Source of the DNA: a virus
Reading direction: 5' to 3' (one strand)
IMG/VR virus record: IMGVR_UViG_3300029506_000018
Location: 1 to 37,963 of that record
DNA length: 37,963 nucleotides
Part shown: positions 1 through 37,963 of the stretch, one piece after another
Layout: the number at the start of each line of letters is the position of its first letter
How positions within the stretch are numbered: position 1 is the stretch's first letter
Translations under genes and position numbers: made by a program
The notes under the pieces: model-generated
What the model was told of the DNA's origin: nothing
The model's database searches: none
What the model saw: only the letters and a program-made list of their open reading frames with translations

Positions 1-99
1 GCTTTCACAGGAATTATCAACAATTCTGACGCTTTAACCACATTTAGTACTGTTACATCTAGTAATAATCCACAATCGCATATTACGTAATCGTATTTA
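1..99. repeat. Terminal overlap: 1..99 is identical to 37865..37963 (circular closure; unit length 37,864 bp)
   Basis: Read directly at both ends (gctttcacaggaattatcaac...gtaatcgtattta). The overlap lies inside the parA reading frame, so it marks the linearisation point, not a biological end. Confidence 0.9.
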
Positions 100-452
100 T
101 TGTGGATAGCTTCTGAATTAAGCATCTCTTCGATTCGATCTATCTGATTATCCATGCTGTATAATAGCTGAGCATTTGCCTGCATGAGCCACATATTTGC
201 CGGGATAATGTCCACGTTCTCATACCGTGTGTGCCTGATCGTCTCTTCTACGCTCTGCTGTTCTAATAAGATTCCTGCGAGTCCTTTTTCATTTGGTTCA
301 TAGACTCCCATCGTTCTGGAAGCATTACCCTGTGCATCTGCATCTACCATTAGTACTTTTTTCCCGTATCTTCCCAGGAGATACGCCAGTGACGTTGATG
401 TAGTCGTTTTCCCGACTCCACCTTTTAAATTTCCAACTCCAATTACTTTCAT
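1..452 (-). CDS. parA: ParA/Soj-type partition ATPase, N-terminal part (continues at 37495..37864 across the junction; about 273 aa in total)
   Basis: ATG at 452..450, GGAGG at 460-464. Translation is MKVIGVGNLKGGVGKTTTSTSLAYLLGRYGKKVLMVDADAQGN..., containing the deviant Walker A KGGxGKT. The frame runs off base 1 and joins ORF 37495..37905 through the 99-bp overlap. Confidence 0.85.
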   Translation of the reverse strand, partial: MKVIGVGNLKGGVGKTTTSTSLAYLLGRYGKKVLMVDADAQGNASRTMGVYEPNEKGLAGILLEQQSVEETIRHTRYENVDIIPANMWLMQANAQLLYSMDNQIDRIEEMLNSEAIHNKYDYVICDCGLLLDVTVLNVVKASELLIIPVK

Positions 453-476
453 GGTTTTTCCTCCTAATATGGCTAT

Positions 477-704
477 TTATTCTTTTGCTTTTCTTTTTTC
501 ATCTTCTACCCAGTTTATGAATTTCTTTTCGCATTCCATACAAACATCATATCCTTGTCTGGTTCTTGCAGGCCCATTGGTAAATGTGCTTTTCTTTACT
601 TCTATTCGATAATATGCGTTTTTTTCTCTACTAAGAATATTAGGATTTGACACTAAATACGGCATAAAGAATGTTCCACATATATCGCATTTCCTTGCTA
701 TCAT
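477..704 (-). CDS. Small zinc-ribbon protein, function unknown
   Basis: 75-aa ORF with CDIC...CMEC cysteine pairs, packed tightly between neighbouring genes. Confidence 0.6.
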   Translation of the reverse strand: MIARKCDICGTFFMPYLVSNPNILSREKNAYYRIEVKKSTFTNGPARTRQGYDVCMECEKKFINWVEDEKRKAKE

Positions 705-896
705 TTATCGCTCCTCTTTCTTGTAATCGGTTTCTTTGTAAAACCTCATTTCTGTCATTATGCTTCCTGGTATCCTTTTCACTTCTACCTTGTATCCTTT
801 TTCTGTAGCTTTTTCGATATATTCTTCGACAGACATTACTTCTTCCATCTTGTCCGAATAATCTAGCATTCCTATCACTTTGATTGTTTTTGCCAT
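705..896 (-). CDS. Hypothetical protein
   Basis: 63-aa ORF abutting its neighbours on the same strand. No motif recognised. Confidence 0.5.
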   Translation of the reverse strand: MAKTIKVIGMLDYSDKMEEVMSVEEYIEKATEKGYKVEVKRIPGSIMTEMRFYKETDYKKEER

Positions 897-899
897 TTT

Positions 900-1346
900 T
901 TACTCCATTTCTGCCATTGTTTTAATTACCTGATTATTCTCGATCGGCATGGCATCCCATTGATTCAGTTTTACATATTCTTCGATCACTTTGAGCGCGA
1001 TCTCCTGACTGTAGCAGACTGCAACGAAGTTTCCATATTCTGCTGCCTGTTTTAAAAAATCTTTCTGTTCCTTTTGTAGTCTCCCATCTCCGTATTTCAT
1101 TTCGATGTATAAACTTGCGTACTGTCCTTTTGGCACTGGAAGGTGCAGATCTGGTACGCCTGCCTTTACTCCCTGCCGTTTCAAGACTGCTGCACTTACG
1201 CGATCACGTTTTCCGCCATTTGGGCAGTGATGCAATAGTTTCAGCTCAGGATATCTATTCTCCATAAACTTACAAATTGTAATCACTGCTTCTTGTTCAC
1301 TTGCTTCTGTTCTTAGCATGTACTGTTGTCTTCTCGCTCTACTCAT
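900..1346 (-). CDS. VRR-NUC domain nuclease (PD-(D/E)xK fold)
   Basis: GVPDLHL ... LYIEMKYG motif pair typical of VRR-NUC. GGAGGG RBS upstream. Confidence 0.75.
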   Translation of the reverse strand: MSRARRQQYMLRTEASEQEAVITICKFMENRYPELKLLHHCPNGGKRDRVSAAVLKRQGVKAGVPDLHLPVPKGQYASLYIEMKYGDGRLQKEQKDFLKQAAEYGNFVAVCYSQEIALKVIEEYVKLNQWDAMPIENNQVIKTMAEME

Positions 1347-1349
1347 TCT

Positions 1350-1577
1350 TTACCCTCCATCATCTATGTGCCAGGATCTGCATCCGTTTTGAACTAGAAT
1401 GTACTCCATATACGGATATCCTGTTGCTGTGTATCCTTTACGTACACCGCCGTTCTCTTCATCGTGTCTTTTGTCGATATAGTAACCTTTTTGGCTCTTT
1501 GCGTCCGTTCGAAAGAAATCTCTTTCCCATATCAGTTCTTTCTTTATGATCGGCTGTTTCAGATTACGCGATGGGGG
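1350..1577 (-). pseudogene. Out-of-frame 3' continuation of the Rep-like gene (about 70 codons with no start codon of its own)
   Basis: The frame +1 relative to 1564..2112 reads ...PSRNLKQPIIKKELIWERDFFRTDAKSQKGYYIDKRHDEENGGVRKGYTATGYPYMEYILVQNGCRSWHIDDGG*. It ends at the RBS of the next gene. The two frames meet at a G5/C5 homopolymer at 1573-1577. Confidence 0.45.
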
Positions 1578-2112
1578 AGTATGTCTTACCTCCGTACTTC
1601 TCCATCTTCTTTCTTCCTTTTTCTTTCACGAGATAGGCGGCTAACTTTCCGTATTGGCCAGTACCATCAAGTAGCCGAATATCTATTCTCCCACGATCCC
1701 AACATCTTTTGATTGCTTTTGGCTCTATGCTTTCCAGTACCATGTGGATATGCCTTGCACCTTTGCTTCCTGTTTCAAGTACGTATATGTATTTCAATTC
1801 TCTTCCTTGCTTCTTGTACTCTTTTCTTAGATCTGCGATCAGCTTGTTCTTCTGCTTTACCAGGTCTTCATATGTGTCTGGTCGTTCCTCTTTCTTGTAG
1901 GAAAACGTTACGAACATATCTCCTTCCTGGAAGTTACAGTTCAGCTTCCATCTAAGCTGTTCTGTCTGCTTTCTTATATTCACATTCTCCTGTGTCTCTC
2001 TTGTTGGTTCTTCTCTTTTAATTCTCTTTTCTTTCGGCTTATGTCTTCTGCTGTAGTACTTTTTTACCTCTTTGCACTTACCTGCGTATACTGTTCTTAT
2101 CCAATATGGCAT
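1564..2112 (-). CDS. Small HUH-type Rep-like protein (rolling-circle initiator motif layout), apparently truncated by a frameshift
   Basis: Ordered motifs FVTFSY (motif I-like), HIHMVL (HUH) and AAYLVKEK (YxxK-like). The ORF stops just after a C5 run. Confidence 0.6.
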   Translation of the reverse strand: MPYWIRTVYAGKCKEVKKYYSRRHKPKEKRIKREEPTRETQENVNIRKQTEQLRWKLNCNFQEGDMFVTFSYKKEERPDTYEDLVKQKNKLIADLRKEYKKQGRELKYIYVLETGSKGARHIHMVLESIEPKAIKRCWDRGRIDIRLLDGTGQYGKLAAYLVKEKGRKKMEKYGGKTYSPIA

Positions 2113-2241
2113 TGGTCCATCTTCCTTTCTTGTACTGTCTACTTTATGTATTAGTATTTATCTAAACTTAATACTTTTATCGAGTCATAAAAGCGGTTTG
2201 AATCCGCTTATTTCCTTGCTTTTTCGTTTTTAATTTGCTAT

Positions 2242-2269
2242 ACTATATTTGTGGTTTTTTAATCCACAA
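2242..2269 (-). promoter_or_regulatory. Promoter-like element (TTGTGG-16-TATAGT) overlapped by the inverted repeat TTGTGG-N9-CCACAA, upstream of the Rep-like gene
   Basis: Hexamers and the 6-bp inverted repeat (2249-2254 / 2264-2269) read directly. Confidence 0.3.
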
Positions 2270-2280
2270 TATGACATTGA

Positions 2281-2316
2281 AAAAGCATCCCGATTTACTG
2301 TTCCGGGATGCTTTTT
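2281..2316. terminator. Bidirectional intrinsic terminator hairpin
   Basis: The 12-bp stem aaaagcatcccg / cgggatgctttt has T-runs on both strands. It overlaps the stop codon of the 58-aa ORF. Confidence 0.6.
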
Positions 2317-2471
2317 TCTTTTACCATTTCTTTCAATCTCTCCGGATCATCACATATGTCCTCATATCTTCCGAGCTTGTCCACAATATCCCCAATTGCA
2401 CAGTTATTATCTACACGGATTAAGGACGCTCTGTATGTATAAGATTTATAATTTCTCATCGTTAATCTCAT
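2295..2471 (-). CDS. Small hypothetical protein (58 aa, below the ORF-track cutoff)
   Basis: AAGGAG RBS 6 nt before the ATG at 2471. Translation is MRLTMRNYKSYTYRASLIRVDNNCAIGDIVDKLGRYEDICDDPERLKEMVKEKSIPEQ. Confidence 0.45.
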   Translation of the reverse strand: MRLTMRNYKSYTYRASLIRVDNNCAIGDIVDKLGRYEDICDDPERLKEMVKEKSIPEQ

Positions 2472-2481
2472 CTTGATCTCC

Positions 2482-2931
2482 TTATTCTAAATGCCGTCTG
2501 ATCGTTATTGGGCGTTCACGTAGCTCGTTGGCATTCTCTTCATTCATTCCGCAAAATTCCATTCCGTCTAATCCTTCTTTCATTCCAACGATCAGAACAT
2601 TCCCATTGATCGGATGCTCATAAACATCTGTTTCGTACAGATATGAAGCAATTGGATTGATCTGCGCCGTTTTATGATACAAATATTCTTCATCTACAAG
2701 CATTAACACTGGATACTGTTCTTCTGTTAGTGTGTATAATCTCTTTGGATACACAACTTCTACAATTTCACATTCTTTTCCTATTAGCTCGTAAAACTTA
2801 TGTAGCTGCTCCATATTCGTTCCTTCTGGATAATCAAGCATCAATACTTTATCGCTCATATTTTTATCATCAAAGATGTTAATATTTGCTCCATCCTTAA
2901 TCAGAATCATTTTCCCTGTCTTATCACTCAT
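2482..2931 (-). CDS. DUF3846-like protein
   Basis: LVDEEYL...INPIAS...HPINGNVLIVG pattern resembles DUF3846, as recalled from memory. Confidence 0.5.
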   Translation of the reverse strand: MSDKTGKMILIKDGANINIFDDKNMSDKVLMLDYPEGTNMEQLHKFYELIGKECEIVEVVYPKRLYTLTEEQYPVLMLVDEEYLYHKTAQINPIASYLYETDVYEHPINGNVLIVGMKEGLDGMEFCGMNEENANELRERPITIRRHLE

Positions 2932-3388
2932 TTTTTGCTCCTTTACGCATATCTACGATCATCAATTTTCCTACTATTTCTTTTTGATCAAGCTCCAAGA
3001 TATACCTATCTTTAAACTCTATATAATTAATCAGCTCATCTGCCATTCCTATAGCAGAGCCTTTCTTTACATGTTCAATGTTTCCATCTATATATAATTC
3101 ATTTGGAATCACAGTTTTTTGATATACTATTTTAATATTTTCCAGTATTTCAACTGCTTTTCTCATTGCAGAGATTGTCGGATTTTCATCCAGCAAATCT
3201 CCTCCCATTATTCCATGCATCTTCATTTGCTTATCATATCTTTCGAGATTGTTTTTCAGCACGCTCACAGCTGTACTGACATTCATCTTGCTTTCTTTGT
3301 TCCTCTCGTGATATAATTTATATGAATTTTTATTTGTGCCTTGGAAGTTATTAGAACTGCTTCCTTGGCCTTTTTTATTTTCACTCAT
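2924..3388 (-). CDS. Hypothetical protein
   Basis: 154-aa ORF with an ATG at 3388 just after an in-frame GTG. It overlaps the next gene by 8 nt. Confidence 0.65.
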   Translation of the reverse strand: MSENKKGQGSSSNNFQGTNKNSYKLYHERNKESKMNVSTAVSVLKNNLERYDKQMKMHGIMGGDLLDENPTISAMRKAVEILENIKIVYQKTVIPNELYIDGNIEHVKKGSAIGMADELINYIEFKDRYILELDQKEIVGKLMIVDMRKGAKNE

Positions 3389-3485
3389 CACTATTTTTTC
3401 TCCTCTCTATACTTGTATGTTTTTATTGTTGTTGAGTCTTTTAGTGCTTCTTGTACTTTTTTAGCCATTTCTTTTCCTGTTTCAT

Positions 3486-3707
3486 CTAGCCCCCCTGTTC
3501 TTCTAAGAGATCTGCGACATATCTTAATACTCCGATCGTGATGTGTACTGTTGCATCACACAATGGAGAAATGTAGTCGTTTACATTTTTTGCCGCTTCT
3601 ACGCATGCATCCTGTAGTATTATCGCCGATATAGGACCAGCTCCCATCTCCTTTAGTTTCATTGACAGTTCTATTTTTCTTAATAATTCTTCTTGCATTC
3701 TTCCCAT
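3486..3707 (-). CDS. Hypothetical protein
   Basis: 73-aa ORF on the operon strand. Confidence 0.55.
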   Translation of the reverse strand: MGRMQEELLRKIELSMKLKEMGAGPISAIILQDACVEAAKNVNDYISPLCDATVHITIGVLRYVADLLEEQGG

Positions 3708-3735
3708 TTTATGCTTGTCCTTTCTGCCCGGAATA

Positions 3736-3867
3736 TTACCGGGCCCTTTTCTTTTCTTTTGCTCCGATGGCTCTGATCACTGTCAGGGCCATCATTTTTT
3801 TCTGCTCTGGTGTAAGTTCCCTTACTTCTTTATCATTGACGAATCTTCTTACTGTGTATCCTTCCAT
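3736..3867 (-). CDS. Small hypothetical protein (43 aa)
   Basis: AGGAGGG RBS, then MEGYTVRRFVNDKEVRELTPEQKKMMALTVIRAIGAKEKKRAR. The stop codon lies in a small hairpin. Confidence 0.4.
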   Translation of the reverse strand: MEGYTVRRFVNDKEVRELTPEQKKMMALTVIRAIGAKEKKRAR

Positions 3868-3912
3868 ACGTTTCCCTCCTTTCTTTCCAGTTTATTTATT
3901 CCTGCTTGTCTG

Positions 3913-4062
3913 TTATGCTGCATTCGTCGGATTCTTCTCGTCCATCTTCTGCCTTGCGATCAGGATGTCAATGCTTGCCTTTACAAGCATCATTGATTCT
4001 TTATCCAGTTTCTTTAAGTTTTCGACAGTTTCTTTCATTAATTCTTTTCCTTTGTCTGTCAT
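3913..4062 (-). CDS. First gene of the early (lytic) operon, 49 aa, function unknown
   Basis: The internal start MTDKGKELMKE... follows a GAAGGTGAG RBS. The longer ORF-track start at 4122 has no RBS and would make the left arm of the inverted repeat coding. Confidence 0.5.
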   Translation of the reverse strand: MTDKGKELMKETVENLKKLDKESMMLVKASIDILIARQKMDEKNPTNAA

Positions 4063-4086
4063 GCTTCTCACCTTCTTTCTTTTGTA

Positions 4087-4239
4087 CCGCAGATGAATTA
4101 ACACTCCGCCCGATTCATTCACATATAGATAAATAATTACAATGGGGAGGCTCCGCGTTGTTGCGGAGTTGAGATTTCTTTTTTAGGATGCATTCGGGTA
4201 ATTGCATCCTGATCAGGCGGAGTGTTAGTTCATCTGCTG
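4087..4239. repeat. IR-C: 24-bp inverted repeat (22/24 match) at 4087-4110 and 4216-4239 around a 105-bp segment, in the leader of the early operon
   Basis: Left arm is ccgcagatgaattaacactccgcc. The reverse complement of the right arm is cagcagatgaactaacactccgcc. Confidence 0.9.
4151..4184 (+). terminator. Terminator-like hairpin plus T-tract inside IR-C; works only on the plus strand in the current orientation
   Basis: Stem ctccgc-gttgtt-gcggag, extendable by 2 G-U pairs, is followed by ttgagatttctttttt. On the minus strand the matching hairpins are followed by A-runs. Confidence 0.4.
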
Positions 4240-4261
4240 CCTGTTTGCTTGTTTCTGTATA

Positions 4262-4281
4262 TCATTTTCTTGACTATGGTA
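4262..4281. promoter_or_regulatory. Operator-like 20-bp direct repeat, copy 1 (tcattttcttgactatggta), just downstream of the early-promoter -10
   Basis: Identical 20-mer at 4324-4343. Confidence 0.6.
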
Positions 4282-4283
4282 TT

Positions 4284-4312
4284 ATTATATCTACCTTTGG
4301 TAAGTTTGTCAA
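4284..4312 (-). promoter_or_regulatory. Early/lytic promoter with consensus TTGACA-17-TATAAT
   Basis: Minus-strand TTGACA at 4312..4307, a 17-nt spacer, and TATAAT at 4289..4284. It points into the early operon. Confidence 0.75.
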
Positions 4313-4323
4313 CTATTTTTCAT

Positions 4324-4343
4324 TCATTTTCTTGACTATGGTA
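4324..4343. promoter_or_regulatory. Operator-like 20-bp direct repeat, copy 2, overlapping the -35 of the repressor promoter
   Basis: Identical to 4262-4281. Confidence 0.6.
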
Positions 4344-4360
4344 AGATTTTGTGTTAATTT
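4332..4360 (+). promoter_or_regulatory. Repressor promoter (TTGACT-17-TAATTT with extended -10 TG)
   Basis: TTGACT at 4332-4337, TG at 4352-4353, TAATTT at 4355-4360. The GGAGGT RBS and ATG at 4388 follow. Confidence 0.55.
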
Positions 4361-4387
4361 ATACTTATCAGATTGGAGGTGAAATTT

Positions 4388-4777
4388 ATGAATACGCGTT
4401 TGCACCATTTAAGAAAAACATTAAAATTAAGTCAGGAAGATTTTGGAAAACGACTTGGCGTTACTGGTGCATCAATTAGTAGGCTAGAAAAAGGTGAACG
4501 TAACATCACAGAACAAATGATTTTGTCAATATGTCGTGAATTTAACGTTAATGAAAAATGGCTTCGACATAATGAAGGTGAAATGTTTCTTCCTTTTGAA
4601 GATGAAGTTGCAGAAATGGTCTCACAACTATTAGAGGTATCAAATCCTTTTTATGATTTGATCTTGGATATGATGGTATCTTTTAACGAGTTGGACGATA
4701 AAGGCAAGCAAGCTATTTGTGATTACACTGCTTTGCTTGCAGAAAGAATGGCAAAAAGAAAAAAGGAAGACGATTAA
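4388..4777 (+). CDS. cI-like XRE-family repressor (HTH only, no S24 peptidase domain)
   Basis: MNTRLHHLRKTLKLSQEDFGKRLGVTGASISRLEKGERNIT is an HTH_3 signature. The gene is divergent from the early operon. GGAGGT RBS present. Confidence 0.8.
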   Translation: MNTRLHHLRKTLKLSQEDFGKRLGVTGASISRLEKGERNITEQMILSICREFNVNEKWLRHNEGEMFLPFEDEVAEMVSQLLEVSNPFYDLILDMMVSFNELDDKGKQAICDYTALLAERMAKRKKEDD

Positions 4778-4887
4778 TCTTCCTTTTCGTTGTGATTGCT
4801 GATGATGATGTACAGCTTCTTCAGATACTCTTCGTCATCAATCATAGCGAGCATCTTTGTTATTTCTTTTTTATACCATTCTGACAT
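4774..4887 (-). CDS. Small hypothetical protein (37 aa)
   Basis: AAGGAGGG RBS, then MSEWYKKEITKMLAMIDDEEYLKKLYIIISNHNEKED. Its stop overlaps the repressor stop. Confidence 0.35.
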   Translation of the reverse strand: MSEWYKKEITKMLAMIDDEEYLKKLYIIISNHNEKED

Positions 4888-5118
4888 ATGTATACGCCCT
4901 CCTTTCTTCCCATTTGCTAAGGGTATTTGGAGCTAGCCATGCCAAATGGCTTTCTTTTCTCTGTATATCTCGATAAGCTTAGGGATAGTATAGCATAGTT
5001 TTGCACTCAAATGATCGTTTTTAGACATTCTTTAGAATTATTTATCATTTGTTTGTAATTATATACCTTTTTTTGGTATTTTTGAGGGTTTCCGCCGATA
5101 CGTTCGGCATGTCGAACA

Positions 5119-5331
5119 CTATGGTATAAATCGGCATGTGTAAAGGTCTTCTGGAGCTACATTCAATGCTCCAGCAAGTAGGCACAATGTATGAACCGTT
5201 GGATCATGACGTCCGTTTTCGATGTCATTTATCGTAGTTTTTCCTACGCCTGATAGTTTTGCTAGTTGTCCACTACTTATGCCTTTATCCGTTCTGATCT
5301 TCCAGAGCCGATATTCAATTTCAACATTCAC
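5119..5331 (-). CDS. XRE-family HTH regulator
   Basis: GQLAKLSGVGKTTINDIENGRHDPTVHTL HTH motif. GTG start 7 nt after AGGAGG. Confidence 0.75.
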   Translation of the reverse strand: MNVEIEYRLWKIRTDKGISSGQLAKLSGVGKTTINDIENGRHDPTVHTLCLLAGALNVAPEDLYTCRFIP

Positions 5332-5419
5332 AGCTGTACCTCCTGGTTATTAGAGTGTACAGTATTACAATTTAATATTACTTTTTAAACAAATTCTTTT
5401 TGAATGGGGAGGTTTTCAT

Positions 5420-6475
5420 ATGGGATTTCGATTTAAAAAAAGTAAACAGATCGCTCCTGGTGTGCGTGTGAACTTTAACAAGAAAAGTACAAGCGTCACA
5501 TTCGGAGGCAAAGGAGTGCATCACACGATCAGCTCCAACGGAAAGAAAACCACAAGTGCTGGTATTCCTGGAAGTGGATTATATTATACTTCTTCTAATG
5601 GTGGCGGTGGTGGTTCCAGGAACAATGATGATTCCATCAGTTTTGCATCGGGTAGCGGAAATGGTGGTTCATCTGCTCCTGATCCTGGTAATGATAATGG
5701 AAATAAGAATAAAAAGAAGTCTTTCAAATATCTTCTTTATTGTGCAGCTATTGTTGCTATTCTTTCCGCTTGTACTAGTCATAATCTGATCAGTGCTATC
5801 ATTTGTATTCCAGTATTTATTTATTTCTGGAAACACAAAGAACTTGAACGGCGTAAATACTATTTAGGCATTACTGCATTTTTATTTGTAGCCTGCCTTG
5901 TATTTCTCGGTCCAACGTACATCGAAGCTATTTCTGTTAATTCAGATAAATCAATTGTGATGGATATTAATTCTAGCAAAAAGATTTCTTATAGTATCGA
6001 TCCTGAAGATGCAGATTCTGATGGATTAAAAATCGTATCATCCGATTCCGGCATTGTATCGCCTAATTTAAAAAATCATAGCTTTACAATCAAAACCAAA
6101 TCCAAAACCGGAACCGCTACAATATACCTTAAAGATGATAATGCAGATGTCACGAGCAAAAAGATAAAAGTAACCGTTGAAGATAAAAAAGCAATTGCTG
6201 AAGCTAAGAAAAAGGCTGAGCAAGAGAAAAAGAGAAAAGCTGAAGAAGCTAAGAAGAAAGAACAAGCACGTATTGCTGCTGAAAAGAAAAGGGCTGAAGA
6301 AGCCAAGCAAGCAACCGAGCAAGCTGCAACTAAAAAAGAGGAAATAGTGTGGGTGTCCAACACTGGATCTAAATACCACTCCAATCCAAATTGCAGCAAC
6401 ATGAGGAATCCGATCAAAGAAACTCTTTCCGACGCAAAGAGCCGCGGACTCTCTCCATGTAGTAAATGTTATTAG
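5420..6475 (+). CDS. DUF4236-like N-terminus, low-complexity G/N/S linker, transmembrane helices, Ig-like segment, K/E/A-rich coiled coil, and a Cys/His tail
   Basis: MGFRFKKSKQIAPGVRVNFNKKSTSVTFGGKG is DUF4236-like. Hydrophobic runs are LLYCAAIVAILSAC and ITAFLFVACLVFLG. The tail reads GSKYHSNPNCSNM...LSPCSKCY. Confidence 0.75.
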   Translation: MGFRFKKSKQIAPGVRVNFNKKSTSVTFGGKGVHHTISSNGKKTTSAGIPGSGLYYTSSNGGGGGSRNNDDSISFASGSGNGGSSAPDPGNDNGNKNKKKSFKYLLYCAAIVAILSACTSHNLISAIICIPVFIYFWKHKELERRKYYLGITAFLFVACLVFLGPTYIEAISVNSDKSIVMDINSSKKISYSIDPEDADSDGLKIVSSDSGIVSPNLKNHSFTIKTKSKTGTATIYLKDDNADVTSKKIKVTVEDKKAIAEAKKKAEQEKKRKAEEAKKKEQARIAAEKKRAEEAKQATEQAATKKEEIVWVSNTGSKYHSNPNCSNMRNPIKETLSDAKSRGLSPCSKCY

Positions 6476-6662
6476 ACAAATAAAAATACCGCCTAGCTGG
6501 TAACTAGACGGCATTTAAAGAAAACCACTTGCACCTGTTAAGTTAACAGATGAGTACTTTTCCCTCGCAAGTTTAAGTATATCATTTTTTCTTGACACTT
6601 CGCAAGAGGTGTATTTTTTGTACCAAATTTTAATATTTTGTAAAAAGGAAAAGGTGATTACT

Positions 6663-8123
6663 ATGAAAAAGATCGCAGCTGCTTATATAAGAGTCAGTAC
6701 GCACATGCAAGAAGAATTATCTCCAGATGCACAGCTCCGTTTTATTAGGACCTGGGCAGATGCTCATGGTTATTATGTGCCTGACGAATTTGTTTTTATA
6801 GATAGCGGAATTTCTGGAAGGAAAGCAAAGAAACGTCATGACTTTTTACGAATGATCGGGCTCGCCAAAATGAAGCCTTCCCCTTTTGAATCAATCCTTC
6901 TTTGGAAATTTAATCGTTTTGCACGAAACCAAGAGGAAAGCATTTTTTATAAGTCCATGCTTCGTAAAAAATGCAAGGTTGATGTTATCAGCACCACTCA
7001 GCAGACAACGAAAGACATCTACGGAGATCTGATTGAACGTATCATTGAATGGACTGACGAATTCTTTTCTATCCAGTTAGGGGAAGATGTCAAACGAGGA
7101 ATGACTGAAAACGCCCTTCGTGGAAATTTCCAAGCTTCTCCGGCTTTTGGATACAAGGTAGAAAAAGGGCTAGGACTAGTCATTGTTGACGGTCAGGCAA
7201 ATATCGTTCGAATGATTTTTAATTTATATGCCAATACTAGGATGGGATTTTACGAAATCGCTCGCCACTTGAATCGCTTAGGCTATAAAACCAAGAAAGG
7301 TGGAGCTTTTGAGGCTCGCGCAATTAGGTACATTATTCAGAATCCAATCTATAAAGGATACCTTCGATGGAACTATGCAAATGGTACTACACATGCTGTC
7401 AATGATGAAAGCGAATGGATCATCGTAAAATCTCCACTAGTTCCTGTCATCGTGCCTGAAGAACTTTGGGATCGAGCGAACGAGCGTTTAAAAAATGAGT
7501 ATCATCCTAAAAACGGAAAGCCAGTATCAAAGCATCGCCACTGGTTGTCCGGGCTTGTCAAATGCTCTTCCTGCGGTGCGTCTCTTTCTACATCTGTGCA
7601 ATATCGTCGCGATCGCACCTACATTAATTTTCAATGCTATAAGTACCTTAAGGGAAAATGTATGATTTCTCATGGAATTTCTGAAAAGAAGCTTGTTCCG
7701 TTGATTTTAAATGTCTTAAAAGAAGATATGAACAAATCCTACATAGAATGCGAACGTATAGAAAAGGTTGTTGAAAATCAACAGGATATCCTGGATGTTC
7801 AGTTGAAACGTTTGGATGCCAGAGAAGTTCGGATCAAAGAGGCATATTTGAATGGCGTTGATTCTTTGTCAGAATACAAAAGCAATAAAGAACAAATTCA
7901 ACAAGAAAGAGAACTTCTTCTCAAGCAATCACAGAATCATGGCAAAGAGGAAAAAGGATCAAATGAACTTCCTAATAAGATTCGTGGTGTTTATGACATA
8001 CTGGTATCTGATCAATGCAGCAAAGATGAAAAACAAGCTGCAATTCGTTCGATCGTGAAAAAAATTGTATTCGATAAAGAAAACAAAACCTTAGATTTCT
8101 ATTATTACATAAAAGAAGATTAA
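6663..8123 (+). CDS. Large serine recombinase (integrase type)
   Basis: MKKIAAAYIRVSTHMQ carries the catalytic Ser motif. Recombinase domain, zinc ribbon CSSCG...FQCYKYLKGKC and C-terminal coiled coil follow. The start at 6663 follows an AAAGGTGA RBS. Confidence 0.9.
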   Translation: MKKIAAAYIRVSTHMQEELSPDAQLRFIRTWADAHGYYVPDEFVFIDSGISGRKAKKRHDFLRMIGLAKMKPSPFESILLWKFNRFARNQEESIFYKSMLRKKCKVDVISTTQQTTKDIYGDLIERIIEWTDEFFSIQLGEDVKRGMTENALRGNFQASPAFGYKVEKGLGLVIVDGQANIVRMIFNLYANTRMGFYEIARHLNRLGYKTKKGGAFEARAIRYIIQNPIYKGYLRWNYANGTTHAVNDESEWIIVKSPLVPVIVPEELWDRANERLKNEYHPKNGKPVSKHRHWLSGLVKCSSCGASLSTSVQYRRDRTYINFQCYKYLKGKCMISHGISEKKLVPLILNVLKEDMNKSYIECERIEKVVENQQDILDVQLKRLDAREVRIKEAYLNGVDSLSEYKSNKEQIQQERELLLKQSQNHGKEEKGSNELPNKIRGVYDILVSDQCSKDEKQAAIRSIVKKIVFDKENKTLDFYYYIKED

Positions 8124-8165
8124 GCCATAACTCCTCAATTCCGCAGTATTACTTTGTTTGCAGAG

Positions 8166-8222
8166 TTTATACGCACTTGCAGAATGGATGACCTTACTGT
8201 AAGTGCGTATAAAGTTTTTTCT
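8166..8222 (+). terminator. Strong intrinsic terminator after the serine recombinase
   Basis: 17-bp stem (1 mismatch) tttatacgcacttgcag / ctgtaagtgcgtataaa, followed by gtttttt. Confidence 0.8.
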
Positions 8223-8340
8223 TTAACACTGAAACAGTGCTATTCTCAACCCATGTCTTCCCTATTTCGGTTCAGATTTCTTAAACAGATTCTTTAGAAA
8301 TGGCATAATTACGTGCTTTTTAAACTTATAATAGATGCTA

Positions 8341-8485
8341 AAAGTGGGTACTTTTCTGTTTTCCGGTTTTTATACAGAAAGTACCCCCTTTTTTGCAAAT
8401 AGTACCCCCTTTTACAACAAGAAAGTACCCTGTTTTAGAACAGGAAAGTACCCCCTTTTATTTTACAAGTTCCAGGTACTTTGTT
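8341..8485. repeat. Iteron array: four direct copies of about GAAAGTACCCCCTTTT at 21-23 bp spacing, flanked by two degenerate inverted copies
   Basis: GTACC cores at 8381, 8402, 8425 and 8448. Inverted GGTACTTT cores sit at 8347-8354 and 8476-8483. Confidence 0.85.
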
Positions 8486-8518
8486 GGAACCCAATTATTT
8501 AATTCTTTTGCTGCTTTC

Positions 8519-8737
8519 TTATTCTTCTTTTAAAATTTCCTTCATGTCGTCAATTGCTTCTTCCTGTGTTCTGTATTTCCTAAAAGTTCCGAACGTATTC
8601 TTATATAATAGGAAGTATTTGTATCCCCATAAGCTATCGTCAACTCCTGCGTTCGGATGATTTTCCGTGAAGTATACTGTATTTTTCTTTTCTTCTACGC
8701 TCCGTGCTAACGCTTCCATTCTTGTTCTTTTGCTCAT
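8519..8737 (-). CDS. Hypothetical 72-aa protein
   Basis: The start MSKRTRMEAL follows AAAGGAGA. It has its own consensus promoter. Confidence 0.6.
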   Translation of the reverse strand: MSKRTRMEALARSVEEKKNTVYFTENHPNAGVDDSLWGYKYFLLYKNTFGTFRKYRTQEEAIDDMKEILKEE

Positions 8738-8780
8738 AACTTTATCTCCTTTTCTTTGCTTATCTCCTTTAACTATCTTT

Positions 8781-8809
8781 ATTATAATCTTTTTAAGGAT
8801 TAAAGTCAA
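8781..8809 (-). promoter_or_regulatory. Promoter TTGACT-17-TATAAT for the 72-aa gene
   Basis: Minus-strand TTGACT at 8809..8804 and TATAAT at 8786..8781. The spacer is almost entirely the 16-bp repeat arm 8788-8803. Confidence 0.7.
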
Positions 8810-8839
8810 TAGTTTTTTAATCTTTTTTTGGATTATTTT

Positions 8840-9043
8840 TTAATCTTCTACATATTTGATTATGTTCCCCGGCTGCATGTCTAACAGCTTGCAAAGCTGT
8901 TCAAGTGTTTTGATACCAATCATCTCGCCTTTTCTTATCTTTTGCATTGCATTTTGGCTAATTGGTCGCTCATCTCTTATTCTAGTTGCATTGTAGCCTG
9001 CTTCCTTTAATTCTTCTATTACATTTATTTTGTAAACTAGCAT
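8840..9043 (-). CDS. Small Cro/C1-type HTH protein
   Basis: 67 aa. ISQNAMQKIRKGEMIGIKTLEQLCKLLDMQPGNIIKY matches the short XRE/HTH_26-like pattern. Confidence 0.75.
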   Translation of the reverse strand: MLVYKINVIEELKEAGYNATRIRDERPISQNAMQKIRKGEMIGIKTLEQLCKLLDMQPGNIIKYVED

Positions 9044-9071
9044 TTAATTTTTTCCTCCTGCTTTTTCTTTG

Positions 9072-9100
9072 ATTTTACTTCTTTTTTTCGATCACGTCAA
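9072..9100 (-). promoter_or_regulatory. Promoter TTGACG-17-TAAAAT for the HTH gene
   Basis: Minus-strand TTGACG at 9100..9095 and TAAAAT at 9077..9072. Confidence 0.6.
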
Positions 9101-9135
9101 CAAAAAATAATCCTTAAAAAGATAATTTTATTTGC

Positions 9136-9171
9136 AAAAAAGGACCAGAGAAAAAATCTCTGATCCTTTTA
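9136..9171. terminator. Bidirectional terminator hairpin
   Basis: Stem aggaccagaga / tctctgatcct (1 mismatch), flanked by A-runs and T-runs. Confidence 0.55.
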
Positions 9172-9260
9172 CGCCCTTGGAATATATTGTGGTTGTTTGT
9201 ACTATTATATTACTATGTTTTCTTAATTTAGTCAATGTTATTCATGTTTTAGCTATGATA

Positions 9261-9289
9261 TTGACCGTATTTATCATTGTATGTATAAT
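9261..9289 (+). promoter_or_regulatory. Near-consensus promoter TTGACC-17-TATAAT for the AP2-domain gene
   Basis: TTGACC at 9261-9266 and TATAAT at 9284-9289. Confidence 0.7.
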
Positions 9290-9315
9290 TTATCAAAAGG
9301 AAGGAGTGGTTGTTT

Positions 9316-10098
9316 GTGTCTTTAAGAGAATGCGTTGTCTGTGGAAAGACTTTTGATGGAGCACCAAGTGCAAAATATTGCTCCGAAGAATGCAAAAACG
9401 CACCACAATATACAAATGAATTTAATGGAGAAAAGTGGGGAAAATTAACTATCATAGATGCTTATAGAAAAAAAGGAAGAGTTTATGCCATTTGCAAATG
9501 TGAATGTGGAAATACAAAAACTGTAAGATACGATGCTCTAACATCTGGTCGAACTCAATCTTGCGGATGTTTTGCCGAAGCTAATCACTATAAGCCAACT
9601 GATCTTACTGGTAAAATTAACGATTATGGCTGTAAAGCAATTAAACAAACAAGGATTGGAAATCGGTATAAATGGGAGTGTGAATGTTCTTGTGGAAAGC
9701 ACTACCTAGTTCCTGCCGGACTGTTTTACAAACAAATGTCTTGTGGTTGCTCACATCAAAGAAGTGCCAAAGAAAACCTCAAAAAGGCTGCGGAAACATG
9801 TGAACAAGGATATATAGAAAATACATCCATTACATCAATCAAACCTAGAAAAATGTTATGTAATAACACATCTGGAGTTCGTGGTGTTAGTTGGGACAAA
9901 AATCGGCGAAAATGGGCTGCTACAATAGTATTTAAAGGCAAAACATACCATTTAGGAAGATACTACAATATAGAAGATGCAGCCGCAGTAAGAAAAGAAG
10001 CCGAAGATGCTCTGTTTGGAAATTTTCTTGAATGGTTCCAAGAAGTATATCCGGAAAGATGGGAAAAATTCAATAATAATAAAAAAGATGGAAAATAA
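9316..10098 (+). CDS. AP2/ERF-type DNA-binding domain protein with N-terminal repeated Cys-rich modules
   Basis: C-terminal SGVRGVSWDKNRRKWAATIVFKGKTYHLGRYYNIEDAAAVRKEAE is an AP2 signature. The N-terminus has a CxxC and repeated CxCxCG...SCGC units. GTG at 9316 is 9 nt after AAGGAG. Confidence 0.75.
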   Translation: MSLRECVVCGKTFDGAPSAKYCSEECKNAPQYTNEFNGEKWGKLTIIDAYRKKGRVYAICKCECGNTKTVRYDALTSGRTQSCGCFAEANHYKPTDLTGKINDYGCKAIKQTRIGNRYKWECECSCGKHYLVPAGLFYKQMSCGCSHQRSAKENLKKAAETCEQGYIENTSITSIKPRKMLCNNTSGVRGVSWDKNRRKWAATIVFKGKTYHLGRYYNIEDAAAVRKEAEDALFGNFLEWFQEVYPERWEKFNNNKKDGK

Positions 10099-10114
10099 TT
10101 GCCATCTTTTTTTA
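10086..10114 (+). terminator. Terminator of the AP2 gene
   Basis: Stem agatgg-N10-ccatct followed by a T7 run. Confidence 0.65.
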
Positions 10115-10126
10115 TTATTATTGATA

Positions 10127-10152
10127 TAAAAAAGACCAGGGAGAATCCCTGG
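10127..10152 (-). terminator. Terminator of the lysis cassette
   Basis: Stem ccaggga-gaa-tccctgg, followed on the minus strand by tctttttt. Confidence 0.7.
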
Positions 10153-10160
10153 CTTAATTG

Positions 10161-10814
10161 TTATTTAAGATATTTAGTTGCTACATATCCAGTAGTTGTT
10201 TTGTATTTAACCTTCGTCCAAGAAGCTCTTTTTTTAACTACTTCTACTTTAGTTCCTTTCGGAATCTTTCCAAGCTCTTTTGATTTCGCATTTGCAGCGC
10301 TCCTGATCGTAAGAGGATCTTTCTTCGTATTTACTGTTGCATACGTTTTTTTCTTTGCAGTTTTCTTTTTAACAGTAAGAAAAAGCTTCCGTTCTGCTTT
10401 TCTTCTTCTTGTCAATCCGTTCAGCACTTTACCGCCAGCTTTATTGTACTGGAGCATCTTTGCGGCGATCGTCGCTCTTGATCTTGTCCCATTTGCAGTT
10501 AATGCATCGATGCTGCCGATGTTGTACGCAAATGATACTAATGCATCAATCTCGTTTTGATTCCATTTGTACTTGCTGTTATACTTCATCACCTTCGGTA
10601 GATACTTCTTATTAAGTGCCTGTTCCAGCCAATTATCTGCTGTTTTCTCTGTGATCTTGAGTCCAGCTTTAACTGTAACTTTTGTAATCGCCTTATCTGC
10701 ATTTGTGATTCCGTAACCGATCGTCCAAACTCCGACTTCGTCTTTATAAGATTTTAGGTATAATCCTTCAAACTCTTTTACGAGTTTAATGCATTTTTTG
10801 CTTACTGCTGCCAT
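10161..10814 (-). CDS. Endolysin: GH24 (T4/lambda-type) lysozyme with a C-terminal SH3b-like binding domain
   Basis: EFEGLYLKSYKDEVGVWTIGYG carries the E/D/T catalytic triad pattern. The C-terminus reads GTKVEVVKKRASWTKVKYKTTTGYVATKYL. Confidence 0.85.
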   Translation of the reverse strand: MAAVSKKCIKLVKEFEGLYLKSYKDEVGVWTIGYGITNADKAITKVTVKAGLKITEKTADNWLEQALNKKYLPKVMKYNSKYKWNQNEIDALVSFAYNIGSIDALTANGTRSRATIAAKMLQYNKAGGKVLNGLTRRRKAERKLFLTVKKKTAKKKTYATVNTKKDPLTIRSAANAKSKELGKIPKGTKVEVVKKRASWTKVKYKTTTGYVATKYLK

Positions 10815-10816
10815 AT

Positions 10817-11302
10817 TTATTCATCCCCCTTATCTGTGTCTTCCAGGATGTCTGCTTTGCTTTTTACTTGTGATCTGATATTTTTCACAAGCGGTTTTAA
10901 AAATTTAGGGATCGGTACTCCGATATCCTGGATGTTTTCCAGGATTGATATGACCTCGTTACATGTGATCCATACCGAAACAATGCTTGCTATTAAAAAT
11001 GAGATCTTAATGTCCAATCCAATCTGGGCAGTTGAATATTTGATCATCTCGTCCACGATCGCGCCTACTACAACCAGTAACCACATCGCTATCTTCTTAA
11101 ATATGCCCCTGATTGATCTGTATGAATTGATATCCTGATTCCTGAATTTCCTTGCAATCAGTCCCGTCGCATAATCAACCAGGTTACTAGTAATCATTAA
11201 TGCACACGGAAATGCTAGCACTCCAAGTAAGCTAGATAATGCTGATCCGATTGCAATTATCATTATTTTTACATTATTTACCTGCTCCATTTTCTTCTTC
11301 AT
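10817..11302 (-). CDS. Holin (LL-H / TcdE-like phage_holin_4 family)
   Basis: Several transmembrane helices, a CNEVISILENI motif, and a position directly upstream of the endolysin. Confidence 0.8.
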   Translation of the reverse strand: MKKKMEQVNNVKIMIIAIGSALSSLLGVLAFPCALMITSNLVDYATGLIARKFRNQDINSYRSIRGIFKKIAMWLLVVVGAIVDEMIKYSTAQIGLDIKISFLIASIVSVWITCNEVISILENIQDIGVPIPKFLKPLVKNIRSQVKSKADILEDTDKGDE

Positions 11303-11404
11303 AACCTCACTTTCCTTTCTTCGGAAGAAATTTATTTTTGCACAAAAAATAAGACCTGTTAAGGTCTTGCACGTATTTCCATTTTTATCTCCTTTTGTTA
11401 GAAA

Positions 11405-11441
11405 TGCAAAAGGACGTTCTGTTTCGAACGTCCTTTTTGTT
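11405..11441. terminator. Bidirectional terminator downstream of the tyrosine recombinase
   Basis: Stem aggacgttc-tgtttc-gaacgtcct with T-rich flanks on both strands. Confidence 0.6.
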
Positions 11442-12437
11442 TTATATTACGCAACGCTTATGGCTGCATTTTGTTGCTGCTTCTGTTACGTCTGCATACT
11501 CTAGCGTAGTGGCTATGCTAGAATGACCCAGGAACTCCTTAACCTCTTCTATCGGCATGCCGTGGTCCCTTGCATCTGTAGCCGATGTGTGGCGGATCAA
11601 GTGCGGATGTACTCTTCTTTTTATACCTGCTTTCTCTCCAAGTTGTCGGAATCTCTTTTCAATTGCTGCCTTTTTCAAACGATTATATGGCTTTCTTTCT
11701 CCTACAAACAATGCTGGATCATCAAGATTTCTTGTTTCCAGGTAATTTTTCAATGCAAGTTCTGCTTTCGCATTTAAGAAAGAAGTTCTGTGTTTATCTC
11801 CTTTTCCAAACAGATGCACTTCTTTTTTCAAGAAGTCAACATCATCAAGATTCATTCTTTCGCACTCTGTGACACGGCAACCAGTGCTGTAGAAAAACTC
11901 CACCAATGCTTTGTCTCTCACTGTTTCGCATGCATTTCTTAATTGTTCCATCTCAAGCGGAGTTAATGGCTTTTTCTTCTTGCGTTCGTATTTGATACGT
12001 TTTATATTCCTGCACGGATTTCTGTCTATGTACTCTTCATTGGTCGCCCATTCTAAAAACGCATGGATCGCTGATCTCCTGCTGTCCAGTGTTCTATTGC
12101 TAAGTTTTCTTTGTTGCTGAACTTTATACAGATATACCCTAATGTCATTTGTTGTGATTTTCTTAATATCTTTGTTCATTGCCAGGAAGAAGTCTTTCAA
12201 ATATAAATCATATAAGTTTAATGTTTTCAGACTCAATCCCTCAATTTTTCGAGTCACGAAGTAAGTCTGATAACACTCTGGAAGATATCCTTCATATAAC
12301 GTCAATGATGTCTCACGTTTCTTTATCTCATAGTCATTAACAAAGATCGTCAATTGTTTAAACACAATTTTCAGAGAATCATCATCGATCTTGTCGCTTA
12401 GTGTGGTCATAAAGGTAGTTACAAACTGTTCTCTCAT
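11442..12437 (-). CDS. Tyrosine site-specific recombinase (XerC/D-like, phage-integrase family)
   Basis: Catalytic pattern STGCRVTE (R), HLIRHTSAT (HxxR), LGHSS and TLEYAD (Y), with an N-terminal SAM-like core-binding domain. The ATG at 12437 is 6 nt after AAAGGAGA. Confidence 0.9.
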   Translation of the reverse strand: MREQFVTTFMTTLSDKIDDDSLKIVFKQLTIFVNDYEIKKRETSLTLYEGYLPECYQTYFVTRKIEGLSLKTLNLYDLYLKDFFLAMNKDIKKITTNDIRVYLYKVQQQRKLSNRTLDSRRSAIHAFLEWATNEEYIDRNPCRNIKRIKYERKKKKPLTPLEMEQLRNACETVRDKALVEFFYSTGCRVTECERMNLDDVDFLKKEVHLFGKGDKHRTSFLNAKAELALKNYLETRNLDDPALFVGERKPYNRLKKAAIEKRFRQLGEKAGIKRRVHPHLIRHTSATDARDHGMPIEEVKEFLGHSSIATTLEYADVTEAATKCSHKRCVI

Positions 12438-12455
12438 AAACATTCTCCTTTGCTC

Positions 12456-12503
12456 TACCCAAAGGAAAGAGTTTATGTTATAATGTGCTCGTACCTTTGG
12501 GTA
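12456..12503. promoter_or_regulatory. 10-bp inverted repeat TACCCAAAGG-N28-CCTTTGGGTA enclosing a -10-like hexamer upstream of the recombinase gene
   Basis: Arms at 12456-12465 and 12494-12503. TATAAT lies on the plus strand at 12479-12484 and TATAAC on the minus strand. Confidence 0.4.
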
Positions 12504-12830
12504 CCGTGTTTTGGAGCTGAACTTTTTGATTGGTAGTCGGGAGTTTAGCTCCTTCTTTATTTAGTTTCTAACTACATTTTACCATTTAATTGTTACAAAA
12601 CTGCCTATTTTACTGTTCTTTTAGACACGTTTAATAGTTCTGTAACACCTGCATTGAATGTGTAATCTTTGACTCATTTCAGGTAAAAAACGTCTGTCTT
12701 TTTTAGTTAACTAAAGCTTTTTTTAGTTTTCTTTTTAACTTAACGCTTTAGTCGGCCATGTGGCTTTCTCTCCCCAATGAACAATGATGGATTATCATCT
12801 CCATGAGTGCAAATAGGGTAGAAACCTTTT

Positions 12831-14483
12831 TTAGATATTTCTTAATTTTGCTTCTACGTAGGGGACGTAAAATTTTTCATAACCTTCTTTGGTTGGATGT
12901 GTACCATCATTATTAGCTGTATATTTGAGATAACTTGATATAGCTGTATTGAAACAACTTATGTTGTATAGGTCACAATATGGCATACTGTATTTTTTCA
13001 ACACGCTCTCAATAGCATCGTGTACTTCTGTCATTGTGTGCGAACCATTATTATAATCATTTATTTTTGTATATGGCGTATCTTTAATTTTGTGAGAAAA
13101 CACAAAAAGAATCTTTTTTCCTTCATATCTTTCCAATAGTTTTCGACACATATATTCAGTTCCACCGATTATTCTTGATGTATTTGTTATTTCGCTAGTA
13201 TAATCATCTGTAAGACTTCCAATAGTTCCTCTATAGATATGATCGTTATATCCACCACCAACAATAATATAATCGGCATCTTCATCCATTGTTTCAATAT
13301 TATCGCAGATGTGAAATACTGTTTCGTTTGTCCCAGACATAATCGTAGCACCTGATACAGCATAATTTATACAAGTCATGTTGTTTTTTTCTGCAATCAT
13401 GTCAACATATGATTTGTTACCTTTTGTATCCCCGTTGTAGCCTTGTCCTTTTACTATACTGTCTCCAATACATACTATTTTTTTGCCATATAAAAGATTA
13501 TCATTATTTTTGTTCAAAAATTCTTTTACTGTTAGTTGTGATACTTTTGTCAATTTGGGCCCTACAGATGTACTAGTTCCTTGTGCACCATTAATTTTTA
13601 CATATGCCGTTCTTAATGGTGTTGTCAACTCGATATCTACATAGTTTTTGGCAGTGCCATCCCCACACTCACTACCTAACAATTTATCGGCAGTGTCAAA
13701 ATATAATATTAGTGGATATTTTTTGTTTTGTTGCGAGCGTCCACTCACTTTTATTTTACACAATCCTTCTACCTGAGCTTTCCCCCATCTTGCATACGCA
13801 GAAGAGTATAGCTCTCCATCTGTACTAATTGCCTGTCCTTCCGTTATTTCTAATTGTACAACTTCTTCTTTGTATTCTGTTTCTGTATGATTTTTTTCGA
13901 TTTCTAAAGATTCCTTTAGTTGACCAATTTGTCCTCTAAGTGCATCTCCAGCATTGTCATAGACTGTCCCATCTTCTCCTATGCACATATTTTTAAGCTC
14001 AGCTAATCTAATGTCATTTATATCTCTCTCATATGCTATCGTTACAACTGCTGCAAAAAGATACTGCCCAACGACACTACTTGATCCAGAATACACAGTT
14101 ATAACATATTCATCGTTTGTTGACTCTACATTATAACTTGATGGGATGCCTTTACCATTTATTGCTACTCCATCTAATGCTTTAGCAATAACATTAGCAT
14201 TTATAACTGTAGGTGACTTATCCTTTATGCTTTTCAGTGTTTCATTGTCTTTGCTACTAATTTTAAATGTAAGGTCGCTGGCGCTGTTATTTCTGATTGT
14301 CCCCGACTGTACAGTTACTATCTCAACGCTTGACGCTGTACCACTAAGCATTCCATCAATTTTTTTGCTCTCAGTTGCTAATTTTTCATCAATTATGTCC
14401 ATATTGTTATTTATATCTTTAATGTTTACATAATCGTTCTCTTCTGGTTTTATCAGATTTAAATTTTTTGTTTTTGTGCTCAT
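12831..14483 (-). CDS. Tail fibre / receptor-binding protein with a C-terminal SGNH (GDSL) hydrolase domain
   Basis: The N-terminus KNLNLIKPEENDYVNIKDINNNMDIIDEKL is typical of Firmicute phage fibres. SGNH blocks are CIGDSIVKG, NYAVSGATI, GGGYNDH and DGTHPT. Confidence 0.8.
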   Translation of the reverse strand: MSTKTKNLNLIKPEENDYVNIKDINNNMDIIDEKLATESKKIDGMLSGTASSVEIVTVQSGTIRNNSASDLTFKISSKDNETLKSIKDKSPTVINANVIAKALDGVAINGKGIPSSYNVESTNDEYVITVYSGSSSVVGQYLFAAVVTIAYERDINDIRLAELKNMCIGEDGTVYDNAGDALRGQIGQLKESLEIEKNHTETEYKEEVVQLEITEGQAISTDGELYSSAYARWGKAQVEGLCKIKVSGRSQQNKKYPLILYFDTADKLLGSECGDGTAKNYVDIELTTPLRTAYVKINGAQGTSTSVGPKLTKVSQLTVKEFLNKNNDNLLYGKKIVCIGDSIVKGQGYNGDTKGNKSYVDMIAEKNNMTCINYAVSGATIMSGTNETVFHICDNIETMDEDADYIIVGGGYNDHIYRGTIGSLTDDYTSEITNTSRIIGGTEYMCRKLLERYEGKKILFVFSHKIKDTPYTKINDYNNGSHTMTEVHDAIESVLKKYSMPYCDLYNISCFNTAISSYLKYTANNDGTHPTKEGYEKFYVPYVEAKLRNI

Positions 14484-15022
14484 GGCATTTCCTCCAATTC
14501 AGTGCCGCTTCGTAATTCTTCCCACGTGTACTTGTGCATCTCGCTCCATGTGTACTTGTGCATTGTTTTCCATTTGTTGTACCTTATTCCAATGTCCATC
14601 GTGATATTTAACGGCACAATCTCTTCAAGTAGCTTCTTAAATTCGTCTTCCATAGCTTTTTTCTTAAGGCCTAACAGACAAATCATTTTCATTTCGTCAG
14701 GTACAACGGCAATCGTATAATTTCCTTTGCCTAACAAATCATTCATTTTATTCATTAGACTCTCTTGCGTGTACGGATAGCTGTCATACCATTTCATCAT
14801 CACGCGGAATCTCCTCAGTTCAAGACTATCCGTATCTTGCGGATTTATGCCAAGGATCTTTTCTCGTCGTTTTATCCCTGTTTCTGATGATCCTGCAATA
14901 CTTGTATTACTATCGCAGTCCGCAATGTTATCCTCAAATTTTTGTCCCACAACTTCTTCAGCATCAAATATTGCATTCATTTCATCAATTTCAAAGATAC
15001 ATTCCGGATACTCTAAGTGCAT
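14480..15022 (-). CDS. XkdU/YmfQ-like baseplate-tail protein (DUF2313-like)
   Basis: Position after baseplate J. The motif LELRRFRVMMKWYDSYPYT matches this family as recalled. Confidence 0.65.
   Translation of the reverse strand: MHLEYPECIFEIDEMNAIFDAEEVVGQKFEDNIADCDSNTSIAGSSETGIKRREKILGINPQDTDSLELRRFRVMMKWYDSYPYTQESLMNKMNDLLGKGNYTIAVVPDEMKMICLLGLKKKAMEDEFKKLLEEIVPLNITMDIGIRYNKWKTMHKYTWSEMHKYTWEELRSGTELEEMP
14522..14563. repeat. Tandem 24-bp-period duplication (18-mers 17/18 identical) encoding MHKYTWSE / MHKYTWEE
   Basis: ccacgtgtacttgtgcat at 14522-14539 and ccatgtgtacttgtgcat at 14546-14563. Confidence 0.85.
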
Positions 15023-16077
15023 GTTATCACTCCTTTGATCGGTACAACGTCTTTTTGCAACGTTATATTTCCACTCTGATCTGCGTTTTCTAATACAACA
15101 TTAGATACATCTACTATTCCTTCGATGTTGTAGATCGCGTTTTCGACTGCTGCACGTCTTACAATAATACTATCTGTCGTCGTCCATTTCTTTCTTAATT
15201 CGAGTAAATAGGCTTCAACCGCATTATTTATCTGCGTAGTAAGTCCATCAGTCGTATATCCTTCATCGCATGTAACCGCAGCACTGACGTTTATCGTCTG
15301 TGATTCTACCGCTTTGATCGTTATCACATGCCCGATCGGTGCGATTCCATTTCCGTCGCCTGCGGAACTAATTGGATCAACCTTTTCCTGCACACTTGAA
15401 ACAAGCTCCTGTGATGGCACTCCATACTCATCTGTTATAATCACAATATCTATCGTGCTGCCAATCCTTCGATAAGCTTTTACACCGCCAACGCCATCAA
15501 TTGCTCCGATTTCCTGTTCGTAATACTTCCTATTACCTGCGTATGGTTTTATCTCAAAAGAATCTAGCAATCGCATTCTATACGATTCTTCATCCTCTTC
15601 GTCTGTTCCTTCGACCAGTAATTTAGTTAGTACTGCGTCTTCCAATCCATCCACATCATCCAGGCACATAAGATCTCCAGTCCATCCATTTGGCTCTGAT
15701 CCAGCATCTTCGCATTCTAATCTGTACTTATGTTCTTCATCATTGATCAGCTCCGTTACAATGTAATTGTAATCGTCACCAGAAAACTCTGTTCCAATTG
15801 GTACAGCGGTATTAAACTGTCCTTCAAACTCTGCTGGCGTCGCCTCGTTTATGTAGATTCCTCGCTCCTGGCCAAACTTGACTAAATGATCCAGATCTGC
15901 TGTGTCAGGATATTGATTGTCTGCAACTGCTCCAAGGTCTATGTATGCCTGTTCCAAACGTGCAGCTTGCTTTGCGCACGCGTTATAGATCAGAGATCCT
16001 TCGGATGTATCCATTCCGTTTGGCATGTCTTCCATCATCTCATCCATAATTTTTTCAAACGTCATTTCCTCATACAT
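15013..16077 (-). CDS. Baseplate J-like protein (XkdT-like)
   Basis: Size, position and the N-terminal DTSEGSLIYNACAKQAARLEQAY pattern. The start MYEEM at 16077 follows GGAGGAG. Confidence 0.85.
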   Translation of the reverse strand: MYEEMTFEKIMDEMMEDMPNGMDTSEGSLIYNACAKQAARLEQAYIDLGAVADNQYPDTADLDHLVKFGQERGIYINEATPAEFEGQFNTAVPIGTEFSGDDYNYIVTELINDEEHKYRLECEDAGSEPNGWTGDLMCLDDVDGLEDAVLTKLLVEGTDEEDEESYRMRLLDSFEIKPYAGNRKYYEQEIGAIDGVGGVKAYRRIGSTIDIVIITDEYGVPSQELVSSVQEKVDPISSAGDGNGIAPIGHVITIKAVESQTINVSAAVTCDEGYTTDGLTTQINNAVEAYLLELRKKWTTTDSIIVRRAAVENAIYNIEGIVDVSNVVLENADQSGNITLQKDVVPIKGVITCT

Positions 16078-16474
16078 CTGTTTCAATCTCCTCCTCTCCA
16101 TAATCTGTTATGATCGTAAATTTGATATGTAATTTGTCTTTCATTTTACTTACTTCCAAATCTTCAATTTCTGTTATGTGCGGATTGACTTCTAGACATT
16201 CCGTGATCATTCTTTCTACTTCTGCCCTTGTGTATTCGTCTGAATACTGCTGCCCGATCAATTCATTGATCTCGCATCCGTAGTCCCAGGAGTACTGGAA
16301 AAAATTATATCTTTCCGTATGAACTGCAAGATACGCCCACATCGCAAGTGCTTTTGCTCCTTCTGCAATCTTTCCTGTCAATTTACCTGTTTTGAAATCT
16401 ATCTCATATTCTCTCGGATAATATTCTTCTGTTTCTTCTTCAATTTCTTCTGTTTCTTCTTCAAATGGGAACAT
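16070..16474 (-). CDS. XkdS-like baseplate protein (DUF2634-like)
   Basis: YEIDFKTGKLTG... pattern. TAATG stop-start overlap with the upstream gene. Confidence 0.7.
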   Translation of the reverse strand: MFPFEEETEEIEEETEEYYPREYEIDFKTGKLTGKIAEGAKALAMWAYLAVHTERYNFFQYSWDYGCEINELIGQQYSDEYTRAEVERMITECLEVNPHITEIEDLEVSKMKDKLHIKFTIITDYGEEEIETDV

Positions 16475-16710
16475 TAAGCACTCACCACCTTGCACATTAC
16501 AACGTACTGGCTATCGCTTATTTGCAACACCAGGACTACGTCATTCTCTTCCAATTCAATTCCTTCAGCGATCAAATAATCATCCTGATCCAGCTTTTGC
16601 CCTCCACACACTACATATCCATCCACTACTCTTGCTAACTGCGGATACTCTGGATTATCTCTTCTTCCTTGTTTTCTCATGATTTCTAAAAATCTTTCAT
16701 AGTTATTCAT
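16474..16710 (-). CDS. XkdR-like protein (DUF2577-like)
   Basis: 78 aa starting at MNNYERF after GGAAGGAGAG. ATGA overlap with the upstream gene. Confidence 0.65.
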   Translation of the reverse strand: MNNYERFLEIMRKQGRRDNPEYPQLARVVDGYVVCGGQKLDQDDYLIAEGIELEENDVVLVLQISDSQYVVMCKVVSA

Positions 16711-18449
16711 AAGACTCTCCTTCCTTGCATCCAATGCTGCGCGTAATAGGTATTACTTAAATTGCTTACCTTTACACCTTCAGAGCTTGAGCAGTGTATA
16801 AATTTACCTGATCCGATGTAAATTCCTACGTGGCTTGCTCCACTTTTGTATGTTCCCTGGAAGATCACGAGATCGCCTTTTTTCAGTGATCCTTTTGACA
16901 CTTTTTTGCCTTTTTGCGATTGTGCCAGTGCTGTTCTTCCTACGCTCTTTCCTGCTGCCTTTTTAAATACATAGGATGTAAATCCGCTACAATCTGATTT
17001 TCCAGACTGCGGAGACGATGCTCCATAAACGTACTTTACCTTTCCGATGTATGTTTTCGCTTTTTTGATTACCTTATCAGCTTTGGAACTACCAGAATCT
17101 GTTACTTGCTTGAATCCAGTTCCATTTCCTATGATTGCATATCCACTCCTTCTTCCAAATTTGTTGCATTGTGCTCTTGTTTTCATTAATAGATCAAAAT
17201 GATACACACCGTTCACAATCTTAATTGCTCCACCGCGATCGTTAACCTTGTGTACCTTTTTATCTCTACTTGTTTTTGTTCCAAGTACCTGTATCTGCTT
17301 TCCATAGGCTATTGATGTTGGTGCTGCGCATGTGTATTTGCTTGGATCAAGCTTTTTCCCTTTGCAGTCGTAGTATCCTCCTTCCATCTTATTGTTAGCC
17401 GGATAATATGCTGTGTATAATGCTTTTACCTTCTTTCCATTCAGGATACCGGAGCTTTTTGTAGATCCGGAAGAAGATGATCCTGATTCATCATCTCCTT
17501 CTTCCGTTTCCATTACATTTTTAAATGCTAGCTCAAGCGACATTGTGTGCACTCCGTTTTCGAATGTGTGCGTATCGTTCTCGATCCAGAACGTTCCCGT
17601 CAATCCTGAATCCGTATCATTGATTCGAATTCCATATCCAGAAACGCATCGAATGTCTCCGATCGCACTTAACGAAGCTGTCTTTTCCAAACCTGCAAGC
17701 GTGTTTTTTGCTTCTTTCTTTCCATTTCCTTTTTCTACAGATAATGAATCTTGAAACGTACCATAGGTCTTTACCCAGTTTTTATTGGATACTGTACCAA
17801 TTTTTTTGTTTTTTGAATTATAGATCACGACTTTATTTACCATGCTGTCCGTCGTTTCCTCATATGAGCTTTCTGTAATGCCTTCGTTCTGATTTAGTAC
17901 CAGATCTAACATTGCTCCTTTTTTAATTACAGACAGCTTGTCTCCTTCAAAAATCGGCTGATAGCTTGTCCCAGTTTTTTTATAGGCTTTCGTATACGCG
18001 GCCAAAATCATGTTGTAGTATTCTTTGTCAGTAAAGAGGATCTTGCTGATCTTCATTCCTGTTTTTGCAATACTCTTTGTTTTTATTTTTAAATCCTTAC
18101 AAATCAGCTGCGTGATCTGCTCTGGCTTTTTCTTCTTAAATTTGTATGTCCCTTTGCTCCGGATCAGATACAGCATAAAATCCTGTGCTGTGTAGCTCAC
18201 TGTTCCGGCTTCGCCTTTTCTCTCTCGCTTAGTTACTTTCCCATGGAACAATTTTGACGATCCATTATATAAGCATATGAGATCGCCAGTTTTTATCGTT
18301 GGCATTTTAAAACGCGTATCTCCTGCCGGATTCAATGTTGTAAATTCAAAAGTACGTGCTCCAGAATAAGCACTTCCAGACCATGTCATGCTACCGATCG
18401 CATTTGTTATGTCGTTTCCGTTTTGTTCAACCTTTAAATTTAGACTCAT
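16707..18449 (-). CDS. Tail hub (XkdQ-like) fused to a 3D-domain lytic module and an NlpC/P60 endopeptidase
   Basis: The N-terminus is XkdQ/gpD-like. The middle reads YTAYYPANNKMEGGYYDCKGKKL...VNDRGGAI (3D domain). The C-terminus reads DCSGFTSYVF...SHVGIYIG (NlpC/P60 Cys-His). Confidence 0.8.
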   Translation of the reverse strand: MSLNLKVEQNGNDITNAIGSMTWSGSAYSGARTFEFTTLNPAGDTRFKMPTIKTGDLICLYNGSSKLFHGKVTKRERKGEAGTVSYTAQDFMLYLIRSKGTYKFKKKKPEQITQLICKDLKIKTKSIAKTGMKISKILFTDKEYYNMILAAYTKAYKKTGTSYQPIFEGDKLSVIKKGAMLDLVLNQNEGITESSYEETTDSMVNKVVIYNSKNKKIGTVSNKNWVKTYGTFQDSLSVEKGNGKKEAKNTLAGLEKTASLSAIGDIRCVSGYGIRINDTDSGLTGTFWIENDTHTFENGVHTMSLELAFKNVMETEEGDDESGSSSSGSTKSSGILNGKKVKALYTAYYPANNKMEGGYYDCKGKKLDPSKYTCAAPTSIAYGKQIQVLGTKTSRDKKVHKVNDRGGAIKIVNGVYHFDLLMKTRAQCNKFGRRSGYAIIGNGTGFKQVTDSGSSKADKVIKKAKTYIGKVKYVYGASSPQSGKSDCSGFTSYVFKKAAGKSVGRTALAQSQKGKKVSKGSLKKGDLVIFQGTYKSGASHVGIYIGSGKFIHCSSSEGVKVSNLSNTYYAQHWMQGRRVL

Positions 18450-19132
18450 CTTTCGATCACCAACTTTGTTCCCGGATAAATATAACGTCCATTGCTGCTG
18501 CTTTTCCTTTTATGCTTTCTTGCTGCACTCTCAATTACTTTTTTGTTTTTTTTGTAAATACTCTTCCAATTCGATGATTTCCCTGTTGTTTTCTTTGCAA
18601 TTTTCAAAAGATTATCACCTTTTTTTATTGTATACTTTATTATCTTCTTACTGCTTTTTTTCGTGCTTCTTTTCTTACTACTTGCCTTTTGTGTTACTTT
18701 TTTTCCGTTCGATGTCTTCTTTTTTGGTTTCGAGTAAGATACCGTTGAATATTCCTTCAGACTCAATGTAAACGTAACGTCTCCAGTACTATCTTCCTCT
18801 CCATATTCAAACGATTCAATTGATACTGTTTTATCAAATACCCCGGTGATGATAAACACCGGGGTAACTTTGTTGTCTTTCCACTTTTCAATTTTTTGCA
18901 CATAACTGTAAGGATTCGTGCTGTATCCCTGGTATTGTGCAAACGGATACTCGTGCGCCGGGAAAAAGCTACTTACTTCAACTGTTTTCAAGTTTCTTTC
19001 CCCCAGCAAATTCACTTCGCCTTTTCTATGTACATTTTCAGATGTATTTTGATTCGATGCTGTAATTTTGAACGATGATGGCAAGATTGGAAATCTGATC
19101 TTGTCATTCCCGTTATTAAGCCACATTTCCAT
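18446..19132 (-). CDS. LysM-domain tail protein (XkdP-like)
   Basis: C-terminal YTIKKGDNLLKIAKK...YPGTKLVI LysM motif. Confidence 0.75.
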   Translation of the reverse strand: MEMWLNNGNDKIRFPILPSSFKITASNQNTSENVHRKGEVNLLGERNLKTVEVSSFFPAHEYPFAQYQGYSTNPYSYVQKIEKWKDNKVTPVFIITGVFDKTVSIESFEYGEEDSTGDVTFTLSLKEYSTVSYSKPKKKTSNGKKVTQKASSKKRSTKKSSKKIIKYTIKKGDNLLKIAKKTTGKSSNWKSIYKKNKKVIESAARKHKRKSSSNGRYIYPGTKLVIER

Positions 19133-19141
19133 GTTTTTCTC

Positions 19142-21349
19142 CTATTCCGGTTGTGGAATCATTTCCAATCTTTTTACCAGTTTTTCTACAATCTTATCAA
19201 TATCAGCATCCTCCCTAACAACAAGGGTTTCTGCCAGTTTCTCGATTTTGTATATAACACTCTTCTTTCCTTCGTTCTTGGCCATCTGTACGCTTTTATC
19301 ATGAGGGTATACACGTGATCCCTTCGGCAGATCAATAATCTCTCCGCCTCGTTCATGTACCTGTACAATTCCACCCTGCCAGTTTTTTGTACCTTTTGCT
19401 AGCGTTGGAACTTTCGGAAGATTGATTCCAAAACTTTTTCCAGAATATTTTCCAGGTACCCATGAAGGAATTTTTACGCTCACCTTATTCAATCCGCTAA
19501 TGGCGGCATTAATTAGTGCGATCACGGAGTTTAATGGACGTTTTGCAATGCTTGTCAGTGCTTCAAATGCTCCCTTAAATATGTCTTTCACTCCTGACCA
19601 AGCTTTCTTCCAATCTCCAGTAAATACACCGCTTAAAAACTTGATCAATCCGCTAAACATTTTTGTAACTCCGTGGATAATATCGAGCGTTGATTTCAAC
19701 CATCCGGCTGTTCTCGCGATTATGAATGGGAATACTTTACCAAATACTGCTTTAAATGCTCCGCCTACATACTTTGCAACACCTCGAAAAAACGGAAGTG
19801 TTGCTTTTGCACCTTTCCCAATTGTTTTAAAAGCAGATGCAGCCATGCTTCCAATTTCTTTTACTGTTTTTCCAAGTTTTTTGGTATCTACACCGCATGC
19901 ATTCAGTGCTTTTACTGTTGCCGTCTTCATCTTTTTAGCTCCAGCACTGATCTTGTCCCAGTTTTTATATACCAGGACTGCTGCGATTGCGATCGCTCCC
20001 AGTACTAATGCAATTTTTCCGCCTGGTCCAATGAACGCGGATATTGAGCTTGCCTTTTTGAAGGATGTGTATAGACTGTTTGCTTTTCCGATCAGCCCTC
20101 CTACTTTTGTCGTTAAGGTTCCTATTATCACTACTGCTGGTCCAACTGCTGCCGCAATCATTCCTGCTTTTACGATAAACTTCTGTGTGCTTGGAGACAA
20201 TTTTGAGAAGTTCTGCGATAGTTCGCTTAATTTATTAGCTACCTTTGTAACTGGAGGTGCAACAACCTGGAGTACAACATCTCCAAATAGTGTTAGGGAG
20301 TTCTTCGCCACATTCACAGCTTTTCTGATCTTGCTCATAGACGTCTGCATATCTTGCAACGCTTTTTGCGTAGATCCTTGAGCTTTACCCATTTTCGCTG
20401 TTTTTTCCCTGAACGTGTCATACTGCGCACCCGTTAATGCCAGTGCTGCTGTTAATGCTCTCGAATTGCTGAACAGTTTTGCCATCTTGTCGCTTTGACC
20501 GCCTGTCTCTTTCTTCAAGATTTTCAGCACTCCGGCCATTCCCTCAGATTTGATCATAGCCTGACCATTCTGATAGCCATATTTCTGCATTAATTTGCCC
20601 ATTGAATCAGTAGGCTTCAAGAGCCCCGTAAACAGACCTTTCATCTGCGTTGTGACTTCCGCAGTATTACCAGTAACGCCTGTCAACGTTGCCATTGATC
20701 CAAATAGTTCTTTGTATGACACATTTAAGCTGTTTCCTAACGGGAATAAAGGCTGCATACTTGCAGCTAATTCCTTGTATGTTGTAACTCCTAATTTCTG
20801 CGTCTGAAAAGCCATGTCAGATATGCTTTGTGCCGTTTTTGTATTTACACTGTCATATCCCTTCATGGCACTACTGATCAGCGCTACGGATTCCTGGACA
20901 GATGAACCTCCGCCTTTTGCCGCTTTTGCTGCAATGTTAAAAATATCTTGCGTTTTCTTTCCAGAATCTCCAATCGAACTGATCATCTGATAAACACCTT
21001 GGGATATCGTATGCAAGCTGATTCCTGTTTCATTAGACGTTTTTATCGCCATGTTTTTATAGCTTTTTAAATGTCCGTGATCATCTAATAACGTATTTAC
21101 CTGCCCCATGTCTTTCTGAAATGTATCCGCCATCTTTCCAGATGCCGTCATAACTCCCACAATCGGCAGTGTGACATTTTTTACAAGTGACTGACCAACA
21201 GAGCTTATTGATTTACCTGTTCTTTTAATGCTGTTCGCTGTCTTTTGTATTTGTCGACTTTTTGCCTGCATCTCTGCTGTTGCTTTCCCAAGCGGAGCGG
21301 AGAATTTATCTACTAAACGCAGCGTAGCATCTACGAATCTATTTGCCAT
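19142..21349 (-). CDS. Tail tape measure protein
   Basis: 735 aa, A/G/K-rich and helical, with a hydrophobic central segment. It sits after the frameshifted chaperone. Confidence 0.9.
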   Translation of the reverse strand: MANRFVDATLRLVDKFSAPLGKATAEMQAKSRQIQKTANSIKRTGKSISSVGQSLVKNVTLPIVGVMTASGKMADTFQKDMGQVNTLLDDHGHLKSYKNMAIKTSNETGISLHTISQGVYQMISSIGDSGKKTQDIFNIAAKAAKGGGSSVQESVALISSAMKGYDSVNTKTAQSISDMAFQTQKLGVTTYKELAASMQPLFPLGNSLNVSYKELFGSMATLTGVTGNTAEVTTQMKGLFTGLLKPTDSMGKLMQKYGYQNGQAMIKSEGMAGVLKILKKETGGQSDKMAKLFSNSRALTAALALTGAQYDTFREKTAKMGKAQGSTQKALQDMQTSMSKIRKAVNVAKNSLTLFGDVVLQVVAPPVTKVANKLSELSQNFSKLSPSTQKFIVKAGMIAAAVGPAVVIIGTLTTKVGGLIGKANSLYTSFKKASSISAFIGPGGKIALVLGAIAIAAVLVYKNWDKISAGAKKMKTATVKALNACGVDTKKLGKTVKEIGSMAASAFKTIGKGAKATLPFFRGVAKYVGGAFKAVFGKVFPFIIARTAGWLKSTLDIIHGVTKMFSGLIKFLSGVFTGDWKKAWSGVKDIFKGAFEALTSIAKRPLNSVIALINAAISGLNKVSVKIPSWVPGKYSGKSFGINLPKVPTLAKGTKNWQGGIVQVHERGGEIIDLPKGSRVYPHDKSVQMAKNEGKKSVIYKIEKLAETLVVREDADIDKIVEKLVKRLEMIPQPE

Positions 21350-21518
21350 TCAGTTGTTCATTCTCCTTTCTGATATCCTCAATCTCCTGATGCATAAAGG
21401 CAGTCATGATCATACGTTCATAACTTCCCATTCTTACAAATTCTCGTGGTAAAATATTATGAAGACGGAATAACCAGTACATCGCATTGATTTCTCCGTC
21501 TTCTTTAATTAGTTTTTT
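21339..21518 (-). CDS. -1 frameshift extension of the tail chaperone (G/GT-type long product)
   Basis: Slippery A_AAA_AAC at 21518..21512. The -1 frame reads ...KKLIKEDGEINAMYWLFRLHNILPREFVRMGSYERMIMTAFMHQEIEDIRKENEQLNGK*. It has no start codon of its own and ends overlapping the tape-measure ATG. Confidence 0.65.
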   Translation of the reverse strand, partial: KKLIKEDGEINAMYWLFRLHNILPREFVRMGSYERMIMTAFMHQEIEDIRKENEQLNGK

Positions 21519-21913
21519 ATATCTTCCTCTGTTGTTCCATTTTCTTCATCGCCATAAAAATCGCTGATTTGATCTGCAATTTCCGAAATTTCACCATCAA
21601 AAAGCAGTTCTGCAAGATCTTTCGGCGTTGACATTCCAAAATGCTGGAGTAATCTTTCATCTCTTAAATCTGGTACTTTTACGCCATCCATCACCAGGAG
21701 TAAAGATGCATCATGCACTTTATTCATGTCTGTGTTTCCCTTTTTATCAATCGTAAGTGCAAGTCTTTCTTTTACCTTTCTTTCTTTTACTTTTTTCAAC
21801 GTAATTTTTCCGTCTCCTACCAGACGCTCCATGTTTTTGCTGTTATATGTCTTTGTCTGCTCTTCTGTTAGTTTTTCTTTGTCTACCTGTAATAATTTCT
21901 CAATTAAATTCAT
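21509..21913 (-). CDS. Tail assembly chaperone (XkdN-like), short product
   Basis: Position between tube and tape measure. It ends just after a slippery heptamer. Confidence 0.75.
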   Translation of the reverse strand: MNLIEKLLQVDKEKLTEEQTKTYNSKNMERLVGDGKITLKKVKERKVKERLALTIDKKGNTDMNKVHDASLLLVMDGVKVPDLRDERLLQHFGMSTPKDLAELLFDGEISEIADQISDFYGDEENGTTEEDIKN

Positions 21914-21926
21914 TTTTCTTCCTTTC

Positions 21927-22361
21927 TTAGTCTGGAATTGTATCGATCATTTCTGCCTTCTCGAATGTAAATGGGTAGCTTTCTTCTCCAAGCTTTCCTG
22001 CTTCCCAATCAATTACTTTTACTTCATCAAACGTGCATCCTGTTAATTTAACGCGCTCATTTCCATTTACTGTAGGATCATCCAGATTGGATATGATCGT
22101 AAACGATGTGCTTTTTCCTGCATTAATATCTTTTAAGATTCTTGTTTTAAAATATGACGATACATGATTTAACTTAATTGTTCCAGATCCTGATGTTCCA
22201 GTAACCTTCTGTCCCTCATTAAGTGTCCCTGTTTGAGATACGCTTGTCTTATTCAGCTTGATCGTTGCTTCCAAAGCTGTTGTTTGTGCCATGTAATCAT
22301 TGTCGATCCAAACCTCTCCCCAGCTTCCATTAATTACGTCATCTGGATTAAATGTTCTCAC
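21927..22361 (-). CDS. Tail tube protein (XkdM-like)
   Basis: 144 aa directly after the sheath gene, with a GSWGEVWIDN... pattern. Confidence 0.8.
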   Translation of the reverse strand: MRTFNPDDVINGSWGEVWIDNDYMAQTTALEATIKLNKTSVSQTGTLNEGQKVTGTSGSGTIKLNHVSSYFKTRILKDINAGKSTSFTIISNLDDPTVNGNERVKLTGCTFDEVKVIDWEAGKLGEESYPFTFEKAEMIDTIPD

Positions 22362-22373
22362 TCCTCATCCCTC

Positions 22374-23435
22374 CTATATCGTAAATTCAATATCAAAATC
22401 TTCCATTGCATCTAAAATCTTGATCGTTGCTTTTAAAAATACATGCTCGCCTGTATTTGCCTGCTTCATCTGATCATCTGTCATATCTTTTGTATCTACC
22501 TTTTTCTTTTCCAGATACTCTTTATTTGCTGCTACATCAATCTCGATTTTTGCTTCAGACAAGATTGCTCTTGCAACCAATTCATCTAAGTACTCCTGGC
22601 ATGCAGATACTAATAAACATTTATTGTCATAAGTGTTTGGATACTGACCTATCCAATCATTTTTGATCGTTTCAGAAATATCCGTTGCAATGTGATCAAT
22701 CACATCTACTATCTTGATTTTTTTAAAATCTTCCGGATCCGTTTCGGATGTTGTTTTCAAGGAATTAACTCCGCGTGCAACTCTTATGTAGTTCCCATCT
22801 CTAAATACGATAAATTCTCCTGCATCGATTTTTGAATCCATTTCTGATTTAGGAAGTTTAGAGCATTGCTCTACATCATCTAGTTTTGTAAAAGTGCTGC
22901 TCATTGTAAGTGGAGTTCCTGCAAGAATTCCTGCAATACGTGAGCAAAATGTGTGTTGCGTAAACGCTGTCTCTCCTACAGTTACGCTCTCTGTTGTGTA
23001 GTTAATAATCGCCTTGTTGTCTGCTGCTCCTGCATCTGCTAAAACTGCCTTGATCTTCTTCCCCTGATCGCGCATATTTTTGACCCAGGTAATTACCTTT
23101 GTTTTCTGCTCTTCTTGTAACTCTGATCCAAATGTAAGATAGTCAAATTTGACGTTCTCCAGCTCGTCCAGAATTGTATCCAAGTCTTCGTATGCTGCTT
23201 TTGCAAAATAACTAATCACAGATTTTGGTTTTTCTCTTCCTCCAACCATTGCAAGCTGAATCTGCGTTTTCAGATCTGCTGCTACACCTTTATCAATCTC
23301 GTCTCCCGGTCTGTACTCTTTTGGATTCATATTTGAGCTTCCTGCAAGTACCAGGGCGACAATCTCATTATCGCTTCTTGTTTCTAATGTCTTCGCCAAT
23401 TCGCGAAAAGTAATATTAATCGCTGGCATCCCCAT
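22374..23435 (-). CDS. Contractile tail sheath protein (XkdK-like)
   Basis: 353 aa, position and pattern (GEFIVFRDGNYIRVARGVNSL). AAGGAGG lies 9 nt before the ATG. Confidence 0.85.
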   Translation of the reverse strand: MGMPAINITFRELAKTLETRSDNEIVALVLAGSSNMNPKEYRPGDEIDKGVAADLKTQIQLAMVGGREKPKSVISYFAKAAYEDLDTILDELENVKFDYLTFGSELQEEQKTKVITWVKNMRDQGKKIKAVLADAGAADNKAIINYTTESVTVGETAFTQHTFCSRIAGILAGTPLTMSSTFTKLDDVEQCSKLPKSEMDSKIDAGEFIVFRDGNYIRVARGVNSLKTTSETDPEDFKKIKIVDVIDHIATDISETIKNDWIGQYPNTYDNKCLLVSACQEYLDELVARAILSEAKIEIDVAANKEYLEKKKVDTKDMTDDQMKQANTGEHVFLKATIKILDAMEDFDIEFTI

Positions 23436-23874
23436 GCTGTAATACCTCCTTTATATTTACCTGTTTCATCATTTCTGCTTCTTCTGGTTTGTAAATTGAG
23501 TCTAAAAATTCAGAATCAAATGTGATTTGCGGTACATTTCCACGCTCTCCGGTATATCGAATTTCAAAGTCTGATACCGGAACTACCTTTTTCTCTGTCT
23601 GCATCGTTGCCAAGAACATTTGTTTTATTTTTTCAATATCCTCTAAAACTTTGCTTTCATTTCCAGATTCTTTCTTTCCGTACATCACAACAATTTCGAT
23701 CGAATAATTGTGATGATATGTGTTTTTCGTGTTAATCGTTCCCGATTCTGTGACACGCACAAAAAAACAAGGATTCTTCATTCCTTCTACTACTCCAAAT
23801 TCATAGCACGGATAAGTAAATTCTTTTTGTAGCGTTGCGATTACCGCTTTTTTCATGTCTTTTAGCGTGATCAT
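23416..23874 (-). CDS. Tail completion / terminator-like protein
   Basis: Called from position between the gp10-like and sheath genes; no strong motif. Confidence 0.5.
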   Translation of the reverse strand: MITLKDMKKAVIATLQKEFTYPCYEFGVVEGMKNPCFFVRVTESGTINTKNTYHHNYSIEIVVMYGKKESGNESKVLEDIEKIKQMFLATMQTEKKVVPVSDFEIRYTGERGNVPQITFDSEFLDSIYKPEEAEMMKQVNIKEVLQHGDASD

Positions 23875-24341
23875 AGTCCTGCATCATCCTTTACTCTCTG
23901 TAGCACTCTTTTTACACGTTCTTCGTGTTTTCCGCCCCATTTTTTCAGGACAGCTGATACAATTCTCTTTCCTGGCACAAACCCGACACACTTCCCACCA
24001 TTTTTAAGTTTTTTCCCATTTTTCTTAAACGGTACTATAATTTCATGTCCATTCTCGACCAGGTGCCAGTGTGGATTTTTCCTTCCTTCTGCCATAAATT
24101 CTTGCAGATAAATACCGCCTTCATTCTTTACCTGTCCAAGCTTGAATCCTTTTGTCAGATTTCCTGTGTGCTTGTCGGTTGCTGCATTTGCTTCTTTCCG
24201 CACCGCTTTGGCAAATTCTCTACCTTCTTTTTTCAATTCGGCTTCTGCATAGTCAGGAAATTTTTTTGCTACTTTTTCAAGCGTTTCTCTTAATTCATCA
24301 AAACTTTGGCTGTCAAAATCAAAATTTATCTCATCCGACAT
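23871..24341 (-). CDS. HK97 gp10-family head-tail joining protein
   Basis: Start MSDEINFDF after GAGGAA. HLVENGH motif. Confidence 0.65.
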   Translation of the reverse strand: MSDEINFDFDSQSFDELRETLEKVAKKFPDYAEAELKKEGREFAKAVRKEANAATDKHTGNLTKGFKLGQVKNEGGIYLQEFMAEGRKNPHWHLVENGHEIIVPFKKNGKKLKNGGKCVGFVPGKRIVSAVLKKWGGKHEERVKRVLQRVKDDAGL

Positions 24342-24498
24342 CTTCTTTTCCTCGTTCCTCTGTGTCCGAATCGGACACCGCTTCAATCAGCCCCATTCTG
24401 ATTAGATCATTTACTGTAGCTTCATCGTTACAGTCTTTCACTTCATCCTTCTGCATGTTAAGTGAGCCCCTGAACGTCTGTAGCGCTCGTATCTTCAT
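24331..24498 (-). CDS. Small hypothetical head-tail module protein
   Basis: MKIRALQTFRGSLNMQKDEVKDCNDEATVNDLIRMGLIEAV... follows GGTGGAAG. It contains palindrome copy 1. Confidence 0.45.
   Translation of the reverse strand: MKIRALQTFRGSLNMQKDEVKDCNDEATVNDLIRMGLIEAVSDSDTEERGKEDVG
24362..24378. repeat. 17-bp perfect palindrome GTGTCCGAATCGGACAC, copy 1 (19-mer 24361-24379 identical to 35240-35258)
   Basis: Read directly. Confidence 0.9.
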
Positions 24499-24820
24499 CT
24501 TCTTCCACCGCCTCTGCATGTAAGATCAGAAATCTATCTGCTTCTTCTTCATTTTCGATCGAATTAATACAGTACATCTTGTCCCTGTACTTAATTTTCA
24601 TCGTCTTATCTAATCCTTTTCGATACCTGATCGTGAACTGCATTTCTTCTGTCGCTTCGTTCTTCAGGATCTTGATTGATTCTGTCGATCGTGCTAGTCG
24701 GACCTTTGCCCATACCCTTGCAATCATTTTTTCTTTTCTGATTTCTTGTCCAAGATCATCTTTTTCGAAGTCAAATCCGTAGATTTCTATCTTTTTATTC
24801 ATGTCTCCGATGTTAATCAT
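24458..24820 (-). CDS. Head closure / head-tail adaptor protein (SPP1 gp16-like family)
   Basis: IARVWAKV...FTIRYRKGLDKTMKIKYRDKMYCINSI pattern. Confidence 0.7.
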   Translation of the reverse strand: MINIGDMNKKIEIYGFDFEKDDLGQEIRKEKMIARVWAKVRLARSTESIKILKNEATEEMQFTIRYRKGLDKTMKIKYRDKMYCINSIENEEEADRFLILHAEAVEEDEDTSATDVQGLT

Positions 24821-25112
24821 CTTCATCCTCCGAATAGTTTTCTAATTGCATTTGCAGCAAGATCGTCCTTGCGATGTATGATATTCTCTCATTGTTCTTT
24901 GTTTCCAGGATTGATCGGTTATCATACAGCTGTTGCATAATCAAAAACAGTGCAAGCTTCATTCTTGCACTGTTTTCATCAAATTTACCAACTGCTGCCA
25001 CTACCGTCTCGCATGCTGCATCAAACGCGAGATTGAATACCACATCATCTTCTTCTACCTTCAGATACTCACTTGCTTCTTCTAAGAGCTGTGAGCGTAC
25101 ATCAGCATCCAT
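24813..25112 (-). CDS. gp6-like head-tail connector protein
   Basis: 99 aa immediately after the capsid gene; the pattern LKVEEDD...LIMQQLYDNR matches this family. Confidence 0.7.
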   Translation of the reverse strand: MDADVRSQLLEEASEYLKVEEDDVVFNLAFDAACETVVAAVGKFDENSARMKLALFLIMQQLYDNRSILETKNNERISYIARTILLQMQLENYSEDEDD

Positions 25113-26420
25113 TTATTTTCCTTTCTTCTGTTCAGCAATGAATTCACTAATAATTTCATCTTTCTTTGTCTTTGTAATTGTGTAACTCTTAGTTGTTGCA
25201 AGCTGTTTAATTTCGTCTACAGTCATTGCTTCCAGTTCTGATCTTCTGTATTTCTTTGTTGGTTCTGAAATCTGATCCGCTGGAATCTCTGCTTTGAACA
25301 CTGCCATGTCATCAACAATCTCGCAATCTAAACGCTCACGCACTTTAATTCCTGTTTGATCTTTCTTCCATAAATCTCCTGCTTCTGTAGAAATTCCGAT
25401 TGTAAGCAGTTCTCGATCAAATAATGTGATTGCTTCTTCAAAATTTCCACAATAAATTGGTACCTTTCCATCCGCACTTTTTTTAATTGTTTTGTTAGAT
25501 ACAACTGTTACCGGATATGTTCCAAACAGTAATCTTTTAGATGTGTTCGTCACATCTTTTTGTAAAATATAGTTTCCATCTTTATCTTTCAATTTATCTA
25601 ACCAGTTAAATCCACTCTGATTTGTTAATACTTTTGCCCCTGCTACTAATGCTGGGTCTAATTCGACGTTAAAAATATTTTTCAGATCGTCAACGGATGT
25701 TGCTTCAATCTCAAAGCCTTCTGTCATTTCATTTAATTTTTTTATAATCAGTGCATTTCTTGTCGCTTTTACTTTTTTCGCAATCCAATTCGTTAAATAT
25801 GAGATGATATTTTCATCAGAATCTTGCAGCAATTCATATGTTGATTTTAAGATTCCTCCGAATTTTTTTATTACATAATCTACTTTTCTCATAACCGGAG
25901 TATCTACTTCTGGAAATTCACTTTCTTCTTCAACCGTATCAAATGGTACTGAATCCGCATTTACTTCATATACGCGGCTTCCTTTGACTTTTGTTGTTTT
26001 TTCTCTTCTTACTAGCATTTCTAACGCATCTTCTGAACGTCTTAATGTTTTAATCGTTGTCGAGATATCCGCTGGTACTGTTAATCCTCCTTCTTCGTCA
26101 GAACCCTCTTTCATCGTATTCAGTACTTCCATATCTTCCTTAGCAATTGGCTTCTTTTTAAATCCAGCCCTCAAGGCGTTAACAAGTGCAGATACGACGT
26201 TTTTCTTACCTTTTACTTCATTTACTCTTCCTGCTGCTGCCTGGTTCTTTACATCATCATCTTCTTCCTGTTCCATCTCATCCAGAAGATCATACTTCTC
26301 CTGAAGGTCCTTCATTTCTTTTCTTGCTTTTTTCGCATCTTCCAAATTGTCCTGAGCAATCAGGTTCTTAATTTCTTCTTTCTTCTGTGTAATTTTTGCT
26401 GCAATTTCTCTCTTATCCAT
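25113..26420 (-). CDS. HK97-family major capsid protein with N-terminal delta/scaffold region and a C-terminal HeH/Rho_N-like extension
   Basis: N-terminal coiled coil, a GGLTVPADIS motif, and the tail ELEAMTVDEIKQLATTKSYTITKTKKDEIISEFI. Confidence 0.85.
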   Translation of the reverse strand: MDKREIAAKITQKKEEIKNLIAQDNLEDAKKARKEMKDLQEKYDLLDEMEQEEDDDVKNQAAAGRVNEVKGKKNVVSALVNALRAGFKKKPIAKEDMEVLNTMKEGSDEEGGLTVPADISTTIKTLRRSEDALEMLVRREKTTKVKGSRVYEVNADSVPFDTVEEESEFPEVDTPVMRKVDYVIKKFGGILKSTYELLQDSDENIISYLTNWIAKKVKATRNALIIKKLNEMTEGFEIEATSVDDLKNIFNVELDPALVAGAKVLTNQSGFNWLDKLKDKDGNYILQKDVTNTSKRLLFGTYPVTVVSNKTIKKSADGKVPIYCGNFEEAITLFDRELLTIGISTEAGDLWKKDQTGIKVRERLDCEIVDDMAVFKAEIPADQISEPTKKYRRSELEAMTVDEIKQLATTKSYTITKTKKDEIISEFIAEQKKGK

Positions 26421-27258
26421 TCTGTTTCCTTTCTCCGTACTTGTCTAAGCTTTCTAATAGTTCTTTCTTCTCTTTTTCCCTCGCTTGGTACTCGCTAAAA
26501 GATTCGTTAAAAATTTCTTTTATATCCTGTCTGCTTAAAGGCTTCTGCTTGTCCTTTTTCTGAGCATTTTTCCCTTTTTCTGTCAGATTAGCTGGAACAT
26601 TTTTGTAACAAAAAAACATGGAACTTCCAGCACATGCGACTGCATCGTTTGCTTCTTCGACTTTTATGTCGAATAACTCTGCTGCCTCTTCGCCGGTTAA
26701 CCATGTTTCGTCATTTACTTTTTGTTCAATTTCTTCTTTGTCTACTTTTGCTTTCGTCATATAGGTCTGCATGATCGCTTCCTGGCAAGTATCCAGAGAT
26801 TCTGCATCCTTTCGTAGATCATCCGCATTTTTTGTTGTAAAAAAATAGCTTGCCGATGGCTTATGAATCATGACTGTTGCATTTTTAGGCATTACGATCT
26901 CATCTCCTGCCATCATAATTACGGATGCAATACTTGCTGCTAATCCGTCAACATACACTGTCTTGTGTGCATTGTTGTGGCGCAGCATGTTGTAGATCGC
27001 GATACCGCCAAACACGGAGCCGCCGCCAGAATTGATATGGATGTTTATGTTTTCAGTTCCGTCTAACTGATCAAGGAATTCTTTCACATCTCCCGGTGCC
27101 ATATCCTCTTCATAGCATTCGCTCTGCCATGTTTCGCTTACAATGTCGCCATAAAAAAACAGATCCGCTGAGGAATCTGTCTGGTTCTTGATCGTCATGG
27201 ATCCACAGATTTTTCTGTTTCCATCACGATCTTTGTTATAAAATTTTAATTCTTTCAA
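26413..27258 (-). CDS. ClpP-family head maturation protease
   Basis: INSGGGSVFGGIAIYNML...GLAASIASVIMMAGD...MIHKP. Confidence 0.85.
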   Translation of the reverse strand: MKELKFYNKDRDGNRKICGSMTIKNQTDSSADLFFYGDIVSETWQSECYEEDMAPGDVKEFLDQLDGTENINIHINSGGGSVFGGIAIYNMLRHNNAHKTVYVDGLAASIASVIMMAGDEIVMPKNATVMIHKPSASYFFTTKNADDLRKDAESLDTCQEAIMQTYMTKAKVDKEEIEQKVNDETWLTGEEAAELFDIKVEEANDAVACAGSSMFFCYKNVPANLTEKGKNAQKKDKQKPLSRQDIKEIFNESFSEYQAREKEKKELLESLDKYGERKQNG

Positions 27259-28502
27259 GCACTCGTTTCTCCTTTCTTATATTGTTCTCCAGCCATTTTA
27301 ACCGGAATAAAGTTTCCATTCATTAAAAGTACATCTCCATCTGGATCTCTTGGTAGATCTAATAGTTCACGTGCTTCATTTACCTTACGCATTCCGTTCT
27401 GAACTCCCTGAGCAAGTATTTCCATCTGCGTCTTAGAATCCGTCCTCAGAATCGCTTTTTCGTTAAATTTACAGCTTTTTTCTGTTCCTATGTACAATTT
27501 ATATGTTAATTCCTCTTCATACTGTTTCAGAGGGAATAACATAGTATCAACCAAGAAAGATAACTGCTGCATTTCGCTGTTTGCATAGGATGACTTTTCA
27601 TAATCATTAATCTGATTCGGCTTAACTCCAAACGCTCCGGCGATCTGCAAGGCTGAATACTTCTTTAATTCAAAAAACTGTGCATCTGTCAGCTTGTAAT
27701 TCAACGGTTGCAGTTGCATTCCTGCTGGTACTGGCACAATCTTTCCGGCATTCTTTGGGCCAGAAAGATACTTGTCATACTTCTTTTGTAACAGTTTGAT
27801 TCTTGAATCATCAATCTCTCCTGCATACTGTAACGCCATCGATGCTGTCATTCCGCCTTTATACAGATTCGACATGTACTGTTGACTCTGTGACGCTCCT
27901 TCTACCACATACCCAAGCATATCTCGCACTGGAATTCCTGTTAATCCGTCCAGTGTCATCGATGTTTTAAGATGCATCACGTCCATTTCTGGAAATACAT
28001 ACATTTCTCCGTCCAGCGGATCTGTGTACTGATAGTAGATTTTGCCCTGTCCACCGAATATGCCTGTATTATCATAGATCGGAGTCACGCAATCCGATTG
28101 CATGATCCAGAGCCCTATATTTTCACTACCATTCCTGGAAATCTTCCTTTGAATCCATACGTAACCATTTCCAAAATGATTTCTATTGTTTTCTACTGTT
28201 GCGAAGAAAATAGACGGCGTCATATGCGGATTTGGTCTTCCATTCAACAATTTCGAAGTGCTATCCGGATCTGCACGGACTTTCCCCTGTTTTTTTTTCC
28301 ATTCGTACACCTTAATCGGCAGTTTTCCCATTGTTTCCGATAAGATTTTCATGCAAGTGTAGTATGTTACTTCTCGCAATTCACTTTTGTTCCTGTAGCC
28401 AATTCCAAGCCATTCTGCAAAATCTTCTTCCGTCATTCCTTTTGTTGGGGAGCCTCGGAACCGATTTATAATTTTATCCATAATGTTTCTCGCTATTCCC
28501 AT
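27255..28502 (-). CDS. Portal protein (HK97 family)
   Basis: 415 aa between TerL and the protease. Confidence 0.85.
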   Translation of the reverse strand: MGIARNIMDKIINRFRGSPTKGMTEEDFAEWLGIGYRNKSELREVTYYTCMKILSETMGKLPIKVYEWKKKQGKVRADPDSTSKLLNGRPNPHMTPSIFFATVENNRNHFGNGYVWIQRKISRNGSENIGLWIMQSDCVTPIYDNTGIFGGQGKIYYQYTDPLDGEMYVFPEMDVMHLKTSMTLDGLTGIPVRDMLGYVVEGASQSQQYMSNLYKGGMTASMALQYAGEIDDSRIKLLQKKYDKYLSGPKNAGKIVPVPAGMQLQPLNYKLTDAQFFELKKYSALQIAGAFGVKPNQINDYEKSSYANSEMQQLSFLVDTMLFPLKQYEEELTYKLYIGTEKSCKFNEKAILRTDSKTQMEILAQGVQNGMRKVNEARELLDLPRDPDGDVLLMNGNFIPVKMAGEQYKKGETSA

Positions 28503-28512
28503 TTATCACTAC

Positions 28513-30246
28513 CTACCATTCATTTTCTAAGAATTTATCTAACGCTTCTTCTCTCGGATTTATAAAAATATGATATCTCGCCAATTTGTAAGCACATAAC
28601 GTCGCATCTACTGGATCAATCTTCTTTGCTGTTGCATCCTTGTCAATTTTGATCAAGCCATTGTTTTTCTTAATTACTGCATTACTCATAGCGTAATTTA
28701 AGACCGGATTATATAAATAACAAACATTACCCATAAGCACTTCTTCTCTGAATCCTTCCGTCGACTCATTCAATGATTTATGACTTTGGAAAACTTCTTC
28801 TACAATGTATCCTTCATCGCTTAAATCAATCATAAGTTTACTTGCATTCGCCGGATCAAAGCATAGTGTTTGGATATCCAGTTCTTTCTCCTTGCAAAAG
28901 TCAAGAACATAGTCCATAACTACGTTCTGATCAACAATTTCGCTATTTGTCATTGTTATGAACCCTTGTCTTTCCCATGCGTCATATGGGACCTTATCTT
29001 TAAATACCCTTTCCATCATTTTTTCTTGATTTGGGATAAAAGAATGTGATAATACAATGTATTCTGTTCGCTCTCTTCCTTTTTTATCAAAGTTCCCATT
29101 TCTGTATGGAATTACAAAAGCTACTGACGTTAAGTCAATCTTGGAAGACATATCAAATCCGACGTAAACTGGTTTTCCTTTTATGCTAATTGGAAGATTT
29201 TTCACTTCGCATTTCTTCCATTTTTCCATATTCATATAGCCATTTTCTTTCTGTTGTACCCATACATTCAGCATTTTTGTTAAAAAGGCTATCATTTTTT
29301 CTGGAATTACCTTTGCGATCTCGTAATCTCCACGGATTTTTTCTCGTCCGGCCGAATATGACATTCTGATCGGATTCGCTTTCTTCCAGTTTTCTTCGTC
29401 GCCGATATCGTCTCCTGGATCAATCTCCATAATGTCTATCAAATATGTATCATTTTCAACGTCGATATTAGAATCTAACACCTTGCTGCAATAATCGTAT
29501 TCCTGCGTGTAACAAGGATACGTCAGATCCATTCCTGCTGTTGTGATGATCATCAATAACGATTCTTTTGTATTCGATCCAAGGCCGAGATCAAGAAACT
29601 CTGTTGTTTTGTGCTGATGGTACTCGTCTACGATCAATCCAGCTGGGTTGGTTCCGTCTCCAGTCTTTCCGTCTTCTTTTGACAGTGCTTTTATGTAGCT
29701 TCCTGTTTTTACATGTGTGATCGCATTATTCGTAAGTTTGAACTTCTTCTTTAATGGCGATCCGTTCAACATCAGTTTTGCCTCTTCAAATACAATCTTA
29801 GACTGATCTCGTTTCACACCTGCTGTATAGTATTCATAGACTTCTTTATTTTTTGTTGCCTGCACAGAAATTTCATACAATGCAACACCTGCTTCTTCCT
29901 GACTCTTTGCATTTTTTCTTGCAACTTCGACGAAACTTTTCTTGAACCGCTTATACCCATCCTCTTTTCTTCTCCATCCATAGAGTTGACACAAATGAAA
30001 CTGCTGCCATTCCGTCAGCTTTATTGGTTTCCCTGCCAACACTCCCTTTGAATGTCTCAGGAAGCTGAACCATTTGATTATCTTTTGTGCTTCCTGGTCG
30101 TCCCAGTAAAAAGAGGCTTCTCCACTGTCTTCCCTTTTCACATCTCTCAAAAATCTGCTGCATGCCTGCTTGTGCTTCTTGCAAGAGATTATTTTTCCAC
30201 TGATACAGTCAGTTGCATATCTGATCAGCCTGTTCTTGACTGTCAT
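28513..30246 (-). CDS. terL: Terminase large subunit
   Basis: 577 aa. Walker B-like LIVDEYHQH and a C-terminal nuclease region. Confidence 0.9.
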   Translation of the reverse strand: MTVKNRLIRYATDCISGKIISCKKHKQACSRFLRDVKREDSGEASFYWDDQEAQKIIKWFSFLRHSKGVLAGKPIKLTEWQQFHLCQLYGWRRKEDGYKRFKKSFVEVARKNAKSQEEAGVALYEISVQATKNKEVYEYYTAGVKRDQSKIVFEEAKLMLNGSPLKKKFKLTNNAITHVKTGSYIKALSKEDGKTGDGTNPAGLIVDEYHQHKTTEFLDLGLGSNTKESLLMIITTAGMDLTYPCYTQEYDYCSKVLDSNIDVENDTYLIDIMEIDPGDDIGDEENWKKANPIRMSYSAGREKIRGDYEIAKVIPEKMIAFLTKMLNVWVQQKENGYMNMEKWKKCEVKNLPISIKGKPVYVGFDMSSKIDLTSVAFVIPYRNGNFDKKGRERTEYIVLSHSFIPNQEKMMERVFKDKVPYDAWERQGFITMTNSEIVDQNVVMDYVLDFCKEKELDIQTLCFDPANASKLMIDLSDEGYIVEEVFQSHKSLNESTEGFREEVLMGNVCYLYNPVLNYAMSNAVIKKNNGLIKIDKDATAKKIDPVDATLCAYKLARYHIFINPREEALDKFLENEW

Positions 30247-30731
30247 ATGTCACCAAATTCATCATTAATCTCACTATCAATTCCCTCTCTTGCAATTGTT
30301 GCTGCTTTCAGCCTTGAATCTATTGTAAGTCCGCACATTGATGCAAACTTACGCATCTCCTCTGAATACATTTTTTGCAGATCACACAACGGATTTTTAA
30401 CCAAAATTTCGCCGTTTTGAGTCGGTTTTATGATCACTTTCTTCTCTTTTTTGAGCTGTTTTGTTACCGAAATATAGTAAGAAAATGCGTTACAATAGCA
30501 TCCCAGGTTGTTTACATCTAGGTTACCGATCACATCTATTTCCATTTTTTCAAACTCTTTTACAAGTCGTTTAAATTCATTTTTTGCTATCGCATCAATC
30601 AGCCAAGTTGGCGGTTTTGCTAGGCTTTCCTTGCCTGTCTGTACAAGTCGTTCTTCCAGTTTTTTGTCTTCCTGTTGTGCAACTGTCAGATTCCCTTTTT
30701 GTGTTGCAAGTGGCTTTCGTTTTCGTGGCAT
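30243..30731 (-). CDS. terS: Terminase small subunit (P27 family)
   Basis: 162 aa with an ATGA overlap with terL. The N-terminus RKRKPLATQKGNLT is typical of the P27 family. Confidence 0.8.
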   Translation of the reverse strand: MPRKRKPLATQKGNLTVAQQEDKKLEERLVQTGKESLAKPPTWLIDAIAKNEFKRLVKEFEKMEIDVIGNLDVNNLGCYCNAFSYYISVTKQLKKEKKVIIKPTQNGEILVKNPLCDLQKMYSEEMRKFASMCGLTIDSRLKAATIAREGIDSEINDEFGDI

Positions 30732-30812
30732 TTTCTCACTCCTTCCATTTTTCAGATTTTATATTTAGAATTTTGCGAAAAGAAATCTAGGGCGTGCGGT
30801 CTATAGGAATGA

Positions 30813-31280
30813 TCAAAACAATTTGACCACCCCTCCCACCTTTGAATTTTCCTTTTTCTTCCATTTCTCTTTGTATCCAAGAAGCAAACGGATGATCTCT
30901 TCTTCTCTTCCTTCTCTCATCGCTTTATGCACTATGCCGTGACTCTTGTCGCTTAACGCTATAAGATTTCCTCTGTCTAGTCTCTTCGCATAGTCTGTCG
31001 ATATCGGAACAATGTGGTGAACCATTGTCGCTGGTATGAACTTGCCATCGTGATAGTATGCGTAGAGATCTATGTACATGTAATGTGTGAGTACATCTTC
31101 CTTTGTCAATCTCCAAGCTTTTGTCTTGTAGAATGCAGCGCGTGTCTTGTTCCTTCTGTGCTGATCGTAGTCCTTATCTCGTTCCTTCTTCTGCTGCCGT
31201 CTGATCTGCTTAATGCATTCACATGTTGTACCGGATGGAATTCTTTTCCCACATTTGCTGCATCGTTTATAAATTGGCAT
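30813..31280 (-). CDS. HNH endonuclease (packaging-associated)
   Basis: CSKCG...C zinc motif plus HHIVPI...N...H. It sits next to terS, as in cos-type HK97-like phages. Confidence 0.8.
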   Translation of the reverse strand: MPIYKRCSKCGKRIPSGTTCECIKQIRRQQKKERDKDYDQHRRNKTRAAFYKTKAWRLTKEDVLTHYMYIDLYAYYHDGKFIPATMVHHIVPISTDYAKRLDRGNLIALSDKSHGIVHKAMREGREEEIIRLLLGYKEKWKKKENSKVGGVVKLF

Positions 31281-31298
31281 TGTATCACTTCCTTCTAC

Positions 31299-31372
31299 TG
31301 GACCTCCAGGGTCTCGAACCCTGGACCGATCGGTTATGAGCCGACTGCTCTGACCAACTGAGCTAGAGGTCC
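31299..31372 (-). tRNA. tRNA with CAU anticodon (elongator Met, or lysidine-modified Ile2 reading AUA)
   Basis: A 74-nt cloverleaf folded by hand: acceptor GGACCTC/GAGGTCC, D stem GCTC/GAGC, anticodon stem GTCGG/CCGAT, loop CTCATAA, T arm CAGGG-TTCGAGA-CCCTG. No encoded CCA. It lacks the initiator features (1:72 mismatch, GGG/CCC anticodon stem). Confidence 0.9.
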
Positions 31373-31510
31373 ATATAATAATAAAAAGGAAACAAGATCT
31401 GCTGCCGTATGGCTTACATTCTCGTTCCCTTTTTTATTCATGCTACTATAATATCACTTTAAATTGTATGTGAGTCCCTCTCTTTCCTTTATTTTCTTTA
31501 ATTTACATTT

Positions 31511-31924
31511 TTAGTCGTCCAACTTTTTAGATAGGATGTAGTAGAACTTTCTTCGCTTTTCATAGAAGTAGTTCCTTCCGGCTGGTATATTCATCACTGT
31601 TTTCAGGTACTTATATGTTATTCCTTCTTCTGTTACTGCTTTGAGTATGTACTTGTACAGCTGCTGATCTGCTTGCTTCGCTGACTCTTCTATCATCTTG
31701 CAGTTCTTCTTTGCCCATGCTCTTTTGATTGCCAATTCCTCTGTTACACTCTTTGTTACTCCAGATCCTGTCGTATCTCCAAATTTTGGACTACCAACAG
31801 TATTTGTTTTGTATCTAAGAATGTCCTTAAATTCTTTGTATCTCATTGCAAAATGATACGCTTGATAAAACGCGTGATTGCTTATGTCCCATTTCTTTTC
31901 TGATACCGGTCTTATATTCTGCAT
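31511..31924 (-). CDS. Putative late-gene transcriptional activator (RinA/ArpU/sigma-region-4-like)
   Basis: Last gene before the packaging module. The C-terminus ITYKYLKTVMNIPAGRNYFYEKRRKFYYILSKKL looks like an HTH. Start MQNIRP follows GGAGGAGA. Confidence 0.45.
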   Translation of the reverse strand: MQNIRPVSEKKWDISNHAFYQAYHFAMRYKEFKDILRYKTNTVGSPKFGDTTGSGVTKSVTEELAIKRAWAKKNCKMIEESAKQADQQLYKYILKAVTEEGITYKYLKTVMNIPAGRNYFYEKRRKFYYILSKKLDD

Positions 31925-32172
31925 CCTATCTCCTCCAGTCGACGATCTGCTACCTTTTCCGTCCAAATTTTTTTATTCATCGCTTTTCGCCTGTAATATT
32001 TTAGTTTCGTTTCCGAATAGAATTTATTCTTATCTTCTTTCTTCTTTTCTCTTATCGCCTGCATGCTTAGTTTCCATGCAACAAACTCTGTACACTTTCT
32101 TCTGCATTCGACTCGCTTTTCTCTTTCTCCTCCGTGATCGCATTTAAGGCACGGACAATCTTGCTGTCCCAT
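31912..32172 (-). CDS. Small Cys-rich protein
   Basis: MGQQDCPCLKCDHGG...CRRKCTEFVAWK after an AAAGGAG RBS. Confidence 0.5.
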   Translation of the reverse strand: MGQQDCPCLKCDHGGEREKRVECRRKCTEFVAWKLSMQAIREKKKEDKNKFYSETKLKYYRRKAMNKKIWTEKVADRRLEEIGCRI

Positions 32173-32435
32173 TTTGTATCACTCCTTTTATCCAATTCTT
32201 CCGGTTTCTTCTCTTTCTCTTGCATTTCTATTTTTTGCTCTATTATCGTCATTTTTTCCCATACATTATCTATTTCTTGTTTTGTTAATGCTGTTCCAAC
32301 CGAAACTGCCATTAATACCGTTAATATTAAAAATTTTAAGCTTTGGTATGTATTCTTTTTGTAATCATTATAAAAATGTATTCCTGCATCTATTACCATT
32401 ACTGTAATAAGCGCCTTAATTAATAAATCGTTCAT
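32067..32435 (-). CDS. Small membrane protein (2 predicted transmembrane helices)
   Basis: The start MNDLLIKALITVMVIDAGI follows GGAGA. Its 3' end overlaps the next gene by 106 nt. Confidence 0.5.
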   Translation of the reverse strand: MNDLLIKALITVMVIDAGIHFYNDYKKNTYQSLKFLILTVLMAVSVGTALTKQEIDNVWEKMTIIEQKIEMQEKEKKPEELDKRSDTKWDSKIVRALNAITEEKEKSESNAEESVQSLLHGN

Positions 32436-32443
32436 TTTGTCTC

Positions 32444-32749
32444 CTAACATTCGATCTTAATTTTGCTCATTTTCCTTATCTTGTCATAAGCTTCATTTGC
32501 CAGCTTATTAACGTTATCCATATCTTTCATAAGCCTGTCCAATTCTTCACGTTCCACGGATACCCTAATTTTTACTTGATTTTCTTTGTTTCCGCGTACA
32601 GTCGGAACTCCTAGCATCCGAAGTGGTCCGCCTCCACATTGCGAACAGCTTTCTCCGTCTCTCCATTTCCTGAAATACACATGTATTCTTCCGCAATTTG
32701 CACACTGTACAACCAAGCATTCATTTTCTTCATCATTCCTCTTGTTCAT
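32444..32749 (-). CDS. Zinc-ribbon protein, function unknown
   Basis: CANCG...CSQCGG cysteine pairs. AGGAGGG RBS. Confidence 0.6.
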   Translation of the reverse strand: MNKRNDEENECLVVQCANCGRIHVYFRKWRDGESCSQCGGGPLRMLGVPTVRGNKENQVKIRVSVEREELDRLMKDMDNVNKLANEAYDKIRKMSKIKIEC

Positions 32750-32758
32750 TTTTCCCTC

Positions 32759-33139
32759 CTATAATTTGTTCAGTGGACATCTATCGCATATATCTTTACA
32801 TTCCTGATTAAGATTCGGAATCATTTTGGTATATATACAATATTCATCACATATCTCCTGCTTTACTTCTTCTATGATGTCAGTTACCGTTTTGCTTTTC
32901 TCGCTATCTTCTTTTGCAGCTCCTGTAATTTCGGCAATAGTTCTTTGATGTTCCTTTACAACATCTTCTCCTACTCTGGTTTTATAACCAATCATCATAT
33001 CGTAAAATCTGTTGAGCTTTTTATCGTTCATTCCGTCAAACTCGCAATCAAACGCGAAATCGTCGAGTTCGCATTCATCACAGCCATCTTGCATATTGCA
33101 AAAGTCACGTAGTTCGTATATCTTTTCTTCTCTTGTCAT
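32759..33139 (-). CDS. Cys-rich hypothetical protein
   Basis: 126 aa. AGGAGGG RBS. Confidence 0.65.
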   Translation of the reverse strand: MTREEKIYELRDFCNMQDGCDECELDDFAFDCEFDGMNDKKLNRFYDMMIGYKTRVGEDVVKEHQRTIAEITGAAKEDSEKSKTVTDIIEEVKQEICDEYCIYTKMIPNLNQECKDICDRCPLNKL

Positions 33140-33168
33140 AACTCATCCCTCCTATATGTAATTCAGTC

Positions 33169-33321
33169 CATCCAGCTGATCTCTGTCCGCATATGTGATC
33201 ATCTTTTTACGCCCTGTCGCTTAAGATCATCCCGAAACCCACAACTACCACAACTATTACTGCGACTTTTTTAACAACAATCTTAGGTTGTTGGTTACTA
33301 CGGACAGAGATCAGCCGGATG
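33169..33321. repeat. IR-A: 21-bp inverted repeat (20/21 match) at 33169-33189 and 33301-33321 around 111 bp of non-coding DNA
   Basis: Left arm is catccagctgatctctgtccg. The reverse complement of the right arm is catccggctgatctctgtccg. Confidence 0.9.
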
Positions 33322-33374
33322 CTTCATTTTTTTCTTAGCTTGCAGCAAGCAACTTGTTGAATGCATTGCTCCTT

Positions 33375-33782
33375 TTATTCAATAATAATAGGCTTTATAT
33401 CTACAACATCGTAAAAATTAGGTTTTGCTCCAATCTCTTTAATATAGTCTTCTACTAGATCTGTTAATTTTTCCTCGTATTTATCATATATTTCTTGCCT
33501 TTCTTCTATATCTCCTACGGACAAATCCCAATCTTCTGCATTATCTCCGTAATCAGAATACATTGCATCTTGTACATCTTCTAACACTCTGTCAAACCAC
33601 ACTCCGCAACTAATATCTGGTTCTATACATTTCCCGATGTAAATCATTTGTCCAGGCTTAAATCCTTCTGATTTAGCATCCTCAACACATTCTTTGATTG
33701 AATCAAATGTTCCTTTATAATCTTCTGAGAAAATTCTATCTCTTTCCCATGCATATAATACTTCTTTATCTGAATCTGTCAT
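33375..33782 (-). CDS. Acidic hypothetical protein
   Basis: Start MTDSDKEVLYAW is 9 nt after GGAGG. The ORF-track TTG start lacks an RBS. Confidence 0.65.
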   Translation of the reverse strand: MTDSDKEVLYAWERDRIFSEDYKGTFDSIKECVEDAKSEGFKPGQMIYIGKCIEPDISCGVWFDRVLEDVQDAMYSDYGDNAEDWDLSVGDIEERQEIYDKYEEKLTDLVEDYIKEIGAKPNFYDVVDIKPIIIE

Positions 33783-33836
33783 GTTCTCTTTCCTCCATAG
33801 TTGATGTATTAGTTGTTCCTTAACTTTCTTTGACAA

Positions 33837-34070
33837 TTACTTGATCTTAATGACTCTCTGTCCTCTGTCGTACTGATTAAGTATCTGTTCTAGTGCTTTT
33901 TCTGCTTCCTCTCTTGTATTACATGTCTTAACAGTTTTAGACACTCCTCCTGTCATGTCACATTCAACATAGTATTTCTTTTCATTATTTTTGAACTGAT
34001 GTTTGTAAATCCATATATCTCGTATACATTGTGTATTCACAATTGTTTTATCTTCTGCTTGTATTAACAT
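33837..34070 (-). CDS. Hypothetical protein
   Basis: 77-aa ORF. GGAGA RBS. Confidence 0.55.
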   Translation of the reverse strand: MLIQAEDKTIVNTQCIRDIWIYKHQFKNNEKKYYVECDMTGGVSKTVKTCNTREEAEKALEQILNQYDRGQRVIKIK

Positions 34071-34104
34071 AGATCTTCTCCTAATCTGTTTCTAATCGTT
34101 GCCA

Positions 34105-34446
34105 TTATTTTTTTGCCTCCTCATCCATCATTCCGCCATGTATTTTTATAATTACATCAACCAGGTTTGCTGGTACATATGCATATATTGTTTCCAATAA
34201 ATTTTCCGGATCTTCTGCATATGGTTTTAGAGCTTCTTCCTCTGCATTTAGCGCTCCGCATTCTACACATATATATCTTTTTCCGTTTTTCCATTCTTCT
34301 TCGCTAATAATATGCTTCTGGATGCTGTTTATTCCGTGTCCAACTTGTACACTCATTCTGAATCCATCTCTGCACATGATCCATGGTAGCGGACGTATGT
34401 CGTCATTTTTCTCGTAGAATGCCTTTATATATTCGTTTATCTTCAT
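34105..34446 (-). CDS. Hypothetical protein
   Basis: Start MKINEYIKAF follows AGGAGA. Confidence 0.6.
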   Translation of the reverse strand: MKINEYIKAFYEKNDDIRPLPWIMCRDGFRMSVQVGHGINSIQKHIISEEEWKNGKRYICVECGALNAEEEALKPYAEDPENLLETIYAYVPANLVDVIIKIHGGMMDEEAKK

Positions 34447-34454
34447 TTTTTCTC

Positions 34455-34862
34455 CTATTCGTACCTTCCTGCTCCTGCTCCGTATCGGTGCCACGTTGCT
34501 CCTGTTTTAACTTTCTTTCTTCTTTTGTTTATCATTTTTTCATGATCGGCGATTATTATATAGCGATACTTGTTATCCCAGTACTCTAGCATTTGTGGAC
34601 TGATTCCTGTTTTCTTTGCCATTGTTTTGTATGTTATTCCGTCAAATAGCATTTGAGTTACAATTCTTTTTTTGTATTCTTCACTGTATTTTTTGCGATT
34701 GTTGCCGTCTACTTTTTCTATCTCTTCATCTTTATACTGTTTTACCCACTTCCTCAATGTTAGCAATGTTATTTTTGTTTTAGCTGCAAATTCTCTCCTC
34801 GTCATTCCTGACGCTAGTAACATTCTTACGATTCCTCTTTTAAATTCTTCTGTATACTGCAT
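34455..34862 (-). CDS. DNA-binding protein with two IS3-OrfA-like (transposase_8-type) HTH repeats
   Basis: YTEEFKRGIVRMLLASGMTRREFAAKTKITLLTLRKWVKQY, repeated as YSEEYKKRIVTQMLFDGITYKTMAKKTGISPQMLEYW. Confidence 0.7.
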   Translation of the reverse strand: MQYTEEFKRGIVRMLLASGMTRREFAAKTKITLLTLRKWVKQYKDEEIEKVDGNNRKKYSEEYKKRIVTQMLFDGITYKTMAKKTGISPQMLEYWDNKYRYIIIADHEKMINKRRKKVKTGATWHRYGAGAGRYE

Positions 34863-34873
34863 AGTTTTGTTCT

Positions 34874-35096
34874 CAGACAGCTTAGTTCTTTACCTGATGC
34901 AGTGTATTTAACCGTGATCACTGATTCTTTCTTTTTGTCTAATCATGTTAAATCCCTGTGATTCTTCGTTTGTTGTTTGTGATTTGTAAAAAATAATAAT
35001 GATTGTGTTATAAATAAACAGAAACTTGATAATGTATAATAAAACTTTGTTAATAGTTGCTAAAAGAATCTCTCAGGTAAAGAACTAAGCTGTCTG
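34874..35096. repeat. IR-B: perfect 24-bp inverted repeat at 34874-34897 and 35073-35096 around 175 bp of AT-rich non-coding DNA
   Basis: cagacagcttagttctttacctga versus tcaggtaaagaactaagctgtctg are exact reverse complements. TTCT lies immediately outside both arms. Confidence 0.95.
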
Positions 35097-35235
35097 TTCT
35101 CCTTTCTGCCTGCTGCCTTTTCTGGCAGTAGGCTAATAGATCTCATGGCTTATACATGACTTCTTTGTTTCTTATGCGTTTTGTTAATAGTTACTGTGGT
35201 ATATTGCAACTGGTCACTGCCAGTAGTGCATCATT

Positions 35236-35685
35236 TCATTGTGTCCGAATCGGACACCTGTTTTTAGCCTTTTCTTTTGCTATAAATCTTTTTAGTGGCT
35301 GTCCGTTCATTTTTCTTCTGTTATTTCCTTCATTATGGATATTCCTAAATATTTTTCTTGCTTCTTTTTTTGTATCACTTATCGTTATTTCCCATTCATG
35401 CACTTTTAGTTCTATCGTCCCATATACAATCTTGCTGCCTTTTGCTGCTTCTTCCTGCATTTGAACATTTTTAATGTTCGTTAATTTTGCGACTTTTTCT
35501 CCGTCGGCAAACATTATTGCTTCTTCTGGTACTTCTATTTTTTTATTTGTGTGCCTTTCTCCTTCTTCTGACTTTTCTTTTATGCAGCTCTCACATTCTG
35601 GATGTACGTTAATCGTTTCATCTTTCCTTAGTCCTGCCGTTATTTTTCTAAATGCTTCTCTGATCTTCTTTATCCCTTCGATCAT
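35236..35685 (-). CDS. Hypothetical protein
   Basis: The start MIEGIKKIREAF overlaps the SSB stop (ATGA). The last codons contain palindrome copy 2. Confidence 0.6.
   Translation of the reverse strand: MIEGIKKIREAFRKITAGLRKDETINVHPECESCIKEKSEEGERHTNKKIEVPEEAIMFADGEKVAKLTNIKNVQMQEEAAKGSKIVYGTIELKVHEWEITISDTKKEARKIFRNIHNEGNNRRKMNGQPLKRFIAKEKAKNRCPIRTQ
35241..35257. repeat. 17-bp perfect palindrome GTGTCCGAATCGGACAC, copy 2
   Basis: Read directly. The 19-mer 35240-35258 is identical to 24361-24379. Confidence 0.9.
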
Positions 35686-36002
35686 TGTTCTTTCCTTTCT
35701 GCAAACTCCATACTTTCTGCCACGATCTCCGTCGTGTACACTTTTGTTCCGTCTGTTTTTATATAGCTCCCTGTTTGGATTCTTCCTTCCAGTGCGATCT
35801 TGATTCCTTGATCCAGCCATTTGTCTGCAAATTCTGCGCCTTTACCAAACGCAACGCATCCGATAAAATCTGCATCCTGCTGCCCTTCTCGCTTAAATCT
35901 GCGATCTACCGCTAGTGTAAACCTTGCTATACACAGATCTTCTTCATTCCAACTTATCTCAGGCTTCCTGGTTAATCTGCCCATTAGCATTACTTTGTTC
36001 AT
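35682..36002 (-). CDS. ssb: Single-stranded DNA-binding protein (short, no acidic tail)
   Basis: MNKVMLMGRLTRKPE...FTLAV...FIGCVAFGKGAEF...IALEGRIQTGSY OB-fold pattern. Confidence 0.85.
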   Translation of the reverse strand: MNKVMLMGRLTRKPEISWNEEDLCIARFTLAVDRRFKREGQQDADFIGCVAFGKGAEFADKWLDQGIKIALEGRIQTGSYIKTDGTKVYTTEIVAESMEFAERKEQ

Positions 36003-37477
36003 ATATCCTCCACTTCTGAGAGTCCCAGGATGCAGTATCCTTCTTCCAAGCCCTTAAAGCCTTCCAGGATATAGATCACTTGTTTCTCTGTTACTCTTCC
36101 TGTTTCTTCTCCATCACTCATCTCGTGCAGTTCCAGGACGTCTCCGATCTGATAGTTCCTATCATTTTTTCGCAGTTCGAATGACTTCTTTCCTGTGTCC
36201 ACTGCATCGAAGAACATCTTTGCAAGCTTTAGGCGGTGTCTTCGCTCGTCTGATTCGCTTCCTGGTACTTCTACCTTATTCGTCTGTGGAATCTCTACGC
36301 ATTCCGTCTTTTGTTCTTCTGCTGCCTTAGTATCGAATTGGATCATATCGCTGATCGCGTCTGCCATTTTAATAACTGTCTTTTTAACAATTTCTTCAAA
36401 ATTATCTTTGCATAGTTTTATATAGCCTTTTCCGCAGTCATACCATCCGTCAAACCCATTAGATCCTCGTAACGTTCCGCCAGCTCCTTTATATCGTTCT
36501 CCCATGTATTTTTTTAATTCCAATGAATTCTTTATATCTTGTCTATTAATGTCTCTTTGAATTCTCTCTGCAAACGCTTCTAATGCCTGTTTTTCTAATT
36601 CATCCTGATCCGGACAGCATTCCGGATAGTCTCTTTCCGCTTCCACCTGTCCTTCAATCTCTGCTTCTTCCTCTTCTTCTGTCTCATCCGCTTCGGCTTC
36701 CTGTCTTGATTCCTTTAGCTCTGCTTCCTGTTGTTCTTCCAGGATGCGTTGCTTGTATTCTCTTATCTTTTTTACAGTTATGATCTTATCTGGATACCAG
36801 CTATATATTTCTTCCTGTTCATCTTCTTCCATTCCTGCGATCTCCACTGCTGTCGAAAAGCTGATTTCCTGTTTTTCTAATAGCTTTCTCAGTTCCGGAA
36901 TCAAATTGTTGTTGATGCTCATTGCATTGGCGATCTGTGTTGGCTTCTTCCCGAGGATTTTTGCCGCTATGTCTCGCAGTCTTCCAGATTCCAGATCATA
37001 GCCCATGATCTTCTCTCCTGCTGCCTTTGCATCCTTTAGCGCGTCCGTTAACAATTTGATTCGCTCTAATTCTTTCTCTGGTGTCGCTTTTCGGTAGCTA
37101 TTGGAGATACATAGCTCAATGATCTCTTCATTTTTGCTTCGTGGCTTTCTGATCTGGCATGTAGCTTCTCTAAATTCCTGGAGATCTTCTTCCTCTACCA
37201 GTTTCTTTAGTGCTCTCCATCTTCGTTCGCCTCCGATCAGCTTGTATTCTTCTCCTTTTTCATTCGGTTCGTACATAACTTCTAGTGGCTGTAGCAATCC
37301 AAGTAGTTTGATCTCTGCTGCCTTTTCGTCGATGCCGTTCTGATCGCTTATGTTGTCTTCGTTTGCGTAAATGTTATAAACATCTATATCTTTTGTTCGG
37401 AATCGTGCTTTCGGCTTCTCTTCGATTCCTTCCTTACTCGTTTTATTTAGCATGTCCATGACGTTAAATCCTGCCAT
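35999..37477 (-). CDS. parB: ParB/Srx-domain protein fused to a C-terminal ASCH/DUF3850-like domain
   Basis: The N-terminus LLQPLEV...KLIGGERRWRALKKL is the ParB box (GERRxRA). The C-terminus HRLKLAKMFFDAVDTGKKSFELRKNDRNYQIGDVLELHEM is DUF3850/ASCH-like. Confidence 0.8.
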   Translation of the reverse strand: MAGFNVMDMLNKTSKEGIEEKPKARFRTKDIDVYNIYANEDNISDQNGIDEKAAEIKLLGLLQPLEVMYEPNEKGEEYKLIGGERRWRALKKLVEEEDLQEFREATCQIRKPRSKNEEIIELCISNSYRKATPEKELERIKLLTDALKDAKAAGEKIMGYDLESGRLRDIAAKILGKKPTQIANAMSINNNLIPELRKLLEKQEISFSTAVEIAGMEEDEQEEIYSWYPDKIITVKKIREYKQRILEEQQEAELKESRQEAEADETEEEEEAEIEGQVEAERDYPECCPDQDELEKQALEAFAERIQRDINRQDIKNSLELKKYMGERYKGAGGTLRGSNGFDGWYDCGKGYIKLCKDNFEEIVKKTVIKMADAISDMIQFDTKAAEEQKTECVEIPQTNKVEVPGSESDERRHRLKLAKMFFDAVDTGKKSFELRKNDRNYQIGDVLELHEMSDGEETGRVTEKQVIYILEGFKGLEEGYCILGLSEVEDI

Positions 37478-37494
37478 GTTTCTTTCCTCCTTTC

Positions 37495-37963
37495 CTAGTC
37501 TACTTTCTGGAATCTACCAGTTTTCTTATTTCTTCGTTTTGATTCTATGTACTTTTGAGCTTCATTCCACTCTTCTTCTGTCATGATCTCTTTTAGTACG
37601 TTGTTGTAATCCTTTGCCGCATTACTGCTCTTTGACATTTCTGAGAGTGGTCTAAATGCTGTTTCTGCCTTTTCTGCTACTACAGATCTTCTTATCTCTG
37701 TCTGGAACATCTTGTCCTTGTATGTGTCTCTTAGCCATTTGGCTGTGTCTTTGTTCGTCTGGTTTCCGGTCTTCATGGTCATTAGTATCCTGATTTGCTG
37801 CCCTTCATGAATTCCTTTCGCCTGTTCAATCATATTTTCAATTGCTTCGATTCCATAACCACCTGCTTTCACAGGAATTATCAACAATTCTGACGCTTTA
37901 ACCACATTTAGTACTGTTACATCTAGTAATAATCCACAATCGCATATTACGTAATCGTATTTA
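37495..37963 (-). CDS. parA: ParA C-terminal part (same gene as 1..452; 37865..37963 duplicates 1..99)
   Basis: The frame is open to the window end. ...VKASELLIIPVKAGGYGIEAIENMIEQ... continues the N-terminal part. Confidence 0.85.
   Translation of the reverse strand, partial: KYDYVICDCGLLLDVTVLNVVKASELLIIPVKAGGYGIEAIENMIEQAKGIHEGQQIRILMTMKTGNQTNKDTAKWLRDTYKDKMFQTEIRRSVVAEKAETAFRPLSEMSKSSNAAKDYNNVLKEIMTEEEWNEAQKYIESKRRNKKTGRFQKVD

Follow-up and report, generated by a model that had tools for sequence, protein, structure and literature searches.

The tail-fibre locus of a temperate gut phage carries a gene for a tyrosine recombinase that most likely helps to swap the receptor-binding end of the fibre rather than to integrate the phage. 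The window, that is, the whole stretch of 37,963 nucleotides that was analysed, encodes a serine integrase besides, and the gene order at the locus is fibre, recombinase, holin. In its full form, the explanation favoured here is tentative and is given somewhat less than an even chance: an optional, armless Xer-like enzyme, from a family found at fibre loci, would exchange the receptor-binding cassette at two core sites, A and B, while being throttled by an antisense RNA and a structured leader. The host choice of a phage is decided by the tips of its tail fibres, and programmed fibre diversifiers are known, namely DNA inversion (Gin/Cin/Min, Rin) and diversity-generating retroelements. The locus suggests a second mode, in which a whole receptor-binding cassette is replaced or lost between two directly oriented sites. 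If true, this mode would account for the very sharp joints of the fibre mosaics of many gut phages, and the hinge and palindrome sites could be natural landing pads for host-range engineering. The features are located in Table 1.

Table 1. Features of the window at the fibre, recombinase and integration loci.
Feature	Position	Strand	Remarks
Large serine recombinase, phage integrase	6609..8123	plus	Resolvase, Recombinase and Zn_ribbon_recom domains
attP-like site of the serine integrase	8166..8215		13-bp inverted repeat TTTATACGCACTT..AAGTGCGTATAAA
Bidirectional intrinsic terminator hairpin GGACGTTC..GAACGTCC	11408..11437		12-bp stem; closes the recombinase unit
Tyrosine recombinase gene	11442..12437	minus	331 aa from ATG; Pfam, alignments, predicted structure
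Shine-Dalgarno sequence (SD) AAAGGAGA	12444..12451	minus	Abuts the first ATG
Anti-SD arm, CCUUUGGGUA in the mRNA	12456..12465	minus	Can pair with the SD or the upstream arm
Extended -10 promoter TGTTATAAT of the predicted cis-antisense sRNA	12476..12484	plus	Inside the inverted-repeat loop
Predicted antisense sRNA, about 70 nt	12491..12566	plus	Hairpin 12513-12552; U tract 12553-12566 (intrinsic terminator)
Anti-anti-SD arm, UACCCAAAGG in the mRNA	12494..12503	minus	Second arm of the 10-bp inverted repeat
Sense promoter, extended -10 TGGTAAAAT	12576..12584	minus	Predicted 5'UTR of about 130 nt
Palindromic core, site B	12706..12731	minus	GAAAACTAA-AAAAAGCT-TTAGTTAAC; left edge of the leader and recombinase cassette
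Fragment of another recombinase allele (..DDNPSLFIGERKPHGRLKR-stop)	12746..12799	minus	87% identical to the L010 recombinase over its codons 240-257
Tail fibre gene (550 aa)	12831..14483	minus	Conserved N-terminal part, hinge GQIGQLKES, variable C-terminal part
Core at the fibre hinge, site A	13902..13923	minus	TCAACTAAAGGAATCT / TTAGAA, coding QLKES / LE

A sequence-only reading of the window had recognized a complete XerC/D-like recombinase, as is now confirmed. The intact open reading frame (11442-12443, minus strand, 333 aa) extends to an upstream ATG at 12443. The start codon is likely the ATG at 12437, yielding 331 residues, because the first ATG directly adjoins the Shine-Dalgarno sequence and the homologues, too, have a length of 331 residues. 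The protein matches Pfam PF00589 (Phage_integrase) with an E-value of 2e-36 and SAM-like N-terminal domains over residues 65-138. Residues R188, K212, H279, R282, H305 and Y314 are invariant in alignments of homologues. With this catalytic set and the PF00589 fold, the protein belongs to the tyrosine recombinase superfamily. An AF2 model superposes on the cores of XerA, IntI4, Cre and lambda Int, and shows a helical N-terminal extension followed by a Xer-like core-binding domain and the catalytic domain. In this model, the extension consists of two predicted helices (2-13 and 19-33) and a disordered linker, and the N-terminus is devoid of an arm-binding domain, no β-sheet arm-type domain being formed. 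As modelled, the enzyme is of the simple class (armless, Xer-like) with core-binding and catalytic domains only. The dN/dS ratio of 0.053, calculated against the homologue from L010, indicates strong purifying selection, and nearly all of the best 120 database homologues have the same length, about 331 residues.

In sequence and in fold, the protein resembles XerA, XerC/D and XerH most closely (PDB 4a8e, 5hxy, 1a0p, 5jjv). The score against the NCBIfam model XerA_Arch (NF040815) is 225.7 bits for a cut-off of 220, but the gene lies in a phage fibre module and not at a chromosome terminus. The cut-offs of the XerC/XerD equivalogs are missed (TIGR02224, 186.7 vs 335; TIGR02225, 154.1 vs 330), as are those of integron integrases (TIGR02249 and NF011946, 92.1 vs 265 and 52.5 vs 435). 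FimB/E-type models yield only 33-46 bits for cut-offs of about 221, and no Rci-named NCBIfam model is among the matches listed at E ≤ 1e-5. A DNA search of 50,697 GenBank phages with the recombinase region gave no match. In a profile search of genome contigs with the recombinase alignment, the matches listed comprise only distant Xer-like genes, at most 40% identical, and provided no prophage or host context.

The position of the gene, previously thought to be unusual, turned out to be shared: the order fibre, recombinase, holin is also found in cultured Clostridia phages (the Terrisporobacter phage TPELB_ph1 and the C. perfringens phage phiCp-D) and in some 25 contigs from IMG/VR. The recombinase gene of TPELB_ph1, a phage that likewise encodes a serine integrase, comes after the fibre genes and before the holin gene, as does the homologue in phiCp-D. 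In another clade, a homologue follows the reverse transcriptase of a diversity-generating retroelement (DGR). An "integrase" annotation at the fibre-holin position is a poor guide to the integration module of a phage. The gene is judged to be accessory, because it is missing from a close relative (L145, holin 97% identical), which retains the terminator hairpin. That the gene has its own terminator, earlier placed at 11405-11441, is upheld by the hairpin with its 12-bp stem, which is the right edge of the conserved recombinase cassette. With its own promoter, leader and terminator, the locus is an autonomous transcription unit. The upstream region of about 390 bp had been called non-coding. 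Its 387 bp (12444-12830) are indeed devoid of open reading frames of at least 50 codons, but they are not empty, as they contain a fragment of a recombinase gene, a palindromic element, the sense promoter and the structured leader. The fragment, of 70 bp and from another recombinase gene (12746-12799), comes directly after the fibre stop codon. In-frame fibre-recombinase fusions (P0001, P0003, P0005, P0010, P0011) were considered as programmed products and rejected; by DNA comparison they are nested deletions within one integrated prophage lineage, of which L394 represents the undeleted ancestor and L155 a case that is out of frame.

The variable C-terminal part of the fibre contains a GDSL esterase domain. 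Sites A and B, which have AACTAA-N8-TTAG in common and are directly oriented, bracket the receptor-binding part of the gene; in relatives, precisely this segment has been exchanged or is missing. In site B, two arms of approximately 9 bp enclose an 8-bp spacer; the site is located about 290 bp upstream of the recombinase start codon. The homology of five other fibres to that of the window stops exactly after GGAATCT in site A, and L396 and L397 diverge from the window directly past this motif. In L010 and L395, homology extends to 13902/13908 and resumes at 12713/12728, with unrelated DNA between. Mosaic breakpoints at 12713-12728, inside site B, were found in L004, L005, L010, L011, L394 and L395. 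Two contigs (L394 and L019) display an "empty" junction, made of the left half of site A and the right half of site B, followed by the leader and the recombinase gene, which in L394 are 98.8% identical to those of the window. The deletions in the variants L006, L041 and L155 start at most 1 nt apart, within the spacer of the core, and in L004 extra copies of the site flank an insert encoding 93 aa and an HNH protein. Searching for the 14-mer CAACTAAAGGAATC yielded an excess of chance matches, only those in L019 and L222 being real.

According to the favoured explanation, the gene would encode an active, optional, simple enzyme from a phage family that lives at the tail-fibre locus and works on it. 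The enzyme would recombine the A and B cores, either between themselves or with matching ones carried by co-resident phages or prophages, so that the receptor-binding cassette is replaced, captured or deleted and the host range is changed. Deletion between A and B would leave the junction CAACTAAAGGAATCT / TTAGTTAACTAAAAAAGACAG, and the excised circle would carry GAAAACTAAAAAAAGCT / TTAGAAATCGAAAAAAATC. A more specific version, rather doubtful, is an integron-like cassette exchange for host range that would combine the hinge site (..QLKES/) and a palindrome distributed over hundreds of gut phages with an IS10-like sRNA and a leader sequestering the Shine-Dalgarno sequence.

We infer from the mosaic joints that the recombinase, rather than homologous recombination, may catalyse the exchanges. 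Among the matches listed, the palindromic element of site B occurs in more than 120 gut phage contigs, with a recombinase homologue nearby in only 8 of 117 loci. As it is common where there is no recombinase, the element does not need one encoded in cis, and recombinase-assisted exchange is therefore unproven. It could simply form a conserved hairpin at gene ends and thereby favour homologous recombination, or deletion driven by the palindrome. Likewise, the sharp breakpoints at the hinge could reflect domain modularity, as ..SLKE.. is conserved in these fibres as a hinge motif of the protein, too. With at most 2 mismatches allowed, the loose pattern AACTAA-N8-TTAGTT occurs in the window 3 times for 2.97 expected, which is no enrichment. 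Tyrosine recombinases usually require identical overlap regions, and the spacers of sites A and B differ (AGGAATCT vs AAAAAGCT). Some members of the clade (L013, L014 and the L015 type) have no site-B-like element beside the leader. No excised cassette circle was observed and, among about 25 relatives, no inversion or rearrangement is attributable to the enzyme of the window clade. The reading of the palindrome at 12701-12716 as a recombinase-specific site was downgraded after a viral scan, which revealed a widespread fibre-end element, mostly without recombinase.

The region preceding the gene contains an exact 10-bp inverted repeat, TACCCAAAGG (12456-12465) and CCTTTGGGTA (12494-12503), with a 28-nt spacer. 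The repeat had been noticed earlier, wrapped around a -10 element, and is as described; the element is a perfect extended -10, but it lies on the plus strand and is antisense to the recombinase gene. The sense -10 position reads TGGTATAAT, TGTTATAAT or TGCTATAAT in relatives. All 20 unique leaders have the antisense -10 TGnTATA[AC]T and a U-rich tail after the sRNA hairpin, the stem of which is invariant; the signals for a convergent promoter and terminator over the recombinase 5'UTR, an IS10-like arrangement, are thus found in 20/20. The anti-anti-SD helix exhibits compensatory changes, with 12 G-U against 1 A-C cells. Because MAFFT/RNAalifold misaligned the second helix of the leader, the pair statistics were obtained from explicit registers. 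The predicted 5' end of the sRNA is complementary to the anti-anti-SD arm. A search of the whole window against Rfam at gathering thresholds returned only a tRNA elsewhere, and at E ≤ 10 the region 12380-12900 gave chance-level matches, with no family for the leader and antisense region. The 10-bp repeat is regarded as a conserved regulatory RNA and antisense-promoter structure and not as a recombination site.

It is proposed that the promoter, the leader and the antisense sRNA keep the expression of the recombinase low. The anti-SD arm would pair either with the Shine-Dalgarno sequence (off) or with the upstream anti-anti-SD arm (on). The 5' end of the convergent sRNA of about 70 nt would mask the anti-anti-SD arm, in a manner that resembles the control of the IS10 transposase by RNA-OUT. 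We infer that the sRNA is probably made and inhibitory. This control region, a leader with an antisense RNA that has no Rfam family, is conserved and so far undescribed, and its sequence signals are easy to test.

A related enzyme is associated with fibre inversion in sister phages (L146-L153) that have the same backbone, share attP with the window and have holins 80-84% identical. Over 313 aa, with the N-terminal extension included, their recombinase is 40% identical to that of the window, and four CA(G/A)CTAAATTCTGA sites of alternating orientation flank it. Segments that are 99% identical are inverted or transposed between sister contigs, with bounds falling exactly at these sites. At every site, QLNS is encoded in frame with a C-terminus of 83-112 aa that differs from site to site, and the constant N-terminus of the fibre is homologous to that of the window's fibre. 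By this comparison of contigs, the homologue demonstrably lies inside an active multi-inversion fibre shufflon. Shufflons with a tyrosine recombinase also occur, as these contigs indicate, in Clostridia-type gut phages.

A fibre switch had been considered unsupported in the sequence-only reading. It is correct that the window contains no inverted fibre fragments; crossover sites in inverted orientation around alternative C-terminal segments are absent from it and from the approximately 25 loci of its clade. Inverted repeats of at least 12 nt within 5 kb upstream of the recombinase gene showed nothing consistent over all clade loci, and palindromes are the only inverted HSPs among clade members. 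The dismissal was nevertheless premature, given the sister shufflon and the fibre cassette bracketed by sites A and B. Two inverted pairs in the window, of 22 nt (11703-11724 / 14885-14906) and 19 nt (12197-12215 / 12910-12928), were judged to be at chance level.

The sister shufflon raises the alternative of an orphan invertase that has lost its own cassettes and acts in trans on invertible fibre segments, or on other sites, of co-resident prophages or of the host. This is unlikely, although it has most to commend it among the rivals: the homologue in the sister phages is a working shufflon enzyme, and the gene of the window is under purifying selection in spite of the absence of inverted partner sites in cis. 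Furthermore, L154 has a pair of shufflon sites without a recombinase within 10 kb, and action in trans is therefore plausible. However, the sister-type site CAGCTAAATTCTGA is missing from the window, where only 3-mismatch matches at chance level were found. No trans target was identified, and a large clade with an elaborate, dedicated control region does not look like a relic.

Decidedly less probable is a Cre/Xer-like resolvase or cyclase that would use site B to resolve circular or plasmid multimers or to circularize incoming DNA. The resemblance to XerA, XerC/D and XerH, the dyad-symmetric site about 290 bp upstream of the start codon, and the ParA- and ParB-like proteins encoded in the genome fit such a role. 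The phage with the phiCp-D homologue also encodes ParM, and the stretch shown contains no further integrase. Yet nothing specifically favours this reading. The relatives are integrated in the chromosome by means of the serine integrase. One close relative has no copy of the gene, and repeated deletions in prophages have occurred without loss of the attP form. Its position is always after fibre modules and not beside replication or partition genes, and resolution would leave the second site at the fibre hinge and the cassette-sized replacements unexplained.

A slim chance is given to a selfish mobile cassette, a 1.3-kb unit of promoter, leader, recombinase gene and terminator that would insert after fibre genes without benefit to the phage. 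The unit has sharp conserved borders (12713-12728 and 11408) and is present in unrelated phage backbones but not in a close relative; beside it is a fragment of a second copy, and IS10-like antisense control is typical of transposable elements. On the other hand, the unit was found to have neither terminal repeats nor target duplications of its own. Its right border consists of an ordinary terminator, kept in L145 which has no recombinase, and the left border is the widespread fibre-end palindrome.

Integration of the phage can be attributed to the serine recombinase, whose gene adjoins those of cI-like regulators, in keeping with the earlier description of a large serine recombinase beside the repressor. 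In integrated prophages about 91% identical to the window (L006-L009), homology stops at about 8182 and host genes follow; this end falls within the attP-like repeat, which lies 45 bp past the serine integrase gene. In L155, the attP junction is intact despite truncation of the tyrosine recombinase to 169 aa. Because the prophage junctions of the relatives map to the attP beside the serine integrase gene, the tyrosine recombinase is judged not to be the phage integrase, in agreement with the sequence-only reading. That it might be a second integrase, inserting the phage at an alternative attB via an attP in 12444-12830, is very improbable. Related phage records do label the gene "integrase", and there is a candidate core site upstream of it, but every integrated relative seen uses the attP of the serine integrase. 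In these relatives the recombinase gene lies within the prophage, where it is co-linear with the late genes. The arm-binding domain is absent from the model, in which the N-terminal extension is two helices, and host DNA abuts the leader or site B in none of the contigs. Hardly credible is the earlier suggestion that the enzyme inverts the segments between the inverted repeats 4089/4212, 8820/9102 and 34874/35073: such long repeats are present (24 nt at 100%, 26 nt at 92%, 22 nt at 91%), but the segment with 24-nt arms (34874/35073) is oriented alike with respect to its two flanks in 21 related contigs, a single exact arm is retained in many relatives, the 26-nt pair (4089/4212) is unflipped in 4 relatives, an 8820/9102 arm has no match in viral contigs, and the three repeats have no sequence in common with each other or with the sites near the recombinase gene. 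RecV/FimB-like invertons are thus not recognized here, as only one orientation was found (21/21 and 4/4 relatives).

Among known systems, the control region is reminiscent of IS10 RNA-IN/RNA-OUT, in which a convergent promoter in the 5'UTR likewise yields a short hairpin RNA (about 70 nt) over the translation control of a DNA-rearranging enzyme. It differs in that the predicted antisense RNA would act by masking the anti-anti-SD arm rather than by covering the Shine-Dalgarno sequence or start codon, and in that the RNA is predicted from sequence alone, with no Rfam match. The enzyme has the two-domain armless architecture of XerA, XerC, XerD and XerH, and the candidate site has the short inverted arms and 8-bp spacer of theirs. 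Unlike these resolvases, it is phage-borne, accessory and fibre-linked, has an additional helical N-terminal extension of 55 aa, scores far below the XerC and XerD cut-offs and is without a dif-like context. If the favoured model is right, the locus has in common with integrons and engineered cassette exchange an armless tyrosine recombinase beside a primary site. As in integrons, the cassettes would end in imperfect palindromes, "empty" and multi-cassette states would exist, and cassette-end palindromes would be widespread without a nearby recombinase, like CALINs. In contrast to integron cassettes, those of the window are fused in frame into a structural gene and not expressed from a Pc promoter, there is no sign of single-stranded substrates for the enzyme, whose mechanism is hypothetical, and the score against the integron integrase model is 92 vs 265 bits.

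With R64 Rci/sfx and Gin/Cin/Min, the proposed exchange shares recombination where the constant N-terminal part of an adhesin or fibre meets its variable C-terminal parts, with a change of specificity (PMC6109161). All these systems differ by operating through inversion, and Gin, Cin and Min are serine invertases. The enzyme is proposed to be of the same kind as Rin, the shufflon invertase of Bifidobacterium prophages, a comparison made on architecture (PMC6109161). In contrast to Rin, the window has no inverted sites or alternative segments, and its candidate sites are direct and bracket one large cassette. The site sequence is unlike rix (TTCCCTAACCC), the host lineage is Clostridia-type and not Bifidobacterium, and the antisense and leader control has no counterpart mentioned for Rin in the excerpts of PMC6109161. 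Nevertheless, the gene of the window lies beside the fibre genes of a phage with a separate integrase. According to Mavrich et al. 2018 (PMC6109161), Rin is likewise an armless XerD-like tyrosine recombinase encoded beside receptor-binding or tail-fibre genes, in temperate phages of Gram-positive gut bacteria that carry a separate integrase. The sister phages L146-L153 show the complete architecture of Rin, with their constant N-terminus, short crossover sites and alternative C-terminal segments of varied order and orientation.

The genome was assembled as a circle of ~37.86 kb, with an exact 99-bp terminal overlap (bases 1-99 = 37865-37963), and is that of a temperate phage. The late genes lie on the minus strand from the terminase subunits to the fibre, and include those of sheath, tape measure, baseplate J and Mu-gp48-like proteins. 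The lysogeny module, on the plus strand, comprises a cI-like repressor, a DUF4236 membrane protein and a large serine recombinase. The early region encodes ParA- and ParB-like proteins, a replication initiator and SSB. The ParB-like gene, whose 492-aa product has an RNA-binding-like C-terminal part, and the ParA-like gene are found in the early operon (35999-37905) of this phage, which integrates by its serine recombinase; the ParA-like ORF heads toward the circular junction. A tRNA gene (31299-31372, minus strand, Rfam 66 bits) separates the early and packaging modules.

Coordinates of the genes and signals discussed
Feature	Position	Strand	Remark
Small terminase subunit	30243..30731	-	
Large terminase subunit	28513..30246	-	
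Tail fibre	12831..14483	-	550 aa, C-terminal GDSL esterase domain
Tyrosine recombinase	11442..12443	-	between fibre and holin
Holin	10817..11302	-	downstream of recombinase
Lysozyme-SH3 endolysin	10161..10814	-	downstream of holin
cI-like repressor	4373..4777	+	
Large serine recombinase	6609..8123	+	lysogeny module
Site A, TCAACTAAAGGAATCT/TTAGAA	13923-13902	-	fibre hinge ..GQIGQLKES/LEIEK..
Site B, GAAAACTAA-AAAAAGCT-TTAGTTAAC	12731-12706	-	just upstream of promoter
Sense promoter, extended -10 TGGTAAAAT	12584..12576	-	in relatives TGGTATAAT, TGTTATAAT or TGCTATAAT
Antisense extended -10	12476-12484	+	
Antisense hairpin	12513-12552	+	
Antisense U-rich tail	12553-12566	+	
attP-like 13-bp inverted repeat TTTATACGCACTT..AAGTGCGTATAAA	8166-8215		45 bp past serine recombinase stop codon; contains 8182

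The sequence-only reading had proposed a complete, autonomous tyrosine recombinase, and all the features that it listed were recovered at the positions it gave. The gene is indeed intact, with every catalytic residue present, and has its own promoter, its own leader and, as proposed, its own terminator (a strong hairpin at 11408-11437). The true start codon is probably the ATG at 12437, because homologues are 331 aa long and the Shine-Dalgarno sequence (SD) abuts this first ATG. In the AF2 model (pLDDT 84.6), two helices extend the N-terminus, residues 41-49 form a disordered linker and the body is Xer-like; the top fold matches are XerA, IntI4, the Tn1549 Int core and XerH. The NCBIfam XerA_Arch cut-off is reached marginally; the scores are far under the cut-offs for XerC, XerD, IntI, XerS and FimB/E.

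The upstream region had been described as 390 bp of non-coding DNA. Its 387 bp hold no ORF, but are densely functional, not empty. The 10-bp inverted repeat with its 28-nt spacer (12456-12465 and 12494-12503) is exact; the -10 element noticed within it exists, but belongs to the strand opposite to the gene, where it forms a perfect extended -10. The region was read from an alignment of relatives, using 19 recombinase-linked leaders for helices and 20 unique leaders for antisense signals. The leader holds an invariant 10-11-bp hairpin, and the downstream arm of the repeat, CCUUUGGGUA, also pairs with the SD CAAAGGAG. Both helices are retained in all 19 leaders, and the window leader folds with z = -4.4. 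Compensatory changes occur in the repeat (C-G / A-U / U-G, and C-G / U-A / G-C), and it has 12 G-U cells versus one A-C, which indicates RNA pairing on the sense strand. On the antisense strand, the repeat loop of each of the 20 unique leaders contains TGnTATA[AC]T, with the hairpin 20-28 nt downstream and a U-rich tail after it; from this a cis-antisense RNA of 63-71 nt is predicted. Its 5' end would cover the upstream (anti-anti-SD) arm, so that the SD would stay sequestered. An Rfam search of the window and the upstream region returned no matching family for leader or antisense RNA. Owing to the conserved helices, compensatory changes and antisense signals, the inverted repeat is regulatory, a point on which the sequence-only reading was wrong; evidence for it as a recombination site was not found. 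Three loci (L029, L035, L038) keep the promoter, hairpins and antisense signals without the recombinase; they diverge exactly at the SD, with an amidase gene 200 nt on.

The candidate substrates are two cores, sites A and B, directly oriented on the coding strand. The 1.18 kb between them codes for two-thirds of the fibre, its variable C-terminal portion, and includes a fragment of another recombinase allele. This 70-bp internal piece (12746-12799, minus strand) lies immediately past the fibre stop codon, and is evidence of past tandem copies or module turnover. In the related contigs L010 and L395, similarity to the window breaks off at 13902 and 13908 and resumes at 12713 and 12728; their intervening DNA (1.1 and 1.9 kb) differs and encodes different fibre ends. 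Two others, L396 and L397, have the hinge in common with the window and depart from it right after GGAATCT. The left homology borders of L004, L005, L010, L011, L394 and L395 all fall within site B. In L394, which has 98.8% identity to the window over leader and gene, and in L019, a short fibre-like gene ends in ..QLKES(I/L)VN*, the DNA of this end being exactly the left half of site A joined to the right half of site B. The L019 gene, otherwise unrelated to the window fibre, has an identical 25-nt island in common with it. In L004 (675-1335), the leader is immediately preceded by a 625-bp insert that two to three core/palindrome copies surround and that encodes proteins of 93 aa and 68 aa, the latter of HNH type. 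Within one integrated prophage lineage (L006, L007-L009, L039, L040, L041 and L155 compared with L394), recurrent deletions with six different junctions join upstream fibre-like genes to the recombinase gene in its 5' portion, five of them as in-frame fusion ORFs. Three have start points in the core spacer that differ by no more than 1 nt, and end at different points within the recombinase gene; three further deletions begin elsewhere.

The sharp fibre joints could also arise without this recombinase. Scanning for CTAAAG-N4-CTTTAGTTAAC retrieved more than 120 gut-phage contigs, in which the palindrome coincides with the stop codon of fibre genes that are long and variable and contain a ..SLKE.. 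hinge. In the IMG/VR contigs L277-L393, the palindromic element TAATTAACTAAAG-N4-CTTTAGTTAAC (window 12706-12731) is stop-codon-rich and is found where variable fibre genes end. A recombinase homologue was present at eight of the 117 loci listed, downstream of the element in seven, six of these starting 215-391 nt from it. The element is therefore independent of a neighbouring recombinase; it may be a linker for homologous recombination, a fragile palindrome or an RNA-level signal. At one or more loci a minor capsid protein 2 gene lies downstream of it; others have genes there that look lysin- or DGR-target-like.

One alternative is an invertase that is orphaned or acts in trans. Neither inverted fibre pieces nor inverted repeats of at least 12 nt upstream of the gene were found in the window or its clade, and no segment inversion was seen between clade members. 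A Cre/Xer-like resolvase is another. The fibre - recombinase - holin - endolysin order recurs in two cultured phages: C. perfringens phage phiCp-D (recombinase 31% identical), with ParM nearby, and Terrisporobacter phage TPELB_ph1 (34%), where a large serine recombinase also adjoins the lysis genes. As a third alternative, the gene may be a selfish cassette. A 1.3-kb unit (~12713-11408: promoter, leader, gene, terminator) is common, at 76-99% identity, to phages with unrelated fibre and lysis genes, and L145, whose holin is 97% identical to that of the window, has no recombinase between fibre module and holin. The family is very large (2,096 protein database matches at E <= 1e-10); most of the best 120 of these are 331 aa long, at 53-100% identity. 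The gene is optional, yet conserved and under selection; dN/dS between the window and L010 is 0.053. At 24 IMG/VR loci found through the leader motif, it follows fibre genes, several of GDSL type, and precedes lysis genes or follows a DGR-type reverse transcriptase. The receptor-binding module is the constant partner of the family. In a group of 76-83-kb phages (L020, L025, L033, L034; e.g. L034 1036-6319), leader and recombinase come after a 587-aa protein and an RVT_1 reverse transcriptase, so that the unit adjoins a probable DGR.

A second integrase is unlikely. Four metagenomic contigs (L006-L009, 13-155 kb) carry a prophage with ~91% identity to the window; the match extends across the lysis genes, picks up again at 8463-8182 and stops there, giving way to bacterial genes (YbaK-like, carbonic anhydrase, ABC transporter). 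In the sister phages L146-L153, too, homology closes with the short stretch 8182-8220. Since the prophage ends at 8182, inside the attP-like repeat, the serine recombinase is the integrase and the tyrosine recombinase is internal to the prophage, in agreement with the sequence-only reading. In L155 the attP junction is intact, with the lysin then window 8462 through 6602 as one block, and the tyrosine recombinase is cut down to a 169-aa fragment; the gene is thus dispensable for the circular form. Four direct repeats, (A)AGTACCCC(C/T)TTTT, at 8340-8460, just within the prophage end, could bind an RDF, a regulator or a partition protein.

Also unlikely is an invertase of the inverted-repeat cassettes, as had been suggested: the pair at 34874/35073 was flipped in none of 21 relatives and that at 4089/4212 in none of four. 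The former is a perfect 24-bp repeat (34874-34897 / 35073-35096) around 175 bp with a promoter-like TGTATAAT; many relatives retain only one exact arm, and a role as origin or in regulation is more probable for it than one as inverton. The latter (4089-4114 / 4212-4237, 26 nt, 92%) surrounds two small hairpins in the region of the divergent regulators.

The absence of inverted fibre pieces had been correctly noted, but dismissing a link to the fibre was premature in view of the sister phages. These have holins 80-84% identical to that of the window, share the attP fragment, and encode a recombinase 40% identical over 313 residues, N-terminal extension included. It sits among four CA(G/A)CTAAATTCTGA sites of alternating orientation (e.g. 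L146 689-3229; L152 708-4170). Between contigs, segments of 640-660 bp (99% identical), delimited exactly by these sites, are inverted in place or shifted across the recombinase gene. Every site codes QLNS, in frame with a differing C-terminus of 83-112 aa, and the constant ORF, starting MKMATKTTNYGLEKPDG..MDIIDKQ, is homologous to the window fibre N-terminus. L154 has two such sites and no recombinase within 10 kb.

Our preferred reading, held tentatively and at a little under even confidence, is that the enzyme is a recombinase of the fibre locus, of the Rin/shufflon kind, and that the arrangement here serves to replace or lose a cassette, not to invert one, with expression restrained by antisense and leader control. 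The exchange role is put forward conditionally, because the palindromic element is independent of the recombinase and the spacers of sites A and B differ; it is suggested by the activity that the family shows in sister phages, by the CA(A/G)CTAAA half-site that these phages share at the corresponding point of the fibre, and by how the joints are laid out. The sister locus itself is an active tyrosine-recombinase fibre shufflon, of the same type as the Rin system that occurs in Bifidobacterium prophages (PMC6109161).

Follow-up and report, generated by a model that had tools for sequence, protein, structure and literature searches.

RNase III processing stalks are found in rRNA operons, and the RNase III sites of T7 early RNA are local irregular hairpins. 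In the 35S RNA of cauliflower mosaic virus, a large leader stem is bypassed by ribosomal shunting and initiation takes place just past its base, a process that is eukaryotic and scanning dependent. Fold-back inhibition in IS10 hides a ribosome-binding site, the 5′ arm being present only in read-through transcripts. For genes 38 and 25 of phage T4, a hairpin shortens the spacing between the Shine-Dalgarno sequence and the AUG, 22 nt becoming 5 nt in gene 38 and 27 nt becoming 11 nt in gene 25 (PMC3014915). The STAB-SD of the Bacillus thuringiensis cry3A gene lies where the processed transcript begins, some 125 nt ahead of the start codon, and initiation is not directed by it (PMC4113751). The flgB switch of Clostridioides difficile is a 154-bp segment of the 5′ UTR with 21-bp flanking repeats that is flipped by RecV, and it was noticed because one of four genomes carried it inverted (PMC5386303). 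PeSL cassettes of T4-type phages combine a promoter and a terminator and occur in many copies per genome (PMC2839356).

The locus described here lies in a 37,963-nt stretch of viral DNA (the window), for which a sequence-only reading had reported perfect 24-bp arms around an AT-rich 175-bp core. Direct sequence checks bore this out: the arms at 34874-34897 (CAGACAGCTTAGTTCTTTACCTGA) and 35073-35096 are 24 nt each, 100% complementary, and separated by 175 nt, and the core has a GC content of 26.3% compared with 37.8% for the window. A search of the window for the arm 24-mer with up to three mismatches returned just these two sites, with 0 matches in 100 shuffles; the inverted repeat is far beyond chance. 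The 373-nt noncoding gap said to contain it corresponds to 34863-35235, provided that the upstream ORF ends at 35236. The IS3-OrfA-like HTH repeats ascribed to the adjoining gene were matched as two HTH_Tnp_1 repeats, and against solved structures the protein gave only a weak match, to the IS3/IS911-type protein 2jn6. A TATAAT at 35035-35040 (plus strand) and a minus-strand TTAGCA-16-TATTAT (35063 to 35036) are both present as described; as promoters they fared less well, with patchy conservation and, in a scan for promoters and terminators, 10 promoter-like matches in the region against 10.1 expected from shuffled sequence. The TTCT that flanks both arms (34870-34873 and 35097-35100) is likewise present in the window, but as a general duplication it did not hold, being restricted to the window's own subgroup; the flanks in relatives read GGAGAA before the element and AAACG, AAACA, or AAAAA after it, and the TTCT/AGAA duplication is absent from most lineages. 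The cassette is a real, discrete module bounded by inverted repeats, whereas its proposed roles as an inverton, a MITE, or a replication origin all fit poorly and have little support.

Two further inverted-repeat cassettes lie in the window, at 4089-4237 and 33169-33321. All three cassettes occupy intergenic leaders and share one direction of transcription. Against Rfam 15 at the gathering score, a tRNA-Met was the sole match across the whole window; under E-value thresholds, 34800-35300 gave two matches, both at chance level (E, 2.5 to 3). A distant-mode search of INPHARED with 1.3 kb around the element found no match among reference phages. Four other candidate identities were rejected: a conserved small ORF across P0, the Shine-Dalgarno sequence, and the arm (28 aa in the window, frame-shifted or startless in relatives); a group I intron (the required U is missing at the 5′ junction, and there is no Rfam match); a retron (no reverse transcriptase among the ORFs scanned near the cassette, which was not a dedicated search); and a pac or cos site (carriers differ in their packaging modules).

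On the gene-sense strand, which is the minus strand of the window, the module and its surroundings comprise the following parts, in window order, with predicted helices numbered P0 to P4.

34455-34862, minus strand: HTH gene, 135 aa, with two IS3-OrfA-like HTH_Tnp_1 repeats, the conserved tail WHRYGAGAGRYE, and the cassette upstream of its ATG
34863-34873, minus strand: A-rich spacer AGAACAAAACU, linking P1 to the start codon, without a Shine-Dalgarno sequence
34874-34897, minus strand: 3′ strand of P1, ending 11 nt before the HTH start codon
34898-34959, minus strand: P3-P4 hairpin, made up of a pair of outer stems, the inner stem UGAUYR/YRUGAUCA, and a loop of ~20 nt that is rich in purines
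34960-34966, minus strand: 3′ strand of P2, AAGAAUC, partner 35064-35070
34967-35046, no strand assigned: hypervariable AT-rich loop, the central 80 nt of the core, 20% GC, holding TATAAT and TATTAT
35047-35061, minus strand: box 2, AGCAACTATTAACAA, just within P1/P2; its TTAACA/TTAGCA is a possible −35 element of a sense-strand promoter
35064-35070, minus strand: 5′ strand of P2, GAUUCUU, partner 34960-34966
35073-35096, minus strand: 5′ strand of P1 (the right arm of the sequence-only reading), gene-sense RNA CAGACAGCUUAGUUCUUUACCUGA, covarying with 34874-34897
35099-35107, minus strand: Shine-Dalgarno sequence AGAAAGGAG (9 nt), 2 nt 5′ of P1
35108-35133, minus strand: hairpin P0, GCCUACUGCC-AGAAAA-GGCAGCAGGC, directly 5′ of the Shine-Dalgarno sequence
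35167-35224, minus strand: conserved upstream leader, with hairpin B (35209-35224), AUAUACCAC, box 1 (35181-35195), and CGCAUAAGAAAC (35167-35178)

The distance from the Shine-Dalgarno sequence to the HTH ATG is 234 nt along the linear sequence but 13 nt across the base of the helix once P1 forms, and we therefore propose a bridged ribosome-binding site. The HTH ATG has no Shine-Dalgarno sequence within 22 nt, whereas 34 of the 44 ORFs in the window have one. No ATG, GTG, or TTG follows AGAAAGGAG within the arm, a sequence arrangement of the STAB-SD type. In every locus tested, a core AAAGGAG (at most one mismatch) stands just 5′ of the arm, 1 to 6 nt from P1. The distance from P1 to the ATG is 8 to 13 nt overall and 10 to 11 nt in 178 of 192 locus records, though the spacer sequence varies, and the spacing of all three elements holds in two different upstream contexts. 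Calculated in silico, the bridged distance is 10 to 16 nt in all but the L014 type of phage. Thirty-three related loci carry the same leader, P0, and the 9-mer Shine-Dalgarno sequence (at most one mismatch) followed by an ATG within 9 nt and no cassette (in the examples printed, the ATG lies 5 nt after GGAG); the gene behind this cassette-free leader is a paralogous HTH gene. In the centroid fold, P1 is formed and both the Shine-Dalgarno sequence and the AUG are unpaired (z = −7.0). The locus combines, in silico, a remote Shine-Dalgarno sequence, an AUG that has none of its own, and a predicted conserved structure that would restore the distance between them.

To our reading, the module is quite possibly a structured mRNA leader in which a long-range helix unites the Shine-Dalgarno sequence and the AUG into a split site, and it may double as an element for RNase III cleavage or RNA stability. 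The inverted repeat would form P1, the helix that closes a structured domain of ~225 to 250 nt in the leader of the minus-strand HTH mRNA, and the predicted order along the RNA is P0; AGAAAGGAG; 1 to 6 nt; P1 enclosing P2, the AT-rich loop, and P3-P4; 8 to 13 A-rich nt; and the AUG. The HTH gene would be translated from read-through early transcripts via this bridged site, and folding of the enclosed domain would decide whether the ribosome-binding site assembles. We infer that RNA is the folded molecule and that this AUG is the one served by the Shine-Dalgarno sequence; any regulatory input is likewise inferred.

Homologs of the cassette were detected in ~170 human-gut phage and prophage contigs (76 distinct sequences), including one Anaerostipes prophage that was located via its HTH protein. 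Position and orientation are constant across these contigs, with the cassette just upstream of the IS3-OrfA-like HTH gene in all but the L014 type. L014-type phages keep the whole module, but there the first ATG beyond P1 comes after 22 nt and is that of a different gene, and the only neighboring ORF examined is methylase-like in place of the HTH gene. All HTH homologs with an inspected upstream region (33 to 99% identity) have the cassette upstream, in a single orientation. The cassette tracks the HTH gene rather than any given replication module, and it is also kept in phages with DnaD-type replication modules. The insert measures 223 to 253 nt, with 160 to 205 bp from arm to arm. Conservation is higher in the arms and stems than in the flanking genes; the AT-rich loop is the least conserved part of the element and exists in at least three unrelated versions plus mosaics (e.g., L197) between conserved flanks. 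P0 is kept, with altered stems and loops, in L014, L251, L252, and L254; its strand preference is ambiguous, as the window has a sense-strand A-C. The window has exactly two copies of the box motif, where 0.23 would be expected. In L007-type phages, a homolog of the window's cassette 2 stands in for hairpin B. An ORF in these phages stops 15 nt before P1.

Covariation provides further information on the helices. The P1 arms form a duplex with a calculated energy of −41 kcal/mol. Across the 76 distinct sequences the outer 10 bp of P1 are invariant, while in the inner 14 bp both arms change together at seven to eight positions; among 20 representatives, both-side changes occur at 8 of the 24 pairs, and further arm variants show coordinated changes at positions 11, 12, 13, 15, 17, 20, and 22. 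Non-Watson-Crick cells of P1 in these 20 representatives comprise 15 G-U and 7 A-C on the sense strand, a modest strand preference that becomes ~13 versus 9 when independent events are counted. Both halves of P2 are missing together in two lineages (L252 and L254). For P3-P4, 16 diverse sequences fold alike, and a covariance model (R1) gives one match per locus, on the strand equivalent to the window minus strand in loci with preset orientation. In the covariance-model alignment, where slight misregistration of the window-type rows inflates the mismatch count, 89% of P3-P4 cells are paired compared with 27 to 51% in slid controls, and both-side cells number 49 compared with 19.8 in shuffles (0 of 500 shuffles reached the observed value). 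The inner P4 pairs (CG:23/UG:10 and AU:20/GC:8/GU:4) include G-U without A-C, which fits the gene-sense strand. RNAalifold on a MAFFT alignment of P3-P4 recovered P4 alone because of register shifts, most of which the covariance model mended. A count of G-U pairs over the union of folds on both strands was noisy and uninformative because the reverse strand forms alternative helices, and helix-specific counts were used instead. In the homologs of cassette 2, whose sense strand was assigned from the downstream flank, the variants inspected have U-G at the same arm position and other positions covary (by eye, untallied). These patterns indicate that pairing in P1 and the inner stems is under selection. 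Coordinated changes in an inverted repeat can also arise at the DNA level, by template switching or gene conversion.

Several observations count against bridging. A promoter-like site occurs inside the core at a fixed sense-strand position, that of box 2, in 12 of the 20 representatives, a weak signal from our own promoter scoring; if the sole HTH mRNA started inside the core, P1 would be unable to form. The bridged spacing of 10 to 16 nt plus the width of the helix end exceeds the optimum, and the invariance of the outer 10 bp of P1 is unexplained by pairing alone. The L014-type module has no HTH ATG at bridging distance. P1, as a perfect 24-bp RNA duplex, should be a substrate of RNase III, and a cut there would part the Shine-Dalgarno sequence from the AUG. 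We are aware of no ribosome-binding site split by as much as ~225 nt. A more ambitious proposal, which we regard as rather doubtful, is that the 24-bp helix lets the 30S subunit bridge the 234 nt, that P3-P4 and the boxes form a sensor that times expression of a regulator, and that cassette 2 works likewise. P3-P4 and the boxes would then be protein binding, ligand binding, or RNase III dependent, expression would be timed at the early-to-late boundary, and cassette 2, perhaps also cassette 1, would be further long-range-helix leader modules of gut Lachnospiraceae phages.

The same evidence for RNA structure could be read in terms of processing or stability. P1 would then be an RNase III processing stalk at which the early polycistronic RNA is severed, parting the replication genes from the HTH gene, and P0 with the orphan Shine-Dalgarno sequence would be a STAB-SD-type 5′ stabilizer rather than a translation signal. 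P1 is a perfect 24-bp duplex (−41 kcal/mol), a length that suffices for RNase III; a Shine-Dalgarno sequence without a start codon, preceded by a GC-rich hairpin, resembles known Firmicute 5′ stabilizers; all three cassettes of the window stand in same-direction intergenic leaders; and the L014 type keeps the module though bridging to an ATG is impossible there. However, once P1 was cut, the HTH mRNA would begin with a 5′ monophosphate and lack both a Shine-Dalgarno sequence and a protective structure, with the STAB-SD on the wrong fragment. Processing also leaves unexplained why the HTH ATG lacks a Shine-Dalgarno sequence in every lineage and why P1 stands 10 to 11 nt from it, and the same P0 and Shine-Dalgarno sequence are clearly a translation initiation region at the 33 cassette-free loci. 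We consider this explanation unlikely, and decidedly more so one in which the conserved sequences act as DNA: a phage protein, whether the IS3-OrfA-like one with its double HTH or another, would bind the invariant outer arms (CAGACAGCTT) and perhaps the AGYAACTATTAAC boxes, looping or occluding the region and controlling its own expression. OrfA-type proteins bind to the inverted repeats at the ends of their elements, and the strict linkage of the cassette to the HTH gene family, the constancy of the outer 10 bp while the remainder varies, the protein's matches to HTH_Tnp_1 and (weakly) to 2jn6, and the presence of exactly two boxes in the window would all suit such sites. Binding sites need no mutual complementarity, though, and coordinated inner-arm changes are seen between phages with 97 to 99% identical HTH proteins. 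Moreover, protein binding accounts neither for the covariation of P3-P4 and the disappearance of both P2 halves together nor for the G-U asymmetry and the Shine-Dalgarno/ATG geometry, the arm spacing of 160 to 205 bp lacks helical phasing, and in the L014 type the neighboring ORF, the only one examined, is methylase-like and not the HTH gene.

Rearrangement and mobility of the DNA were weighed on the same data. As a phase-variable 5′ UTR switch resembling those of C. difficile flgB and cwpV, inverted by a recombinase from either host or phage, the element has a suggestive layout: perfect 24-nt repeats 175 nt apart in the HTH leader, dimensions like those of known Clostridial switches, and maintained arm identity. 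One contig end (L229) shows an inverted junction, and 19 of ~99 metagenome contigs break in or beside the element. Nevertheless, the core had the same orientation relative to its flanks in 189 of 189 complete copies (76 distinct sequences), contrary to the invertible promoter first envisaged, and searches for inverted-junction patterns (HTH side in metagenomes, Shine-Dalgarno side in viral contigs) gave 0 matches. The L229 contig has 2.3× coverage and may be a template-switch chimera. As read from the sequence, the arms show no internal dyad symmetry of the kind usual at recombinase core sites. No invertase gene is nearby, and the sole recombinase among the ~20 window ORFs scanned (those at both the lysogeny and early ends) is a large serine integrase at 6609-8123; an invertase may also be supplied by the host. 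Flipping would in addition wreck the covarying sense-strand hairpins. We hold a switch to be very unlikely. A MITE-like insertion, bounded by 24-bp terminal repeats and a duplicated 4-bp target, that landed between the Shine-Dalgarno sequence and the ATG and is tolerated there, is highly improbable in our estimation, even though the element has terminal inverted repeats and no coding capacity and does sit in an insertion-like place. It splits what is, at 33 loci, an uninterrupted and bona fide translation initiation region running from leader through Shine-Dalgarno sequence to ATG; in the window, where AGAA/TTCT flanks the arms, excising the cassette with one copy gives AAAGGAGAACAAAACTATG, a normal ribosome-binding site; the neighboring gene is transposase-like; and a second, possibly related cassette is at different positions in different phages. 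Set against this are the lone copy in each genome, the one insertion site common to ~170 contigs, an arm with no other match in the window, a duplication missing from most lineages, no DDE transposase, and arms and stems that covary and outdo the flanking genes in conservation, as those of a decaying MITE would not. Nor was an orthologous empty site found, the pattern AAAGGAGAACAAAAYTATGCARTA giving 0 matches in viral contigs. A scan of genome contigs with a 16-nt degenerate pattern, which was too short, returned at least 120 chance matches, none of those listed having the full arm. Finally, the AT-rich core, the position downstream of the ParA, ParB, and SSB genes, and the fact that a folded single strand would give the same covariation and G-T pairs as RNA are compatible with a replication origin or single-strand origin, in which an AT-rich unwinding region would be flanked by inverted repeats. 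The probability of an origin is nonetheless close to negligible: the element has no iterons or tandem or direct repeats and no skew change, its AT-rich part is hypervariable, the Rep-like gene (1564-2112) is not adjacent, and the element persists alongside DnaD-type replication modules while tracking the HTH gene and the Shine-Dalgarno/ATG geometry.

If the bridged site is correct, bacterial initiation would tolerate an insert ~10 times larger than the T4 precedents, and the annotation of start sites and of "missing" Shine-Dalgarno sequences would be judged differently. The module would also be an undescribed structured RNA, without an Rfam match, of abundant human-gut Lachnospiraceae phages. 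Its position, between the replication genes and those that come later, is the point at which the timing of lysis is set. A note of caution also follows: a perfect inverted repeat with an AT-rich, promoter-like core in a Clostridial phage resembles an inverton but here probably acts as a conserved RNA helix.

Compared with the described systems, the module shares with the flgB switch its size, repeat length, position in a 5′ leader, and Clostridia-class host; both orientations of flgB are readily seen, however, whereas 0 of 189 copies here are inverted, and here the arms covary as a helix with inner sense-strand hairpins and no linked recombinase. Like the PeSL elements, it is a short, conserved intergenic stem-loop cassette common to diverged phages, and such cassettes serve as recombination points; mosaic cores, L197 among them, are seen here. 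It differs in having one copy per cassette type, in not being a terminator, and in that its promoter is putative. In the STAB-SD, as in this module, a Firmicute 5′ UTR contains a strong Shine-Dalgarno-like sequence with no start codon directly behind it, but here the same leader and Shine-Dalgarno sequence initiate at 33 related loci and the distance from helix to AUG is tightly conserved. RNase III stalks are likewise long or long-range duplexes in a polycistronic transcript at a gene-block boundary, though the candidate stalk here encloses a structured domain and lies within a ribosome-binding site. As in IS10, the 5′ arm would be present only in read-through transcripts, but IS10 hides its ribosome-binding site and the module here is proposed to assemble one. 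The proposed logic is that of T4 genes 25 and 38 (Nivinskas/Malys), in which the Shine-Dalgarno sequence is too remote, a structure brings it to a working distance, and the arrangement is conserved within a phage group. The T4 hairpins are small, in contrast to the 223- to 253-nt insert here with its 24-bp helix, extra stems, and hypervariable loop, and they are backed by mutational and probing evidence, whereas the present module is known in silico. With the cauliflower mosaic virus shunt the module shares a large stem in the leader and, in L007-type phages, the stop of an ORF 15 nt before P1; under the more ambitious proposal above, it would be a bacterial counterpart of the ribosomal shunt.

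The genome in the window is that of a temperate siphovirus-type phage, apparently circularly permuted. Its lysogeny genes, early genes, and the genes that frame cassette 3, the inverted-repeat element analyzed here, are as follows:

900-1346, minus strand: VRR-NUC gene, early gene
1564-2112, minus strand: Rep-like gene, early gene
4373-4777, plus strand: CI-like repressor, lysogeny gene
6609-8123, plus strand: large serine integrase, lysogeny gene
31298-31373, minus strand: tRNA-Met (CAT), with small early/middle ORFs on one side and the terminase genes on the other
34455-34862, minus strand: HTH gene, 135 aa, two IS3-OrfA-like HTH_Tnp_1 repeats, next after cassette 3
35999-37477: gene for a ParB_N-DUF3850/ASCH fusion of 492 aa
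37495-37905: ParA-like gene, truncated where the window ends

Toward the right-hand window end the minus-strand early genes resume (ParA, ParB-DUF3850 fusion, SSB, a 149-aa ORF, then cassette 3), and beyond the HTH gene lie, in order, small ORFs, tRNA-Met, and the terminase genes. Because the early genes through the terminase genes are all transcribed leftward, the gene-sense strand is the minus strand of the window. Partition-type genes (ParA-like, ParB_N-DUF3850/ASCH) and a large serine integrase coexist in this phage.

The repeat described in the sequence-only reading is present: perfect 24-nt arms (CAGACAGCTTAGTTCTTTACCTGA at 34874-34897, complement at 35073-35096) lie 175 nt apart around an AT-rich core (26% GC, versus 38% for the whole window) that contains the promoter-like hexamers named there. 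The arm 24-mer occurs at only two sites in the window with up to 3 mismatches allowed, and at none in 100 shuffles. TTCT flanks both arms as reported, but the TTCT/AGAA duplication is confined to the subgroup to which the window belongs. Two other inverted-repeat cassettes are found in the window, at 4089-4237 and 33169-33321.

The exact arm was detected in 21 IMG/VR contigs, all 21 of which carry both arms, and a degenerate arm pattern yielded 80 matching stretches in human-gut metagenomes. Homologues of the HTH gene (33-99% identity) were taken from IMG/VR, Logan and ENA assemblies, and the genome of Anaerostipes sp. Marseille-Q3525 (Lachnospiraceae); the cassette lies directly upstream of every homologue whose upstream region was inspected. 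The resulting data set comprises 189 locus records, corresponding to ~170 contigs (some fetched repeatedly) and 76 distinct sequences. INPHARED reference phages gave no match to the cassette 3 region, and no Rfam family matches it.

These records give little support to the three readings previously suggested for the element. An invertible promoter fits poorly with a core orientation, relative to the flanks, that is identical in every complete copy (189 locus records), and neither of the two junctions that inversion could create turned up in pattern scans. The sole exception is the end of one contig (L229, ERZ791829 NODE-2622; coverage 2.3x; last 54 nt), where the upstream flank leads into an arm and the arm into 30 nt from the other end of the core; it is the only contig end with the junction expected after core inversion, and may stem from infrequent inversion, a chimera formed by template switching, or the assembly. 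Among ~99 metagenome contigs, 19 break inside or beside cassette 3. By comparison, the flagellar switch of C. difficile (154 bp, 21-bp repeats) was recognized from inversion in one of four genomes (PMC5386303). As to a MITE-like insertion, cassette 3 is present in one copy at one locus throughout the records, no orthologous empty site was found among relatives, and the flanking duplication is restricted to one subgroup. Nor is a replication origin supported, as neither iterons nor a skew change were detected at cassette 3 and its AT-rich center is its least conserved portion.

Comparison of relatives resolved an ordered series of elements, given here 5' to 3' on the sense (minus) strand in window coordinates:

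35209-35224, minus strand: hairpin B
between hairpin B and box 1, minus strand: AUAUACCAC block
35181-35195, minus strand: box 1, AGUAACUAUUAAC
35167-35178, minus strand: conserved block, CGCAUAAGAAAC
35108-35133, minus strand: hairpin P0
35099-35107, minus strand: Shine-Dalgarno, AGAAAGGAG
between Shine-Dalgarno and P1, minus strand: AA spacer
35073-35096, minus strand: 5' arm of P1, the helix of the cassette arms
35064-35070, minus strand: P2 5' strand, GAUUCUU
35047-35061, minus strand: box 2
34967-35046: hypervariable AT-rich loop, ~80-140 nt across relatives, several unrelated versions and mosaics
34960-34966, minus strand: P2 3' strand, AAGAAUC
34898-34959, minus strand: P3-P4 hairpin
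34874-34897, minus strand: P1 3' arm
34863-34873, minus strand: A-rich spacer, 11 nt
34860-34862, minus strand: AUG of the HTH gene

One cassette (L197) is a mosaic, with arms and 5' part like those of L165 and a central and 3' core like that of L301-type phages, a pattern that indicates recombination between phage lineages within a conserved module. Within 35196-35268, an invariant sense-strand block (AUAUACCACAG) reads on the plus strand as an extended -10-like motif (TGTGGTATATT), and ~40-60 nt past it lies the sole terminator-like site of the region (GTGTCCGAATCGGACAC then CTGTTTTTAG, 35241-35268). Together these could specify a small RNA, ~55 nt long, that would be antisense to the end of the upstream 149-aa ORF (its 3' end).

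Several comparisons indicate that the repeats are stems. Among 20 representatives, P1 shows changes on both sides at 8 of 24 pairs (A-U to G-C, U-A to C-G, etc.), whereas its outer 10 bp are invariant; further lineages carry coordinated arm changes at positions 11, 12, 13, 15, 17, 20, and 22. Both halves of P2 are jointly absent from two loci (L252 and L254). P3-P4 adopts the same fold in 16 diverse sequences, and its covariance model has one match per locus, on the sense strand wherever orientation was independently established. In the P3-P4 alignment, which was fitted to that model and is therefore biased toward structure, 89% of cells are paired (27-51% with slid partners), and both-side changes occupy 49 cells (19.8 in shuffles; 0 of 500 reach 49). 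Because the sequences are related by descent, cell counts, those for P1 included, exceed the number of independent events. Template switching at the DNA level can also generate coordinated changes in palindromes.

Wobble pairs bear on which strand folds. On the sense strand, non-Watson-Crick cells of P1 comprise 15 G-U and 7 A-C, an excess that is suggestive only. The two inner P4 pairs vary as CG:23/UG:10 and AU:20/GC:8/GU:4, with no A-C; read on the opposite strand, these wobbles would destroy the helix. The conserved, covarying cassette 2 (33169-33321), whose sense strand was set from its downstream flank, keeps U-G at one arm position across variant groups (by inspection). P0 is ambiguous as to strand, and counting more crudely on both strands gave no information. 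The patterns in P1, inner P4, and cassette 2 make it likely that the sense strand folds, probably as RNA or, less likely, as single-stranded DNA.

The position of the fold relative to translation signals is also conserved. A Shine-Dalgarno precedes 34 of the 44 ORFs in the window, yet none lies within 22 nt of the conserved HTH-gene ATG; a 9-nt anti-Shine-Dalgarno match 2 nt ahead of P1 has no start codon after it. Across all records the Shine-Dalgarno lies 1-6 nt from P1, and P1 lies 8-13 nt from the ATG (10-11 nt in 178 of 192 records) across a spacer of variable sequence. At 33 loci of L007-type phages, the leader composed of box 1, P0, and the Shine-Dalgarno runs into the ATG of another gene, which encodes a 73-aa single-HTH protein, with a GGAG-to-ATG gap of 5 nt at the loci printed; one of these leaders (L303) is identical to that of the window. 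P0 and the Shine-Dalgarno together thus make up a genuine translation initiation region. In the same phages the cassette lies farther downstream, where it separates a second Shine-Dalgarno from the start codon (ATG) of an 82-aa HTH gene, such that the order Shine-Dalgarno, cassette, ATG is seen in two distinct upstream contexts. With P1 folded, the Shine-Dalgarno and AUG are predicted to lie 13 nt apart, both unpaired in the centroid fold. We propose that cassette 3 is a structured leader domain of the HTH-gene mRNA, in which P1 as closing helix would assemble a split ribosome-binding site usable only by transcripts that begin before the 5' arm. Speculatively, the conserved hairpin and boxes inside the helix may take regulatory input.

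An RNase III or stability module is a competing explanation: P1 is a perfect 24-bp duplex (-41 kcal/mol, computed), the orphan Shine-Dalgarno resembles STAB-SD (PMC4113751), and L014-type phages retain the module even though their nearest following ATG is 22 nt off and belongs to another gene. In L014 (2391-5118) all parts of the module (P0, Shine-Dalgarno, P1, P2, P3-P4) are found ahead of other genes: a 213-aa methyltransferase-like ORF and then two tyrosine recombinases (358 and 332 aa). If the HTH protein instead bound the invariant ends of the arms at the DNA level, both the gene linkage and the invariance would be accounted for, but this would leave unexplained why the arms covary between phages whose proteins are nearly identical, the inner hairpins, and the Shine-Dalgarno/AUG geometry.

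The other cassettes share some of these features. Cassette 2 (33169-33321, minus strand), with 21-nt arms around a 111-nt core, is likewise conserved, in 85 locus records, and its arms covary on both sides (TCTCTGTCCG to TCACTGCCTG). It lies upstream of the gene at 32759-33139 in the window; in L007-type phages (L007 1843-1996) it takes the place of hairpin B, directly upstream of the box 1-P0-Shine-Dalgarno leader. At the start of its core stands TAGTAACCAACAAC, similar to the AGTAACTATTAAC box; at the end stands GATGATCAC, which also ends the core of cassette 3. Cassette 1 (4089-4237) has 26-nt arms, 92% complementary and 97 nt apart, and is located between CI and the early genes; read on the minus strand, it belongs to the first early gene's leader (ATG near 4061, Shine-Dalgarno AAGAAGGTGA). 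Of two hairpins in its core, one (GCTCCGC-GTTGTT-GCGGAG, then TTGAGATTTCTTTTTT) looks like a plus-strand terminator.

The cassette 3 RNA motif is undescribed; the principle proposed for it, a split initiation region, is already known. The closest described systems are the split initiation regions of T4, STAB-SD, which shares the orphan Shine-Dalgarno (PMC4113751), clostridial UTR invertons, and RNase III stalks. An evolutionary analogue is provided by the PeSL regulatory cassettes found in T4-type phages; these double as recombination points (PMC2839356). In T4 genes 38 and 25, an intervening structure assembles a split ribosome-binding site (PMC3014915); the principle proposed for cassette 3 is alike, with an insert ~10 times larger.
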